Part shown: positions 1 through 44,034 of the stretch, piece by piece
Layout: every line of letters starts with the position of its first letter
Numbering within the stretch: the first letter of the stretch is position 1
Program-made: the position numbers and the translations under genes
The notes under the pieces: generated by a model
The model's input: the letters and a program-made list of their open reading frames with translations, nothing else
Databases searched by the model: none
Told to the model about the DNA's origin: nothing
Source: Bacteroidota bacterium
GTDB taxonomy: Bacteria > Bacteroidota > Bacteroidia > Chitinophagales > CAIODY01
Assembly: GCA_041192505.1 (NCBI GenBank)
Contig: JBEEMV010000082.1
Location: 1 to 44,034, forward strand
Direction: 5' to 3'
Length of the DNA stretch: 44,034 nt

Positions 1-3000
1 TGATGCTGTGCATGGATTATCATTGGCAGGTGTTGTACATATTTTTTTACCCAATTGTAATACCACAGTATCCATTGCATTCAAATTAGTAAATTTAGCA
101 TTAGCCGTATTCACGTTCGAAATTGTTGCTACATTCCACGATGCATATAAACCACTATAATATTCGCCAGTTAAAATTGATGTAGTTACAGAGGCATCAA
201 AATCTGAATTTACATAATATACTTGTGCTGTATAATTAGCCGCCACAAACGAGTTGATAGGTTTTATTTGCCAATAACGATTAATTGTTTTTAATGGATC
301 AAAACAAGAAGTATTTATTTTTGAATAATCATTTATAATTGATGAAACAACTATATCACCAGCAGTAGTAACGGCATTAGATGAAATTTTTACAGGTGCA
401 TAAGCAGTTGCATCGCCTACCGGAAAATCAACATTTACTAAAGTACCAACGGGTATAGTACGACGCAACGAACCATGAATATAATTAGTAGCATTATGAC
501 CACTAATATTTCCACTTGTACCAATAATTTTATTTCCTGCAATAATTTTTCCAGAGATAAAATTAATGAAGCCTGTAACCTGAAGGTTATCTGCAAGCGT
601 TAATCCTGCGGCATTATTTACCACCAATGAGTTGATTGTTGTAGGCAATGCATCACCAGTATTTTGAGCTACTGAACTATAATAAATGTAATTTGCTGAT
701 GTACTAAAATTTCTTACACAAGTTTGAATATTGCCTAATGATGTAGATTTGGTAATACCATCGGCTGATGAAATTTTTAATGTAGCACCATTTTGTAAAT
801 CGAATACCGATTTAAAATTTCCTGAAGATGCAATCGTATAACTACCACAATCTAAAGTTGAATTTGCGGCAACAGTAAGCGTTCCAAATAAATTTATATT
901 GCCCAATAATGTTACAGTTGCGCCGCTGTTAATAGTAATGTTACCGTATGTTCCACCCGATAAAGTTTGATTTGAATTGATAACCAAATCTGCATATGGC
1001 GTTAATGATAAACCTCTGAAAATTGTATTGGTAGGTGCTGTTGCTACAATTACACCAACAGTAGTAATGGCAGAACCTGATGAACTAATATTTGAACTAT
1101 ATGCTGCTGCATCAACAAATTTATGAATTTTATTTCCAGCTGCTGTACCTACGGTAACATACAACTCAATACCAGTACACGATTCAAAACCTGCGATGCC
1201 TGTACAACCACCTGTTGCAGTTATTGAACCTCTGCTTGTCCAAGTAGTTCCATTATACGAATATTTTAATAATCCATTAGTTTGATCAGCAATATAAACT
1301 AAATCAACACCAGCAATATTTGGGTCTTCGTCAAAAAATACTGAGCTATATACATTGCCCGACGGAACAGAAACTAAAGATGATAATGTTTGTGATGTAG
1401 TAGTTGGTAACCCTGTTCCAACTTTACTCAACGCTGTTGATGTAGATACAATTAATTGTCCGTTTACAATACTTGCAGCACGAACATTAGATGATGATAA
1501 TGCTACTCCATTTGAATTACTACCTACTGTGGTATAAATAATTCCGTTAGGACCAGTAGCCCAAATATCAGTACCATTGGTAGTTACAGCACCTCTAATA
1601 TTATTACCGCTAATGGCTGTAGGAATAATTGTTGAAGTATTTATTTCACCATAATTATCAACTATACCCACTACTCTACCTACTGTTGATGTTGCAACCG
1701 ACGTTGTACCTACTGTTGCATTATATCCTGCTAATGCCAAGTATTGATGATTTGGCGAAAAGCTTAATGCACCTTCTGAGCCTGCACTGCCACTATTTGT
1801 TAATGCATAATTTGTTCCTAATGTAGATGATGGCATTGGGCGACTTCTAACAATTGTGCCATTCGTTGAATATTCATCAATGGTAACTTGCGATGCACTG
1901 CTACTTAATGCAGTACCTGTTCCCAAGCGCAATACAGCCAAGTTGCCCGGTATAAATGGAATGCCTGTAATTCTAACATTTATTAATGAACGTGGGCTTT
2001 CGCAACCGTTGGTTGTTTCAGATACCCAATATTGTGAAGATGGATTTCCTGTTGCTGTTGTTGATGGCGTTGGTGCTGTTGAGCTTCCTATTCCACCTGT
2101 TGAAACTGTATACCAAGTTAAATTTGAACCTGTTGCTGTTAATGTTGATGCCGAAGTACCTTGTGTGTAAACCACTGGTGTAGTTACTGCTGGTGCAGTT
2201 GGCACACTATATACATTTACATTTATTTGTGCTAAAGGGCTTTCACAACCATTTACAGTTTGCGATACATAATAAGAAACTGCTGGTGCGCCAATTATTA
2301 AAGCAGATGGTGTTGGTGCTGTTGCACTTCCCGTTCCACCCGTTGAAACTGTGTACCATTGTATATTTGAACCCGTTGCACTTAAAGCTGATGGTGTAGA
2401 ATTTTGGCAAAGATTAATAGGTGTTGATGATGATGGTACAGATGGATAACCATACACATTTACATCAATTTGTTTGCGATTACTTTCGCAACCTGTAGTA
2501 GTATTTGTTTGTGAAACAAAATACGAAACCGCAGGAATGCCTGTGGTAGCTGTGTTTGGTGTTGGTGCTGTTGCACTTCCTATTCCTCCTATTGATGAAG
2601 TGTACCATAATAAATTAGTACCAGTGGCTGAAAGTACTGATGCTACTACATTTTGACAATAGTTAATCGGCGATGTTGATGTTGGAATAGTTGGTAATGC
2701 ATTTACAACTACTGCTAATAATGCTCGTGGACTTTCGCAGCCATTTACCGTTTGACTTACATAATTATTGATAGTAGTTGCTGAAGAAGTAACTGGTGTT
2801 GGTGCAGTTGCATTGCTTGTTCCATTTGTTGAAACCGTGTACCAAAGCAAGTTTGAACCCGTTGCTGTTAATTGTGTAGCTGCATCATTCAAACAATAAG
2901 TTACTGGTGTAGTTACAATTGGTGTTGTTGGTATAGAATAAACATTCACATCAATTTGTGCTGCCGGACTTTCAGGGCAACCGCCAATTGTTTGTGTTAC

Positions 3001-6000
3001 CCAATACGAAATTGTTGGTGTTCCTATTGAAGTGGTTGATGGTGTTGGAGCAGTTGAACTACCACCTGTGCCTGTGGTTGAAGTAGTGTACCATAATAAA
3101 TTTACACCTGTTGCTGTTAATTGTGATGCTGTAACTCCTTGACAAAATCCTACTGGTGTTGTTACACTTGGTGCTGTTGGTGCTGCAATTACAGTTACAT
3201 CTAATTGTGCACGTTGGCTTTCGCAAGTACCATTATTTTGGGTAACCCAATAACTTGTAGTGCCTGCTGATATTGCAGTTGGTGTAGGTGCTGTAGAGCT
3301 ACCTGTTCCATTTACTGCCACTGTATACCACATCAAACTTGTGCCTATTGCTGTTAATTGTGATGTAGTTGCATTCTGACAATAGTTTACATTTGAAACC
3401 GTTGGTGAATTAGGTGATGCATTAATATTTACCACAATTTCACTTCTATTACTTGTACAACCACTTGCTGTTTGTGTTACAAAATAACTTCCGATTGGTG
3501 TTCCTGCTGTAGCAGTTGAAGGCGTTGGTGCAGTTGATGAACTTGAAGTTGAATTAATAGCGGTATACCATAATTTGTTTGTTCCTGTTGCTGTTAATGC
3601 AGCAATTGTGTTATATTGACAATAAGTTGCTGGCGATGAAACCGTTGGTGCTGCTGCATTTCCTTCGCCAATTTGTAAATCGAAAGTGGAAGTGGTATTA
3701 ATTCCTGTTATCGAAATTGATGAAGTGGTAAAATTTGTTGTAGCTAATGCATAACTCCACGAGCTGCCAAACATAGCAGCAATAACGTTTGCAGCCGTTA
3801 TGCTTCCATCCACATCTGATGATTGATAATTTACAGTTGCATTATAAATAGCTGGCAACGGAGCTGATGGAAAACTGATAGACCAATATCTATTCACACT
3901 TTTTGAAGCAGTAATACATGATGATGAAAGGTTTGCTCTATCGCCCGAAGTGCTTGCTACTTGTATTGTTCCAGCTGTTGTAACCGATGGGAAATTTAAA
4001 GTAATAGAAGAATATTTTGCATTGCTGCCTACTTCAAAAGTTATATTTACGTTCGTTCCTGTTGCAATTATTTTTTGTAAATTTCCATTCACAAAGCTTG
4101 TAGTGCTTGCTCCGCTTACACTTCCGCCGCTTGCAATTGTCATTACATTTGATGAACCTGTAGTTAAAACACCCGAAGTTAAATTTAATGTAGTAGCTGA
4201 AGTGCTTGCTGTAAGCGTAACACCAGCCGAATTACTAATTGTTAAAGTAGTAATTGTTGATGGCAAACCATCGCCTGTAACTTGTGCCGATGAACCATTA
4301 TAAATATAAATAGCCGATGAAGAATAATTTCTTACACAAGTTTGCACACTACCTGTTGCACTCGAAGCTGTGATACCTGCTGTGTTTGCAGTTTTTAATG
4401 TAGCACCGTTTTGCAAATCGAAAGTGCTTTTACCAATACCATTGCTCAATATTTTAAATGTGCTGCAATCAATTGTACCACCATTTTGAATGGTAATATT
4501 ATCAGCATAAATATCGCCAGTTAATGTAAGTGTACCACCCGAAACTGTAATGTTGTTATAGATTCCAGAAGCGTTGGTATTGCCTGATGCTACTGTTAAA
4601 TTGCCTTGTGTAGGCGCCCACGAAATACCTTTAAATGAACTTGTAGCAGATGAAGTAGCAACTAAAGTTCCTACTGTTGTAATATCCAAACCGCTGCTTG
4701 TAATATTTGCATTGTAAGCCGCAGCATCTACAAATTTGTATACTTTATTTGCTACTGATCCATTACCCCAAACGCAGTATAGTTCAATTTGATCATTACA
4801 ATTTATTTTACCAATTAAACTACCAATACCAGCAGCAGGAGCAGTTCCGGCAGCTACCACAGAACCTCTGGCTGTCCAAGTAGTACCATTGTAAGAATAT
4901 TTAGTGATGCCCGAAGTTAAATCAGCAATGTATAATAAATCGTTTCCTGATACAGTTGCATCTCTATCAAAGAAAATAAAATCATATCCATTTGTACCAG
5001 CAGTTGGCAAGCCCGAAGGCGTAGTAATTGTTTGACCTGAAGTTATTGGTAATCCAGTACCAACTGTTGAAGGAGCAAAAACACCTGAACCAGCATTTAC
5101 CCATAATTGATTTGCTACAATATTGATAGCTCTGCAATTAGTAGATGTTGTTGAAAGTTGAGTACCAGCAGCTACGTTAGCAGTGGTGCCACCTGGAGCC
5201 GAAAATGGAATTACTCTAACGCCACCACCTGTACCTGCACCTACACCCCAAATATAATTTCCATCAGTAATACCACCTCTAAAATTATTACCACTAAATC
5301 CATTTGATGTATTAAATCCTGATCTTGTATCAATAGTTCCTACTGCATCTAAAATTCCTACTACACGAGTTACCGTTGTAGATGCACTGCTTGAAACACC
5401 AGAAGTATTTACAGCTGCATCATAACCACCACAAATTAAATATTTTGTATCGGGCGATAAAGTAATATGCCCATCAGATGTTGAAGAACCTGACAAAACT
5501 AATCTTAAATTATTACCACTCACAGTAGTTGGCAATGAACGATTAGATACTAATGATGTACCACTAGTTGAGTATTCATCCATATAATATTTAGCACCAT
5601 TTGAAGCTGTTGTTAAACCACTTTGATCGCATCTTCCTACCACAATACTTCCAGCTGTAAATGCTGTAAAACCACTAGTTGGCAATGCTGTTACATCAGT
5701 TGTTCCTGTACTCCAAGTAGTACCATTTCTTGTAAATATTTTAAACGAATATGTTGTTCCGTTTGTTAATCCTATAATAGTTTGTGGCGATGTAGTTCCT
5801 TTATAAACCACATATCCATTTCCTAATGATGTACCCAATGTATAAGCAAGATTTGCTGTATAACTATTTCCTATTGGTACGCCATTGTTAGTTGCAGGTG
5901 CAACTACTATCATCACTTCATCATAACATCCTGTTGGGTTGCTCCATGATACTGAAGCCGAAGCTGACAAGGGAGTTGTTGAAACCGATGAAGCATTGTT

Positions 6001-8385
6001 AACAGTAATAGCAGTAATGGTTTGAGCACCACCTGCTGTAAACGAACCCGATGGCGTTGCACTAACAAATGAAAAATCAGACAGTGTACTTGCATTTACA
6101 TTTATAGTAGCATTTGGTGTTGCTGCGCAAATTAAATCAGTAGTTACAAATAAATAATTTGTACCAATTGCAAAGGTTTGATTTAAACTTCCAAAAGTTT
6201 GAGCGCCTGTACCCAATGCGCTGGTTAATGTTCCTAATAATGTGGCAGTATTCGAATTAAAAGTTGATGATGATTGATACCATAATTTTAAATTCGCTAA
6301 ATCAGAAGCCGAATAAGTTCCTGCTAATGTGAAAGATGCTGAACTTAATGTAGCAGCTACTGTAGATACTGTTACATTAGTTCTATACAAAATATTATTA
6401 GTTGTATTTTGGTTGATAGGTGCAGCAGCAATACTTCCATTAGATAAAACAATTATAGGTACTAATGCTGGCGTTGAAAAAGTTGATGATGCTATCCAAC
6501 TACTTTGATTTGAACTACAATTTGAACGAACATATAAAGTATAGGTAGTACTTGCATTTAATGTAGATATAGAAACAGAAGTTAATGAAGTATTTCCGCT
6601 TGCATCTAATCCTGTTGAGCCCGAACCAGCGGCGCCACTACTTCTTACTTCATAATCATAACCACTTGCAGGAGCTGATGATGCAGCCGACCATGAAATA
6701 TTTGCTGCTGTGGCAGATGTTGCTGTGCCTGATGGAGATGAAGGAGCATTACATGTAGCAGCAATAATATCTGCAGTTAATCCTGTTGGTTGAGTTAATA
6801 AATAGCTTGAGCTATTTGTGCCACCTAAAGTTAAATTAGCTGATACCGATATTCCAGTTCCTACGGCTGCAGATGCAAATGTACCACCACCCGAAACAGT
6901 TAATGCATCACCATTTACAGCACCAACAACTGAAGCACCTGTAATGGTTGCAGTTGTATTTCCATCGTATGATTTATTTTGTGCTGCTGCACCTGTTGTT
7001 GAAACTGATAAAGTTGAAACCGTACTTGAAATAGTTGCCACATTTACCGAAGTTGCTCCTGAACTTGATAAAACTATATTACCCGAATATGGCGACCCTG
7101 CTACTGTTGATGTTGCTTTTAATCTTACATAAACTGTAGTTGATGAAATAGTGCCCGATGAACCTACTGTAACAGTTGAAGTATAAGTACCACCAATAGT
7201 TAAACAAACTTCATAGCCTGTAGGTGGTGTTACTAAAATTCCTGCTGTCATGTTTACACCCGATACCGAAAAACTTGTTGGAGATGATGATGCAGTACCA
7301 TAAGTAGTATTTACTGCACTTAAAGTTCCAGTAGTTGAAATAGTTGGCGTAAGTGTAATGGGAGCAAATGCAATTCCTTTTACAGTAGTACCTGCTGCTG
7401 ATGTATATAATGTTATATTATTGGCAGTTGTGATATTTATGGTTGAATTATAACCAGCAGCATCTGTTAATCTAACAACACTATTTGCAGCCGTTGCACC
7501 TGTACCCGATGTTACATATAAATAAGATCCAGTTCCGTTCCATTTTGCAATCATTCCAAAACCACCAATTGTGGTTGTGTAACTTCCGTTGCTTACCCAC
7601 GAACCACTTACCAATGAGTATTTATAAATAATTCCTGCTGTAGCTGATGTACCTATAACCATATACAATATATCATAAGTAGTTCCATTCGAACCTGATG
7701 AAACCATATAAAAATCTAAAGGCGCTGTAATAGTTGGCGATGTACCAATGCTACCAGGCAATGCAGTAAATGCAGTTGCTGTAGCAGATGAATAAGTTCC
7801 AACAGGATTTGTAGCGGCTGATGTTAAAGCATATACAGTCCCACCAAATGATTTCAATGCTCTTAAATTTGTTGAAACACTTGCTGTTGTTCCACTATTA
7901 GTATACAATCCACCTTGGTCGCCTATGTAAAATGTAGAATTATTGGTAGTTGTTGCACTTCTAGTTTGGTTGCCCGATGCACCCGTATAAGTTGTTGCCA
8001 AATTGAAAGTACCAGCACCATTGTAAGTACCAATTCCTCTTGTAGTAATAGTATTAATATTCGCACTTGTACCATTGGTTTGACCTCCAGTAAAAGTTAA
8101 CAAACTACCATCGTTGCTATTCGACAAATAGGCAGTTGAAGTTGCACTACCCGAAAATCGTAATGCAATTGCTGAAGTTGTTCCGTCAATCGAATGAGTA
8201 GTTAAAGCAGATTGTCCAGCTGAAGTAGTGTTTAGTTCAACAATACTTCCTGTGGTATTATTGCCCGATGAAGATGCAGCAACAAACACAGCTAAGTTAC
8301 CATTGGTAAACGATTGTGCTCGTACTATGCTTATTGAAAGCAATAGCATTAATACACTTGTTAAAATATAACGGGTTGATTTCAT
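1..8385 (-). CDS. Giant secreted cell-surface repeat protein, partial (at least 2795 codons; the 3' end lies beyond the left window edge)
   Basis: A minus-strand ATG at 8385-8383 opens MKSTRYILTSVLMLLLSISIVRAQ, which looks like a signal peptide. No stop codons were found where I hand-translated this frame (1-180, 2160-2400, 5641-5700). No competing long ORF exists in any frame across 1-8385, and the track lists no in-frame minus fragments. This fits one ORF lacking an in-window stop. Contents include a YDG-like segment (KSYDGNTTATITG, ~6770-7000), an FN3-like segment (CNAPSSPSG..ISWSA..YDYEVR, ~6480-6757), seven Ig-like repeats and three copies of a propeller-like module. Confidence 0.85.
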   Translation of the reverse strand, partial: MKSTRYILTSVLMLLLSISIVRAQSFTNGNLAVFVAASSSGNNTTGSIVELNTTSAGQSALTTHSIDGTTSAIALRFSGSATSTAYLSNSNDGSLLTFTGGQTNGTSANINTITTRGIGTYNGAGTFNLATTYTGASGNQTRSATTTNNSTFYIGDQGGLYTNSGTTASVSTNLRALKSFGGTVYALTSAATNPVGTYSSATATAFTALPGSIGTSPTITAPLDFYMVSSGSNGTTYDILYMVIGTSATAGIIYKYSLVSGSWVSNGSYTTTIGGFGMIAKWNGTGSYLYVTSGTGATAANSVVRLTDAAGYNSTINITTANNITLYTSAAGTTVKGIAFAPITLTPTISTTGTLSAVNTTYGTASSSPTSFSVSGVNMTAGILVTPPTGYEVCLTIGGTYTSTVTVGSSGTISSTTVYVRLKATSTVAGSPYSGNIVLSSSGATSVNVATISSTVSTLSVSTTGAAAQNKSYDGNTTATITGASVVGAVNGDALTVSGGGTFASAAVGTGISVSANLTLGGTNSSSYLLTQPTGLTADIIAATCNAPSSPSGTATSATAANISWSAASSAPASGYDYEVRSSGAAGSGSTGLDASGNTSLTSVSISTLNASTTYTLYVRSNCSSNQSSWIASSTFSTPALVPIIVLSNGSIAAAPINQNTTNNILYRTNVTVSTVAATLSSASFTLAGTYSASDLANLKLWYQSSSTFNSNTATLLGTLTSALGTGAQTFGSLNQTFAIGTNYLFVTTDLICAATPNATINVNASTLSDFSFVSATPSGSFTAGGAQTITAITVNNASSVSTTPLSASASVSWSNPTGCYDEVMIVVAPATNNGVPIGNSYTANLAYTLGTSLGNGYVVYKGTTSPQTIIGLTNGTTYSFKIFTRNGTTWSTGTTDVTALPTSGFTAFTAGSIVVGRCDQSGLTTASNGAKYYMDEYSTSGTSLVSNRSLPTTVSGNNLRLVLSGSSTSDGHITLSPDTKYLICGGYDAAVNTSGVSSSASTTVTRVVGILDAVGTIDTRSGFNTSNGFSGNNFRGGITDGNYIWGVGAGTGGGVRVIPFSAPGGTTANVAAGTQLSTTSTNCRAINIVANQLWVNAGSGVFAPSTVGTGLPITSGQTITTPSGLPTAGTNGYDFIFFDRDATVSGNDLLYIADLTSGITKYSYNGTTWTARGSVVAAGTAPAAGIGSLIGKINCNDQIELYCVWGNGSVANKVYKFVDAAAYNANITSSGLDITTVGTLVATSSATSSFKGISWAPTQGNLTVASGNTNASGIYNNITVSGGTLTLTGDIYADNITIQNGGTIDCSTFKILSNGIGKSTFDLQNGATLKTANTAGITASSATGSVQTCVRNYSSSAIYIYNGSSAQVTGDGLPSTITTLTISNSAGVTLTASTSATTLNLTSGVLTTGSSNVMTIASGGSVSGASTTSFVNGNLQKIIATGTNVNITFEVGSNAKYSSITLNFPSVTTAGTIQVASTSGDRANLSSSCITASKSVNRYWSISFPSAPLPAIYNATVNYQSSDVDGSITAANVIAAMFGSSWSYALATTNFTTSSISITGINTTSTFDLQIGEGNAAAPTVSSPATYCQYNTIAALTATGTNKLWYTAINSTSSSSTAPTPSTATAGTPIGSYFVTQTASGCTSNRSEIVVNINASPNSPTVSNVNYCQNATTSQLTAIGTSLMWYTVAVNGTGSSTAPTPTAISAGTTSYWVTQNNGTCESQRAQLDVTVIAAPTAPSVTTPVGFCQGVTASQLTATGVNLLWYTTSTTGTGGSSTAPTPSTTSIGTPTISYWVTQTIGGCPESPAAQIDVNVYSIPTTPIVTTPVTYCLNDAATQLTATGSNLLWYTVSTNGTSNATAPTPVTSSATTINNYVSQTVNGCESPRALLAVVVNALPTIPTSTSPINYCQNVVASVLSATGTNLLWYTSSIGGIGSATAPTPNTATTGIPAVSYFVSQTNTTTGCESNRKQIDVNVYGYPSVPSSSTPINLCQNSTPSALSATGSNIQWYTVSTGGTGSATAPTPSALIIGAPAVSYYVSQTVNGCESPLAQINVNVYSVPTAPAVTTPVVYTQGTSASTLTATGSNLTWYTVSTGGIGSSTAPTPSTTATGNPSSQYWVSETTNGCESPRSLINVRITGIPFIPGNLAVLRLGTGTALSSSASQVTIDEYSTNGTIVRSRPMPSSTLGTNYALTNSGSAGSEGALSFSPNHQYLALAGYNATVGTTSVATSTVGRVVGIVDNYGEINTSTIIPTAISGNNIRGAVTTNGTDIWATGPNGIIYTTVGSNSNGVALSSSNVRAASIVNGQLIVSTSTALSKVGTGLPTTTSQTLSSLVSVPSGNVYSSVFFDEDPNIAGVDLVYIADQTNGLLKYSYNGTTWTSRGSITATGGCTGIAGFESCTGIELYVTVGTAAGNKIHKFVDAAAYSSNISSSGSAITTVGVIVATAPTNTIFRGLSLTPYADLVINSNQTLSGGTYGNITINSGATVTLLGNINLFGTLTVAANSTLDCGSYTIASSGNFKSVFDLQNGATLKISSADGITKSTSLGNIQTCVRNFSTSANYIYYSSVAQNTGDALPTTINSLVVNNAAGLTLADNLQVTGFINFISGKIIAGNKIIGTSGNISGHNATNYIHGSLRRTIPVGTLVNVDFPVGDATAYAPVKISSNAVTTAGDIVVSSIINDYSKINTSCFDPLKTINRYWQIKPINSFVAANYTAQVYYVNSDFDASVTTSILTGEYYSGLYASWNVATISNVNTANAKFTNLNAMDTVVLQLGKKICTTPANDNPCTAS
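1962..3650 (-). repeat. Seven tandem ~80-aa (~240-nt) Ig-like coding repeats inside the giant ORF
   Basis: Hand translation gives a recurring pattern: P..P....P..YCQ......L.ATG.NL.WYT....G.GS.TAPTP......G....Y.VSQT..GCES.R..I.V.V. One example is SALSATGSNIQWYTVSTGGTGSATAPTPSALIIGAPAVSYYVSQTVNGCESPLAQINVNVYSVP at ~2170-2400. The pattern resembles the CHU_C-associated Ig-like domain family of Bacteroidota adhesins. Confidence 0.8.
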
Positions 8386-8590
8386 GATAATTGAACTTAA
8401 GTTAATTTTTGTGATGCAAAACTCAATCAACTACATGAACCTATTCTTACCAACCCATGAAGCATTTGTAAATAAAACATTCCCTAAATGTTTCCTTTTT
8501 TTAACCAATTCTGCATTTTGTTAACTTTAAAGAAACCATTAAATAATTTTTGATTAACGCAAAAAAAAACGGGTACACCTACCCTGAAAA

Positions 8591-8598
8591 TACCTTTG
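8591..8598 (+). promoter_or_regulatory. Possible Bacteroidota -7 promoter box (TACCTTTG, matching TAnnTTTG) upstream of the 8634 gene
   Basis: This is an exact match to the TAnnTTTG consensus, 36 nt upstream of ATG 8634. I found no convincing -33 TTTG at the proper spacing. Confidence 0.25.
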
Positions 8599-8633
8599 TA
8601 AAATTATTTTACCAACCAAATTCATTCATTTGT

Positions 8634-9503
8634 ATGAAAAAAAAATTACTCGTTATCACATTTTTTCTTGCAGCTTTTTGCAGCTTTTCTACAGTATTAA
8701 AAGCACAAAATGTAGCCATTTTCAATCAAAATTTCGATTCAATTCCTACAGGAATTCTTCCAAGTAGTTGGACAAATGGATTACCCAACATTAATAGCAA
8801 TGGCTGGTTTTCCGATAGCACAAATTTTTCTGCAGGCTATGCCAATGCTTCAGGTCTAAAAAATATTGTTATTAAAAATTCAGATTCAACAGGTATTTAC
8901 GAATTATCATTTCCTAACATTTCTACTTTGGGTGATTCAAATATATCTATCATTTGGAGTTCACGAGTTTCAAATAATTTTTTAACTCCAGGGTCAACAT
9001 TACCAACTTTATTATTTAGCATCAATAATGGTGTTTCATGGGATACTTTGCCCTATACAGATAATGCTGCCAACAGCACTTGGGGATTGGTAAACAATGC
9101 AACACCAATAAATTTTCCTACAAAAGCAAGTAATCAAAATTCGTTAAGCATAAAACTTGTATTAAATATTGTAAATAATGCTAGTGGTACTTATAGAATA
9201 GATGATGTGAATATTTACAAAAAAAATGCTGTTGTAAATCCTAATGGTATTAATGCCTTAAACAACAAAAACACAATTGCTATTTACCCTAATCCTGCCA
9301 ATAATGTATTACAATTTATAAATACTGATTTTAATATTAAAAGCATTTTGATACTTGATTTGTCGGGAAAAAAAGTGATGGATTTTAATTCCATTTCTGA
9401 AAAACAAACGCTTGATATTAGTTCATTAAATGCTGGTAGTTACCTGATCAGCTTTATTAATTCAAACGGAAAAAGTAATACACAAGAATTTATAAAAAAA
9501 TAA
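8634..9503 (+). CDS. Secreted protein with an N-terminal MAM/choice-of-anchor-J-like domain and a T9SS type-A C-terminal sorting domain
   Basis: I moved the start to ATG 8634 (MKKKLLVITFFLAAFCSFSTVLKAQ, a signal peptide); the track ORF starts at an upstream TTG. The C-terminus IAIYPNPANNVLQFI...LDISSLNAGSYLISFINSNGKSNTQEFIKK is a typical Por-secretion tail. The N-terminal domain is paralogous to that of the next gene. Confidence 0.8.
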   Translation: MKKKLLVITFFLAAFCSFSTVLKAQNVAIFNQNFDSIPTGILPSSWTNGLPNINSNGWFSDSTNFSAGYANASGLKNIVIKNSDSTGIYELSFPNISTLGDSNISIIWSSRVSNNFLTPGSTLPTLLFSINNGVSWDTLPYTDNAANSTWGLVNNATPINFPTKASNQNSLSIKLVLNIVNNASGTYRIDDVNIYKKNAVVNPNGINALNNKNTIAIYPNPANNVLQFINTDFNIKSILILDLSGKKVMDFNSISEKQTLDISSLNAGSYLISFINSNGKSNTQEFIKK

Positions 9504-9519
9504 TTCAATTATAAAAAAT

Positions 9520-9552
9520 AAAAAGGGTTGCTTTTAATGGCAACCTTTTTTG
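9520..9552 (+). terminator. Rho-independent terminator
   Basis: The sequence aaaaaGGTTGC-ttttaatg-GCAACCtttttt has its stem at 9526-9531/9540-9545, followed by a T6 run. It sits directly after the stop at 9503. Confidence 0.7.
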
Positions 9553-9579
9553 TTTCTGTTAAATAATAAATTTATTACG

Positions 9580-11853
9580 ATGAAATCAAAATCCATTTAT
9601 CTCTTTCTTGTTTGTATTGTAGCTACTGTAAACTTAAAAACTGCAATGGCTCAAACCATCTTATTTCAACAAAATTTTGATTCCATTCCGCAATTAACAA
9701 TTCCATTAAATTGGGCAAATACACTTGCTTCAAACCCTGTTAGTTTGGGGTGGTACGCCGATAGCACTAATTTTTCATCAGGCTATACAAATGCATCGGG
9801 CATACAAAATTTGGTAATAAAAAATGTAGATAATTCAACAGGAATTTATACAATTGCTTCACCCAATATTTCAACAGTAGGATTTAAAAATATTACAGTT
9901 TTATGGGCATCAAGAGTATCAAATAATTTTACCACTTCGGGTTCAACCACACCAAATTTATTTTATAGTATTAATAATGGTTCGTCTTGGAATAACATTC
10001 CTTACACCGATAATGCTGCCAATAGTACATGGGCTTTGGTAAATAGCGGCGTTCAAATTGCGTTACCCATTGCAGCCAATAATAAATCATCATTAAAATT
10101 AAAATGGGAAATACAAATAGATACTGCAAGCCAAGGCACTTACAGAATTGATGATGTGCAAGTAGAAGGACTTGTGTGTACAAATTCATCCTCTACCACT
10201 AATGCTTCAACATGCAATGGAACACCATTTTTATTTAACAATAATTCATACACCGCAGCAGGCTTACATACTGTAATGTTTAAAAATTATTTGGGATGCG
10301 ATAGTGCTGCAAATCTTAATTTAACTATTCTACAAAATTCAACTTCTAATATTTACGCTACCACATGTGCAGGAACTCCTTATGTTTTTAATAGCAATAG
10401 TTATTCAACAGCTGGAAATTATACAACTCATTTTACAAACTATGTAGGATGCGATAGTGCTGTTACGCTGCATTTATCAATCAAACAAAATTCAACATCT
10501 ACTACAAATGCATCTACCTGTATAGGTGTACCTTATATTTTTAATAGCAATAGTTATTCAATAGCCGGAAGCTATACCATTCACTTAACTAATCATGTAG
10601 GATGTGATAGTGCTGCCACTTTAAACTTAACGATTAAACAAAGTTCTACATCAATTACTAATGCATCTACCTGTTCAGGTGTACCATATATTTTTAATAG
10701 CAATAGTTATTCAACAGCTGGAAGCTACACTGTCCATTTAACAAATTATGTAGGATGCGATAGCGCTACTACTTTAAATTTAGTAGTAAGTAATTCATTA
10801 ACTCCATCAGTAAATATAGTTTCATCTACCATTTCTATTTGCTCGGGCACAGCAATATCATTTACCGCAACACCCACCAACGGAGGACTAACACCCGTTT
10901 ATCAGTGGCAAAAAAATGGTGGTAACGTAGGTAACAATAATGCTGTTTACTCTTCTAATTCTTTATTAAATGGTGATATAATTACTTGCTTAATCACAAG
11001 TAGTTTGAGCTGTGTAAATTCAGGTAGCAATCCAGCAACAAGCAATTCAATCACCATTCATGTATTGCCTTCAAGTTCATCTATCACTTATGCCAATATT
11101 TGTAATGGCATGAATTATCAATTCAATAATTTTAATTACTCATCAGCTGGCACATACACTATTCATTTAACCAATCATGTAGGATGCGATAGCGCTGCTA
11201 CTTTAATTTTAAGTACTAATCAAGCATCAAGCTCATTTACAAATGCAACCATTTGCCCTAATCAATTATATAATTTTAATGGCAACAATTATAGCGCAGC
11301 AGGCAATTATACAATACATTTAACTAACCATGCAGGATGTGATAGCGTAGCAAATTTATCATTAAATTTTATTCAAATAAGCACAGGTGTTTCGTCAACA
11401 AATGCTGGATTAACCTGCCTTGCAGCACAAAATAATGCTCAATATCAATGGATAGATTGTAACACAAATTTAATTATAATGGGTGCCAATTCTAAATCAT
11501 ACACACCCTATAAAAACGGAGATTATAAATGTATCATTAAATTAAATAATTGCTACGATACAACACCATGCATGAAAATATTGGGCAATGTTGGAGTAGA
11601 AAAAATAGCAACCTCAACATCAATTACATTAAATTCAAACCCAACTAATGGACTCTTAAAAATTTCATTCAATAAAATTATTTCAACAAAAATAATTTTA
11701 ACAAGTATGATTGGTAATCAATTAGCAGAGTGGAAAATGGACAACGAAACAGAAAAAACAATTGATATAACTGAATTTGCCGCAGGAATATATTTTATTA
11801 GGTTTATCAATTTTGATGGCGAACATCAAACTATAAAAATAAATAAGCAATAA
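9580..11853 (+). CDS. Large secreted repeat protein: choice-of-anchor-J-like N-domain, six Cys-containing 51-aa modules, an Ig-like segment and a T9SS type-A CTD
   Basis: ATG 9580 opens MKSKSIYLFLVCIVATVNLKTAMAQ. The module STS.TNASTC.G.PY.FNSNSYS.AGSYT.HLTN.VGCDSA.TLNL occurs six times. The C-terminus ITLNSNPTNGLLKISF...IDITEFAAGIYFIRFINFDGEHQTIKINKQ is a sorting domain. Confidence 0.85.
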   Translation: MKSKSIYLFLVCIVATVNLKTAMAQTILFQQNFDSIPQLTIPLNWANTLASNPVSLGWYADSTNFSSGYTNASGIQNLVIKNVDNSTGIYTIASPNISTVGFKNITVLWASRVSNNFTTSGSTTPNLFYSINNGSSWNNIPYTDNAANSTWALVNSGVQIALPIAANNKSSLKLKWEIQIDTASQGTYRIDDVQVEGLVCTNSSSTTNASTCNGTPFLFNNNSYTAAGLHTVMFKNYLGCDSAANLNLTILQNSTSNIYATTCAGTPYVFNSNSYSTAGNYTTHFTNYVGCDSAVTLHLSIKQNSTSTTNASTCIGVPYIFNSNSYSIAGSYTIHLTNHVGCDSAATLNLTIKQSSTSITNASTCSGVPYIFNSNSYSTAGSYTVHLTNYVGCDSATTLNLVVSNSLTPSVNIVSSTISICSGTAISFTATPTNGGLTPVYQWQKNGGNVGNNNAVYSSNSLLNGDIITCLITSSLSCVNSGSNPATSNSITIHVLPSSSSITYANICNGMNYQFNNFNYSSAGTYTIHLTNHVGCDSAATLILSTNQASSSFTNATICPNQLYNFNGNNYSAAGNYTIHLTNHAGCDSVANLSLNFIQISTGVSSTNAGLTCLAAQNNAQYQWIDCNTNLIIMGANSKSYTPYKNGDYKCIIKLNNCYDTTPCMKILGNVGVEKIATSTSITLNSNPTNGLLKISFNKIISTKIILTSMIGNQLAEWKMDNETEKTIDITEFAAGIYFIRFINFDGEHQTIKINKQ
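10186..10797 (+). repeat. Four exact-period tandem coding repeats (4 x 153 nt)
   Basis: Units start at 10186, 10339, 10492 and 10645, each opening with a Ser codon. Units 3 and 4 share long near-identical DNA runs (aatgcatctacctgt..aggtgtacc.tatatttttaatagcaatagttattcaa). Confidence 0.9.
11074..11379 (+). repeat. Two further copies of the same 153-nt module
   Basis: Units start at 11074 (SSSITYANICNGMNYQFNN...) and 11227 (SSSFTNATICPNQLYNFNG...). Both end in HLTNH.GCDS. Confidence 0.85.
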
Positions 11854-11854
11854 G

Positions 11855-12733
11855 CTATTTCATTTGATGATATAAATTTCTAACTAATCCATCAGCCAAT
11901 CCAAATTTCGGAACATAGATTTCATCAATGTTTGCCCAGCGCATAATGCTGTTGTAAATTTGTAAAGCAGGCATAATTACATCAGCTCTATCTTCACGAA
12001 GATTGTATTTAATCATTCGTTCTTCCACAGTCATTTTTCCTAATTCATCAAAATAATCTCTCAAAACACTTGATGGCAAAGGTTTACCATCCTTTCGTTT
12101 TGATAAGCCAAATATTTTATTGATGTTACCACCCGAGCCAATGCCTTGTAAATTCTTAAAATTTTTTGTTTCCGATTTTACAAATTCTTTAAATCGCTGC
12201 CATTCCTTATCATCCACTTTATTCTTTAACATTCGTATTGTACCAATGTTAAACGATTCTTCAAAAACAGGTTTACCATTGTCAAACAGCGTTAATTCTG
12301 TACTGCCGCCACCCACATCAATATATAAGTAAGAATGTTCTTTATCCAAAAATGTTTCAATATGATTTTGAAAAATTGTATCCGCTTCTTCCTTACCACT
12401 TATTACTTTTATTGTAATACCAGTTTGTTGTTTTACTCTTCCAATTATAGCTTCCGAATTTCGGGCATCTCTCATTGCCGAAGTGGCACAAGCTATATAA
12501 TTTTCTACTTCATGTACCTTCATCAAATAATTATATGAACGCAAAGTATTTAAAATATCTTCTTCTTTTTTTGCCGAAATAAAACCATGCTCAAACACAT
12601 CAAAACCTAAGCGCAAAGGCACTCTTACCAAATTTAATTTAATAAATTGAGGGTTTAGTTTATCGCTTTCTAACACATCACAAATCAGTAATCGTGCAGC
12701 ATTACTTCCAATATCAATAGCAGCTATTTTCAA
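11855..12733 (-). CDS. ppx: Exopolyphosphatase, Ppx/GppA family (short form)
   Basis: MKIAAIDIGSNAARLLICDV... and DVGGGSTEL are ASKHA-fold phosphate-binding motifs typical of Ppx/GppA. The gene lies immediately downstream of ppk1 on the same strand. Confidence 0.8.
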   Translation of the reverse strand: MKIAAIDIGSNAARLLICDVLESDKLNPQFIKLNLVRVPLRLGFDVFEHGFISAKKEEDILNTLRSYNYLMKVHEVENYIACATSAMRDARNSEAIIGRVKQQTGITIKVISGKEEADTIFQNHIETFLDKEHSYLYIDVGGGSTELTLFDNGKPVFEESFNIGTIRMLKNKVDDKEWQRFKEFVKSETKNFKNLQGIGSGGNINKIFGLSKRKDGKPLPSSVLRDYFDELGKMTVEERMIKYNLREDRADVIMPALQIYNSIMRWANIDEIYVPKFGLADGLVRNLYHQMK

Positions 12734-12807
12734 AATTTGTAAATCGTTATTCGTTAAAAATTAATTGTAAATGCAAGCGCAAGATAAGTGTATAACGATT
12801 TTTTTGT

Positions 12808-14868
12808 CTAATTTTTTTCTGCTAAATATTTCATGATTTCTACTTGTGAGCGGATTTTTTTCTTATTGTTATCCGTTCTATAATTATTACTTAATTTATT
12901 ATCTAAGGTTCGAGCTTTTACATTATCCATTAATTGCAAATTAAGAATCTCTTTCAATTCCTTTTTTAATGAAATATTGTTTATTGGGCAAGTAGCTTCA
13001 ACTCTATGATTTAAATTTCTAACCATCCAATCGGCTGATGAAATAAATATTTTTTCATCGCCTGCATGATGAAACATGAATACACGAGCATGTTCTAAGT
13101 ATTCATCTACAATACTGATGGCATGTAAATGATGTTTTAGTTTTGGCAAATCAGTCATCATACAAAAAATACCACGAACAATTAATTTGATTTTTACACC
13201 ATGTTTTGCAGCGTCGTACAATTGTTCAATCAAAATTTCATCCGATAATGAATTCATTTTTAAAATCATTTCGGCATGCTTTCCTTTTTTTGCTTGCTTA
13301 ATTTCAAAATCAATTAATTCAGTAATTTTTGTTCGCAAATTTTTAGGACAAGTTAAAAGTTGGGTGCACTCATCAATCAATTTTTCATTTTCATTTGGCT
13401 TTTCAAGATACTGAAAAATTCTTTCTACATCAGCCATTATAGAGGTATTGGAGGTAAGTAAACAAAAATCAGAATACACTTTTGCTGTTTTTTCATTTAA
13501 ATTACCAGTACTTACAAATCCATATTTTTTACTTCTATTTCCAACTTTCTTTTTTATCACACAAGCCTTTGCATGAACTTTCATTTGCGGAATTCCTAAC
13601 AATACTTTCACACCCTCTTCTTCTAAAACACTCTTCCAATTTAAGTTGGCTTCTTCATCAAATCTTGCTCTTAATTCAAGCATCACCGTTACCTGTTTTC
13701 CATTTCTGGCTGCATTAATTAATGCATTCATTACTTTAGAATTTGATGCCACACGATAGGCTGTAATTTGTATGCTTATTACATCTGCATCCATTGCCGC
13801 TTCTCTTAATAAATCAATTAATGTATCAAATGAATGGTACGGAAAACTAAGCAATACATCCTTTTGCAAAACAACATCTGTTACTCTTGGCGAATTTTTA
13901 AATGCCGAATGAGTAATTATTTTACGTTGCGATTTTTGTTGAGGAAACACATTTGGAAACTCCATAAAATCACGAAAATTATGAATCCTACCACCTGGTA
14001 TTACATTATCTTTCGAAATAATAGCTTGGCGTTTAAATAGATAACTTAACAATCTCGAATCCATTTCTTTATCATACACCAATCGCACCGTTTTTGCTTT
14101 TTTTCTTTTCTTCAATCCTGCTTCAATTTTCTGAATCAAATTTGTGTTCACATCATTATCCAAATCAATTTCTGCATCTTTTGTTACTTTAAAAATCCAT
14201 GCATCAAATTGGTCGAAATCCATATGTGCAAAAATGTATTTTAAATTAAATCTGATTACATCTTCTAATAAAATAATTTGTGTTTGATGATTAGCCGATG
14301 GCAATAAAACAAATCTGCTCATTACTCTTGAAGGTATTTCGATAACTGCAAACTTATGCTGGTAAGCATTTGTAGACGATGACATTTGCACCGCCAAATA
14401 AATTGATTTATCTCGAAGGTTTGGAAATACTGGAATACTTTCAATCATCAATGGAATGATATTGCTTCTAACTTCGGTATCAAAATATTGCTGAACAAAT
14501 TTTTGTTGAGATGCCGATAATTGTTTTTCGGTTTTGATAAATACATTATTGCGTTTCATCTCAACAATTATTTCATTCCAAATTCTATAAAATTCATTTT
14601 GTTGAAGCAAAACTATTTGATGAATTTCTTCCATGATGCGTTTTGGATTTTTTTCCATGTGCATTCTTAAATCTGCTTTCTTTCCAAACTCTAACATACG
14701 TGTTAAAGTAGCTACCCTTACTCTAAAAAATTCATCTAAATTATTCGAGAAAATTCCCAAAAAACGAATGCGTTCTTTTAATGGAACACTCTTATCTGCT
14801 GCTTCCTGTAGCACTCTACCATTAAATGATAGCCAACTAATATCTCGTACAATAAACTTCTTTTTCAT
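12808..14868 (-). CDS. ppk: Polyphosphate kinase 1
   Basis: The N-terminus reads RDISWLSFNGRVLQEAADKSVPLKERIRFLGIFSNNLDEFF. KVHAK and two PLD-like C-terminal domains are present, and the length is ~686 aa. I moved the start to the internal ATG at 14868 (MKKKFIVRD). Confidence 0.9.
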   Translation of the reverse strand: MKKKFIVRDISWLSFNGRVLQEAADKSVPLKERIRFLGIFSNNLDEFFRVRVATLTRMLEFGKKADLRMHMEKNPKRIMEEIHQIVLLQQNEFYRIWNEIIVEMKRNNVFIKTEKQLSASQQKFVQQYFDTEVRSNIIPLMIESIPVFPNLRDKSIYLAVQMSSSTNAYQHKFAVIEIPSRVMSRFVLLPSANHQTQIILLEDVIRFNLKYIFAHMDFDQFDAWIFKVTKDAEIDLDNDVNTNLIQKIEAGLKKRKKAKTVRLVYDKEMDSRLLSYLFKRQAIISKDNVIPGGRIHNFRDFMEFPNVFPQQKSQRKIITHSAFKNSPRVTDVVLQKDVLLSFPYHSFDTLIDLLREAAMDADVISIQITAYRVASNSKVMNALINAARNGKQVTVMLELRARFDEEANLNWKSVLEEEGVKVLLGIPQMKVHAKACVIKKKVGNRSKKYGFVSTGNLNEKTAKVYSDFCLLTSNTSIMADVERIFQYLEKPNENEKLIDECTQLLTCPKNLRTKITELIDFEIKQAKKGKHAEMILKMNSLSDEILIEQLYDAAKHGVKIKLIVRGIFCMMTDLPKLKHHLHAISIVDEYLEHARVFMFHHAGDEKIFISSADWMVRNLNHRVEATCPINNISLKKELKEILNLQLMDNVKARTLDNKLSNNYRTDNNKKKIRSQVEIMKYLAEKN

Positions 14869-15026
14869 AAAAAAACTAAGGCTTAAATATAAGTGTTGCA
14901 ATATTATTCAAACAATGATTTGCGTTATGTTTAGGTTAAGTTTTCAATTTTTTTAAAATTCATTTAGTGTTAATCATTACGTTACAATTTAGTAACAACA
15001 AGGATAGAATTTTGCGTAAAACTAAA

Positions 15027-15848
15027 ATGAATTTAAAAAGAGAATTGGAAGTTGTTGTTATCAGTGATGTTCACTTGGGTACTTATGGCAGCCATGCTAA
15101 AGAACTACTTAATTATTTAAAATCAATTCGCCCTCATACCCTTATTTTAAATGGTGATATAATTGATATTTGGAATTTTCGTAAAAGCTATTTTCCTGCA
15201 TCGCACATGGATGTTTTGCGCCGAATAATGAAGATGGCAAGCAAAGGCACAAAGGTAATTTACATTACCGGCAATCATGATGATATGCTAAGAAAATATA
15301 CCGATTTACAATTGGGCAATCTTCAAATTGTAGATAAATATTTTTTACAATTGGATAAAAAAAAGGCTTGGATTTTTCATGGTGATGTGTTTGATAATAC
15401 AACCAAAGGTTCAGCTAAACTGCTGGCAAAGATGGGTGGAAAAGGTTATGATTGGCTGATTTTGATAAACCGAATGATGAATTGGTGTTTAGAAAAAATG
15501 GGAAAAGAAAAAATTTCGTTCTCGAAAAAAATAAAAGACAGTGTAAAAAAAGCAGTGTCGTGGATTAATAATTTTGAAACTACAGCCGCCGAATTAGCAA
15601 TCGAAAAAAAATATGATTATGTGATTTGCGGACATATTCATAAACCTCAAAACAGAATTATTACTACCGAAAAAGGAAGTGTACAATATTTAAACAGTGG
15701 CGATTGGGTGGAGAACCTTACAGCACTTGAGTTTAATGATGGTGAATGGAATATTTATCAATATGAGCAAAGCAAAATAAAAATTATTTCATCTGAAAAA
15801 GAAGAAGAAAATGAGATGGATTTTTTAACAAAAATTTTGGCTTCGTAA
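15027..15848 (+). CDS. Calcineurin-like metallophosphoesterase, LpxH-like (candidate UDP-2,3-diacylglucosamine diphosphatase)
   Basis: Motifs present: VVISDVHLG, NGDIIDIW, GNHDD, HGDVFD, CGHIHKP. I moved the start to ATG 15027 (MNLKRELEVVV). Confidence 0.65.
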   Translation: MNLKRELEVVVISDVHLGTYGSHAKELLNYLKSIRPHTLILNGDIIDIWNFRKSYFPASHMDVLRRIMKMASKGTKVIYITGNHDDMLRKYTDLQLGNLQIVDKYFLQLDKKKAWIFHGDVFDNTTKGSAKLLAKMGGKGYDWLILINRMMNWCLEKMGKEKISFSKKIKDSVKKAVSWINNFETTAAELAIEKKYDYVICGHIHKPQNRIITTEKGSVQYLNSGDWVENLTALEFNDGEWNIYQYEQSKIKIISSEKEEENEMDFLTKILAS

Positions 15849-15863
15849 AATTTAAATTATAAA

Positions 15864-16550
15864 ATGAGTGTTGTAAAAAATAAAATTTTACTTGCAGATG
15901 ATGAACAAGATATTCTTGATTTTTTACAATTCACGTTTGAATCAAATGGGTTTGAAGTTGCCACTGCAAAAGATGGAATTCAGGCAATAAAATTAGCAAA
16001 GCAGTTTACTCCTGATATTTTTTTATTAGATATAATGATGCCAAACCTTGAAGGTACAAGCGTTTGCGAATATTTACGAAAAACAGAAGAATTTAAAAAT
16101 ACACCCATCGTTTTTTTAACAGCCCAAAATAATGAAGAAACAGAAGTGAATGCTTTTAATATTGGCGCCGATGATTTTATTGCAAAACCAATAAAACCAA
16201 AAGCATTGTTATTGCGAATAAATAAAATTTTAGTTACAAAAAAGACAGCTGCACAAACCGAAAATAAAATTACATCTGTTGGACATTTAATTTTAAACCA
16301 CGAAAATCTTTCTGTAAAATTTAAACAGCAACAAATTGAATTAGCAAAAAAAGAATTTCAGTTAATTGAAATGTTAGCATCAAAACCTGGAAAAGTATTT
16401 ACCCGAAAAGAAATTTTTAATAAAATATGGGGAACATCATTAGTAATGGGCGATAGAACAATTGATGTACATGTTAGAAAAATAAGAATGAAAACATCTA
16501 ACGATTTTATTACTACAATTAAAGGCGTTGGGTTTAAAATTGAAGAATGA
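15864..16550 (+). CDS. OmpR/PhoB-family response regulator (receiver plus winged-helix domain)
   Basis: The acidic pocket ADDEQD, the phospho-acceptor context IFLLDIMMP and the conserved Lys in IAKPIK are all present. The C-terminus ends in RTIDVHVRKIR...IKGVGFKI. Confidence 0.85.
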   Translation: MSVVKNKILLADDEQDILDFLQFTFESNGFEVATAKDGIQAIKLAKQFTPDIFLLDIMMPNLEGTSVCEYLRKTEEFKNTPIVFLTAQNNEETEVNAFNIGADDFIAKPIKPKALLLRINKILVTKKTAAQTENKITSVGHLILNHENLSVKFKQQQIELAKKEFQLIEMLASKPGKVFTRKEIFNKIWGTSLVMGDRTIDVHVRKIRMKTSNDFITTIKGVGFKIEE

Positions 16551-16566
16551 TTAAATAAATTTTTGT

Positions 16567-17265
16567 TTAGTTCATCACTACCGCAATAGTGGCTACACTT
16601 ACTTTTACGCCTTCAATTTGATTTAATATTGAAATACACGAATCTAATGTAGCGCCAGTAGTTAGTACATCATCTACCAATAAAATATGTTTATGTTTTA
16701 GTAATTCTTCATTAGGGCAATCAAAATCGCTTTCTACATTTTTCCATCGTTCTAATCTTTTTTTTCGGGTTTGCGATTCTTTTAAATTCAATCTTATTAA
16801 TCCTTTAGGCAATACTTTTTTTTGCATTAAATTACCTAATCCAATGGCAAAATATTCGCTTTGGTTATAACCCCTTTTTTCTAATTTTTTATCATGCAAA
16901 GGCACTGGCACAATACAATCTACTTGCATATAATTGTGTTGTGTGGCTAATATACTTCCATACTTTTCGCCCAAATAAATGCCTATTTCTTTTTTGCTTT
17001 TATATTTAAGTTGATGCATCAAATGCTGTATCATACCATGTTTCGAGAACAAAGTCATGCTTGTACCATATTCAATTTTGGCTCTGCCCGTAAATTTTTC
17101 TGATACATAATTTACACTATGTAAATGAAACGGAGTGATAGCAATATTACTATCACATATCATGCATAATACTTTTGTATTTACATGCAAAGGCTTACCA
17201 CACCCCATACAAGGATTAGGAAAAAATAAATGAAAAACTGAAGAGAATATAGCTGTTAGTTTCAT
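16567..17265 (-). CDS. comF: ComF-family phosphoribosyltransferase-like protein
   Basis: The N-terminus carries Cys pairs (CMGCG...CMIC). The PRTase motif ILLVDDVLTTGATL is present. Confidence 0.75.
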   Translation of the reverse strand: MKLTAIFSSVFHLFFPNPCMGCGKPLHVNTKVLCMICDSNIAITPFHLHSVNYVSEKFTGRAKIEYGTSMTLFSKHGMIQHLMHQLKYKSKKEIGIYLGEKYGSILATQHNYMQVDCIVPVPLHDKKLEKRGYNQSEYFAIGLGNLMQKKVLPKGLIRLNLKESQTRKKRLERWKNVESDFDCPNEELLKHKHILLVDDVLTTGATLDSCISILNQIEGVKVSVATIAVVMN

Positions 17266-17292
17266 TTTTACTAAATGAAAACTTACTTAAAA

Positions 17293-17592
17293 TTAAGCGC
17301 CTACTTTTTCTTTGCGCTTAATTAATTGCTTTTTAATTTGATCAATTGCTAAATCTAAAGCAGCTTCAAACATATTGCTGGTTTGGCTTGTAAATAAATC
17401 GGCACCAGGCACATGCAATCTTATTTCTAATACCTTTTCTTTAACTGGTGCATCGTTATTATCTAATTTTAAATATACATCTGCACGTTCAATTTTAGCA
17501 AAATAATGTTCTAAATGACCTACTTTTTCGTTGATTGTTTCTATCAACTTAGTATCTGGCGTAAAATGGATAGAATGGATTTGAATGTTCAT
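17293..17592 (-). CDS. hpf: Ribosome hibernation-promoting factor (short HPF/RaiA family)
   Basis: This 99-aa protein begins MNIQIHSIHFTPDTKLIETINEKVGHLEHYF... Size and sequence are typical of sigma-54-modulation/S30EA family proteins. Confidence 0.8.
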   Translation of the reverse strand: MNIQIHSIHFTPDTKLIETINEKVGHLEHYFAKIERADVYLKLDNNDAPVKEKVLEIRLHVPGADLFTSQTSNMFEAALDLAIDQIKKQLIKRKEKVGA

Positions 17593-17692
17593 GCTGCTCT
17601 GTTTTATGTGGTTATTAATTTAATTATTTATAAATACAAAACGAAAGTACAATGATGATGATTAAATGTCAATAGTACAATCGCTTATTTTT

Positions 17693-18577
17693 TTACGCTC
17701 TTGGATGAGCCTGCTTAAATGCTTTCTTTAATTTTTCAATAGTGTTGTGTGTATAAATTTGTGTGGCTGCAAGGCTCGAATGCCCCAATAATTCTTTAAT
17801 AGCATTCAAATTTGCACCTTCATTACTTAAATGTGTAGCAAATGAATGGCGTAATACATGCGGACTTTTTTTATCAATAGTAGTTACCAATTTTAAGTAT
17901 TTTTTTACTGTAGTATAAATAAAACCATCGTAAGTTTTTTTACCATTATTGAGCACCATTAAATAATTGTGTAATGTCGATTCTTGCAGTAAATTTCGTT
18001 GGATTAAATAAGTTTCAATCATGGGGTTTAATTGTGGATTTAACGGAATAATCCGTTCTTTATTGCCCTTGCCCAATACTTTTATTTGATGTTGAGCTAA
18101 GTTTACATTAGAGATTGTTAAATTGATTAATTCGCTGCGTCGCAAACCACAATTATATAATAATTCAAAAATCAGCTTATCTCTTAAGCCCGAAAAATCA
18201 TCTGTAAAATTTACTTTATCTAATAAATCTTCCATTCCTTTTTCTTCAACTACATAGGGCAACCGTTTTCCTATTTTGGGCGGAATTACTTTTTGCATCG
18301 GGTTTTTACCAATCGCTTCTTCTTTCAGTAAAAATTTAAAAAAGGTTTTTAGTGTAGATATTTTTCGGTTGATGGATTTGGCAATTATTTTATCATTCAT
18401 TAATTCAACCAACCACGACCGAATATGTTGATGATTAATTTGAGCCAAAGGAAGCTCACCAAATGTGGTTTCTACAAAAAGAAAAAACTGCTTAAGGTCA
18501 TTGCCATAAGCAGTTATAGTATGTTTCGAAAATCTCTTTTCGTATTGTAAGTATTCTAAAAAACGTTCCGTAATCAT
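17693..18577 (-). CDS. xerC: Tyrosine site-specific recombinase, XerC/XerD-like
   Basis: The N-terminal SAM-like domain reads FLEYLQYEKRFSKHTITAYGNDLKQF. The catalytic region contains GLRRSEL, HVLRHSFATHL and LGHSSLAATQIYTH. Confidence 0.85.
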   Translation of the reverse strand: MITERFLEYLQYEKRFSKHTITAYGNDLKQFFLFVETTFGELPLAQINHQHIRSWLVELMNDKIIAKSINRKISTLKTFFKFLLKEEAIGKNPMQKVIPPKIGKRLPYVVEEKGMEDLLDKVNFTDDFSGLRDKLIFELLYNCGLRRSELINLTISNVNLAQHQIKVLGKGNKERIIPLNPQLNPMIETYLIQRNLLQESTLHNYLMVLNNGKKTYDGFIYTTVKKYLKLVTTIDKKSPHVLRHSFATHLSNEGANLNAIKELLGHSSLAATQIYTHNTIEKLKKAFKQAHPRA

Positions 18578-18614
18578 TCCATCAAAAGTAAATTATTTTG
18601 ATGAAAATTCGAAA

Positions 18615-18809
18615 TTAGTCTTTTTGTGTGCCGTATGTTTCACGAACATAAATAGCTTTAAGCACTTCTTTTCTACGAACTACTGAAGGTTTTACAAATG
18701 CCTGACGGCTACGTAATTCTTTCACTGTTTGTGCTTTTTCAAATTTCTTTTTATACTTTTTTAAAAGCTTATCTACTGTGTCGCAATCTTTGTTTGAAAT
18801 AACTAACAT
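18615..18809 (-). CDS. rpsU: 30S ribosomal protein S21
   Basis: The sequence LLKKYKKKFEKAQTVKELRSRQAFVKPSVVRRKEVLKAIY is characteristic of S21. I moved the start to the internal ATG at 18809 (MLVISNKD). Confidence 0.85.
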   Translation of the reverse strand: MLVISNKDCDTVDKLLKKYKKKFEKAQTVKELRSRQAFVKPSVVRRKEVLKAIYVRETYGTQKD

Positions 18810-18872
18810 AATTATTTTTTTGAATTTTTGGGATGGCAAAAGTAAGTATTTTTCTAATAATTACAAATATTT

Positions 18873-19523
18873 TTAGAATAAATAAATACCTCTTACCGAA
18901 ACATATTTATTAAACTGATTGGTACCAAAATAAGGATTCAATGGATTGCCTGTTCCATTGTAGGTATAATCGGCAAAATTACGGATATATACAATTGAAT
19001 ACGAATAACGCATACCAAAGCCAATATGTTTTGTTGCCATAAAGCTTATATCGCCCAGCCAACATATATCTCGTTTTTTAAAATAATCTATAGCGCCTGG
19101 TGTTGCTTCATGGTTAATTTCTTCATTTACACTAAACAATCTGCTTACGCTTATGCCTGCACTTAATCTGGTTTTAGCATCTTTATCGTGATAGGATATT
19201 AAAATAGGAATTTCAGCATAATTTAAGGTAAGAACATAATTAGCATTAGGATTAGAATTGTTAAATATTTGATTACTCGTCATTCGGCTACCCTTTTGAG
19301 AATATAATAATTCGAATTGTATAAAAAGATTTTTTCGGAATATTGGAAACCCACCAAATGCACCTGCATTTAATCCTATCTTATGAAAGCCATCCAATAT
19401 ATCGCCATCAACTTGCGAAGCATTAAAACCAAGGAGTAAACCACCTTCAAAAAAATTTTTGCTTTTTTGAGCAAAACTAAAAAGTGGAAATGTGAATAAG
19501 ATGATGAGTAAATATCGTTTCAT
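18873..19523 (-). CDS. Outer-membrane beta-barrel protein (porin-family/PorT-like)
   Basis: The signal peptide is MKRYLLIILFTFPLFSFAQ. The body shows an alternating hydrophobic beta-strand pattern and a C-terminal aromatic residue (GIYLF). Confidence 0.55.
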   Translation of the reverse strand: MKRYLLIILFTFPLFSFAQKSKNFFEGGLLLGFNASQVDGDILDGFHKIGLNAGAFGGFPIFRKNLFIQFELLYSQKGSRMTSNQIFNNSNPNANYVLTLNYAEIPILISYHDKDAKTRLSAGISVSRLFSVNEEINHEATPGAIDYFKKRDICWLGDISFMATKHIGFGMRYSYSIVYIRNFADYTYNGTGNPLNPYFGTNQFNKYVSVRGIYLF

Positions 19524-19586
19524 GTGATGTTAATTTGCAGCTACAAAGTTATCAAAAACCCTTTAACCATCAATACTTAAATTATA

Positions 19587-19871
19587 ATGAGTTTTAAATA
19601 TAATCCTACCACCTTAAAAAAATTAGAAGGCATTTTAGAAGAAGCCCGATTTATTGTACGATACGAAAAGGGAAATTTTAATGCAGGGCATTGCTTATTA
19701 GAAGATAAGCGCATTGTGGTTATCAATAAATTTTTTACTTTAGAAAATAAAATTAATTGCTTAATTGATATTATAAATACTGTACAATTAGGCAATATTC
19801 AATTTTCGGATGAGTTATTACCTTTTTATAAAAAAATAACGGCGCTTAAAATAGAAAACGAAGAAGCTTAA
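19587..19871 (+). CDS. Hypothetical small protein (94 aa)
   Basis: The ORF starts at an ATG and is followed by a strong terminator. I recognise no motif. An overlapping antisense ORF was rejected. Confidence 0.5.
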   Translation: MSFKYNPTTLKKLEGILEEARFIVRYEKGNFNAGHCLLEDKRIVVINKFFTLENKINCLIDIINTVQLGNIQFSDELLPFYKKITALKIENEEA

Positions 19872-19890
19872 TTTCTTTTAATATCGCATT

Positions 19891-19922
19891 AAAAGCCTGC
19901 TATCGGTATAGCAGGCTTTTTT
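19891..19922 (+). terminator. Rho-independent terminator
   Basis: The sequence is AAAAGCCTGCTA-tcgg-TAGCAGGCTTTTTT, a perfect 12-bp stem followed by a T-run. Confidence 0.8.
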
Positions 19923-20069
19923 ATTTTAAAATAAATATTTCTCCTTTTTTGGTTTTTTAATATAAATACCTTTAGTTTTACAAATAGGTTTAATAATATT
20001 TATAACAGTTTTTTAAACAACCAATTTTATCATGAAAAAACGAAATTTTCTTTATTTATTCATGGTTCT

Positions 20070-20081
20070 GGGGGGGGGGGG
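20070..20081 (+). repeat. Homopolymeric G12 tract between the signal-peptide start codon and the body of the following ORF
   Basis: Counted directly: ...catggttctG GGGGGGGGGG Gtactc... gives 12 G. It is the only G/C homopolymer longer than 5 nt that I noticed in the window. Confidence 0.95.
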
Positions 20082-20125
20082 TACTCACACTTACCAGCAG
20101 CCAAGAAACAGGCAACGAAACACAA

Positions 20126-22501
20126 ATGCGCTTTGAACAAGAGCCGCCCATACCCCAAGCCTACTATGTGCAGAAACTGCCGCAGCCAACAACCGAAGGA
20201 CAAAATATTATTTTTAGTGTTACCTATTTAGCCGAACCCAATTTGCCCGAAAAATTATACCTTAACCCAATAGGCAACCAAAATTTAATTTTGCACGATG
20301 ATGGCAAATACCCCGATTTGGTAGCTGGTGATTTAAAATACAGTACTTTAATGACAGAAGATATACAAACATTTAAAGACCAAATACACCGCTTAGAAGA
20401 TAAAATAGATGCCGATGGCGGTGTAATAAGCTTTACTGGACATGATGGACACTTTACAAAAGCAGGTGAGTTGGCTCATTTTGATTTTGTGAAATTTGAA
20501 GATAATGAAGAAACGCAAGTGGCTGCAAGACTTATTGATGCAACGCAATGCATAGATGAAATCAAAAAAGAAAAATCATTATTTATTACTGATATCAGTG
20601 TGGTAGAAGATCCTGCAAGAACTTACAATTTCAAAACAGGTTTTGGGAATAAACAAGGAGCTTGGACTTTTGGGCATTTATTGGGCAACATTATTAATAA
20701 CCCCAATAATGTAAATTCATTTATTGATAATTGGGTAGAAATGTTTCTTACAACTCAAACTCAATCTCAAACTGGCGATCAAGCATATATGAGAGAAGGT
20801 GTAGAACATTTTTTAATGATTCCATGGATGCAACTATGTTATAGCGACCCTAATTGGATTGTTGCACCCAATGTATCACCTACAAAGATTGATTATGATA
20901 TAATGTTAAACTTATCTGGTTCAGATTGGCATTATTATGTTAGCCAAGTTCCTCAAAATATTTTACTCGAAAATGCACCATTTAAGTTAACCACTATTGT
21001 TAACAGAATGGATTTAAGAGGTAACGAAGCTTTTTCATATGGAGGCTTTCACATGGCTAATGCTGGTGAAACAAGATTTATCTTCACTTTAATAAATACA
21101 GATTTTACAACTTATAGAAATAATAGTCAGTCTCCTCAACTTGATTTACCTACTCATGTAAATGCAGTACCTGGAAGTAGCACAATTCCTTTTGATTGGA
21201 AAGGGCTTAATGTAATCTTCGAATATTCAAATCCTCAACCAAACCTAGAAATGCTTCAAGATTTTGCAGCGGAATGGGTTGATTTATCAAGCTCCTTAGT
21301 CCCTCCATTTGGAACAAATAGTTTACCAAATGCACCCAATTTTAATGATTATTTACAACATATTACTGATCAAGTTATAAAACCGAATGCCATGCCCAAT
21401 AAGCCTAATGGCAGTGCAATAAATAGAATAAGAACCAATGAGAAAATATTTGATAAACTAAATAGTCAAATCGGATTTTTAACTGGCTCTCAGTGGGAAG
21501 ATATGAAATGGCAATTCAGGCAATTCGAATTAAATAACAATGGAATGTTTGAAATGGCACCAGTAACTAATGTACCTTATTTTGGTGTAAATGATGCCGA
21601 ACATAGCCCTAACGAGGCAACTGGTATATTATCAAATCATTTTAATCAAACTCGTAGTCAAACTTTCATAAATTGGGCTTCACAAAATACTACAAGGATT
21701 GAAAGTGGTAATTTTTTGATTCCTAAAAATTTAACAGCACTAACAGGAGATAATTATAGTGAATTAATTAATTATTTTGTGTTTGATAGAGCATACTATA
21801 CTACTGATTATAGCCCGATAATAAATAATGCTAAATTAGTTCGTCATGAAATTTCTTTGAATACTTGCCAAGGTTGTCATGGGGGAGAAACAAAGACCTT
21901 ATTTACTATGGTTGCTCCAATGGTTTATGGTCAAGCTGCCAACTATTGGTCAAATAATCCAATACTAAATGCTTCATATGTTGATGATATTATTGACGAA
22001 AGATTTTATCCCGATCCCAATAATTCAGGAATTGCTCAAAATACTGGAAAAACTTTTGAACATTATTTGTTAAGTACTGGTTCTGCTCAAAGTGAGAATT
22101 ATCAGATAAAGCATTTTTCAAAAATTATTCAAACTGTTTCTCCATTTTTAACAGGTCGAAGATACTCTGGACAAAACACATCTAGTGCAACATGGGACGA
22201 TGATGAAAATGACCCATTACATCCAGATAATGACGTACAAACTTTTCCTAAGCTTCCAGATAATTTAATGTCGGGGTTATTTTGGGTTAACGACCCAGAT
22301 AATCAAAGCCCTATTGGAGCTACAAATAATGCTATTGGAGGTTCGCCATATAACCATAATACAAAATATGGCTATAATGATTTAGAAATGAGAAAAAAGG
22401 ATATTTGTAGTTTCCTTACCAATGAAAATGCTAGTTCGAGTAATATAATGAGAATGGTAAATCGTATTAAGAAAATTCCTTTGCCATTAGGCTCTCATTA
22501 A
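20126..22501 (+). CDS. Protein of unknown family (791 aa as listed). The probable true product starts at ATG 20032 with a signal peptide and needs a -1/+2 change in the G12 tract
   Basis: The ORF is open upstream to a TGA at 20033 and has no signal peptide from ATG 20126. ATG 20032 encodes MKKRNFLYLFMVLGGGG, but in a different frame. Internal motifs are NRMDLRGN..AGETRFIFTL, NRIRTNEKIF..WQFRQFELN and NTCQGCHGGETKTLFTMV. There is no T9SS CTD. Confidence 0.75.
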   Translation: MRFEQEPPIPQAYYVQKLPQPTTEGQNIIFSVTYLAEPNLPEKLYLNPIGNQNLILHDDGKYPDLVAGDLKYSTLMTEDIQTFKDQIHRLEDKIDADGGVISFTGHDGHFTKAGELAHFDFVKFEDNEETQVAARLIDATQCIDEIKKEKSLFITDISVVEDPARTYNFKTGFGNKQGAWTFGHLLGNIINNPNNVNSFIDNWVEMFLTTQTQSQTGDQAYMREGVEHFLMIPWMQLCYSDPNWIVAPNVSPTKIDYDIMLNLSGSDWHYYVSQVPQNILLENAPFKLTTIVNRMDLRGNEAFSYGGFHMANAGETRFIFTLINTDFTTYRNNSQSPQLDLPTHVNAVPGSSTIPFDWKGLNVIFEYSNPQPNLEMLQDFAAEWVDLSSSLVPPFGTNSLPNAPNFNDYLQHITDQVIKPNAMPNKPNGSAINRIRTNEKIFDKLNSQIGFLTGSQWEDMKWQFRQFELNNNGMFEMAPVTNVPYFGVNDAEHSPNEATGILSNHFNQTRSQTFINWASQNTTRIESGNFLIPKNLTALTGDNYSELINYFVFDRAYYTTDYSPIINNAKLVRHEISLNTCQGCHGGETKTLFTMVAPMVYGQAANYWSNNPILNASYVDDIIDERFYPDPNNSGIAQNTGKTFEHYLLSTGSAQSENYQIKHFSKIIQTVSPFLTGRRYSGQNTSSATWDDDENDPLHPDNDVQTFPKLPDNLMSGLFWVNDPDNQSPIGATNNAIGGSPYNHNTKYGYNDLEMRKKDICSFLTNENASSSNIMRMVNRIKKIPLPLGSH

Positions 22502-22507
22502 TTTACT

Positions 22508-24283
22508 ATGAAAATAACATTTTTTGTTTTTTTTCTTACTGTAACTTTTACATTAAGAGCACAAAACTATCATGCTAAAAACATTATCATGAGTAGTAAA
22601 TGTGATTATTATAATGTTGCTTCAATAACTACCGATAGCTATAACAACACCTATATTGGAGGTTTTTTTAATGGGACTTATTCATTGGGGGGATATACTT
22701 TGAAAAGTAACACTCAAAGCTCTTTAAATAATACTCTATTTATAGCTAAGATTGATAGTTCTGATGTTGTACAGTGGATAAAAATAATTACTGAGATTCA
22801 ATCCCCATATTATCAACGTGTAAAAATTCAATGTGATAAAAAGAATAACCTTTTACTTGCATTTAATTTTGCAGACAGTATGAATATATTAGGTCATAAT
22901 ATTATTAGTATTGGCAGTTCAGATGCTTTATTATTAAAGCTTGATTCATTGGGGGATTATTTATGGCATTTTACAATTAATGGGCTTTATGGAGAAAGTA
23001 TAGGGCTAGATGAAATTGGTATAATGCCAAATAATGATATTGTAATTTCTGGAGGATTTGGAGGTTATTCTGGCAGCCCAAATCCTATTGCAACGACTGA
23101 TTTTGGAGGTACTATATTAACTACAAAAGGAGCAGATGGGTATTTGGCTAGATACACTGAAACAAGTTCATTGATTTGGGTCAGAAGAGGAGGGACAAAT
23201 AACTTAATTGACGGTTATGCTGGTTCATTAATTGACATAAACCAGAATTTATATTCCTTAATTAGTTTAGACCCTAGCTATAATATTTATTTTGATTCAG
23301 CTTATCACTATACTTTTCCACAACAAGGATACACTGCTTCTGCAATTGTCAAATACAATAGTGTAGGCACATTGAAATGGGTAAAAGGAATCTACACCCC
23401 AAACTTCCCCGACATTGCAGGATTTGAAGGAATGTGTATTCTGAAAAATCTACAAGTTGTAGTTTTCGGAAGTTATAATAGCCTAAATTCTGTATTACTG
23501 GAAGGTCATTCCTCTTTTCCACCCAATATTACAGGAACAGGAGGCACAAATGAATATCTTAGTTTTTTAGTATGCTATGATTCATTAGGCAATGTATTAT
23601 GGGCTAAAAATCCACATAAATTAATCAGTTCAACCGAACAGCCTATTGGAGTGGTGGGTAGCAAAACTAATTCTGATTTTTATTTTGTTTCTTATTTCGA
23701 TGGTTCATCTATTATTTCGGGTACTGATACTGTATATGGTACAGGTTATCAAAATGTATTAATTGAATGTATGGATAGTATGGGTAATAAAAAATGGCAT
23801 AAAATCATTAAAGGTTTTCCTGGTGCTAATGCTCGTGATATTGCTATTAATGATAATAATGAAATTATTATTGTAGGCAATACATCAAGCAGCACACTAC
23901 AATGCGATGCTAAAAAAGTAAACATAAGCAGCACACCAGCCATGTATATTTTAAAGCTTGCCCCCGGCAATGTAAACTGGAATGATACTTTAAATGGTTT
24001 TGAAGATGTGGTGGTAAGTAAAGAGCAGTTGGTGGTTTATCCGAATCCAGCACAGCAGTCAATAGTCATCAGTCATCAGTCATTAGTAAATACAATAGTG
24101 GTAACGGATGTGTTGGGTAGAGTGTGCTCTATTCCCCCTTTTGAAAGGTTGCAAATCCCGAAGGAATCGGGAGGGTTAGGGGGATTTGAATTAAATATTT
24201 CAACTCTTTCAAAGGGTATTTATTTCATCAAAGCAACCGACGTAAACGGCAATCAACTAAATGGAAAATTTGTAAAACAATAA
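22508..24283 (+). CDS. Secreted beta-propeller (SBBP-like repeat) protein with a T9SS type-A CTD
   Basis: The signal peptide is MKITFFVFFLTVTFTLRAQ. Six blade-like motifs are present (DALLLKLDSLGDYLWH, DGYLARYTETSSLIWV, SAIVKYNSVGTLKWV, LSFLVCYDSLGNVLWA, NVLIECMDSMGNKKWH, LFIAKIDSSDVVQWI). The C-terminus is VVYPNPAQQ...GIYFIKATDVNGNQLNGKFVKQ. The start lies 6 nt after the upstream stop. Confidence 0.8.
   Translation: MKITFFVFFLTVTFTLRAQNYHAKNIIMSSKCDYYNVASITTDSYNNTYIGGFFNGTYSLGGYTLKSNTQSSLNNTLFIAKIDSSDVVQWIKIITEIQSPYYQRVKIQCDKKNNLLLAFNFADSMNILGHNIISIGSSDALLLKLDSLGDYLWHFTINGLYGESIGLDEIGIMPNNDIVISGGFGGYSGSPNPIATTDFGGTILTTKGADGYLARYTETSSLIWVRRGGTNNLIDGYAGSLIDINQNLYSLISLDPSYNIYFDSAYHYTFPQQGYTASAIVKYNSVGTLKWVKGIYTPNFPDIAGFEGMCILKNLQVVVFGSYNSLNSVLLEGHSSFPPNITGTGGTNEYLSFLVCYDSLGNVLWAKNPHKLISSTEQPIGVVGSKTNSDFYFVSYFDGSSIISGTDTVYGTGYQNVLIECMDSMGNKKWHKIIKGFPGANARDIAINDNNEIIIVGNTSSSTLQCDAKKVNISSTPAMYILKLAPGNVNWNDTLNGFEDVVVSKEQLVVYPNPAQQSIVISHQSLVNTIVVTDVLGRVCSIPPFERLQIPKESGGLGGFELNISTLSKGIYFIKATDVNGNQLNGKFVKQ
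24134..24183 (+). repeat. 50-nt GC-rich hairpin-containing element embedded in frame in the CTD (copy A)
   Basis: The sequence is CCCCCTTTTGAAAGGTTGCAAATCCCGAAGGAATCGGGAGGGTTAGGGGG, which is 28/50 G+C. An internal hairpin pairs TCCCGA with TCGGGA (24156-24172). It is 49/50 identical to the reverse complement of 37377-37426. Confidence 0.9.
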
Positions 24284-24290
24284 AACAAAC

Positions 24291-24322
24291 CTCACCCCAA
24301 CCCTCTCCAAAGGAGAGGGAGC
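24291..24322 (+). repeat. GC-rich REP-like palindromic element, possibly a terminator
   Basis: The sequence is CTCACCCCAACCCTCTCC-aaa-GGAGAGGGAGC, with an 8-bp stem at 24301-24308/24312-24319. It lies 8 nt after the stop at 24283. No immediate T-run follows. Confidence 0.55.
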
Positions 24323-24363
24323 AAAAACAAATAATTTTTTAAAAACAATTAAATTTTATAATC

Positions 24364-25248
24364 ATGCAAAAATATATTTTAACAGCAGCGTTTATAGTGG
24401 CTTCATTTGGTTTGGCTAATAGCCAAAATGTATCAACAGCAAATAAATTTGATATAAAACTACACCCCGAAAAGCCCGAATTAACTACACAAAACAAATT
24501 TTCGGCAGCTTGTTTTCAAATAGCCGATGTGGTATATACCGTTATAGAAAATGCAAAACCAAATACCGTATTAGAATTTTATAGCACCATTCATGGTGGT
24601 AAATTAGTAGCCAATTGTACTACCGATAAATTGGGTTTTGCTCAAAAAGTATTTTCGGCTAAAGCAGTGCCTGGCTTTGCTATCAACAAACCTTCTGCCG
24701 ATAGCAGAGAAGGATTTGTAGAGCATTTTATCGAAAAAGAATTTGTGTTAGAAAAATTTGAAGCACAGCGCAATGGCAATACTATTTCATTAAATTGGAA
24801 TGCCAATTCATCAGCCAAAAACACTATTACTTTTGAAATTTTAAAAAGTACGGATGGTAAAAATTATTCGGTAATTAATACCCAACAAGCTAATTCATCA
24901 GAGGGATTGAGTACTTATACTTTTACTGAAAATTTCAATGAATCAAGTAGTTATAAATTACGAATTATAAAAAACAATTCTATAGCTCGTTATACATCCG
25001 AGCCTTTAAATGCCGATGCTAATAAATCGTTTAAAGTTTATCCAACGGTTTCAAGCACCAATATTCATATTGATGCATCTGATAATACAATTGAACCAAC
25101 GCCATTTTACATCATAAATGTTTCAGGCGAAATATTAAAAAATGGACTATTGGATAAAGCACAAAATGAAGTAGCTATAAACGAATTTGTGGCAGGAATT
25201 TATTTTGTTCAAATTGGAACTAAAACACAAAAATTTATAAAGGAATAG
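24364..25248 (+). CDS. Secreted protein with an FN3-like middle domain and a T9SS type-A CTD
   Basis: The signal peptide is MQKYILTAAFIVASFGLANSQ. The middle segment is FEAQRNGNTISLNWNANSS..ITFEILKSTDGKNYSVI. The C-terminus is FKVYPTVSSTNIHI...INEFVAGIYFVQIGTKTQKFIKE. Confidence 0.75.
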   Translation: MQKYILTAAFIVASFGLANSQNVSTANKFDIKLHPEKPELTTQNKFSAACFQIADVVYTVIENAKPNTVLEFYSTIHGGKLVANCTTDKLGFAQKVFSAKAVPGFAINKPSADSREGFVEHFIEKEFVLEKFEAQRNGNTISLNWNANSSAKNTITFEILKSTDGKNYSVINTQQANSSEGLSTYTFTENFNESSSYKLRIIKNNSIARYTSEPLNADANKSFKVYPTVSSTNIHIDASDNTIEPTPFYIINVSGEILKNGLLDKAQNEVAINEFVAGIYFVQIGTKTQKFIKE

Positions 25249-25276
25249 ATTGGTTCAAATATTTTATAAATTAGTT

Positions 25277-25308
25277 AAAGCCTTTAGAAACATCTAAAGG
25301 CTTTTTAT
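25277..25308 (+). terminator. Rho-independent terminator between convergent genes
   Basis: The sequence is AAAGCCTTTAGA-aaca-TCTAAAGGCTTTTTATTTT, a perfect 12-bp stem. Confidence 0.75.
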
Positions 25309-25331
25309 TTTACTATAATTAGGATTGCCAT

Positions 25332-25367
25332 AAAAACAAAAAAGCACCAATCAATGATTAGTGCTTT
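25332..25367 (-). terminator. Rho-independent terminator for the small lipoprotein gene
   Basis: The minus strand reads AAAGCACTAATCA-t-TGATTGGTGCTTTTTTGTTTTT. The stem has one mismatch. Confidence 0.65.
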
Positions 25368-25399
25368 AAGTTCTTTGCAAAGAAAAGTTAATATAAATA

Positions 25400-25588
25400 T
25401 TATTTCTTTTCTTCTTTAGCTGGAGCAGCTGTAGAATCAGCATGCATTGTAGAATCAGCTGGAGCAACAGCAGCAGCAGCTTCGTTTGTTGTAGCAGTTG
25501 AATCAGTTTTAACTTCTTCTGTTTTTGCAGCTTGATTACATGCAGCGAACATAGCGCCAGCAACCATTAATAATGCTAATTTTTTCAT
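25400..25588 (-). CDS. Small low-complexity lipoprotein (62 aa)
   Basis: MKKLALLMVAGAMFAACNQ is a lipobox-like signal with Cys. The mature part is rich in Ala, Thr and Glu. The gene has its own terminator. I preferred it over the overlapping frame at 25366-25563. Confidence 0.55.
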   Translation of the reverse strand: MKKLALLMVAGAMFAACNQAAKTEEVKTDSTATTNEAAAAVAPADSTMHADSTAAPAKEEKK

Positions 25589-25712
25589 CTTTTTTTGTAA
25601 AAATTTTGTAATGTTATTGAATTATAATTCGGCGGCAAAGGTAATTTTCATATTTAATTTTACAAACAAATAACACATTTTTTTTTAATTCTTTTTTTTT
25701 GCTACTATATTC

Positions 25713-27014
25713 TTATTTCTCTCTGAAAAATAAATACACTGGTACGCCTTTAAAATTAAAGGCTGCCCGTAATTGTTTTTCCAAATAATTTCGGTAAGGT
25801 TCTTTTATCTCCTTTGGATAATTGCAAAATAAAGCAAATGTAGGTACTTGAGCAGGCAACTGTGTGCCATATTTTATTTTTATTAAATGCCCTCTATGAG
25901 CCGGAGGCTGCGTAGATGCTACTGCTTGTTCTAATACTTCATTAAATTTCGAAGTAGTTATTTTTCTGTTTTTATTTTCTGATACTTCAATGCAAGTTTC
26001 AATAATTTTCGAAATTCTTATTTTTTCTAATGCCGAAATAAATAGAATAGGTACATCTGTAAATGGTGCTATTTTTTCTTTAATAGTTTGTTCAAACTCC
26101 AATAATGTTTTGGTGTTTTTATCAATCAAATCCCATTTATTTACCAATATTACTAAGCCTTTCTTTTTAGTTTCAATCTGCTTTATAATATGCAAATCTT
26201 GCTGTAATATGCCTTCTTTGGCATCAATCATCAGCATACATACATCCGATTCGTCAATTGCTTTTACGCTTCGTATTACTGAATAAAATTCTAAATCTTC
26301 ATGTACATTTTGTTTTTTTCTGATACCTGCCGTATCAATCAAAATACATTGCTTACCAAATAAATTATAATGCGTATGTATAGAGTCACGAGTAGTACCA
26401 GCTATATTGCTCACAATAGTTCGTTCTTCGCCAAGTAATGCATTCAATAATGATGATTTACCAACATTTGGCCTGCCAAGCAAACAAAATTTTGGTAATT
26501 TGGTTTCTTCCTTTTCGTCTTCAACAGGCAGTAATCGCATAATATCATCTAATAATTCGCCAGTACCAGTGCCCGAAATAGATGATAGCTGATGTACATT
26601 ATCAAACCCCAAGCTATAAAACTCGGCTGCATCCAATGTTCTATTAAAATTATCTACTTTATTTACAATTACAATAATTGGCTTTTTACTTTTACGAAGC
26701 AAATGCGCCATTTCATCATCTAGTTGTGTAATACCCGATGTTACATCTAATATAAATAGTATTAATTGAGCTTCGCGAATAGCTATTTCTACTTGTTTTT
26801 TAATTTCAATTTCAAAAATATCGTCGGTGCTTTTTACATAACCGCCTGTATCTACTACCTGAAACATTCTACCGTTCCATTCCGATTCGCCATATATTCT
26901 GTCACGGGTTACACCACTTTGATCATCCACAATGGCTTTGCGGCTGCCAGTTAATCTGTTAAAAAGTGTTGATTTGCCAACATTCGGTCGGCCTACTATT
27001 GCTACTGTATTCAT
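25713..27014 (-). CDS. der: Ribosome-biogenesis GTPase Der (EngA)
   Basis: Two G domains are present (GRPNVGKSTLFNRL and GRPNVGKSSLLNAL, each with DTGG/DTAG and NKVD/NKWD), followed by a KH-like C-terminus. Confidence 0.92.
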   Translation of the reverse strand: MNTVAIVGRPNVGKSTLFNRLTGSRKAIVDDQSGVTRDRIYGESEWNGRMFQVVDTGGYVKSTDDIFEIEIKKQVEIAIREAQLILFILDVTSGITQLDDEMAHLLRKSKKPIIVIVNKVDNFNRTLDAAEFYSLGFDNVHQLSSISGTGTGELLDDIMRLLPVEDEKEETKLPKFCLLGRPNVGKSSLLNALLGEERTIVSNIAGTTRDSIHTHYNLFGKQCILIDTAGIRKKQNVHEDLEFYSVIRSVKAIDESDVCMLMIDAKEGILQQDLHIIKQIETKKKGLVILVNKWDLIDKNTKTLLEFEQTIKEKIAPFTDVPILFISALEKIRISKIIETCIEVSENKNRKITTSKFNEVLEQAVASTQPPAHRGHLIKIKYGTQLPAQVPTFALFCNYPKEIKEPYRNYLEKQLRAAFNFKGVPVYLFFREK

Positions 27015-27283
27015 ACTGCAAAACTACAATTTATAAAATTAAATTCGGTTTATTTTACAATAAGATGCATTTAGCAGCAGTTAGAAAACGAACAAGAAAG
27101 AATCGAAAAACGATTTTAATGCAAAAAAATACCATTTATAACAAATGAATGAAGTGCCAAATTGAAAAAAAATAGCCTTTTTTTAGGGGTGGTTCTTAGC
27201 TTAAAACATTGGGGGTTGAAGGAAATTGTTCATAGATAAAATCTCAATGCGTAATTTGGGTTAAAAAATTAAAGTACAATAAA

Positions 27284-27323
27284 ATAAAAAAACCGAAGTC
27301 AAAATATTTTGACTTCGGTTTTA
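27284..27323 (-). terminator. Rho-independent terminator after pckA, potentially bidirectional
   Basis: A perfect 28-nt palindrome, ACCGAAGTCAAAATATTTTGACTTCGGT (27292-27319), is flanked by an A-run and a T-run. Confidence 0.8.
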
Positions 27324-27385
27324 TAAACTATTTTTATCTCATAATCCGTATCACTTATTTAGGACGGGACAATTTCAAAAAATAC

Positions 27386-28996
27386 TTACACCAACATTTT
27401 TGGTGCAGCACTCATAATTTCTTCGTTAGCTTGTGAAGCATATTTATTAAAATTATTTACAAATTTATTCGCCAATTCATTTGCTTTAGCATCGTATGCA
27501 TTGCCATCAGCCCATGTATTACGTGGGTTTAAAATTTCTGTTGGTACATCAGGGCAAGTGGCAGGCATTGCTAATCCAAATATTGGATGATTTTCGAATT
27601 CAACATTAGCTAACTGACCATTTAAAGCCGCTGTAATCATAGCTCTTGTAAATTTCAATTTCATACGGCTACCTGTGCCATAAGCACCGCCGCTCCAACC
27701 TGTATTTACTAACCAAACATTAGCTCCAGTTTTACGCATTCTTTCACCTAACATTTCAGCATAACGAGCAGGATGTAAAGGCAAGAAAGGTGCGCCAAAG
27801 CAAGCACTGAATGTAGTTGTAGGCTCGGTAATACCAGCTTCTGTACCAGCCACTTTAGCAGTATAACCGCTAATGAAATGATACATTGCTTGACCAGGTG
27901 TTAATTTAGAAATAGGAGGCAATACGCCCGAAGCATCGCAAGTAAGAAAGAATATATTTTTAGGTACGCCGCCAACACTTGGGTTTACTGCATTTGCAAT
28001 ATGTGTCATTGGGTATGCAGCTCTTGTATTTTCAGTTTTGCTAATGTTTGCATAATCAGGAGTGTTAGTTCCTGCAATAAATTTAACATTTTCTAAAACT
28101 GTTCCGTGTTTAATAGCAGCCCAAATTTCGGGTTCTTTTTCAGCAGTTAAATCAACGCATTTTGCGTAGCAACCACCTTCAAAATTAAATACACCATCAT
28201 CAGCCCAACCATGTTCATCATCACCAATTAAAGCACGATTTGGGTCAGCCGATAAAGTAGTTTTTCCTGTACCGCTTAAGCCAAAGAATACAGCAGTGTC
28301 GCCATCTTTACCAATATTAGCCGAGCAATGCATGGGTAATACACCACGATTAACTGGCAAAATAAAATTCAATACCGAGAAAATAGATTTTTTCATTTCA
28401 CCAGCATAGCCAGTTCCTGCAATCAAAACCATTTTCTTTGTAAAATTTACTATTACAAAATTGCCTTGGCGCAAACCATTTTCGGCAATGTTTGTAGTTT
28501 TATAATCAGGCGCACAAAGTATTGTCCAATCAGGCACCATCGATGTTTTCTCGGCATCTGATGGGCGCATGAACATATTATCTACAAATAAATTGTGATA
28601 AGGAATTGCGTTGATGGTACGAACATTCAAACGATAGTTTGGATTAGCACACACAAAATTATCACGAACATAAATTTCTTTTCCTTCGTAATGTGCACAT
28701 ACTTCGGCTTGCAATCTATCAAAAGCTTCGGCTGTAACACCCACATTTGTATCGCCCCAGTTTACATCATTTTCGGTGATGTTATCTCGTACAATAAATC
28801 TGTCTTTTGGGCTACGACCGCTGAATTCGCCACTATCAAATACAATAGCACCATTGTCGGCATATACGCCATGACCTAATGCTATAGCCTTATCCATCAA
28901 TTGTTGAGGCGTAAGATTCCAGTTGCAAATTGTAACATTCTTTATACCTGCTGTGTCTAATCCAACAGTGGTATTCTTAATTCCATTTTCTTGCAT
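27386..28996 (-). CDS. pckA: Phosphoenolpyruvate carboxykinase (ATP)
   Basis: The length is 536 aa. The kinase-1a motif FFGLSGTGKTTLS and the segments IGDDEHGW and FNFEGGCYAK are present. Confidence 0.92.
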   Translation of the reverse strand: MQENGIKNTTVGLDTAGIKNVTICNWNLTPQQLMDKAIALGHGVYADNGAIVFDSGEFSGRSPKDRFIVRDNITENDVNWGDTNVGVTAEAFDRLQAEVCAHYEGKEIYVRDNFVCANPNYRLNVRTINAIPYHNLFVDNMFMRPSDAEKTSMVPDWTILCAPDYKTTNIAENGLRQGNFVIVNFTKKMVLIAGTGYAGEMKKSIFSVLNFILPVNRGVLPMHCSANIGKDGDTAVFFGLSGTGKTTLSADPNRALIGDDEHGWADDGVFNFEGGCYAKCVDLTAEKEPEIWAAIKHGTVLENVKFIAGTNTPDYANISKTENTRAAYPMTHIANAVNPSVGGVPKNIFFLTCDASGVLPPISKLTPGQAMYHFISGYTAKVAGTEAGITEPTTTFSACFGAPFLPLHPARYAEMLGERMRKTGANVWLVNTGWSGGAYGTGSRMKLKFTRAMITAALNGQLANVEFENHPIFGLAMPATCPDVPTEILNPRNTWADGNAYDAKANELANKFVNNFNKYASQANEEIMSAAPKMLV

Positions 28997-29065
28997 ATAA
29001 ATAGTTGATTATAGTTTGGACGGCAAATGTAAATATTTTTACTAAGTATAAAAAGCCGATTTTAA

Positions 29066-29512
29066 TTAGTGTTTAATTTGTTTGAAATAATAATAGCTGG
29101 GCAAGTCGTTTATTTTATTGGTAAAATAATTAAATGAGTAAGATGGTAAATCCATTATAGATATGGGCGAACATCGTGTAAGCCTATCTGCGCTTAGCGC
29201 TACACCTTTTACGAAGCCATATTTGGCAATACATTGTTTTGAAAAATTGCTACAACTGGGTATGTGTGGGCAATCGGTTGCTAACTGCGGCGATATAATA
29301 TTTTGATAAAAAAATAAAGTGGTGGTAAACGGCAATAGCAGTGGATTCTTTTTTATTAATAATGAAAAATGTTTTATCGAATCGCTATTATTATGTTCCA
29401 CTAATTGTTGTTTAATCAGCATTACATCGCTTTTGCTTTGTGCCAATAATAGATTGGCAACAAGCATATTTGTTAGCAGCAAAATAAATTTTATCTTGTT
29501 TTTTGTTTTCAT
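29066..29512 (-). CDS. YidD-domain protein with a long N-terminal extension
   Basis: The core YQNIISPQLATDCPHIPSCSNFSKQCIAKYGFVKGVALSADRLTRCSP matches the YidD pattern (ISP..C.F.PSCS.Y....G...G......R..RC.P). The N-terminus MKTKNKIKFILLLTNMLVANLLLAQ is signal/TM-like. I chose the start at ATG 29512. Confidence 0.65.
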   Translation of the reverse strand: MKTKNKIKFILLLTNMLVANLLLAQSKSDVMLIKQQLVEHNNSDSIKHFSLLIKKNPLLLPFTTTLFFYQNIISPQLATDCPHIPSCSNFSKQCIAKYGFVKGVALSADRLTRCSPISIMDLPSYSFNYFTNKINDLPSYYYFKQIKH

Positions 29513-29517
29513 AAAAT

Positions 29518-29550
29518 AAAAAAGCAGCAAGTAGTTCTTGCTGCTTTTTA
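29518..29550 (-). terminator. Rho-independent terminator after the 2068-aa gene
   Basis: The sequence is AAAGCAGCAAG-tagtt-CTTGCTGCTTT, an 11-bp stem. On the minus strand it is followed by a T-rich run. Confidence 0.7.
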
Positions 29551-29563
29551 TTAAAAGGGTTTA

Positions 29564-32500
29564 TTATCGAATTAATGTCATGGTACCTGTAAGTGGAAAC
29601 ACTTCGCCTTCGGCACATTGAACTTCCATTTGATACATAAATACACCAGCTGGCATTGGGCTACCATTAAAGAATCCATCCCAACCTACACTTGAATCAT
29701 TGATAGGTTGATTTTGAGCACTATACACTAAACCGCCCCATCTATCATAAATTCTCATGTAGTTTAATTGTGTTACCCCTGTGCCTTGTACATAAAATCT
29801 TGAATTGGCAGGCGATGAGCCAGGTATAAATGCATTAGGCACATATACTGCATTGCTAGCATTACATAATACATGCACGGTAACATCGGCAGTATCCGAA
29901 CAGCCATGAATATCGGTTAATATTACTGTATATTTTGTAGTAACATCAGGCCATACTGTAGGCGAACCAGAATAAATAGAATCGATATGGTAATTAGGAT
30001 CCCACAAGTATGTATAAAAACCACCAGCCGCACCTACTTGAGCAATTCGAACAGGTCTGCCTGCTACCACATCATTTATTTCATGATTTAAAATAACATT
30101 TGGTAAAGGAAATACGGTAACATGAACATCCACTACATCCTGATTACATGTACCTACGATGGTGGCTGAATAAGTATATGTTGCAGGAAATAAAGGCTTA
30201 ACAACTAATGCTGGATTTGTGGAAATAATTTCGTTTGTATTTTGATTTAACCACGAATAAGTAATACCACCTTGTGCACTTAATAAAGCCGAGCCGCCAA
30301 TACATATTGATGTATCAATACCAGCAGATGGCACAATAAACGGAATAATACTAACATGAATACAAGCAGTATCGCTACAACCATATTGATTACTTACTTG
30401 CATGCAGTAAGTGGTATCAAGTTGTGGTTGAATATAAGGATTTGAATTAAATCTGCCTGGTGTATAGCTTGTCCCAAATGGACTGAACCAATTATATGAT
30501 TCATTGGCTTTAGGCGCACAGCCTATATTTACTTGTTGCCCTGCACATACCAATGTATCTTTTGCTACACATGCTATAGGAAATGGATAACTACTTACTG
30601 TGTGAACGGCGGTATCCATACATCCTTGTTGAGTGGTAATGATGTAGGTGATAGTATCAACAAAAGGTTGAGTAATGCCTGAATGGATATAGGTATGTGT
30701 AATGCCTGTAGGATAGTTTGATGAATTATAAATTGAACCAGGTTCCCAATTGATATAATAATTAGTAATTGGCGATAATGGCATTGTGGTTGATAAATCT
30801 TTAAAGGTTATTTTTAAAGGATTACAAGCTCCTGGAGGATTCATATCAAAATCGGCATTTGGTTTTGGATACAAACAAATTTGTTTAGTAATAGCACTAT
30901 CGCAGCCTGAAGCATTAATAACGGTTAATTTAATAGTAAAACAAGTTGACGCTGAACCTGTTGTTAAATAAAATTTATGCGCAGGGTTTAGTAAACCAGA
31001 TTGGCATCCTACAACACCATCACCAAAATTCCAACAATACGATAATTCGGCTGCTGGTGTACTAGAATTAGTAAATAAAACGGTAGCAGAATCGCCGCAA
31101 TATACGGTAGCCGCAACAGAAAAATTTGCTACCACATCAGCCGAAACATAAATCTGTTGAACAACACTTGTATCAACGCAGAATGTAACAGAACTATCAA
31201 TAAGCACAGCATTGTATAAACCCGAAGTGGTATAGCAGTAAGAGGTTGAACTATTTGAACTTGTTAAGGTTTTATTTGGCCAATCAAAATACCAATGATA
31301 ACCTAAATTAGCTTCAGGATCAACCGAATTATTAGTAAAATTTATACATGAATTGGCACAAATACTATCTTGATTTACAGAAAAAGCTGATGTAGGTTTT
31401 GGATGAACAGTAAACAAATTATCTTGCTGAATAGAATCAATACACCCATCTTTACTAGTAATTTTTAATTTCATTGAATAAACGCCTGAAGTAGTAATAT
31501 TCAAATTAATTGTATCAGATGTGTAGGTAGCTATAGGTAAAGATGTGGTAGCATCTATCAATGTCCACTCAAATGCAGCAGTATCAAGGATACTTACCGA
31601 ACTAGCTATGGAAGAATTTTCGAATTGAACATTAGCAGTACCACAAAAATTAGTTAATGGTGGCGAATATGTAAATGCAGCTTGTGGCCCATCTATAAAT
31701 ACTGTATCTACAATTGGATACGAACAATTAGAACCATCTGTAATGAAAAAATAAACTGGGTATTTACCTGGCACGTTAAACGCATGACCAAAATGATAAT
31801 ATTGAGTGGTAGTATCGGTTGGATTAATCCGTTGTATTTGAATTGGAGCACTGGCATCATTCCAAACTGCCAATATACCATTTGATGAATTGGTAGAATC
31901 ATTGAACCAAAGCGTATCATTTATACAAGCATGTTGTTTAAATGGTGGCAGATGCACATAGCTTGGACCTAATACATTTACAATTTGCGAATAAGACGAA
32001 TTACAAGGCACCCCATTAGCTTGTACACCTTTAGTACTATATATTTTACAAATAATATTATACTCCCCAACCGCACCAGTAGGCAATTGAATATTTGTGG
32101 GTATTGAACCTTGTCGTTTAGAATATATAAAAGATAAATATGGTGGTATTAAACCAGGTATGAACTCTAAAATAACCAAACTATCATACGCCCCAACCGA
32201 TAAATTGGTAACTGGTAAAAAGCTGGAAGGACATGGCCAAACACTTGGAATAGAAAACTGCGCCACTGGATCTTGAAAATGAATACGAATACAAGTATCA
32301 TCAGAACATGGAACACCTCCATTAGCCACACAACCATTTTTAACATGAAGGTTTAAATAATAATAACCATTCGTATTTGTATAATTTGAAGTTAATTGAA
32401 AACTTCCTTTACCAGCACTTTTTTGCATTTTCCATGGTGTTGGCGATTTACAAGCTATTGAATCCCATGTCCAAATACTTGTATCTACTGTACCTGTAGA

Positions 32501-35500
32501 CAAATTTGATAAATTTAAAGCTGTTCCCAAGCATAATACAGTATCTAACAAACCACTAAATTTTGCTAAATTTCCACAATAAGTAGGCGTTGCAATAGCT
32601 TGTGTTAAGCTACATCCGCTTACACTAAAAACTTCATATTGGATAACACTTGTGGGCTGTTTTAAAAAGCAATGTATAAAGCTTGTCCAAGTACTGCCAT
32701 ATACTGTATCTTTTGGCGAACCATCTTTATAATCAAATATAGTTTTTAGCAAAGTGCTGCCACATACTTTAATTTTGTTAGTAAACTTAGAACAACGATT
32801 ACAAGCACCTGTAACTTGATCCATCTGCACCATGCCGTATTGAAAACCTGAAGAATGGTAAACAGCACTATCTCTATAAAAATCAGTAACGGTTAACAAT
32901 AAATCTGATGAATCTCGGCACGAACCCGAGCTATTACCAATTATTAATTTTACCCGAAAAGTGCCACATGAATCATAATAATGAGTAAACCCATTTAGCA
33001 AACCACCAGAAGTATTTGTATTACCCGAAACAGAATATGTAGTATCACCTTGACCATTTGGCAAACCCCATTTAACTTGAACAAATGGAGGATACGGAGC
33101 ATTAGGGGTTGAAAAAATACCATTAATTGTCCAGCCAGCATAACCGCCTACTTTACATTTTGAGGTAGGGTCATTAAATGGAACTTGCTGCATAACCGCT
33201 TGGTAATTTAAAATAGAAACAACTTTTTTTACGGTATCGGCTTGGCACGATTGCCCATTATTGTTCACTATCATCCAAGCCGTAAATACACCATTATTAG
33301 GAAACTGGAATGTAAATCGAGTTGGTGAATGAGGCGTATTAGGCGAAGTACTTGGCCAATATACACCTGAATCTATGTAATCACTTGCACCTGGCCCAGC
33401 ACCAAATAAAATAAATTTTACTGTAGTTGGATAAGTGCCTGTACCATTTTTAGGATAAATTTTTATTGATGGTACAAATGTACAAGTTTGAGATGTTGCA
33501 ACACCACCTGCCGAACACCATACAGAATCTTTAAAATTAGATTTAATACCATTTACTGTTACCATGCTATCAATAGTTAATGTGTCCTGACAGCCATTGC
33601 TATTAATAATAAAATGTCCTGAATATACACCCGTATCAGTAAAACAAACTTGTGGCGTATCACACACAAATGATCTTGCCAATATTGGGGTTTTATGTGG
33701 CCTTGTAAAATACCAATTACACGATTTAACATTACATAATGAAACATAAGACCCTGGAACATGAATGACTTGTGTAATAGGATCGGGCTGAACATATAAA
33801 CATGCCTTACCATTTTTCAAACATAATGTACTATCTGATAAGGTAACAATTGGCGTAATTTTATGACCAATATGAATTATTCTATTTTGAGTAATAGTAT
33901 CAATACAATGAATACCACCTAAATGATACGACCTATGAATTAATTTTACAGTATAACAAGTATCTATATTACTTGCATAATAATGAGAAATAGGCAATGT
34001 ATCATGGGTGGCAAAAGTTTGCCCATCACCAAAATCCCATGTATATAAAGTATCCGTTGTGGGCGAAGGCGTAAAACTTACTGTTACCGAGTCGCAACCG
34101 TTTGTTTTATTATAAGTAAAACTTCCCTTAAGCGGTGTTAATGAAACTGTTTTTGATGAAATTGCCGCACAACCACCATTGGCTGCACTTTGTATAACTT
34201 TCAAATAAACATCATGCGAACCATAACCTGAAAATACTGTACAAAAATTTATACCCGTACCCTGAACTACGGCACCAGTATTAGGATTAGCAACATACCA
34301 TTCGTATGTAGCACCCGGTAAATTTGGAGCCAAATTTTGTACTGGCCCATCAAAGCAAAATTGATGTGATGGTGAACAATAATTACCAGTAAAACCCGAT
34401 GCTATAGATACTGTAGCTATAGGACAAGGATTAATGGTAATAGTTAATGGACCACCAGTGCATGGGTTTAGTAATGAATAATAACCTACACAATTGTTTG
34501 ATGAATTTATCAAAGTATCTCCTTTAAAAACAATGCAATAAGTTACAGGTGACTGATAACATCCTGGCAAATTTATAATACAATTATTTAAGGCTCCAAG
34601 GCTACAACCAGAAGATGTAATAGTGCCTAATGTAACAGGAACTACACAAGCTGGATAAATGCCACCACATGGCTCTGCAACCACAATACCTGAAATAGGG
34701 CTTGATGACAATGGCGTTGTACAAGCTGTAAAAGTGGTTACGAATGATTGACCTGATCCTGCATTTGTAGTAGATATTGATAAACAAGGATTGCTTGCAA
34801 TACCTTGAATACAAACCGCATTATTTTGAGTAATGGTATCAGAACAACCAAAAGTAGGATGAATATATTTGAATACTGCTAATTTTACATTTGTACATGA
34901 ATAAGATGTGAAATTATGGCTAGCCGTATTTAAAGGCGATGGTCCTGATGTTGCTGTAGCCGATGTTGAAGGAATCCACCAAGTATAACTATCATTTCCT
35001 GGCGGAGAAGCTAAATTTATTATGCCTGGCGAACACAAATTGCTACCACCAGCTACATACATAGATGCCGTAGGCTTAACTACTGCGTAAATATAACTTG
35101 TTTTAATAATTGCACTTTTGCAACCATTAGCATCTACCACCTGCAGATATACATTGTTTCTTGTATTACTAGCATTGTATTTAACTGGTAAGCTTCCACT
35201 ACCTGCTGTAGCTGTACCAAAAGTAGCAAACTGCGATGAGTAAGGTAAATTTGTGCTTGGATTTATTCCTACCGTACCCAAATTCCAAGTATAGGTATAA
35301 GGCGGTAAACTATTAGGATTTGAAGGTATTAAGGTGGTTAATAATGTGCCACAACCTATTGTATCAGATGCTGTAAAATTAGCTGTAGGCACAGCATGTG
35401 TTGTAGCAATACATACACATGATTGGCTTACTTGTCCACTAGCACTAGAAACTGTTAAACACACATAATATGATCCTGCATTTACCGCAGCTATAATTGG

Positions 35501-35770
35501 CGAACTACTTTTTGTAGCACCAAAAAACTTATAGGTAGTTGCCGAACCAGATGCATTACAATTAAAAGCAGCACTATAATAAACTGACCACTTAGCTGTA
35601 TCATAACTTCCTGTTGATGTATTGTTCAGTGTTAAAATTAAATTACCACATGTATCAATTGGAAAAGTAAGACCGTTGGATGCTACAAAATGAGCAGTTA
35701 ACTGCGCTTTACTTTGCGATGAAGCAAATAAAGTAAGCATAAAGGCTAATAAAAAAACTATTTTTTTCAT
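29564..35770 (-). CDS. Giant PKD-domain-rich surface protein with a T9SS type-B (gliding-motility-associated, CHU_C) C-terminal domain
   Basis: The signal peptide is MKKIVFLLAFMLTLFASSQSKAQ. PKD signatures are YTWDFGDGQTF and CWNFGDGVVG. The C-terminus YVPNAFIPG....MRIYDRWGGLVY...VGWDGFFNGSPMPAGVFMYQMEV....GTMTLIR matches the type-B CTD pattern. Confidence 0.9.
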   Translation of the reverse strand: MKKIVFLLAFMLTLFASSQSKAQLTAHFVASNGLTFPIDTCGNLILTLNNTSTGSYDTAKWSVYYSAAFNCNASGSATTYKFFGATKSSSPIIAAVNAGSYYVCLTVSSASGQVSQSCVCIATTHAVPTANFTASDTIGCGTLLTTLIPSNPNSLPPYTYTWNLGTVGINPSTNLPYSSQFATFGTATAGSGSLPVKYNASNTRNNVYLQVVDANGCKSAIIKTSYIYAVVKPTASMYVAGGSNLCSPGIINLASPPGNDSYTWWIPSTSATATSGPSPLNTASHNFTSYSCTNVKLAVFKYIHPTFGCSDTITQNNAVCIQGIASNPCLSISTTNAGSGQSFVTTFTACTTPLSSSPISGIVVAEPCGGIYPACVVPVTLGTITSSGCSLGALNNCIINLPGCYQSPVTYCIVFKGDTLINSSNNCVGYYSLLNPCTGGPLTITINPCPIATVSIASGFTGNYCSPSHQFCFDGPVQNLAPNLPGATYEWYVANPNTGAVVQGTGINFCTVFSGYGSHDVYLKVIQSAANGGCAAISSKTVSLTPLKGSFTYNKTNGCDSVTVSFTPSPTTDTLYTWDFGDGQTFATHDTLPISHYYASNIDTCYTVKLIHRSYHLGGIHCIDTITQNRIIHIGHKITPIVTLSDSTLCLKNGKACLYVQPDPITQVIHVPGSYVSLCNVKSCNWYFTRPHKTPILARSFVCDTPQVCFTDTGVYSGHFIINSNGCQDTLTIDSMVTVNGIKSNFKDSVWCSAGGVATSQTCTFVPSIKIYPKNGTGTYPTTVKFILFGAGPGASDYIDSGVYWPSTSPNTPHSPTRFTFQFPNNGVFTAWMIVNNNGQSCQADTVKKVVSILNYQAVMQQVPFNDPTSKCKVGGYAGWTINGIFSTPNAPYPPFVQVKWGLPNGQGDTTYSVSGNTNTSGGLLNGFTHYYDSCGTFRVKLIIGNSSGSCRDSSDLLLTVTDFYRDSAVYHSSGFQYGMVQMDQVTGACNRCSKFTNKIKVCGSTLLKTIFDYKDGSPKDTVYGSTWTSFIHCFLKQPTSVIQYEVFSVSGCSLTQAIATPTYCGNLAKFSGLLDTVLCLGTALNLSNLSTGTVDTSIWTWDSIACKSPTPWKMQKSAGKGSFQLTSNYTNTNGYYYLNLHVKNGCVANGGVPCSDDTCIRIHFQDPVAQFSIPSVWPCPSSFLPVTNLSVGAYDSLVILEFIPGLIPPYLSFIYSKRQGSIPTNIQLPTGAVGEYNIICKIYSTKGVQANGVPCNSSYSQIVNVLGPSYVHLPPFKQHACINDTLWFNDSTNSSNGILAVWNDASAPIQIQRINPTDTTTQYYHFGHAFNVPGKYPVYFFITDGSNCSYPIVDTVFIDGPQAAFTYSPPLTNFCGTANVQFENSSIASSVSILDTAAFEWTLIDATTSLPIATYTSDTINLNITTSGVYSMKLKITSKDGCIDSIQQDNLFTVHPKPTSAFSVNQDSICANSCINFTNNSVDPEANLGYHWYFDWPNKTLTSSNSSTSYCYTTSGLYNAVLIDSSVTFCVDTSVVQQIYVSADVVANFSVAATVYCGDSATVLFTNSSTPAAELSYCWNFGDGVVGCQSGLLNPAHKFYLTTGSASTCFTIKLTVINASGCDSAITKQICLYPKPNADFDMNPPGACNPLKITFKDLSTTMPLSPITNYYINWEPGSIYNSSNYPTGITHTYIHSGITQPFVDTITYIITTQQGCMDTAVHTVSSYPFPIACVAKDTLVCAGQQVNIGCAPKANESYNWFSPFGTSYTPGRFNSNPYIQPQLDTTYCMQVSNQYGCSDTACIHVSIIPFIVPSAGIDTSICIGGSALLSAQGGITYSWLNQNTNEIISTNPALVVKPLFPATYTYSATIVGTCNQDVVDVHVTVFPLPNVILNHEINDVVAGRPVRIAQVGAAGGFYTYLWDPNYHIDSIYSGSPTVWPDVTTKYTVILTDIHGCSDTADVTVHVLCNASNAVYVPNAFIPGSSPANSRFYVQGTGVTQLNYMRIYDRWGGLVYSAQNQPINDSSVGWDGFFNGSPMPAGVFMYQMEVQCAEGEVFPLTGTMTLIR

Positions 35771-35935
35771 GGCTTAAAATTAAGGTATAAAATTTAAATT
35801 TTCGGTTGTTTTAATATGACTATTTATTGCTTTGAAATGTTGCATTTAAAAAACGTTGCATCAGTTTTTCAAAATACAAATTTCGATAGGAATTGGTAGT
35901 AAACCAAATTCAAAATCGAATAAAAATAGGCAGTG

Positions 35936-37222
35936 CTATTTTAAATTGATTACATCCATTCCAATATCTTTTCTATAATATTGATTTTCGAAAAATCCCT
36001 CAGATGCCTTGTTGATGGCTAATTCACGGGCTTTGTTTAAATCATCGTGCAAAGCTGTTAGCATCATTACTCTGCCACCCGACGAAATAATATTTCCATC
36101 ATCATTCAACTTTGTTCCTGCATGAAATACAATTACATCATTTTCCAATTCAATATTGTTAATCGTTTTTCCTGTTTCAAATGTTTCAGGATAGCCATTG
36201 CTTGCTAAAACCACAGTACAGCCAGCTTTTGGGTTTTCAATCATCGTTTCTTTATCTAATGTATTATTTGCAGTAGCTAAAAACAATTGCACCAAATCAT
36301 TTTCAATTCGGGGTATTACTACTTCAGTTTCAGGGTCGCCCATTCTACAATTATATTCAATTACAAATGGATCGTTTTCTACTTTAATTATGCCAAAATA
36401 AATAAACCCTTTGTAAATAATTTTTTCTTGTTGTAATCCTTTTATGGTAGGTTCAATTACTTGTTCAATTATTTTTTTCATTAATAATTCATCAGCAAAT
36501 GGCACTGGCGAAATAGCTCCCATGCCACCTGTATTCAAGCCCTTATCGCCTTCACCAATTCGTTTATAATCTTTTGCGGTTGGCAAAATCACATAATTAT
36601 TGCCATCGCTTAATACAAAAACACTTAATTCAATTCCTTTTAAAAATTGTTCAACCACTACTTTTGCACTTGCATCGCCAAACTTTGCGGCTTCAATCAT
36701 TTCAGTTAATTCAGCCATTGCATGTTCATGCGTTTCGCAAATCACTACGCCTTTGCCAGCAGCCAATCCATCAGCTTTTAATACAATAGGTAAACTTGAA
36801 TTTTGTAAATATTCAACACCTTGTTGCAAATTATTTTTATCAAATTCTTGATAAGCAGCCGTTGGAATATTGTGCCGCATCATAAATGCTTTTGCGTATG
36901 CTTTGCTGCCTTCCAATTTTGCACCTTCCATTGATGGCCCTATTACTGGAATATGTTTTAATGAACCTTTCGATTGAAAATAATCATAAATTCCTTTTAC
37001 TAAAGGCTCTTCGCTGCCAGGCAAAACCATGTCAATTTTTTCATCAACACAAAATTTTTCGATGCCTTCAAAATCCGAAACTTTTAGGTTTACATTGGTT
37101 GCACAGGCTGATGTGCCTGCATTACCAGGCGCAATAAATAATTTTGAACACAGTTTGCTTTGAGCTATTTTCCAAGCAAAAGCATGTTCTCTGCCACCCG
37201 AGCCTAATATTAAAATTTTCAT
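35936..37222 (-). CDS. purD: Phosphoribosylamine--glycine ligase
   Basis: Segments present: MKILILGSGGREHAFAWKI, LVLKADGLAAGKGV, NCRMGDPETEV. The length is 428 aa. Confidence 0.92.
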   Translation of the reverse strand: MKILILGSGGREHAFAWKIAQSKLCSKLFIAPGNAGTSACATNVNLKVSDFEGIEKFCVDEKIDMVLPGSEEPLVKGIYDYFQSKGSLKHIPVIGPSMEGAKLEGSKAYAKAFMMRHNIPTAAYQEFDKNNLQQGVEYLQNSSLPIVLKADGLAAGKGVVICETHEHAMAELTEMIEAAKFGDASAKVVVEQFLKGIELSVFVLSDGNNYVILPTAKDYKRIGEGDKGLNTGGMGAISPVPFADELLMKKIIEQVIEPTIKGLQQEKIIYKGFIYFGIIKVENDPFVIEYNCRMGDPETEVVIPRIENDLVQLFLATANNTLDKETMIENPKAGCTVVLASNGYPETFETGKTINNIELENDVIVFHAGTKLNDDGNIISSGGRVMMLTALHDDLNKARELAINKASEGFFENQYYRKDIGMDVINLK

Positions 37223-37276
37223 TACATAAAATTGAAATGCAAATTTAGCAAAAGAAGAAGTAACGAACTACGGAAA

Positions 37277-39046
37277 TCAGTTTTTAATAAACTTCTTTCT
37301 ATATGTTTTGCCAGCTATATCGGTAAGTTGTAAAAAATAAATTCCGTTTGAAAGAGTTGAAATATTTAATTCTAATCCCCCTAACCCTCCCGATTCCTTC
37401 GGGATTTGCAACCTTTGAAAAGGGGGAACAGGGCACACTATTCCTAAAATGTTGGTTATTTCAATTGTGTTTTCTAATAACTTATAACCAGTAACTATTA
37501 ATTTATCTCCACACGGATTTGGATAAATAGATATTTCATTTTTTTCAGTTTCAACTATTCCTAATGAAATTGTATCACGAATAAATTCGCCCTGATTTTC
37601 ATCGGCACCAATATCAACCTTACCATTAAAAATACGGCTTTGATTTTCGAAATCAGTTTCGTTTGCTATTATTGTAAATGCAGCATTACCAGCATCTACA
37701 GCCTTACTTGTATTGAATAAATGAAAATCATTTTTATTTTCATCTACAAATAATGGGTCAACAAAAATGCTGTTTGCATCCTGATTGCTTACCATTTTAT
37801 AATAACCAAATCCTGTAGTATAATTTCCATCCCAATTAAAAATAATAGATGCTGGGTTTAAAAATGAGGAACAAAATAAATTGTAATCCATCACATTGTT
37901 TTGCCAACCAGCGCCATAAAACCACGAGTAGCCAATCATGTTTTGATTGTTGGCATAAAAAATATTATGAGTGATAGAGCTACTATCAAATGGAAATAAA
38001 ACAATTTCGCCAGCACTGGTTTTCAAACTATTATTTTGGTACAAAGTATTGTGATGAAGATTAGCATATCTAATTCGAGCAGTAGAATTTGTGTAATTAT
38101 AAATGCCGATGGAAATGCCTTGCAAATAATTTTTGTAAATTAAATTTTCTCGAATAGTAATATAATCTGTTCGTGCATAATTTGAATAACCCGAAATATT
38201 AATTCCAAAATCGCAATTATAAATTCTGTTTTTTTCAATCATGCAATTTCTTGCACCACTAATTACAATGCCCTGCTGATAATTGCCAGGTGTTTTATTA
38301 TACACATCATGAATTATATTATTGCTGATATAAATATTTCGAGCGTAATCATATATCCATTTTTTTGATGTGCTATCGCTGCCCACTAATGCAATGCCCG
38401 AGTTTGCAATATGATGAATGGTATTGTTTGTAATGCTGCAATCATGCACATTTCCAGCTATTCCAATAGCTTGTGTCATGCTGAAAATTGAGTTTCCGAA
38501 ATTGCAATTTGTAATCGTAATATCATGCACACCATTGGCTGTTGTATCATTGCCATACAATGCAATACCTGTTGAATGTTTATTAATTAAATGATTAAAC
38601 GTGCAATTTTTAAATTCGATATTGGATGAAATACTACCCACAATAATGGCTGGCTGCCAGTTGTAAGCCGATGATGAATCGGAAATTGCAAAATGAATAC
38701 CTTGAATTTTAAAATAAGATGGACCGTAAAAAGTTAAAACACCCCAACCATTTATGCCACCGCCATCAATAATTACAGAATCATTTTGATGATTTTTTAT
38801 AGTGATAAAATTATTGGGTAAACCTGTAACAAGCGGAATTATTTTTTCATTATAAGTGCCTGCTAAAATTTCGATTGTGCTACCAGCAGCCACAGTAGTT
38901 GCCGCTTTCTTTACCGTTTTCCAAGCTGATGTAATGGATGTTCCGTTATTCGAATCATTGCCCGAAGTGCTTACGTAGTAAGTAGTTTGAGCAAAAATGT
39001 TTGTTGCAAAAATCAGTAAAATAAAAACAGTTAAAATATATCTCAT
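37277..39046 (-). CDS. Right-handed parallel beta-helix repeat protein with a T9SS type-A CTD
   Basis: The signal peptide is MRYILTVFILLIFATNIFAQ. Repeated N.I..N/I.IS.N turns are present (ITNCNFGN, ITNNTIHH, ISNNIIHD, IEKNRIYN, IRENLIYKN). The C-terminus is ISIYPNPCGDKL...GIYFLQLTDIAGKTYRKKFIKN. Confidence 0.8.
   Translation of the reverse strand: MRYILTVFILLIFATNIFAQTTYYVSTSGNDSNNGTSITSAWKTVKKAATTVAAGSTIEILAGTYNEKIIPLVTGLPNNFITIKNHQNDSVIIDGGGINGWGVLTFYGPSYFKIQGIHFAISDSSSAYNWQPAIIVGSISSNIEFKNCTFNHLINKHSTGIALYGNDTTANGVHDITITNCNFGNSIFSMTQAIGIAGNVHDCSITNNTIHHIANSGIALVGSDSTSKKWIYDYARNIYISNNIIHDVYNKTPGNYQQGIVISGARNCMIEKNRIYNCDFGINISGYSNYARTDYITIRENLIYKNYLQGISIGIYNYTNSTARIRYANLHHNTLYQNNSLKTSAGEIVLFPFDSSSITHNIFYANNQNMIGYSWFYGAGWQNNVMDYNLFCSSFLNPASIIFNWDGNYTTGFGYYKMVSNQDANSIFVDPLFVDENKNDFHLFNTSKAVDAGNAAFTIIANETDFENQSRIFNGKVDIGADENQGEFIRDTISLGIVETEKNEISIYPNPCGDKLIVTGYKLLENTIEITNILGIVCPVPPFQRLQIPKESGGLGGLELNISTLSNGIYFLQLTDIAGKTYRKKFIKN
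37377..37426 (-). repeat. 50-nt GC-rich hairpin-containing element embedded in frame in the CTD (copy B)
   Basis: The reverse complement reads CCCCCTTTTCAAAGGTTGCAAATCCCGAAGGAATCGGGAGGGTTAGGGGG. It differs from copy A at one base (G to C, giving E to Q). Confidence 0.9.
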
Positions 39047-39177
39047 TGCTATTTTAATAAATATGTTAATTTACAAACTACGCTTTTGAGCAAATTAAAT
39101 AAACATCGGCTTTACAAACAAAGAAAGTAATAATCACAAAAATATTCAAGTATAATTTTTAAAAAAATAACAAAGCA

Positions 39178-39720
39178 CTACTGTTGCCATTCCCATTTCA
39201 ACAACGAATAACAATCCGAATCTTGATTGCTGCCATCAATAAAATAATCTTCACGTAAAGTGCCTTCTTTTTTAAAATTATTTTTCAATAATAATTTTTT
39301 TGAAGCCGTGTTCCAATCCGCAATCATGGCGGCTATGCGATGTAATTTCATTTCTTCAAATCCATATTTTAATACTATAGGAAATGCTTCGCTCATCAAC
39401 CCTTTTTGTTTGTCGGCATCATTTCGTAATAAATAAAAAGCATCGGCTCGGTTGTGTTTTTTGTTCCAAGTATGAAAGCCACATTCGCCAATTGGTAGAT
39501 TAGTTTGTTTATCAATCAACAAAAAGAAAAACAGCGAAAGACTATACGTTTCCATTCCTTTTTCGTGCATGTTTTTAAAATGCAAATACCCAGCTTCATC
39601 AAAAGCAAAAAATTGAATAATTTCTGCTTTAGTTTTGTTGTTGAATAAATGATGAATCACTTGCGGCGAAATGCCTTTCAACAATAAACGGTCGGTAAAT
39701 AAAATAATTTCAGTTGTCAT
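39178..39720 (-). CDS. GNAT-family N-acetyltransferase (RimJ/RimL-like)
   Basis: The length is 180 aa. Segments TDRLLLK...IGECGFH...QKGLMSEAF..VLKYGFEEMKLHRIAA....N..S.KLL.KNNFKKEG fit an Acetyltransf_3-type layout. Confidence 0.7.
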   Translation of the reverse strand: MTTEIILFTDRLLLKGISPQVIHHLFNNKTKAEIIQFFAFDEAGYLHFKNMHEKGMETYSLSLFFFLLIDKQTNLPIGECGFHTWNKKHNRADAFYLLRNDADKQKGLMSEAFPIVLKYGFEEMKLHRIAAMIADWNTASKKLLLKNNFKKEGTLREDYFIDGSNQDSDCYSLLKWEWQQ

Positions 39721-39732
39721 AGCGCAGGTAAC

Positions 39733-39769
39733 AAAAAAGCCTTTCGTGATTTACGAAAGGCTTTTTTTT
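39733..39769 (-). terminator. Rho-independent terminator
   Basis: The minus strand reads TAAAAAAAAGCCTTTCG-taaatca-CGAAAGGCTTTTTTG. It begins at the stop codon of the 39768-40550 gene. Confidence 0.8.
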
Positions 39770-40550
39770 ATTTCTTTAATAATGATTTTACTGGAGGCAT
39801 TTCTATAATCGTATCGCCTCGTACAAAATAACTGTGCCCAGCCATTACTGTAATTACTTTATCGCCTTTAACGATTTGCGTAACATTTGGCTTTCTAATA
39901 ATTTCACCAGGCTTATTATCGCCATCTTTTTTTGCTACTAATTTTGCTTCCTTTTTTATTTCCTCTTTCTTCACTTCTTTTTTTGTGTCTTCCTTTTTCA
40001 CTTCGTCTTTAACAATTTCCTCTTCTTTTTTTATCTCTTCTTTTACTTCGCCAACTTTAATAATTTCTTTTTTACCTGCTTCTTTCAATTCTTTGGTTTC
40101 AGTTTTGTCGGTATTTTTTCCTTGCGATTTTGGTACTTCTTTATTCGTAACATCGCCTGCTTTACCTCTATTGGCAATATGTTCAGCATCCATTCTTGTA
40201 TTTTTTCCTTTTTCATATTTGCCCATTCCATCTTGGTTTCTAATATAATCTTGGTCGTCTTTTTTAAATTTATAAGTTGCCAATAATTCATTAATTAATG
40301 AACTTACTTCTTTCGGATCTTCGCCAGCACTACGGGCTGCACTGGTTGCAATCATATAGTCAATCTCAAAATCGTTTTGTATTTTTTTACTGTCTTTATA
40401 TTCTTTTAAGGGTTGATATACTTTTTCATATTTATGGTTATTCCATAAGTTTATCAAATCATTTAAAAACTCATCTTTTTGAGCAAACGCAGTAAATGTA
40501 GTGCTACACAAAGTGGTTAAAATAAACAGGGCGGCAATTATCTTTTTCAT
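39768..40550 (-). CDS. Secreted protein with a Lys/Glu-rich low-complexity segment
   Basis: The signal peptide is MKKIIAALFILTTLCSTTFTAFAQ. The central segment is KEAGKKEIIKVGEVKEEIKKEEEIVKDEVKKEDTKKEVKKEEIKKEAK. No motif is recognised. Confidence 0.6.
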   Translation of the reverse strand: MKKIIAALFILTTLCSTTFTAFAQKDEFLNDLINLWNNHKYEKVYQPLKEYKDSKKIQNDFEIDYMIATSAARSAGEDPKEVSSLINELLATYKFKKDDQDYIRNQDGMGKYEKGKNTRMDAEHIANRGKAGDVTNKEVPKSQGKNTDKTETKELKEAGKKEIIKVGEVKEEIKKEEEIVKDEVKKEDTKKEVKKEEIKKEAKLVAKKDGDNKPGEIIRKPNVTQIVKGDKVITVMAGHSYFVRGDTIIEMPPVKSLLKK

Positions 40551-40658
40551 TTTAATAATGTATTTAAAATTATAACGATACCAAAAGTAAAAAAATTATT
40601 TAGTCTGCTCTAAAAAATATCTTAATAAAAATAATTTTAAAAAAATATGGTACTATGT

Positions 40659-40689
40659 ATTGCATGGTACTAAAATATTTGTATGTTTG
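40659..40689 (+). promoter_or_regulatory. Candidate Bacteroidota promoter for the PadR-PspC operon, overlapped by 9-nt direct repeats
   Basis: TATGTTTG (40682-40689) matches the -7 consensus TAnnTTTG and lies 31 nt before ATG 40720. A TTG at 40660-40662 sits 19 nt upstream of it. ATGGTACTA occurs twice (40647-40655 and 40664-40672). Confidence 0.4.
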
Positions 40690-40719
40690 CGTCGTCATTA
40701 AAATAAAACATACAAAAAT

Positions 40720-41043
40720 ATGAATGCAGAAAATATTCAAATGCAAATGCGGAAAGGGGTTTTAGAGTTTTGTATTCTTTCCATAATTGCAAAAAACGAA
40801 TCGTATGCTTCTGATATTATTAGTTCGCTAAAAGAAGCAAAAATGTTGGTAGTTGAAGGAACGCTATATCCATTATTAACCCGATTAAAAAATGATGGTT
40901 TATTAAAATATAGTTGGGAAGAATCGAAAACAGGGCCACCACGAAAATATTATCAGCTTACTGATGATGGCGAAAAAATTTTAAAAGAGATGACAAAAAC
41001 CTGGAAAGAATTAGCATACGCAGTTGATAAAACAACTAAATAA
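40720..41043 (+). CDS. PadR-family transcriptional regulator
   Basis: The length is 107 aa. LEFCILSII...YASDIISSLKE....VVEGTLYPLLTRLKNDGLL..SWEES..GPPRKYYQLTDDG is the classic PadR winged helix. Confidence 0.88.
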   Translation: MNAENIQMQMRKGVLEFCILSIIAKNESYASDIISSLKEAKMLVVEGTLYPLLTRLKNDGLLKYSWEESKTGPPRKYYQLTDDGEKILKEMTKTWKELAYAVDKTTK

Positions 41044-41065
41044 TAAAATCTAAAAAACAAAAATC

Positions 41066-42616
41066 ATGAATAAAATTATATCTATAAACTTATGCAGTAT
41101 CATTTTTCAAATTGATGAAATTGCTTACGAATCTTTAAAAAAATATTTGAATGAAATTAAAATGCACTTGGGTAATTCAAGTTCGGCAGCCGAAGTGTAT
41201 TTAGATGTTGAAAATCGTATTGCCGAATTATTTCAACAAAAAATAAATGATGGCGCTCAAGCCATTTTACCAAAAGATATTGAAGAATTAATAGCCATGA
41301 TGGGGCAGCCTGAGCAGTTTAAAGAATTTGCTGAAGAAAATAATCAATCTGCAAATTCATCATCTACTGATAATACTTATCGTACATCTAATCAATTTAG
41401 ACGATTGTATAGAAATGCGGATGATAAAGTGTTAGGTGGCGTATGCAGTGGTTTGGCAGCTTATTTTGGCATCGATCCTATTTTAATTCGATTGGCTTTG
41501 GCGGCATTATTTTTTATTGGTGGTGGTGGATTTTTAATTTATATTATTTGTTGGATTGCCATACCTAAAGCCGAAACGGCTGCCGAAAAAATGGCAATGT
41601 TTGGCAAGCCACTTACATTTGATGATATTAAAAAAAATGTAGAACGTGAAGCTGGCAGTGTGAAACAAAACTTTGAACGCATGGGTTCAGAATTTAGAAA
41701 TCCAACTACAAAAAACACACTGCACGAAGTGGCTCGAACTTTAATAAAAGTTATTGCATTTATATTTTTAGTTTTTGGATTAATGATTTTTGTGCCTTTG
41801 GCTTTTGCATTAATTGTGGTATTATTTTCTGTTGGTTTTGCAGCACCATTAGCGTTAGGTTTTTTGGTAGATTCGGCTACAGATGCTAACTTGCTGGTAG
41901 TAGCCACTTGTTGCATGGTGTTTATTCCTATTATTGTAATTGTATATAAATTAATCAGATTGATTTTTAAAACACAACAAATTTCATCATGGATAAAATC
42001 TACTATTACCATTGTTTGGTTTGCCAGTATCATCAGCATTATTTATGTGGTACAAAAAGTAGGTGCCGATTTTAAACACGATAAAACCATTACCGAACAA
42101 ATTGCTTTTACACCTAATCATACTAATACTATTTATATAAATTCTGAATGGTTGCATTCGCAAAATAGCCACCGCCGCCACATCAACATTAATGTAGGAA
42201 TTTGGGGCAGTCATAAATTTAATTTTTTAGATACCTTGGCAAATGGAAATATTGAACTTGAATTAGCACCATCTAAGGATTCATTAATGCATTTAATTAT
42301 CGAAAAATCGGCACAAGGTTCAACTGATATAATAGCTACCAAACGAGCTAATGAAATTGTATATAATGTAATGCAAAAAGATTCAATTTTAATTTTGCCT
42401 CATTATTTTACAAAGCCAAGTGGGCAGCAATGGCGCAATCAGGAAGTTAGATTAACCTTACAAATACCAGCCAACAAGCAAATTGCATTTAATGAAAATG
42501 CATTGGATATGATAGACGATGATTCGTTTCAACCACAATACGAAGATTTTTCTAACTCGAATAAGTTGAATACAAAATGGATAATTACATCGATGGGATT
42601 AAAAGAAGCAAAATAA
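41066..42616 (+). CDS. PspC-domain membrane protein
   Basis: LYRNADDKVLGGVCSGLAAYFGIDPILIRLALAALFFIGGGGFLIYIICWIAIPKA is the PspC domain. Several further TM segments follow. The gene lies 22 nt downstream of padR. Confidence 0.85.
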   Translation: MNKIISINLCSIIFQIDEIAYESLKKYLNEIKMHLGNSSSAAEVYLDVENRIAELFQQKINDGAQAILPKDIEELIAMMGQPEQFKEFAEENNQSANSSSTDNTYRTSNQFRRLYRNADDKVLGGVCSGLAAYFGIDPILIRLALAALFFIGGGGFLIYIICWIAIPKAETAAEKMAMFGKPLTFDDIKKNVEREAGSVKQNFERMGSEFRNPTTKNTLHEVARTLIKVIAFIFLVFGLMIFVPLAFALIVVLFSVGFAAPLALGFLVDSATDANLLVVATCCMVFIPIIVIVYKLIRLIFKTQQISSWIKSTITIVWFASIISIIYVVQKVGADFKHDKTITEQIAFTPNHTNTIYINSEWLHSQNSHRRHININVGIWGSHKFNFLDTLANGNIELELAPSKDSLMHLIIEKSAQGSTDIIATKRANEIVYNVMQKDSILILPHYFTKPSGQQWRNQEVRLTLQIPANKQIAFNENALDMIDDDSFQPQYEDFSNSNKLNTKWIITSMGLKEAK

Positions 42617-42664
42617 AGTGAATGCTTTTGTCGTAATTTGCAACAATAATTTTTAGCAAATAAA

Positions 42665-43411
42665 ATGGTATTACATACGCATAATTTAATGAAAACTTAT
42701 CGCCAGCGCAAAGTGGTGAATGATGTTTCGGTAGAAGTAAAACAAGGCGAAATTGTTGGTTTGCTAGGACCTAATGGGGCAGGCAAAACAACTACATTTT
42801 ATATGACGGTAGGATTAGTACAACCCGATGAAGGCACTGTAATGCTTGATGATATTGATATTACAATGATGCCCATGTACAAACGTGCACAAATGGGTAT
42901 TGGCTATTTACCACAAGAAGCATCAGTGTTTAGAAAATTAACTGTTGAGGATAATGTATTGTCGATTTTACAAATGACAAAACTCACTAAAAAAGAACAG
43001 GAAGAAAAGTTAGAATCGTTGTTGGGCGAATTTAGATTAACCCATGTACGCAAAAATATGGGTAGTGTATTAAGCGGTGGCGAACGCCGTAGAACCGAGA
43101 TTGCACGGGCATTAGCTGTTAATCCAAAATTTATTTTATTAGATGAACCTTTTGCAGGTATTGATCCTATTGCTGTTGAAGATATTCAATCTATTGTAGC
43201 TAAATTAGCTACAAAAGGAATTGGAGTTTTAATAACTGATCACAATGTTCAAGAAACTTTATCTATAACAGACAGAGCTTATTTGCTATTTGAAGGAAAA
43301 ATTTTGATGCAAGGCAAAGCCGAAGAATTAGCCGCCGACGAAACGGTTAGAAAAGTTTATTTAGGGCAAAATTTTGAATTGAAAAGGAAAAAAATATTAC
43401 CAACTGAATAA
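42665..43411 (+). CDS. lptB: LPS export ABC transporter ATP-binding protein
   Basis: Walker A is [13 protein letters not shown], the signature is LSGGERRR, Walker B is [12 protein letters not shown], and the C-terminus has VRKVYLG. The length is 248 aa. Confidence 0.88.
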
Positions 43412-43473
43412 AAACTTGCTTTTAGGTTATTGGTGGCTGATATAAACCATATCTGATAATTGAATAAATGCAA

Positions 43474-44034
43474 TTACCTATCATGTACACCCATACCAAA
43501 TAATGCAAAATCATATTTCACTGGGTCGTTAGCATCAAATTGTTTTAAAATAGCTGTTAATTCTACCGCTGTTTGCCAATCATTTTGTTGGCGATTTATC
43601 AAGTGTAATTTTCTAGCAATATTGCTTACATGTACATCTAAAGGACAAATTAAATCGTTGGTTTTTATTTGTTTCCAAATTCCAAAATCAACTTTGTTAT
43701 CATCTCTTACCATCCATCGCAAATACATACAAAGTCTTTTACATGCCGATTTTTTATCGGGTGTTGAAATATGTTTTCGGGTACGCTGTGGTGCAAATTC
43801 ATCATCAAAAAATTCAAGGTAAAAATCTTTTAAACCTTGTTCAATATCGAATTTATTTTTTGTAGAATGTTTGATAAAAATATTTTCAAGCGAATTGTGT
43901 TTAATAAATAATCGTTGTAAAGCCGAAATAAAATATAATAAATCTGTAGCGTTGAAAGTGCGATGCACAAAGCGATTCATTCGCTTTAAATCCTTATCTG
44001 TATGATGTAAAATAAATTCATGTGGTTGATTATT
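43474..44034 (-). CDS. TIGR02757 (DUF2400)-family protein, partial (5' end beyond the right window edge)
   Basis: Segments LRWMVRDDNKVDFGIWKQI....LICPLDVHV..IARKL.L..R.Q.DW.TA.ELT..L..FD..DPVKYDFALFGMGV are present. The frame stays open upstream of the listed Met to position 44034 (NNQPHEFILHHTDKDLKR-MNRF). Confidence 0.7.
   Translation of the reverse strand, partial: NNQPHEFILHHTDKDLKRMNRFVHRTFNATDLLYFISALQRLFIKHNSLENIFIKHSTKNKFDIEQGLKDFYLEFFDDEFAPQRTRKHISTPDKKSACKRLCMYLRWMVRDDNKVDFGIWKQIKTNDLICPLDVHVSNIARKLHLINRQQNDWQTAVELTAILKQFDANDPVKYDFALFGMGVHDR

Follow-up and report, generated by a model that had tools for sequence, protein, structure and literature searches.

A tract of 12 consecutive G residues in the signal-peptide coding region of a 791-aa gene most likely switches this uncharacterised exported-protein gene on and off, perhaps together with a surface-protein operon. 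It lies in a 44,034-nt contig of a Bacteroidota bacterium, referred to below in its full length as the window. As judged from sequence comparison, slipped-strand phase variation at the tract is probably the best explanation for this locus. The observed basis of the switch is the tract itself, the frame logic, the conservation, the length polymorphism and the ON and OFF alleles of relatives. An earlier note had nominated the tract as a phase-variation candidate from the letters alone, and that proposal is now supported by the conservation of the tract in orthologues, by differences in its length and by the presence of ON and OFF alleles in related genomes. The poly-G appears to be kept in the signal peptide of one clade of a CxxCH protein family while the proteins diverged to ~35% identity.

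The reading frames are arranged as the earlier note had described them. The start codon at 20032 opens MKKRNFLYLFMVLGGGGTHTYQQPRNRQRNTNAL and the frame reaches a TGA at 20134-20136 after 34 codons, the 12 G are present, and the long ORF from ATG 20126 lies in the +1 frame relative to ATG 20032, is free of stops upstream as far as the TGA at 20033 and lacks a signal peptide of its own. An alternative in-frame start that would supply the long ORF with a signal peptide was rejected, as no ATG, GTG or TTG occurs between TGA 20033 and ATG 20126. Removal of one G or addition of two joins both parts into MKKRNFLYLFMVLGGG(G)VLTLTSSQETGNETQMRFEQEPP..., in agreement with the fusion predicted for 11 or 14 G. 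In silico, the precursor encoded at these lengths measures 822/823 aa and includes a signal peptide, whereas 12 G yield a 34-aa peptide, i.e., the toggle between full-length and truncated product by repeat number that characterizes contingency loci. Such loci carry a hypermutable repeat, which for G/C runs means about 7-8 nt or more within an ORF or promoter; here it is G12, 38 nt past the ATG. The tract was rightly singled out as the sole long G/C homopolymer, since no other run of at least 7 occurs in the 44 kb (33% GC) and the next longest is a single G6, while base composition predicts 4e-5 G12/C12 runs in the window. GGG is the rarest glycine codon, accounting for 7.3% of Gly codons in the window's ORFs.

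We hypothesize that G12 acts as a contingency-locus switch within the signal-peptide codons of the gene that heads a three-gene unit (Table 1). Slipped-strand mispairing at replication would add G residues to the homopolymer or remove them, presumably at high and reversible rates. At tract lengths of 11 or 14 G (as well as 8, 17, etc.), translation from ATG 20032 would pass via Gly3-4 in the hydrophobic core into the 791-aa ORF and the product would be exported (ON). With 12 G (or 10 or 13), translation from this codon would stop early, and the long ORF could be expressed only without an export signal (OFF). As a part of the h-region is specified by the tract, a gain or loss of 3 nt would change it by a single Gly only and be tolerated. 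The OFF state may also lower the expression of both downstream T9SS genes by polarity, and the benefit could be variation of surface structures, e.g., for evading phage or grazers.

Table 1. Features of the proposed switch gene and its surroundings (window positions)
Feature	Position	Strand	Remark
Intrinsic terminator behind the 94-aa gene upstream; 5' limit of the transcription unit	19891..19920	+	13-bp perfect stem and T-run
AT-rich intergenic region, presumed promoter and 5' UTR	19921..20031	+	between terminator and ATG 20032
Start codon, n-region and first half of h-region (MKKRNFLYLFMVL)	20032..20069	+	ATG frame
34-codon ORF, product of the present (OFF) G12 allele	20032..20136	+	
G12 homopolymer coding for the Gly run of the h-region; proposed hypermutable switch element	20070..20081	+	same position in 15 loci
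Remaining signal peptide and c-region (VLTLTSSQETGNETQ)	20082..20125	+	long-ORF frame; joined to the frame of ATG 20032 at 11 or 14 G only
791-aa ORF (NCBI hypothetical protein RL708_765); mature part of the predicted exported protein	20126..22501	+	
591-aa SBBP-like beta-propeller protein with its own signal peptide and T9SS C-terminal sorting domain	22508..24283	+	6 nt past stop
Third gene, 294 aa, T9SS C-terminal sorting domain	24364..25248	+	
Terminator-like hairpin closing the three-gene unit	25277..25304	+	

The codons on either side of the tract evolve in different frames. Compared with the closest orthologue (61% amino acid identity), the signal-peptide part that precedes the tract shows the substitution pattern of coding sequence under purifying selection when read in the ATG frame (6 identical, 4 synonymous and 3 conservative codons), and the part that follows it (20082..20125) shows such a pattern in the frame of the long ORF, not in the ATG frame. 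The only sensible reading of this two-frame coding evolution is that the signal peptide and the long ORF are regularly joined.

The earlier note had considered that orthologues might be devoid of a tract, with a start codon corresponding to ATG 20126. The opposite was found, as the closest orthologue has the same succession of ATG, signal peptide and poly-G. Two of its assemblies have a tract of G9 and two more, with no other difference, have G12; contigs L001 (G9) and L004 (G12) align over 3678 bp with 0 mismatches, and the single gap is the tract. Likewise, the P0020 locus carries G14 in one sample and G11 in four. Besides the window and the closest orthologue, 13 further loci of the clade have G8-G14 at the same position, which gives 15 distinct poly-G loci with the tract ~12 codons past the ATG, coding GGG in the hydrophobic core; all lengths were read from consensus metagenome assemblies, not from reads, and calls for runs of 9-14 G carry some uncertainty. 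All 15 belong to a single deep clade within the protein family, and their identity to the window protein ranges over 35-61% (35-40% save for the 61% orthologue). Natural ON and OFF alleles, as expected of a contingency locus, both occur across the clade: the tract is in frame in 4/15 loci, which is compatible with one-third in frame (P=0.40), and out of frame in the other 11. A sister lineage with the same signal peptide encodes Gly-Gly as GGA GGA, fixed in frame. The two cultured hosts among the surveyed loci, Chitinophagaceae bacterium MMS25-I14 (L019) and Rurimicrobium arvi JCM 31921 (L044), carry no tract of at least 7. G/C runs of at least 8 cluster in front of the conserved FEQxPPIP: across 401 kb of related loci, they are ~200-fold denser in the 100 nt preceding this motif than in the remaining sequence (13 in 6.1 kb vs 4 in 395 kb). 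The site density, the 15 loci, the rarity of GGG and the GGA GGA sister all point to a repeat kept by selection.

In the window's own species, an independent assembly from a second sample (L181, Logan SRR35181459) matches the window at 100% identity over 1796 bp and repeats the G12, and the contig of a third assembly (L178, JGI 3300047555) begins at window position 20082, the first base past the tract. Samples carrying this sequence also include JGI 3300042989 and 3300079163. A one-off assembly error is thus an unlikely source of G12, because the second sample repeats it and the third assembly breaks exactly at the tract. Repeat-length polymorphism among near-identical genomes was seen in relatives (G9/G12, G11/G14, and C5/C10 for a poly-C tract described below); the window's species shows G12 only, in two assemblies and one contig broken at the tract. 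No ON allele of this species was found in a collection of 15 billion proteins, nor via look-ups of flanking genes. Exact-protein look-ups find only alleles with the same called product and are blind to ON alleles of OFF queries; DNA-level scans and look-ups of neighbouring genes were therefore added.

The present G12 could still be an assembly or sequencing error, with a true length fixed in frame at 11 or 14 G and an ordinary secreted protein as the product, in so far as homopolymers invite errors and the tract coincides with the break of one assembly. We regard this as highly improbable given the same G12 in an independent sample, the differences of 3 nt between relatives (9 vs 12, 11 vs 14) in place of the typical ±1, and the 11/15 loci from different projects and assemblers that would all need to be wrong; moreover, the conserved hypermutable tract stands even if the G12 call is incorrect. 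Rather improbable, too, is a pseudogene, i.e., a frameshift at a mutational hotspot in a decaying gene for which the tract is a liability. OFF is the only state among the seven assemblies that represent the window species and its nearest relative; L015 contains an extra stop past its tract, and in L094 the tract has decayed and a TAA interrupts the signal peptide. However, in all OFF loci but L015 the 2.4-kb ORF has stayed intact, even though the DNA is 33% GC and the species share just 35-61% identity. Changes in the orphaned signal-peptide codons are still synonymous or conservative when read in their own frame, 15 loci retain the tract in spite of codon bias, and relatives possess ON alleles.

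Recoding is a somewhat better, though unlikely, alternative. It supposes that the tract is essentially fixed out of frame and that RNA-polymerase slippage or ribosomal frameshifting on GGG GGG provides a low constitutive level of full-length protein, in line with the predominance of out-of-frame loci (11/15). Directly past the tract, a TAA stands in the ATG frame in L005, L006, L015, L017 and L174 (L015 and L017 share one MAG, possibly a long-read assembly), and these loci would regain the frame through slippage by -1 on the G run. Lengths 9 and 12 also recur; they are over-represented (10/17 observations, P=0.03), which is not predicted by simple slippage. Transcriptional slippage in bacteria is known for A/T runs only, but G runs this long could slip in transcription as well. 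Against recoding, the shift needed differs between the OFF loci, which span both wrong frames (5 have an excess of one base and 6 of two), another 4 loci need no shift, and the tract length differs between near-identical contigs. The window itself would need a +1 or -2 shift and has neither a stop nor a known hungry codon after the run, and the RNA downstream of the tract shows no unusual structure (z = -0.19). The locus does not look like a programmed recoding site, as the orthologues have no conserved frame relationship and no structured RNA follows. Slippage could nevertheless make the OFF state leaky without being the main control.

The gene pair formed by the 791-aa gene and the beta-propeller gene is conserved, with the neighbour present in L001, L006-L013, L174, L175 and L182. 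No other terminator-like site was found on the + strand from 22300, inside the 791-aa gene, to 25277, and no known RNA families were detected anywhere in the window. An invertible promoter was considered and rejected: the sole intergenic inverted repeat is the upstream terminator hairpin, and with no inverted repeats flanking 19921..20031 nothing points to this mechanism. The tyrosine recombinase encoded at 17693-18577 scores as XerC/XerD-like and adjoins the gene for ribosomal protein S21; it looks like a housekeeping enzyme and not a dedicated invertase.

The 791-aa protein has the conserved FEQxPPIP N-terminus and a CxxCH motif (C581, C584 and H585; residues 581-585) that is invariant in 89 sequences. 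In c-type cytochromes, a CxxCH motif binds haem in an exported protein with a cytochrome c fold. Here the CxxCH is invariant and the ON form is predicted to be exported, with no Pfam, PDB or fold match: Pfam gave none for this protein or 24 relatives, NCBIfam gave only a sub-threshold 21-residue match to 'choice-of-anchor X', the PDB sequence search returned no relative, and the fold search returned no match despite a confident model (pLDDT 86, pTM 0.92). The protein was rejected as T9SS cargo, as neither Pfam nor NCBIfam matched a C-terminal Por_Secre_tail domain. The family is large and has neither a Pfam entry nor a match to a solved structure in the PDB. Selection seems to favor variability in its expression, a strong hint that the protein is exposed to phage, predators or competitors, and functional studies of the family would therefore be worthwhile.

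Repeats of other kinds occur at the 5' end of the same family. Some members have poly-C tracts in a Pro linker, independent of the poly-G, among them a near-clonal pair with C5 (ON) and C10 (OFF) at 99.8% identity over 5.4 kb; ON and OFF alleles of this type fall within one 90% cluster. Further members have 7-8-nt repeats just after the ATG. It is about an even chance that these loci represent an old, family-wide contingency system of environmental Bacteroidota, in which one clade kept the poly-G, other lineages gained other 5' repeats, and stochastic ON/OFF expression is itself the selected trait. If so, switching of the CxxCH protein and of the downstream T9SS surface proteins would be under selection in free-living freshwater and soil bacteria, plausibly as a defense against phage or grazers. 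Phase variation through repeats is mostly reported from pathogens adapted to a host, and contingency loci would thereby be extended to free-living Bacteroidota of river, lake, soil and sludge. Public metagenome assemblies could then reveal such switches through comparison alone. Gene callers systematically mis-annotate the genes concerned, with truncated starts, missing signal peptides and false N-terminal extensions (e.g., P0001, P0002, P0010, P0020 and P0029).

Poly-G switching is well known in pathogens and hardly documented in free-living Bacteroidota. A full-text literature search returned no precedent for homopolymer or SSR phase variation in Bacteroidota. The sole mention was a speculative remark on a C4-5 run in a polysaccharide locus of B. 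fragilis. In Bacteroidota, DNA inversion is the documented mechanism, and the only type of phase variation cited for Bacteroides in the review PMC11868660 is the invertible promoter with Mpi/Tsr-type recombinases. The locus described here shares with it the phylum and the proposed ON/OFF control of surface structures, but it has no inverted repeats around the promoter region and its nearby recombinase is XerC/XerD-like.

SSR-mediated phase variation via poly-G/poly-C contingency loci is established in Campylobacter jejuni, Helicobacter pylori, Neisseria and Haemophilus (PMC11868660). As in these pathogens, a G/C run of at least 8 in the 5' coding region would set ON or OFF by frameshift, tract length varies between otherwise identical genomes (here, those of relatives), and the genes concerned have surface or secreted functions. 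In contrast, the hosts here are free-living Bacteroidota from river, lake, soil and sludge, a deep clade of one protein family shares the codon position of the tract, and the regulated protein has no assigned function or fold. Homopolymer-tract phase variation is also described in Mycobacterium tuberculosis, e.g., in the 7C tract of glpK, where a comparable approach, across many sequenced populations, detected reversible frameshifts in short G/C homopolymers (PMC10334774). Those tracts are shorter, lie inside enzyme genes and not in a signal peptide, and belong to another phylum.

The opa genes of Neisseria, a multi-copy adhesin family in a pathogen, carry CTCTT pentanucleotide repeats inside the signal-peptide coding region. 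The repeat is a homopolymer here and a pentanucleotide there, but in both cases it falls in the hydrophobic core of the signal peptide, so that in-frame changes would be harmless and out-of-frame changes would abolish the exported protein.

The sequence was re-read around the G tract, and the arrangement described in the earlier note was recovered: the upstream ATG opens MKKRNFLYLFMVLGGGG..., crosses the 12 G and runs to a TGA, and the 791-aa ORF lies one base off this frame. The long ORF is open 5'-ward as far as the TGA at 20033, with no ATG, GTG or TTG in its frame ahead of its own ATG. As had been proposed, loss of one G or gain of two (11 or 14 G) fuses both parts into a single precursor, MKKRNFLYLFMVLGGG(G)VLTLTSSQETGNETQMRFEQEPP..., in which a basic n-region and a hydrophobic core precede a c-region of small residues. 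The tract is indeed the sole G or C run of at least 7 nt in the window (33% GC), where the chance expectation for G12 or C12 is 4e-5 and no Gly codon of the genes is rarer than GGG (7.3%). At NCBI the 791-aa ORF is the protein 'MAG: hypothetical protein RL708_765 [Bacteroidota bacterium]', and its contig there is 62.5 kb long. Judging from sequence, the most economical reading of G12 is probably classical slipped-strand phase variation, with an in-frame (ON) and an out-of-frame (OFF) state.

Coordinates of the putative switch gene, its surroundings in the window and individual sites on contigs of relatives
Feature	Sequence	Position	Strand	Remark
ORF of a giant protein gene, at least 2810 codons	window	1-8430	-	leaves the window at its start
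Tyrosine recombinase gene	window	17693-18577	-	1.5 kb 5' of the switch gene
Strong terminator	window	19891-19920		closes the upstream gene
Signal-peptide start ATG	window	20032	+	
G12 tract	window	20070-20081	+	
791-aa ORF	window	20126-22501	+	starts at ATG 20126
TGA ending the frame of ATG 20032	window	20134-20136	+	
591-aa SBBP-like beta-propeller gene with T9SS sorting domain	window	22508-24283	+	6 nt past the switch gene
105-nt repeat	window	24121-24225	+	
294-aa protein gene with T9SS sorting domain	window	24364-25248	+	another 80 nt downstream
Terminator-like hairpin	window	25277-25304	+	next on the strand of the switch gene
589-aa ORF	window	37277-39046		
105-nt repeat, reverse complement	window	37335-37439	-	94% identity to 24121-24225
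Extra stop between tract and FEQ	L015	2939-3000		
Decayed tract site	L094	about 1400-1495		
Heptamer or octamer repeat	L097	1373-1396		
Heptamer or octamer repeat	L176	1-24		

With the fused protein as query, 234 homologues were recovered, none of which has a name. Most have their own signal peptide followed by the conserved motif FEQxPPIP, and a subset shows no signal peptide, a start just past GGG, an odd N-terminal extension into 'GGGV', or GGG in the signal peptide; the poly-G arrangement, seen once the DNA was fetched, accounts for these odd N-termini. The N-termini of the public records P0001, P0002, P0010, P0020 and P0029 are systematically mis-called, being either cut at an internal Met or GTG or given a false 5' extension, read in the wrong frame, that enters the G run (e.g., P0010, 'RIGAHRGGGVIFTTLT'). 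The comparison with orthologues, on which the earlier note had made its reading depend, supports the switch reading, as the closest of them (P0002, 61% identity) shares the layout of ATG, 12 codons, poly-G and the remaining signal peptide in another frame. Two assemblies of the P0002 locus read G9 and two read G12, and its contigs L001 (G9) and L004 (G12) are free of mismatches over an alignment of 3678 bp, differing by a single gap, which is the tract; at the P0020 locus, four samples carry G11 and one carries G14. Extra loci came from scanning the DNA of GTDB species genomes and JGI metagenomes, independently of gene calling, and another two from further protein look-ups, which gives 15 distinct poly-G loci (the window and others among L001-L026, L095, L118, L174 and L175). 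The tract starts 33-39 nt past the ATG and 53-63 nt ahead of FEQ in all 15, and its length in 17 locus-length observations was 8 (twice), 9 (four times), 10 (twice), 11 (twice), 12 (six times) and 14 (once). Four of the 15 loci are in frame, compatible with one third (P = 0.40), and the 11 others have one base (5) or two bases (6) too many. Lengths 9 and 12 are in excess (10 of 17 are multiples of 3, binomial P = 0.03), regardless of which length would be in frame. L015 (G9, OFF) looks decayed, as does L094 with GTGTTGTGG at the tract site and a TAA within the signal peptide.

In 77 related loci, 13 G/C runs of at least 8 nt fall in the 6.1 kb of 100-nt windows 5' of FEQ versus 4 in the remaining 395 kb, a ~200-fold enrichment. 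By neighbour joining on the mature proteins, all poly-G loci group in one deep clade, 35-61% identical to the window protein. One lineage inside it shares the signal peptide (..MLIMGGVISTL..), with Gly-Gly written in frame as GGA GGA. Between the window and the 61% orthologue, the 13 codons 5' of the tract in the ATG frame comprise 6 identical, 4 synonymous and 3 conservative ones, and the 9 codons 3' of it 5 identical, 2 synonymous and 2 non-synonymous ones in the long-ORF frame versus 0 synonymous and 5 non-synonymous changes in the ATG frame. This implies that the two signal-peptide halves evolve under purifying selection, each in the frame that codes it, even though the two species are OFF at present; for selection to work on them, the halves must be joined sufficiently often.

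Every tract length is a consensus call from metagenome assembly, and G12 is the only length seen in the window's own species. The same DNA was traced in other samples via the exact protein sequence of two flanking genes, and the call is reproducible, since L181 (Logan assembly, SRR35181459), identical over 1796 bp (100%), gives G12 as well. L178 (JGI assembly, other sample) begins at window position 20082, the first base past the G run, and the stop of one assembler at the tract is the outcome expected of a heterogeneous or hard-to-read tract. Elsewhere, C15 is position 1 of L028, and the family-gene contigs L018, L021 and L035 of one MAG begin 28-52 nt before FEQ, approximately at the poly-G site of other loci; together with L178, they suggest that assemblies often break at such runs. 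The replicate G12 in an independent assembly, the 3-nt differences between relatives and the number of loci affected make a plain length error the least probable of the explanations.

We rate pseudogenisation slightly above a length error and still as very unlikely, because the ORFs are intact (the 2.4-kb ORF is uninterrupted in all OFF loci except L015) and conservation is frame-specific. Recoding through slippage of RNA polymerase or the ribosome ranks next and is also unlikely: a -1 slip would fit the 'Gn-TAA' loci, and the recurrence of lengths 9 and 12 is counted on its side, but the shift needed is not the same across loci, alleles already in frame exist, tract length differs between near-clones, and there is no RNA structure 3' of the tract (z = -0.19). 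Slippage may nevertheless leave OFF alleles leaky. An invertible promoter is ruled out because flanking inverted repeats are absent.

Besides the poly-G tract, other repeats occur at the 5' end of the family. The other main clade has a proline linker after the signal peptide, encoded at several loci by a C run 17-35 nt before FEQ, namely C7 in L016 and C10 in L051 (= L129), both ON, C10 in L027 and L031 and C12 in L100, all OFF, and C15 at the contig end in L028. L182 (GAA + C5, ON) and L027 are 99.8% identical over 5.4 kb, and P0184, a third allele in their 90% cluster, has one extra Pro and is ON. A few loci of the poly-G clade instead have short repeats around the start codon, with units of 7 nt, (AAACAGC)x5, or of 8 nt, (AAGTACCC)x3 or (ACAGCAAC)x3 (L039, L102 and L173, about 150 nt 5' of FEQ, and L097 and L176). 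These repeats are a lead; no copy-number variation was seen in the loci compared, and their reading-frame logic is clear for L097 only, where the frame of the ATG differs from that of the signal peptide and mature protein. The signal peptide of L173 additionally holds a TAA.

A Por_Secre_tail gene (560-590 aa) is kept beside the family gene in related loci, and L182 has the same neighbour type in a different layout. An OFF tract would place 2.4 kb of untranslated mRNA ahead of both downstream T9SS genes, and its polarity on them is plausible. The copies of the 105-nt repeat lie near the 3' ends of the 591-aa gene and the 589-aa ORF, at the expected site of the C-terminal sorting domain. The tyrosine recombinase, which adjoins the gene for ribosomal protein S21, scores slightly below the cut-off as XerC/XerD (TIGR02224, 307 bits) and was rejected as an invertase, there being no inverted repeats around the switch-gene promoter.

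No Pfam match was obtained for any family member searched, nor any PDB hit by a profile of 89 family sequences. The AlphaFold model of the 791-aa protein is confident (pLDDT 86, pTM 0.92) and had no Foldseek match in the PDB at E <=0.001, the sole structural likeness being that of the N-terminal beta-sandwich to Ig-like domains. C581-x-x-C584-H585 is invariant in the 89 sequences and may bind haem c or a metal; from its sequence, the family may represent an unrecognised haem- or metal-binding exported protein. At 25-27% identity, remoter relatives are present in Verrucomicrobia (Roseibacillus) and Myxococcota MAGs.

For Bacteroides, a phase-variation review of 2025 gives inversions alone (PMC11868660), in agreement with the earlier description of inversion as the better-known mechanism in T9SS-bearing Bacteroidota. 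Our full-text literature search turned up no homopolymer or SSR switch reported from Bacteroidota; the nearest mention, on B. fragilis, is speculative and concerns a short C run. Poly-tract switching is textbook knowledge in Campylobacter, Helicobacter, Neisseria and Haemophilus, and the placement of the tract in the signal peptide parallels Neisseria opa. Unusual are the free-living hosts, the retention of the tract at one codon position throughout a deep clade, and the differing repeat types, apparently gained separately, at the 5' end of one uncharacterised family.

Follow-up and report, generated by a model that had tools for sequence, protein, structure and literature searches.

The window analysed here, a stretch of 44,034 nt from a Bacteroidota contig, contains two genes whose products end in T9SS sorting domains (CTDs) and carry the same short GC-rich repeat within these domains. 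Gene A (22508..24283, forward strand) is, by its open reading frame and translation, the gene for a 591-aa T9SS cargo protein in which the CTD is the only Pfam match; this protein is identical in three metagenome assemblies. Gene B (37277..39046, reverse strand), recognized from its open reading frame, translation and Pfam matches, encodes a 589-aa right-handed beta-helix T9SS cargo protein. The two CTDs, at 24035..24283 on the forward and 37277..37528 on the reverse strand, occupy the extreme C-termini and match Por_Secre_tail (PF18962) with 39 bits each against a cut-off of 27 (E = 9.8e-10 for residues 510-587 of A and E = 1e-9 for residues 507-587 of B); they are the only part that these otherwise unrelated proteins have in common. 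Judging by sequence, both domains belong to type A, and export and PorU cleavage are predicted for both products. An AlphaFold model of the CTD of protein A (pLDDT 84) is a seven-stranded Ig-like beta-sandwich, for which Foldseek retrieved Ig-like sandwiches, among them the CTD of RemA within the T9SS translocon (8gl6_D and 8gl8_D, TMt 0.68-0.69). Across the CTD alignment, D-x-L-G and GIYF...K-F-x-K vary little or not at all.

The repeat is a 50-mer, CCCCCTTTTGAAAGGTTGCAAATCCCGAAGGAATCGGGAGGGTTAGGGGG, whose copy A lies at 24134-24183 on the forward strand and is read in the frame of gene A as PPFERLQIPKESGGLGG. Copy B, at 37377-37426 on the reverse strand, is read in the frame of gene B as PPFQRLQIPKESGGLGG and agrees with copy A at 49 of 50 positions, the sole mismatch being G->C at position 10; the 50-mer had 0 matches in 100 shuffles of the sequence. 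Both copies are inside the PF18962 matches. With a G+C content of 28/50 (56%), the element differs from the window as a whole (about 29-40%), and it includes a 6-bp inner stem (24156-24161 / 24167-24172) with the loop AGGAA. The window search and the translations thus bear out the initial annotation, which had described a GC-rich 50-mer with an internal 6-bp hairpin and two in-frame copies on opposite strands. An assembly artefact is excluded by the presence of the same sequence in three metagenome assemblies that are independent of each other. A census of GC islands and C5/G5 runs revealed no further C5/G5 copies, intergenic or other, in the 44-kb window.

Two hairpins make up the element. 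The outer one, a 26-nt C5/G5 module (CCCCCTTTnnAAAGGGGG-TTA-GGGGG), is split in copy A into 24134-24148 (CCCCCTTTTGAAAGG) and 24173-24183 (GGGTTAGGGGG) by an exact 24-nt hairpin, TTGCAAATCCCGAAGGAATCGGGA, which sits in the 3' half of the stem of the outer module (24149-24172, forward strand, in copy A; 37388-37411, reverse strand, in copy B), encodes LQIPKESG and breaks up the primary stem. These 24 nt are the exact difference between the window form and a short form, CCCCCTTT(TG/AC)AAAGGGGGTTAGGGGG, which three other loci (L001, L021 and L130) carry at the equivalent CTD position and with matching flanks. Directly 5' of CCCCC, the module family has a consensus of about TGTATTATT, and the left extension of copy A, GTGTGCTCTATT (24122-24133, forward strand, encoding V-C-S-I), is of that type; the same type of 5' flank is found in CTD copies and in non-CTD copies (loci L131, L132 and L118) alike. 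In both hairpins, the stems are invariant and the loops variable. Variants of the nested hairpin that combine the same stem with different loops were found in a CTD where another frame is used (L126) and in the 5' flank of a DUF559 gene (L118). All locations of the nested 24-mer (two in the window, one in L126 and two in L118) are inside a C5/G5 module; none stood alone, and two metagenome scans (GCAAATCCCGAAGGAATCGGGA and AATCCCGAANNAATCGGGAGGG) gave 0 matches in a collection that evidently does not include the source samples. The precise nesting of a 24-mer in a 26-mer, and the similar unit size, recall the cyanobacterial SDR units of Elhai et al. 2008, reportedly about 21-27 nt long and inserted precisely inside other short repeats, although the 24-mer, unlike SDR units, was found only within the C5/G5 module.

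The element begins five residues past the conserved Gly of the L-beta3-beta4 motif, and both that Gly and the C-terminal motif (as defined in PMC11285876) are intact. In the AlphaFold model, the insert is the lowest-confidence stretch and forms a surface-exposed loop between strands of an otherwise confident beta-sandwich, in agreement with its initial placement in a variable loop of the CTD. The element had also been said to lengthen this loop; alignment of CTDs with and without it upholds this for the nested 24 nt and contradicts it for the outer module. The span from D(V/L)LG to GIYF is 32 residues in the long form and 24 residues in both the short (26-nt) form and the element-free relatives, so that the nested 24 nt are the sole source of lengthening and the outer module takes the place of an equal length of loop. 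Only L-beta3-beta4 and the C-terminus are essential in T9SS CTDs, and an 11-residue insertion in another CTD loop left export unaffected (PMC11285876). Loop insertions that leave export intact, such as the L-beta5-beta6 hairpin of PorU and PorZ and 712-714:NARGGDGNSVA in RgpB (PMC11285876), are located in beta5-beta6 and are not repeat-derived, whereas here it is the beta4-beta5 turn that appears to take 8-17 foreign residues. Two other hairpin-repeat families fill the same beta4-beta5 loop. The family-2 hairpin (CTCAGCATGAC...GTCATGCTGAG) is regarded as a putative repeat because it is palindromic and recurs in at least 16 CTDs; it was not found as a dispersed sequence outside CTD loops in the DNA examined, and viral contigs gave 0 matches to it.

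Across the freshwater Bacteroidota lineage, the module codes for the beta4-beta5 turn in at least 21 of 120 retrieved CTDs, a fraction biased by a profile that had been seeded with element-bearing CTDs, and many CTDs of the same subfamily carry no element at all. Every CTD copy seen is at this one turn, and their orientation does not vary. They show three frame configurations, with the module read as PPFERGLGG, PPxKGGKGD or SPLQRGLGG and the nested hairpin as LQIPKESG or FESRSNRE. The module in CTDs always uses the rare codons CCC CCT and GGG GGA (in the window, CCC makes up 10% of the Pro codons and GGG 7% of the Gly codons). Pairwise comparison of eight CTD genes finds CCC CCT at the Pro-Pro codons in 56/56 cases, against an agreement of only 116/207 at synonymous third positions where flanking residues are conserved. 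The conservation of synonymous sites, together with the rare codons, therefore argues for repeat-derived palindromic DNA and against ordinary CTD sequence; the palindromic repeat proposed in the initial annotation is further supported by the reading of the same DNA in another frame in other CTDs and by its mostly intergenic location elsewhere.

A scan of GTDB placed the 26-nt module in at least 119 loci that span Cyanobacteria, Bacteroidota, Dehalococcoidia, Desulfobacterales, Methylococcaceae and others. Among the matches listed, 79 of 125 module copies are outside any open frame of at least 100 codons, with coding and intergenic copies distinguished by a stop-to-stop heuristic, and 15 of 119 module loci contain a DUF559 gene (PF04480, a Vsr-like PD-(D/E)XK endonuclease), which is 29-79 nt from the motif in eight of those 15 loci. 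An inverted partner module is present on the far side of the DUF559 gene, and the same module flanks were seen at all five DUF559 loci read, representing three distinct sites, that were found via protein homology alone. Of 120 DUF559 homologues, 20 run into the motif at a terminus, in 18 cases the C-terminus. A long form, CCCCCTTTATGAAAGGTTGTAAATCCCGAAAAAATCGGGAGGGTAAGGGGGATT, about 45/50 identical to the window element, lies 5' of the DUF559 gene in L118, a locus from a Bacteroidota MAG in which short-form CTDs of this subfamily are present as well; beside the cassette, a module of the short form continues in frame into the remnant of a CTD 3' half. By this comparison, the 50-mer corresponds to one terminal arm of the DUF559-gene cassettes. 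The downstream flank ATT(A/T)GAATTAAATATTTCAACTC was considered as a part of the mobile module and rejected, being absent from non-CTD copies. No DUF559 gene was found in the window or in the CTD loci. The three module matches in viral contigs come from one source and thus give no sign of phage carriage. A literature search found no publication that connects DUF559 with these repeats, and none on repeat insertions in T9SS CTDs.

Of the REP/MITE-like character that had been suggested for the element, the palindromic repeat stands, whereas the assignments to REPs and to complete MITEs do not. REPs and REPINs are short GC-rich palindromes, mostly extragenic and accompanied by RAYT (HUH Y1) transposases (PMC3116915). 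Like them, the module is short, GC-rich and palindromic, is mostly extragenic elsewhere and flanks a dedicated gene; unlike them, its consensus has no conserved GTAG, both window copies are intragenic, and its partner gene encodes a DUF559 PD-(D/E)XK protein and not an HUH Y1 transposase, no RAYT having been seen. Intragenic MITEs, ERIC and Correia-type elements are small, non-autonomous and able to give rise to in-frame fusions (PMC10969869). In contrast to these, the CTD copies are a single arm (the hairpin plus TTAGGGGGATT) and not a pair of terminal inverted repeats, with no flanking direct repeat and no target-site duplication seen. As to a MITE partner, the DUF559 cassettes bear the same arms as inverted flanks, and DUF559 is not a known transposase. 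The closest precedent is provided by the Rickettsia palindromic elements (RPEs; Ogata et al., 2000), which PMC10969869 describes as palindromic elements of about 150 bp, found in frame in unrelated genes and translated. The element described here is similar in being a palindromic repeat translated in frame in unrelated genes, at a site (the modelled loop) that is compatible with the fold, and differs in its unit of 26-50 nt from the Rickettsia families, to which it is presumably unrelated in sequence. It is also unlike RPEs in its concentration in a single loop of a single domain family, in its link to DUF559 cassettes and in its spread, which would have occurred mainly by CTD-to-CTD segment replacement. 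With its different size and host phylum, we would regard it as an analogue of the RPEs and not as a member. Vsr-like EDxHD homing endonucleases, such as I-Bth0305I, reside in introns and inteins (PMC3239194, PMC2677866). A Vsr-fold nuclease in a selfish element offers a precedent for DUF559 driving spread or conversion, with the difference that the DUF559 genes are free-standing between hairpin inverted repeats and that their activity and mobility are putative.

The similarity between the window copies extends beyond the element. A tract of 105 nt (24121..24225 on the forward strand in copy A and 37335..37439 on the reverse strand in copy B), which comprises the element with 13 nt upstream and 42 nt of CTD coding sequence downstream, is identical at 99 of 105 positions, against 51/87 (59%) in the upstream and 27/54 (50%) in the downstream parts of the CTDs. 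The span 24121-24225 singled out in the initial annotation is exactly this block of high identity. Five of the six differences within the tract change an amino acid, and its 42 downstream nucleotides are CTD-specific and absent from the module elsewhere. In three orthologues of gene B, the mature part is 95%, 90% and 88% identical to that of B, whereas the CTD centre, which lacks the element, has identities of 29%, 31% and 25% and differs throughout, without a clean indel. A 99/105 tract within CTDs that are otherwise 50-59% identical, along with the element-free orthologues of B, therefore points to spread via segmental replacement among CTDs. The two window copies appear to be joined by one transfer of a 105-nt CTD segment and not by two independent insertions. 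The T9SS CTDs of this lineage are mosaics that swap internal segments.

The explanation that we favour, and consider moderately probable as a whole, is that selfish or repetitive DNA has turned into CTD coding sequence and spread by segmental replacement. The outer 26 nt would derive from the cross-phylum, mostly intergenic C5/G5 modules (CCCCCTTTnnAAAGGGGG-TTA-GGGGG-ATT), which in inverted arrangement form both flanks of the small DUF559 gene cassettes. We infer that the transfer went from cassette arm to CTD, one module arm landing in the beta4-beta5 turn of a type-A CTD in an ancestor of the freshwater Bacteroidota lineage. The frame used, which reads Pro-Pro...Gly-x-Gly-Gly, would be compatible with a turn, and the insert may have been tolerated because the CTD serves as an export tag that is cleaved off and in which few motifs are essential. 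From there, the element would have passed to other members of the large CTD family by segmental gene conversion or recombination, the window copies being one such event with a tract of about 105 nt. The element is most likely tolerated selfish DNA, its neutrality being an assumption. As a counterpoint, the 44-kb window has no intergenic C5/G5 copy, its two copies both being in CTDs, and CTD copies share the same orientation and the same turn. The presence of three repeat families in one loop exceeds what random insertion and tolerance would give, and could reflect targeting or selection.

Instead of passing between CTDs, the module could have entered genes A and B in two separate insertions, mobilized by DUF559 or another enzyme that homes into the beta4-beta5 turn. 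Such targeting would agree with the tight linkage of module and endonuclease gene across phyla, the full cassette of L118 adjoining a module with a CTD 3'-half remnant, the three frame configurations, the three repeat families in one loop and the 12 nt left of CCCCC that also fall within the repeat consensus. We nevertheless consider it unlikely: the common tract continues for 42 nt into CTD-specific coding sequence, the rare nested 24-mer is present in both copies, target-site duplications were not seen, the window has no DUF559 gene, and the orthologues of B differ over the entire CTD centre and not by a clean indel. Somewhat less likely still is a function of the nucleic acid within the gene, whereby the hairpin, located ahead of the sorting signal, would govern pausing on the mRNA or its stability, or else would serve in the DNA as a recombination site for the exchange of CTD 3' halves. 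The invariant stems and variable loops of both hairpins fit selection on nucleic-acid structure as well as recent spread, but stems without variation provide zero covariation evidence. A function of either kind would be in keeping with the fold of 60 nt of ssDNA (z = -3.5), the mosaic CTDs with breakpoints around the element and the orphan module with a CTD 3' half in L118, but many CTDs of the same subfamily lack the element. The RNA-level role considered in the initial annotation found no support, as the fold of 80 nt of RNA is no more stable than its shuffles (z = -0.53), Rfam gave no match at the gathering threshold in the whole window, and a permissive Rfam scan of 24050-24350 returned only sub-threshold snoRNA and miRNA noise. 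An intrinsic terminator was rejected, since 23800-24500 contains no terminator-like site; promoter matches in that region were at chance level.

Adaptation at the level of the protein, with a Pro/Gly-rich loop selected for recognition by PorV or the translocon, for PorU cleavage or for surface exposure, would account for a peptide that recurs among many CTDs, for reading frames that are intact and identical in three samples and for a loop that is surface-exposed in the model. It is very improbable, given that the same DNA yields unrelated peptides in other frames (LQIPKESG vs FESRSNRE and PPFERGLGG vs PPxKGGKGD), that residue changes follow the nucleotides of the hairpin loops, that synonymous sites are frozen, that close orthologues lack the element and that five of the six differences between tracts A and B alter the amino acid. 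By far the least credible reading is that of ordinary CTD sequence conserved by descent. Its shared position and orientation and the similar peptide in many paralogues might suggest this, but the codons are rare and undiverged (56/56, against 56% at neighbouring synonymous sites), identical modules are intergenic across many phyla, and the orthologues of B are element-free; these observations already contradict it.

An extension of the favoured explanation, that of repeat DNA spread by segmental replacement, can be offered as a tentative and rather doubtful proposal. The C5/G5 modules might be the ends of an undescribed, cross-phylum family of selfish cassettes with a DUF559 endonuclease, for whose arms the CTD beta4-beta5 loop would, in this Bacteroidota lineage, be a preferred harbour and whose hairpin breaks would drive CTD gene conversion; if so, a secretion-tag gene family and a selfish element evolve together. 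The element provides a clear case, at the sequence level, of palindromic repeat DNA recruited as coding sequence outside Rickettsia, and an unusual one in that it is restricted to a single loop of an export tag present in hundreds of cargo genes. The mosaicism of CTDs bears on CTD-based prediction of cargo and on the engineering of CTDs as display tags. The common, unexplained "PPLxKGG / GLGG" repeat of many phyla is now tied to DUF559 genes, and this orphan endonuclease family thereby gains a testable role. In other genomes, the module is found in frame in genes that, from their translations, putatively encode histidine ammonia-lyase (L019), a photolyase-like protein (L030) and YbeY (L106).

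The 50-mer occurs twice in the window, at 24134-24183 on the forward strand (copy A), in frame in gene A (22508-24283, forward, 591 aa), and at 37377-37426 on the reverse strand (copy B), with a single mismatch to copy A and in frame in gene B (37277-39046, reverse, 589 aa, beta-helix); no match arose in 100 shuffles. Its G+C content is 56%, against about 29-40% in the window, and it is translated as PPFERLQIPKESGGLGG and PPFQRLQIPKESGGLGG in genes A and B. Both copies lie within the Por_Secre_tail domain (PF18962; 39 bits, cut-off 27), that is, the T9SS C-terminal sorting domain (CTD), which is the only part that the two proteins share. The initial annotation, which described a GC-rich element translated inside a CTD with a near-identical copy on the other strand, is thus borne out. 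The window is contained in a 62.5-kb contig of the JGI metagenome 3300042989 and gene A is identical in two further assemblies, so that the sequence of the element is not an artefact.

Among the homologous CTDs gathered with that of gene A as query, the CTD of P0001, a protein from the same metagenome as the window contig, has CCCCCTTTTGAAAGGGGGTTAGGGGG at the matching site, between the same flanks. The window element equals a 26-nt short form (the C5/G5 module), which is a hairpin CCCCCTTT/AAAGGGGG followed by TTAGGGGGATT, plus an exact 24-nt insertion, TTGCAAATCCCGAAGGAATCGGGA, placed between AAAGG and GGG and carrying a separate 6-bp hairpin. At the DNA level the module takes three configurations in CTDs, the first being CCC CCT TTT GAA AGG GGG TTA GGG GGA, read as PPFERGLGG; a 25-nt variant gives PPxKGGKGD and a shifted form SPLQRGLGG, and the nested hairpin reads FESRSNRE at locus L126 versus LQIPKESG. 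In codon-by-codon comparisons of eight CTD genes, the Pro-Pro codons were CCC CCT in 56 of 56 pairs, whereas synonymous third positions of conserved flanking residues agreed in only 116 of 207 cases, and CCC and GGG are rare codons in the window (10% and 7%, respectively). The fixed, rare codons and the several frames exclude ordinary CTD sequence with diverged codons, the outcome that would have overturned the initial proposal of a repeat-derived segment.

A scan for CCCCCTTTNNAAAGG-N(0-30)-GGNTTAGGGGG in one genome per GTDB species found at least 119 module loci, with Cyanobacteria, Bacteroidota, Dehalococcoidia, Desulfobacterales, Geobacteraceae, Methylococcaceae, Hydrogenophilales, Gracilibacteria and others among the matches listed. 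Nearly all of the listed modules are 26-28 nt in size, and 79 of 125 listed copies fall outside any open frame of at least 100 codons, as judged by the stop-to-stop heuristic used to separate coding from intergenic copies. A few of the listed copies are truly in frame in other proteins of unrelated bacteria, putatively, from their translations, a histidine ammonia-lyase (L019, where the module has the opposite orientation and reads NPPNPLSKGG), a photolyase-like protein (L030) and YbeY (L106). The repeat consensus extends about 9-12 nt further to the left of CCCCC (TGTATTATT) in non-CTD and CTD copies alike, encoding C-I-I or C-S-I in the CTDs; the 42 nt on the 3' side of the window element are specific to CTDs and absent from the module elsewhere. 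The hairpin repeat is dispersed across phyla, but it fits neither of the classes, REP and MITE, to which it was likened initially: there is no GTAG and no RAYT was seen, only a single arm is present, and neither window copy has a target-site duplication.

Some of these repeats are associated with genes for DUF559 (PF04480), a Vsr-like endonuclease domain. Among the matches listed, a DUF559 gene is present at 15 of 119 loci, with the module 29-79 nt away in eight of the 15, in the inverted layout [hairpin-TTA-GGGGG-ATT] gene [AAT-CCCCC-TAA-hairpin]. Using the DUF559 protein as query, which counters the bias of sampling by motif, we retrieved 1151 homologues; the three independent sites read from among them (five loci: L131, L132 and L133-135) all have the same two module flanks, and their 3' unit is also directly repeated on either side of the cassette. 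Inverted copies bracket DUF559 genes in several phyla (L118, L131, L132, L133-135, L034, L037, L039, L060, L068, L103, L112), some of them with direct repeats of about 35-60 nt, and in 20 of 120 homologues the ORF continues into the motif, in 18 of the 20 at the C-terminus (NPPxPPLKRG...). The bracketed unit looks like a small selfish cassette; our literature search found no paper linking DUF559 to these repeats or describing such a cassette. At L037 (about 7080-7260, a Bacteroidales MAG), tandem degenerate modules (…DSPFIKDKSNSQDSPFKKN…NSPFSKGVRGI) lie directly 5' of the DUF559 ORF and in frame with it.

The long form also occurs outside CTDs, in the Bacteroidota MAG JBEANU01, which contributed two loci, L021 (a short-form CTD) and L118. 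At L118 (3895-4860, reverse strand), the 5' flank of the DUF559 gene is CCCCCTTTATGAAAGGTTGTAAATCCCGAAAAAATCGGGAGGGTAAGGGGGATT, which matches the window element at about 45 of 50 positions, with an identical nested stem and a different loop; a second, degenerate copy lies about 200 nt upstream. The gene is followed by the inverted partner and then by a 44-codon ORF (3895-4029, reverse; …GIYFIKATDTKGNVWNGKFVKE) in which a short-form module continues in frame into an orphan CTD 3' half, MYYSPLKRGLGGFLVDVSESPQGIYFIKATDTKGNVWNGKFVKE. This orphan lies between the cassette and an intact T9SS gene, upstream of the latter, whose CTD is element-free and ends almost identically. The orphan may have been left behind when a cassette inserted into a CTD, or it may have arisen by duplication of half a CTD.

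Three repeat families use the same CTD loop. Among the best 120 of 1448 relatives retrieved with a profile of 15 CTDs, a seed that included element-bearing CTDs and hence biases these counts, at least 21 carry the C5/G5 module (four of them together with a second hairpin family), at least 16 carry family 2 alone (MVRQAHHD...GHAEERSIS or the half MLRNEAS; CTCAGCATGAC...GTCATGCTGAG) and three (P0078, P0082, P0085) carry family 3 (SPLERAGVR). The family 2 hairpin, CTCAGCATGAC-N10-GTCATGCTGAG GAACGAAGCATC, is present whole or as its 3' half at L005 and L006, and its proteins include P0002, P0003, P0005, P0006, P0012, P0023 and P0026; no dispersal outside CTDs was seen in the DNA searched. The CTDs of P0001 and P0003 are nearly identical, the sole difference being the element that occupies the loop. 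Family 3 is the reverse complement of a GC-rich intergenic hairpin, CCTCACCCCAACCCTCTCCAAAGGAGAGGGAGC, at 24290-24322 (forward), which begins 7 nt past the stop of gene A and in reverse complement reads PSPLERVGVR; it occurs three times within 8 kb of a Chitinophaga MAG (L045). A single MAG (RI955_, assigned by locus-tag prefixes) includes a long-form, a short-form, a family 2 and an element-free CTD. Measured from D(V/L)LG to GIYF, the loop comprises 24 residues in element-free CTDs and 32 in long-form ones, so that the lengthening noted initially holds for the long form but not for the short one, where the module replaces residues and leaves 24.

The two window copies share far more than the 50-mer: 24121-24225 and 37335-37439 are identical at 99 of 105 positions, compared with 51 of 87 upstream and 27 of 54 downstream within the CTDs, and they agree in the rare nested 24-mer, orientation and frame. 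The 90%-identity cluster of protein B holds five full-length relatives. P0245 is 97% identical to B in the mature part, 93% in the CTD centre (YPNP..GIYF) and 100% in the CTD tail, and has the long form. The respective values are 95%, 29% and 86% for P0243, 90%, 31% and 73% for P0244, and 88%, 25% and 68% for P0247, all without the element; P0246 (573 aa) shares its element-free CTD with P0244. High identity of the mature part with low identity of the CTD centre indicates, from sequence comparison, that this centre is a mosaic segment swapped among close relatives and that gene B gained the element within such a replaced segment.

An AlphaFold model of the gene A CTD (13-sequence alignment; pLDDT 84, pTM 0.73) is a seven-stranded sandwich; its structural matches are Ig-like sandwiches, among them the CTD of RemA in complex with the T9SS translocon. 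The element (model residues 39-55) forms its lowest-confidence excursion, between strands four and five, starting five residues past the Gly of L-beta3-beta4. In published work, only L-beta3-beta4, with its Gly, and the C-terminus are identified as essential, and an 11-residue insertion in a different loop left export unaffected (PMC11285876).

We consider it reasonably probable that an arm of the DUF559-cassette module entered the beta4-beta5 turn of a CTD, was tolerated, and was then copied among paralogues. It would have been tolerated because the loop is non-essential, the tag is removed by cleavage and the module reads Pro-Pro...Gly-x-Gly-Gly there; the nested 24-nt hairpin may have been gained later or brought along on arrival, and subsequent copying would have proceeded through segmental gene conversion. 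The data show the make-up of the element, how it is distributed and that the CTDs are mosaic; which way it was transferred, its neutrality and how it recombined are inferred. This account does not explain well the strength of the CTD enrichment. Both C5/G5 copies in the 44-kb window are in CTDs, three families use one loop, and the orientation is identical in every CTD copy seen, which leaves room for three other explanations. Insertion targeted by the endonuclease appears unlikely. We give still less credence to a DNA- or RNA-level role, e.g. as a recombination site: the single-stranded DNA fold of the long form (60 nt) is stable (z = -3.5; 0 of 200 shuffles as stable), but the RNA-level role suggested initially gained no support, as the RNA fold in 80-nt context was no more stable than shuffles (z = -0.53), Rfam had no family for the region and a terminator scan called no terminator-like site there. 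Selection for the encoded peptide seems the most doubtful.

An in-frame repeat as such has precedent. The closest in function are the Rickettsia palindromic elements, described in PMC10969869 as translated in frame at fold-compatible positions; they differ in size, host and sequence, and the window element does not belong to that family. In its size and precise placement, the nested 24-mer is like cyanobacterial SDR insertions, but metagenome scans did not find it on its own. Vsr-fold homing endonucleases are a precedent for a selfish DUF559 gene (PMC3239194, PMC2677866), whereas DUF559 here is a predicted endonuclease. As far as we found in the literature searched, neither the restriction to one loop of a secretion tag nor the mosaic CTDs nor the DUF559 link has been described before.

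Elsewhere in the window, where the genome has about 33% G+C, a run of 12 G (20070-20081) lies about 45 nt 5' of the ATG of the gene directly upstream of gene A (ORF 20126-22501) and is a candidate tract for slipped-strand (phase) variation. A single open frame of at least 2810 codons (1-8430, reverse), which leaves the window at its left end and has a higher G+C content (0.37-0.40), probably encodes a giant surface protein.
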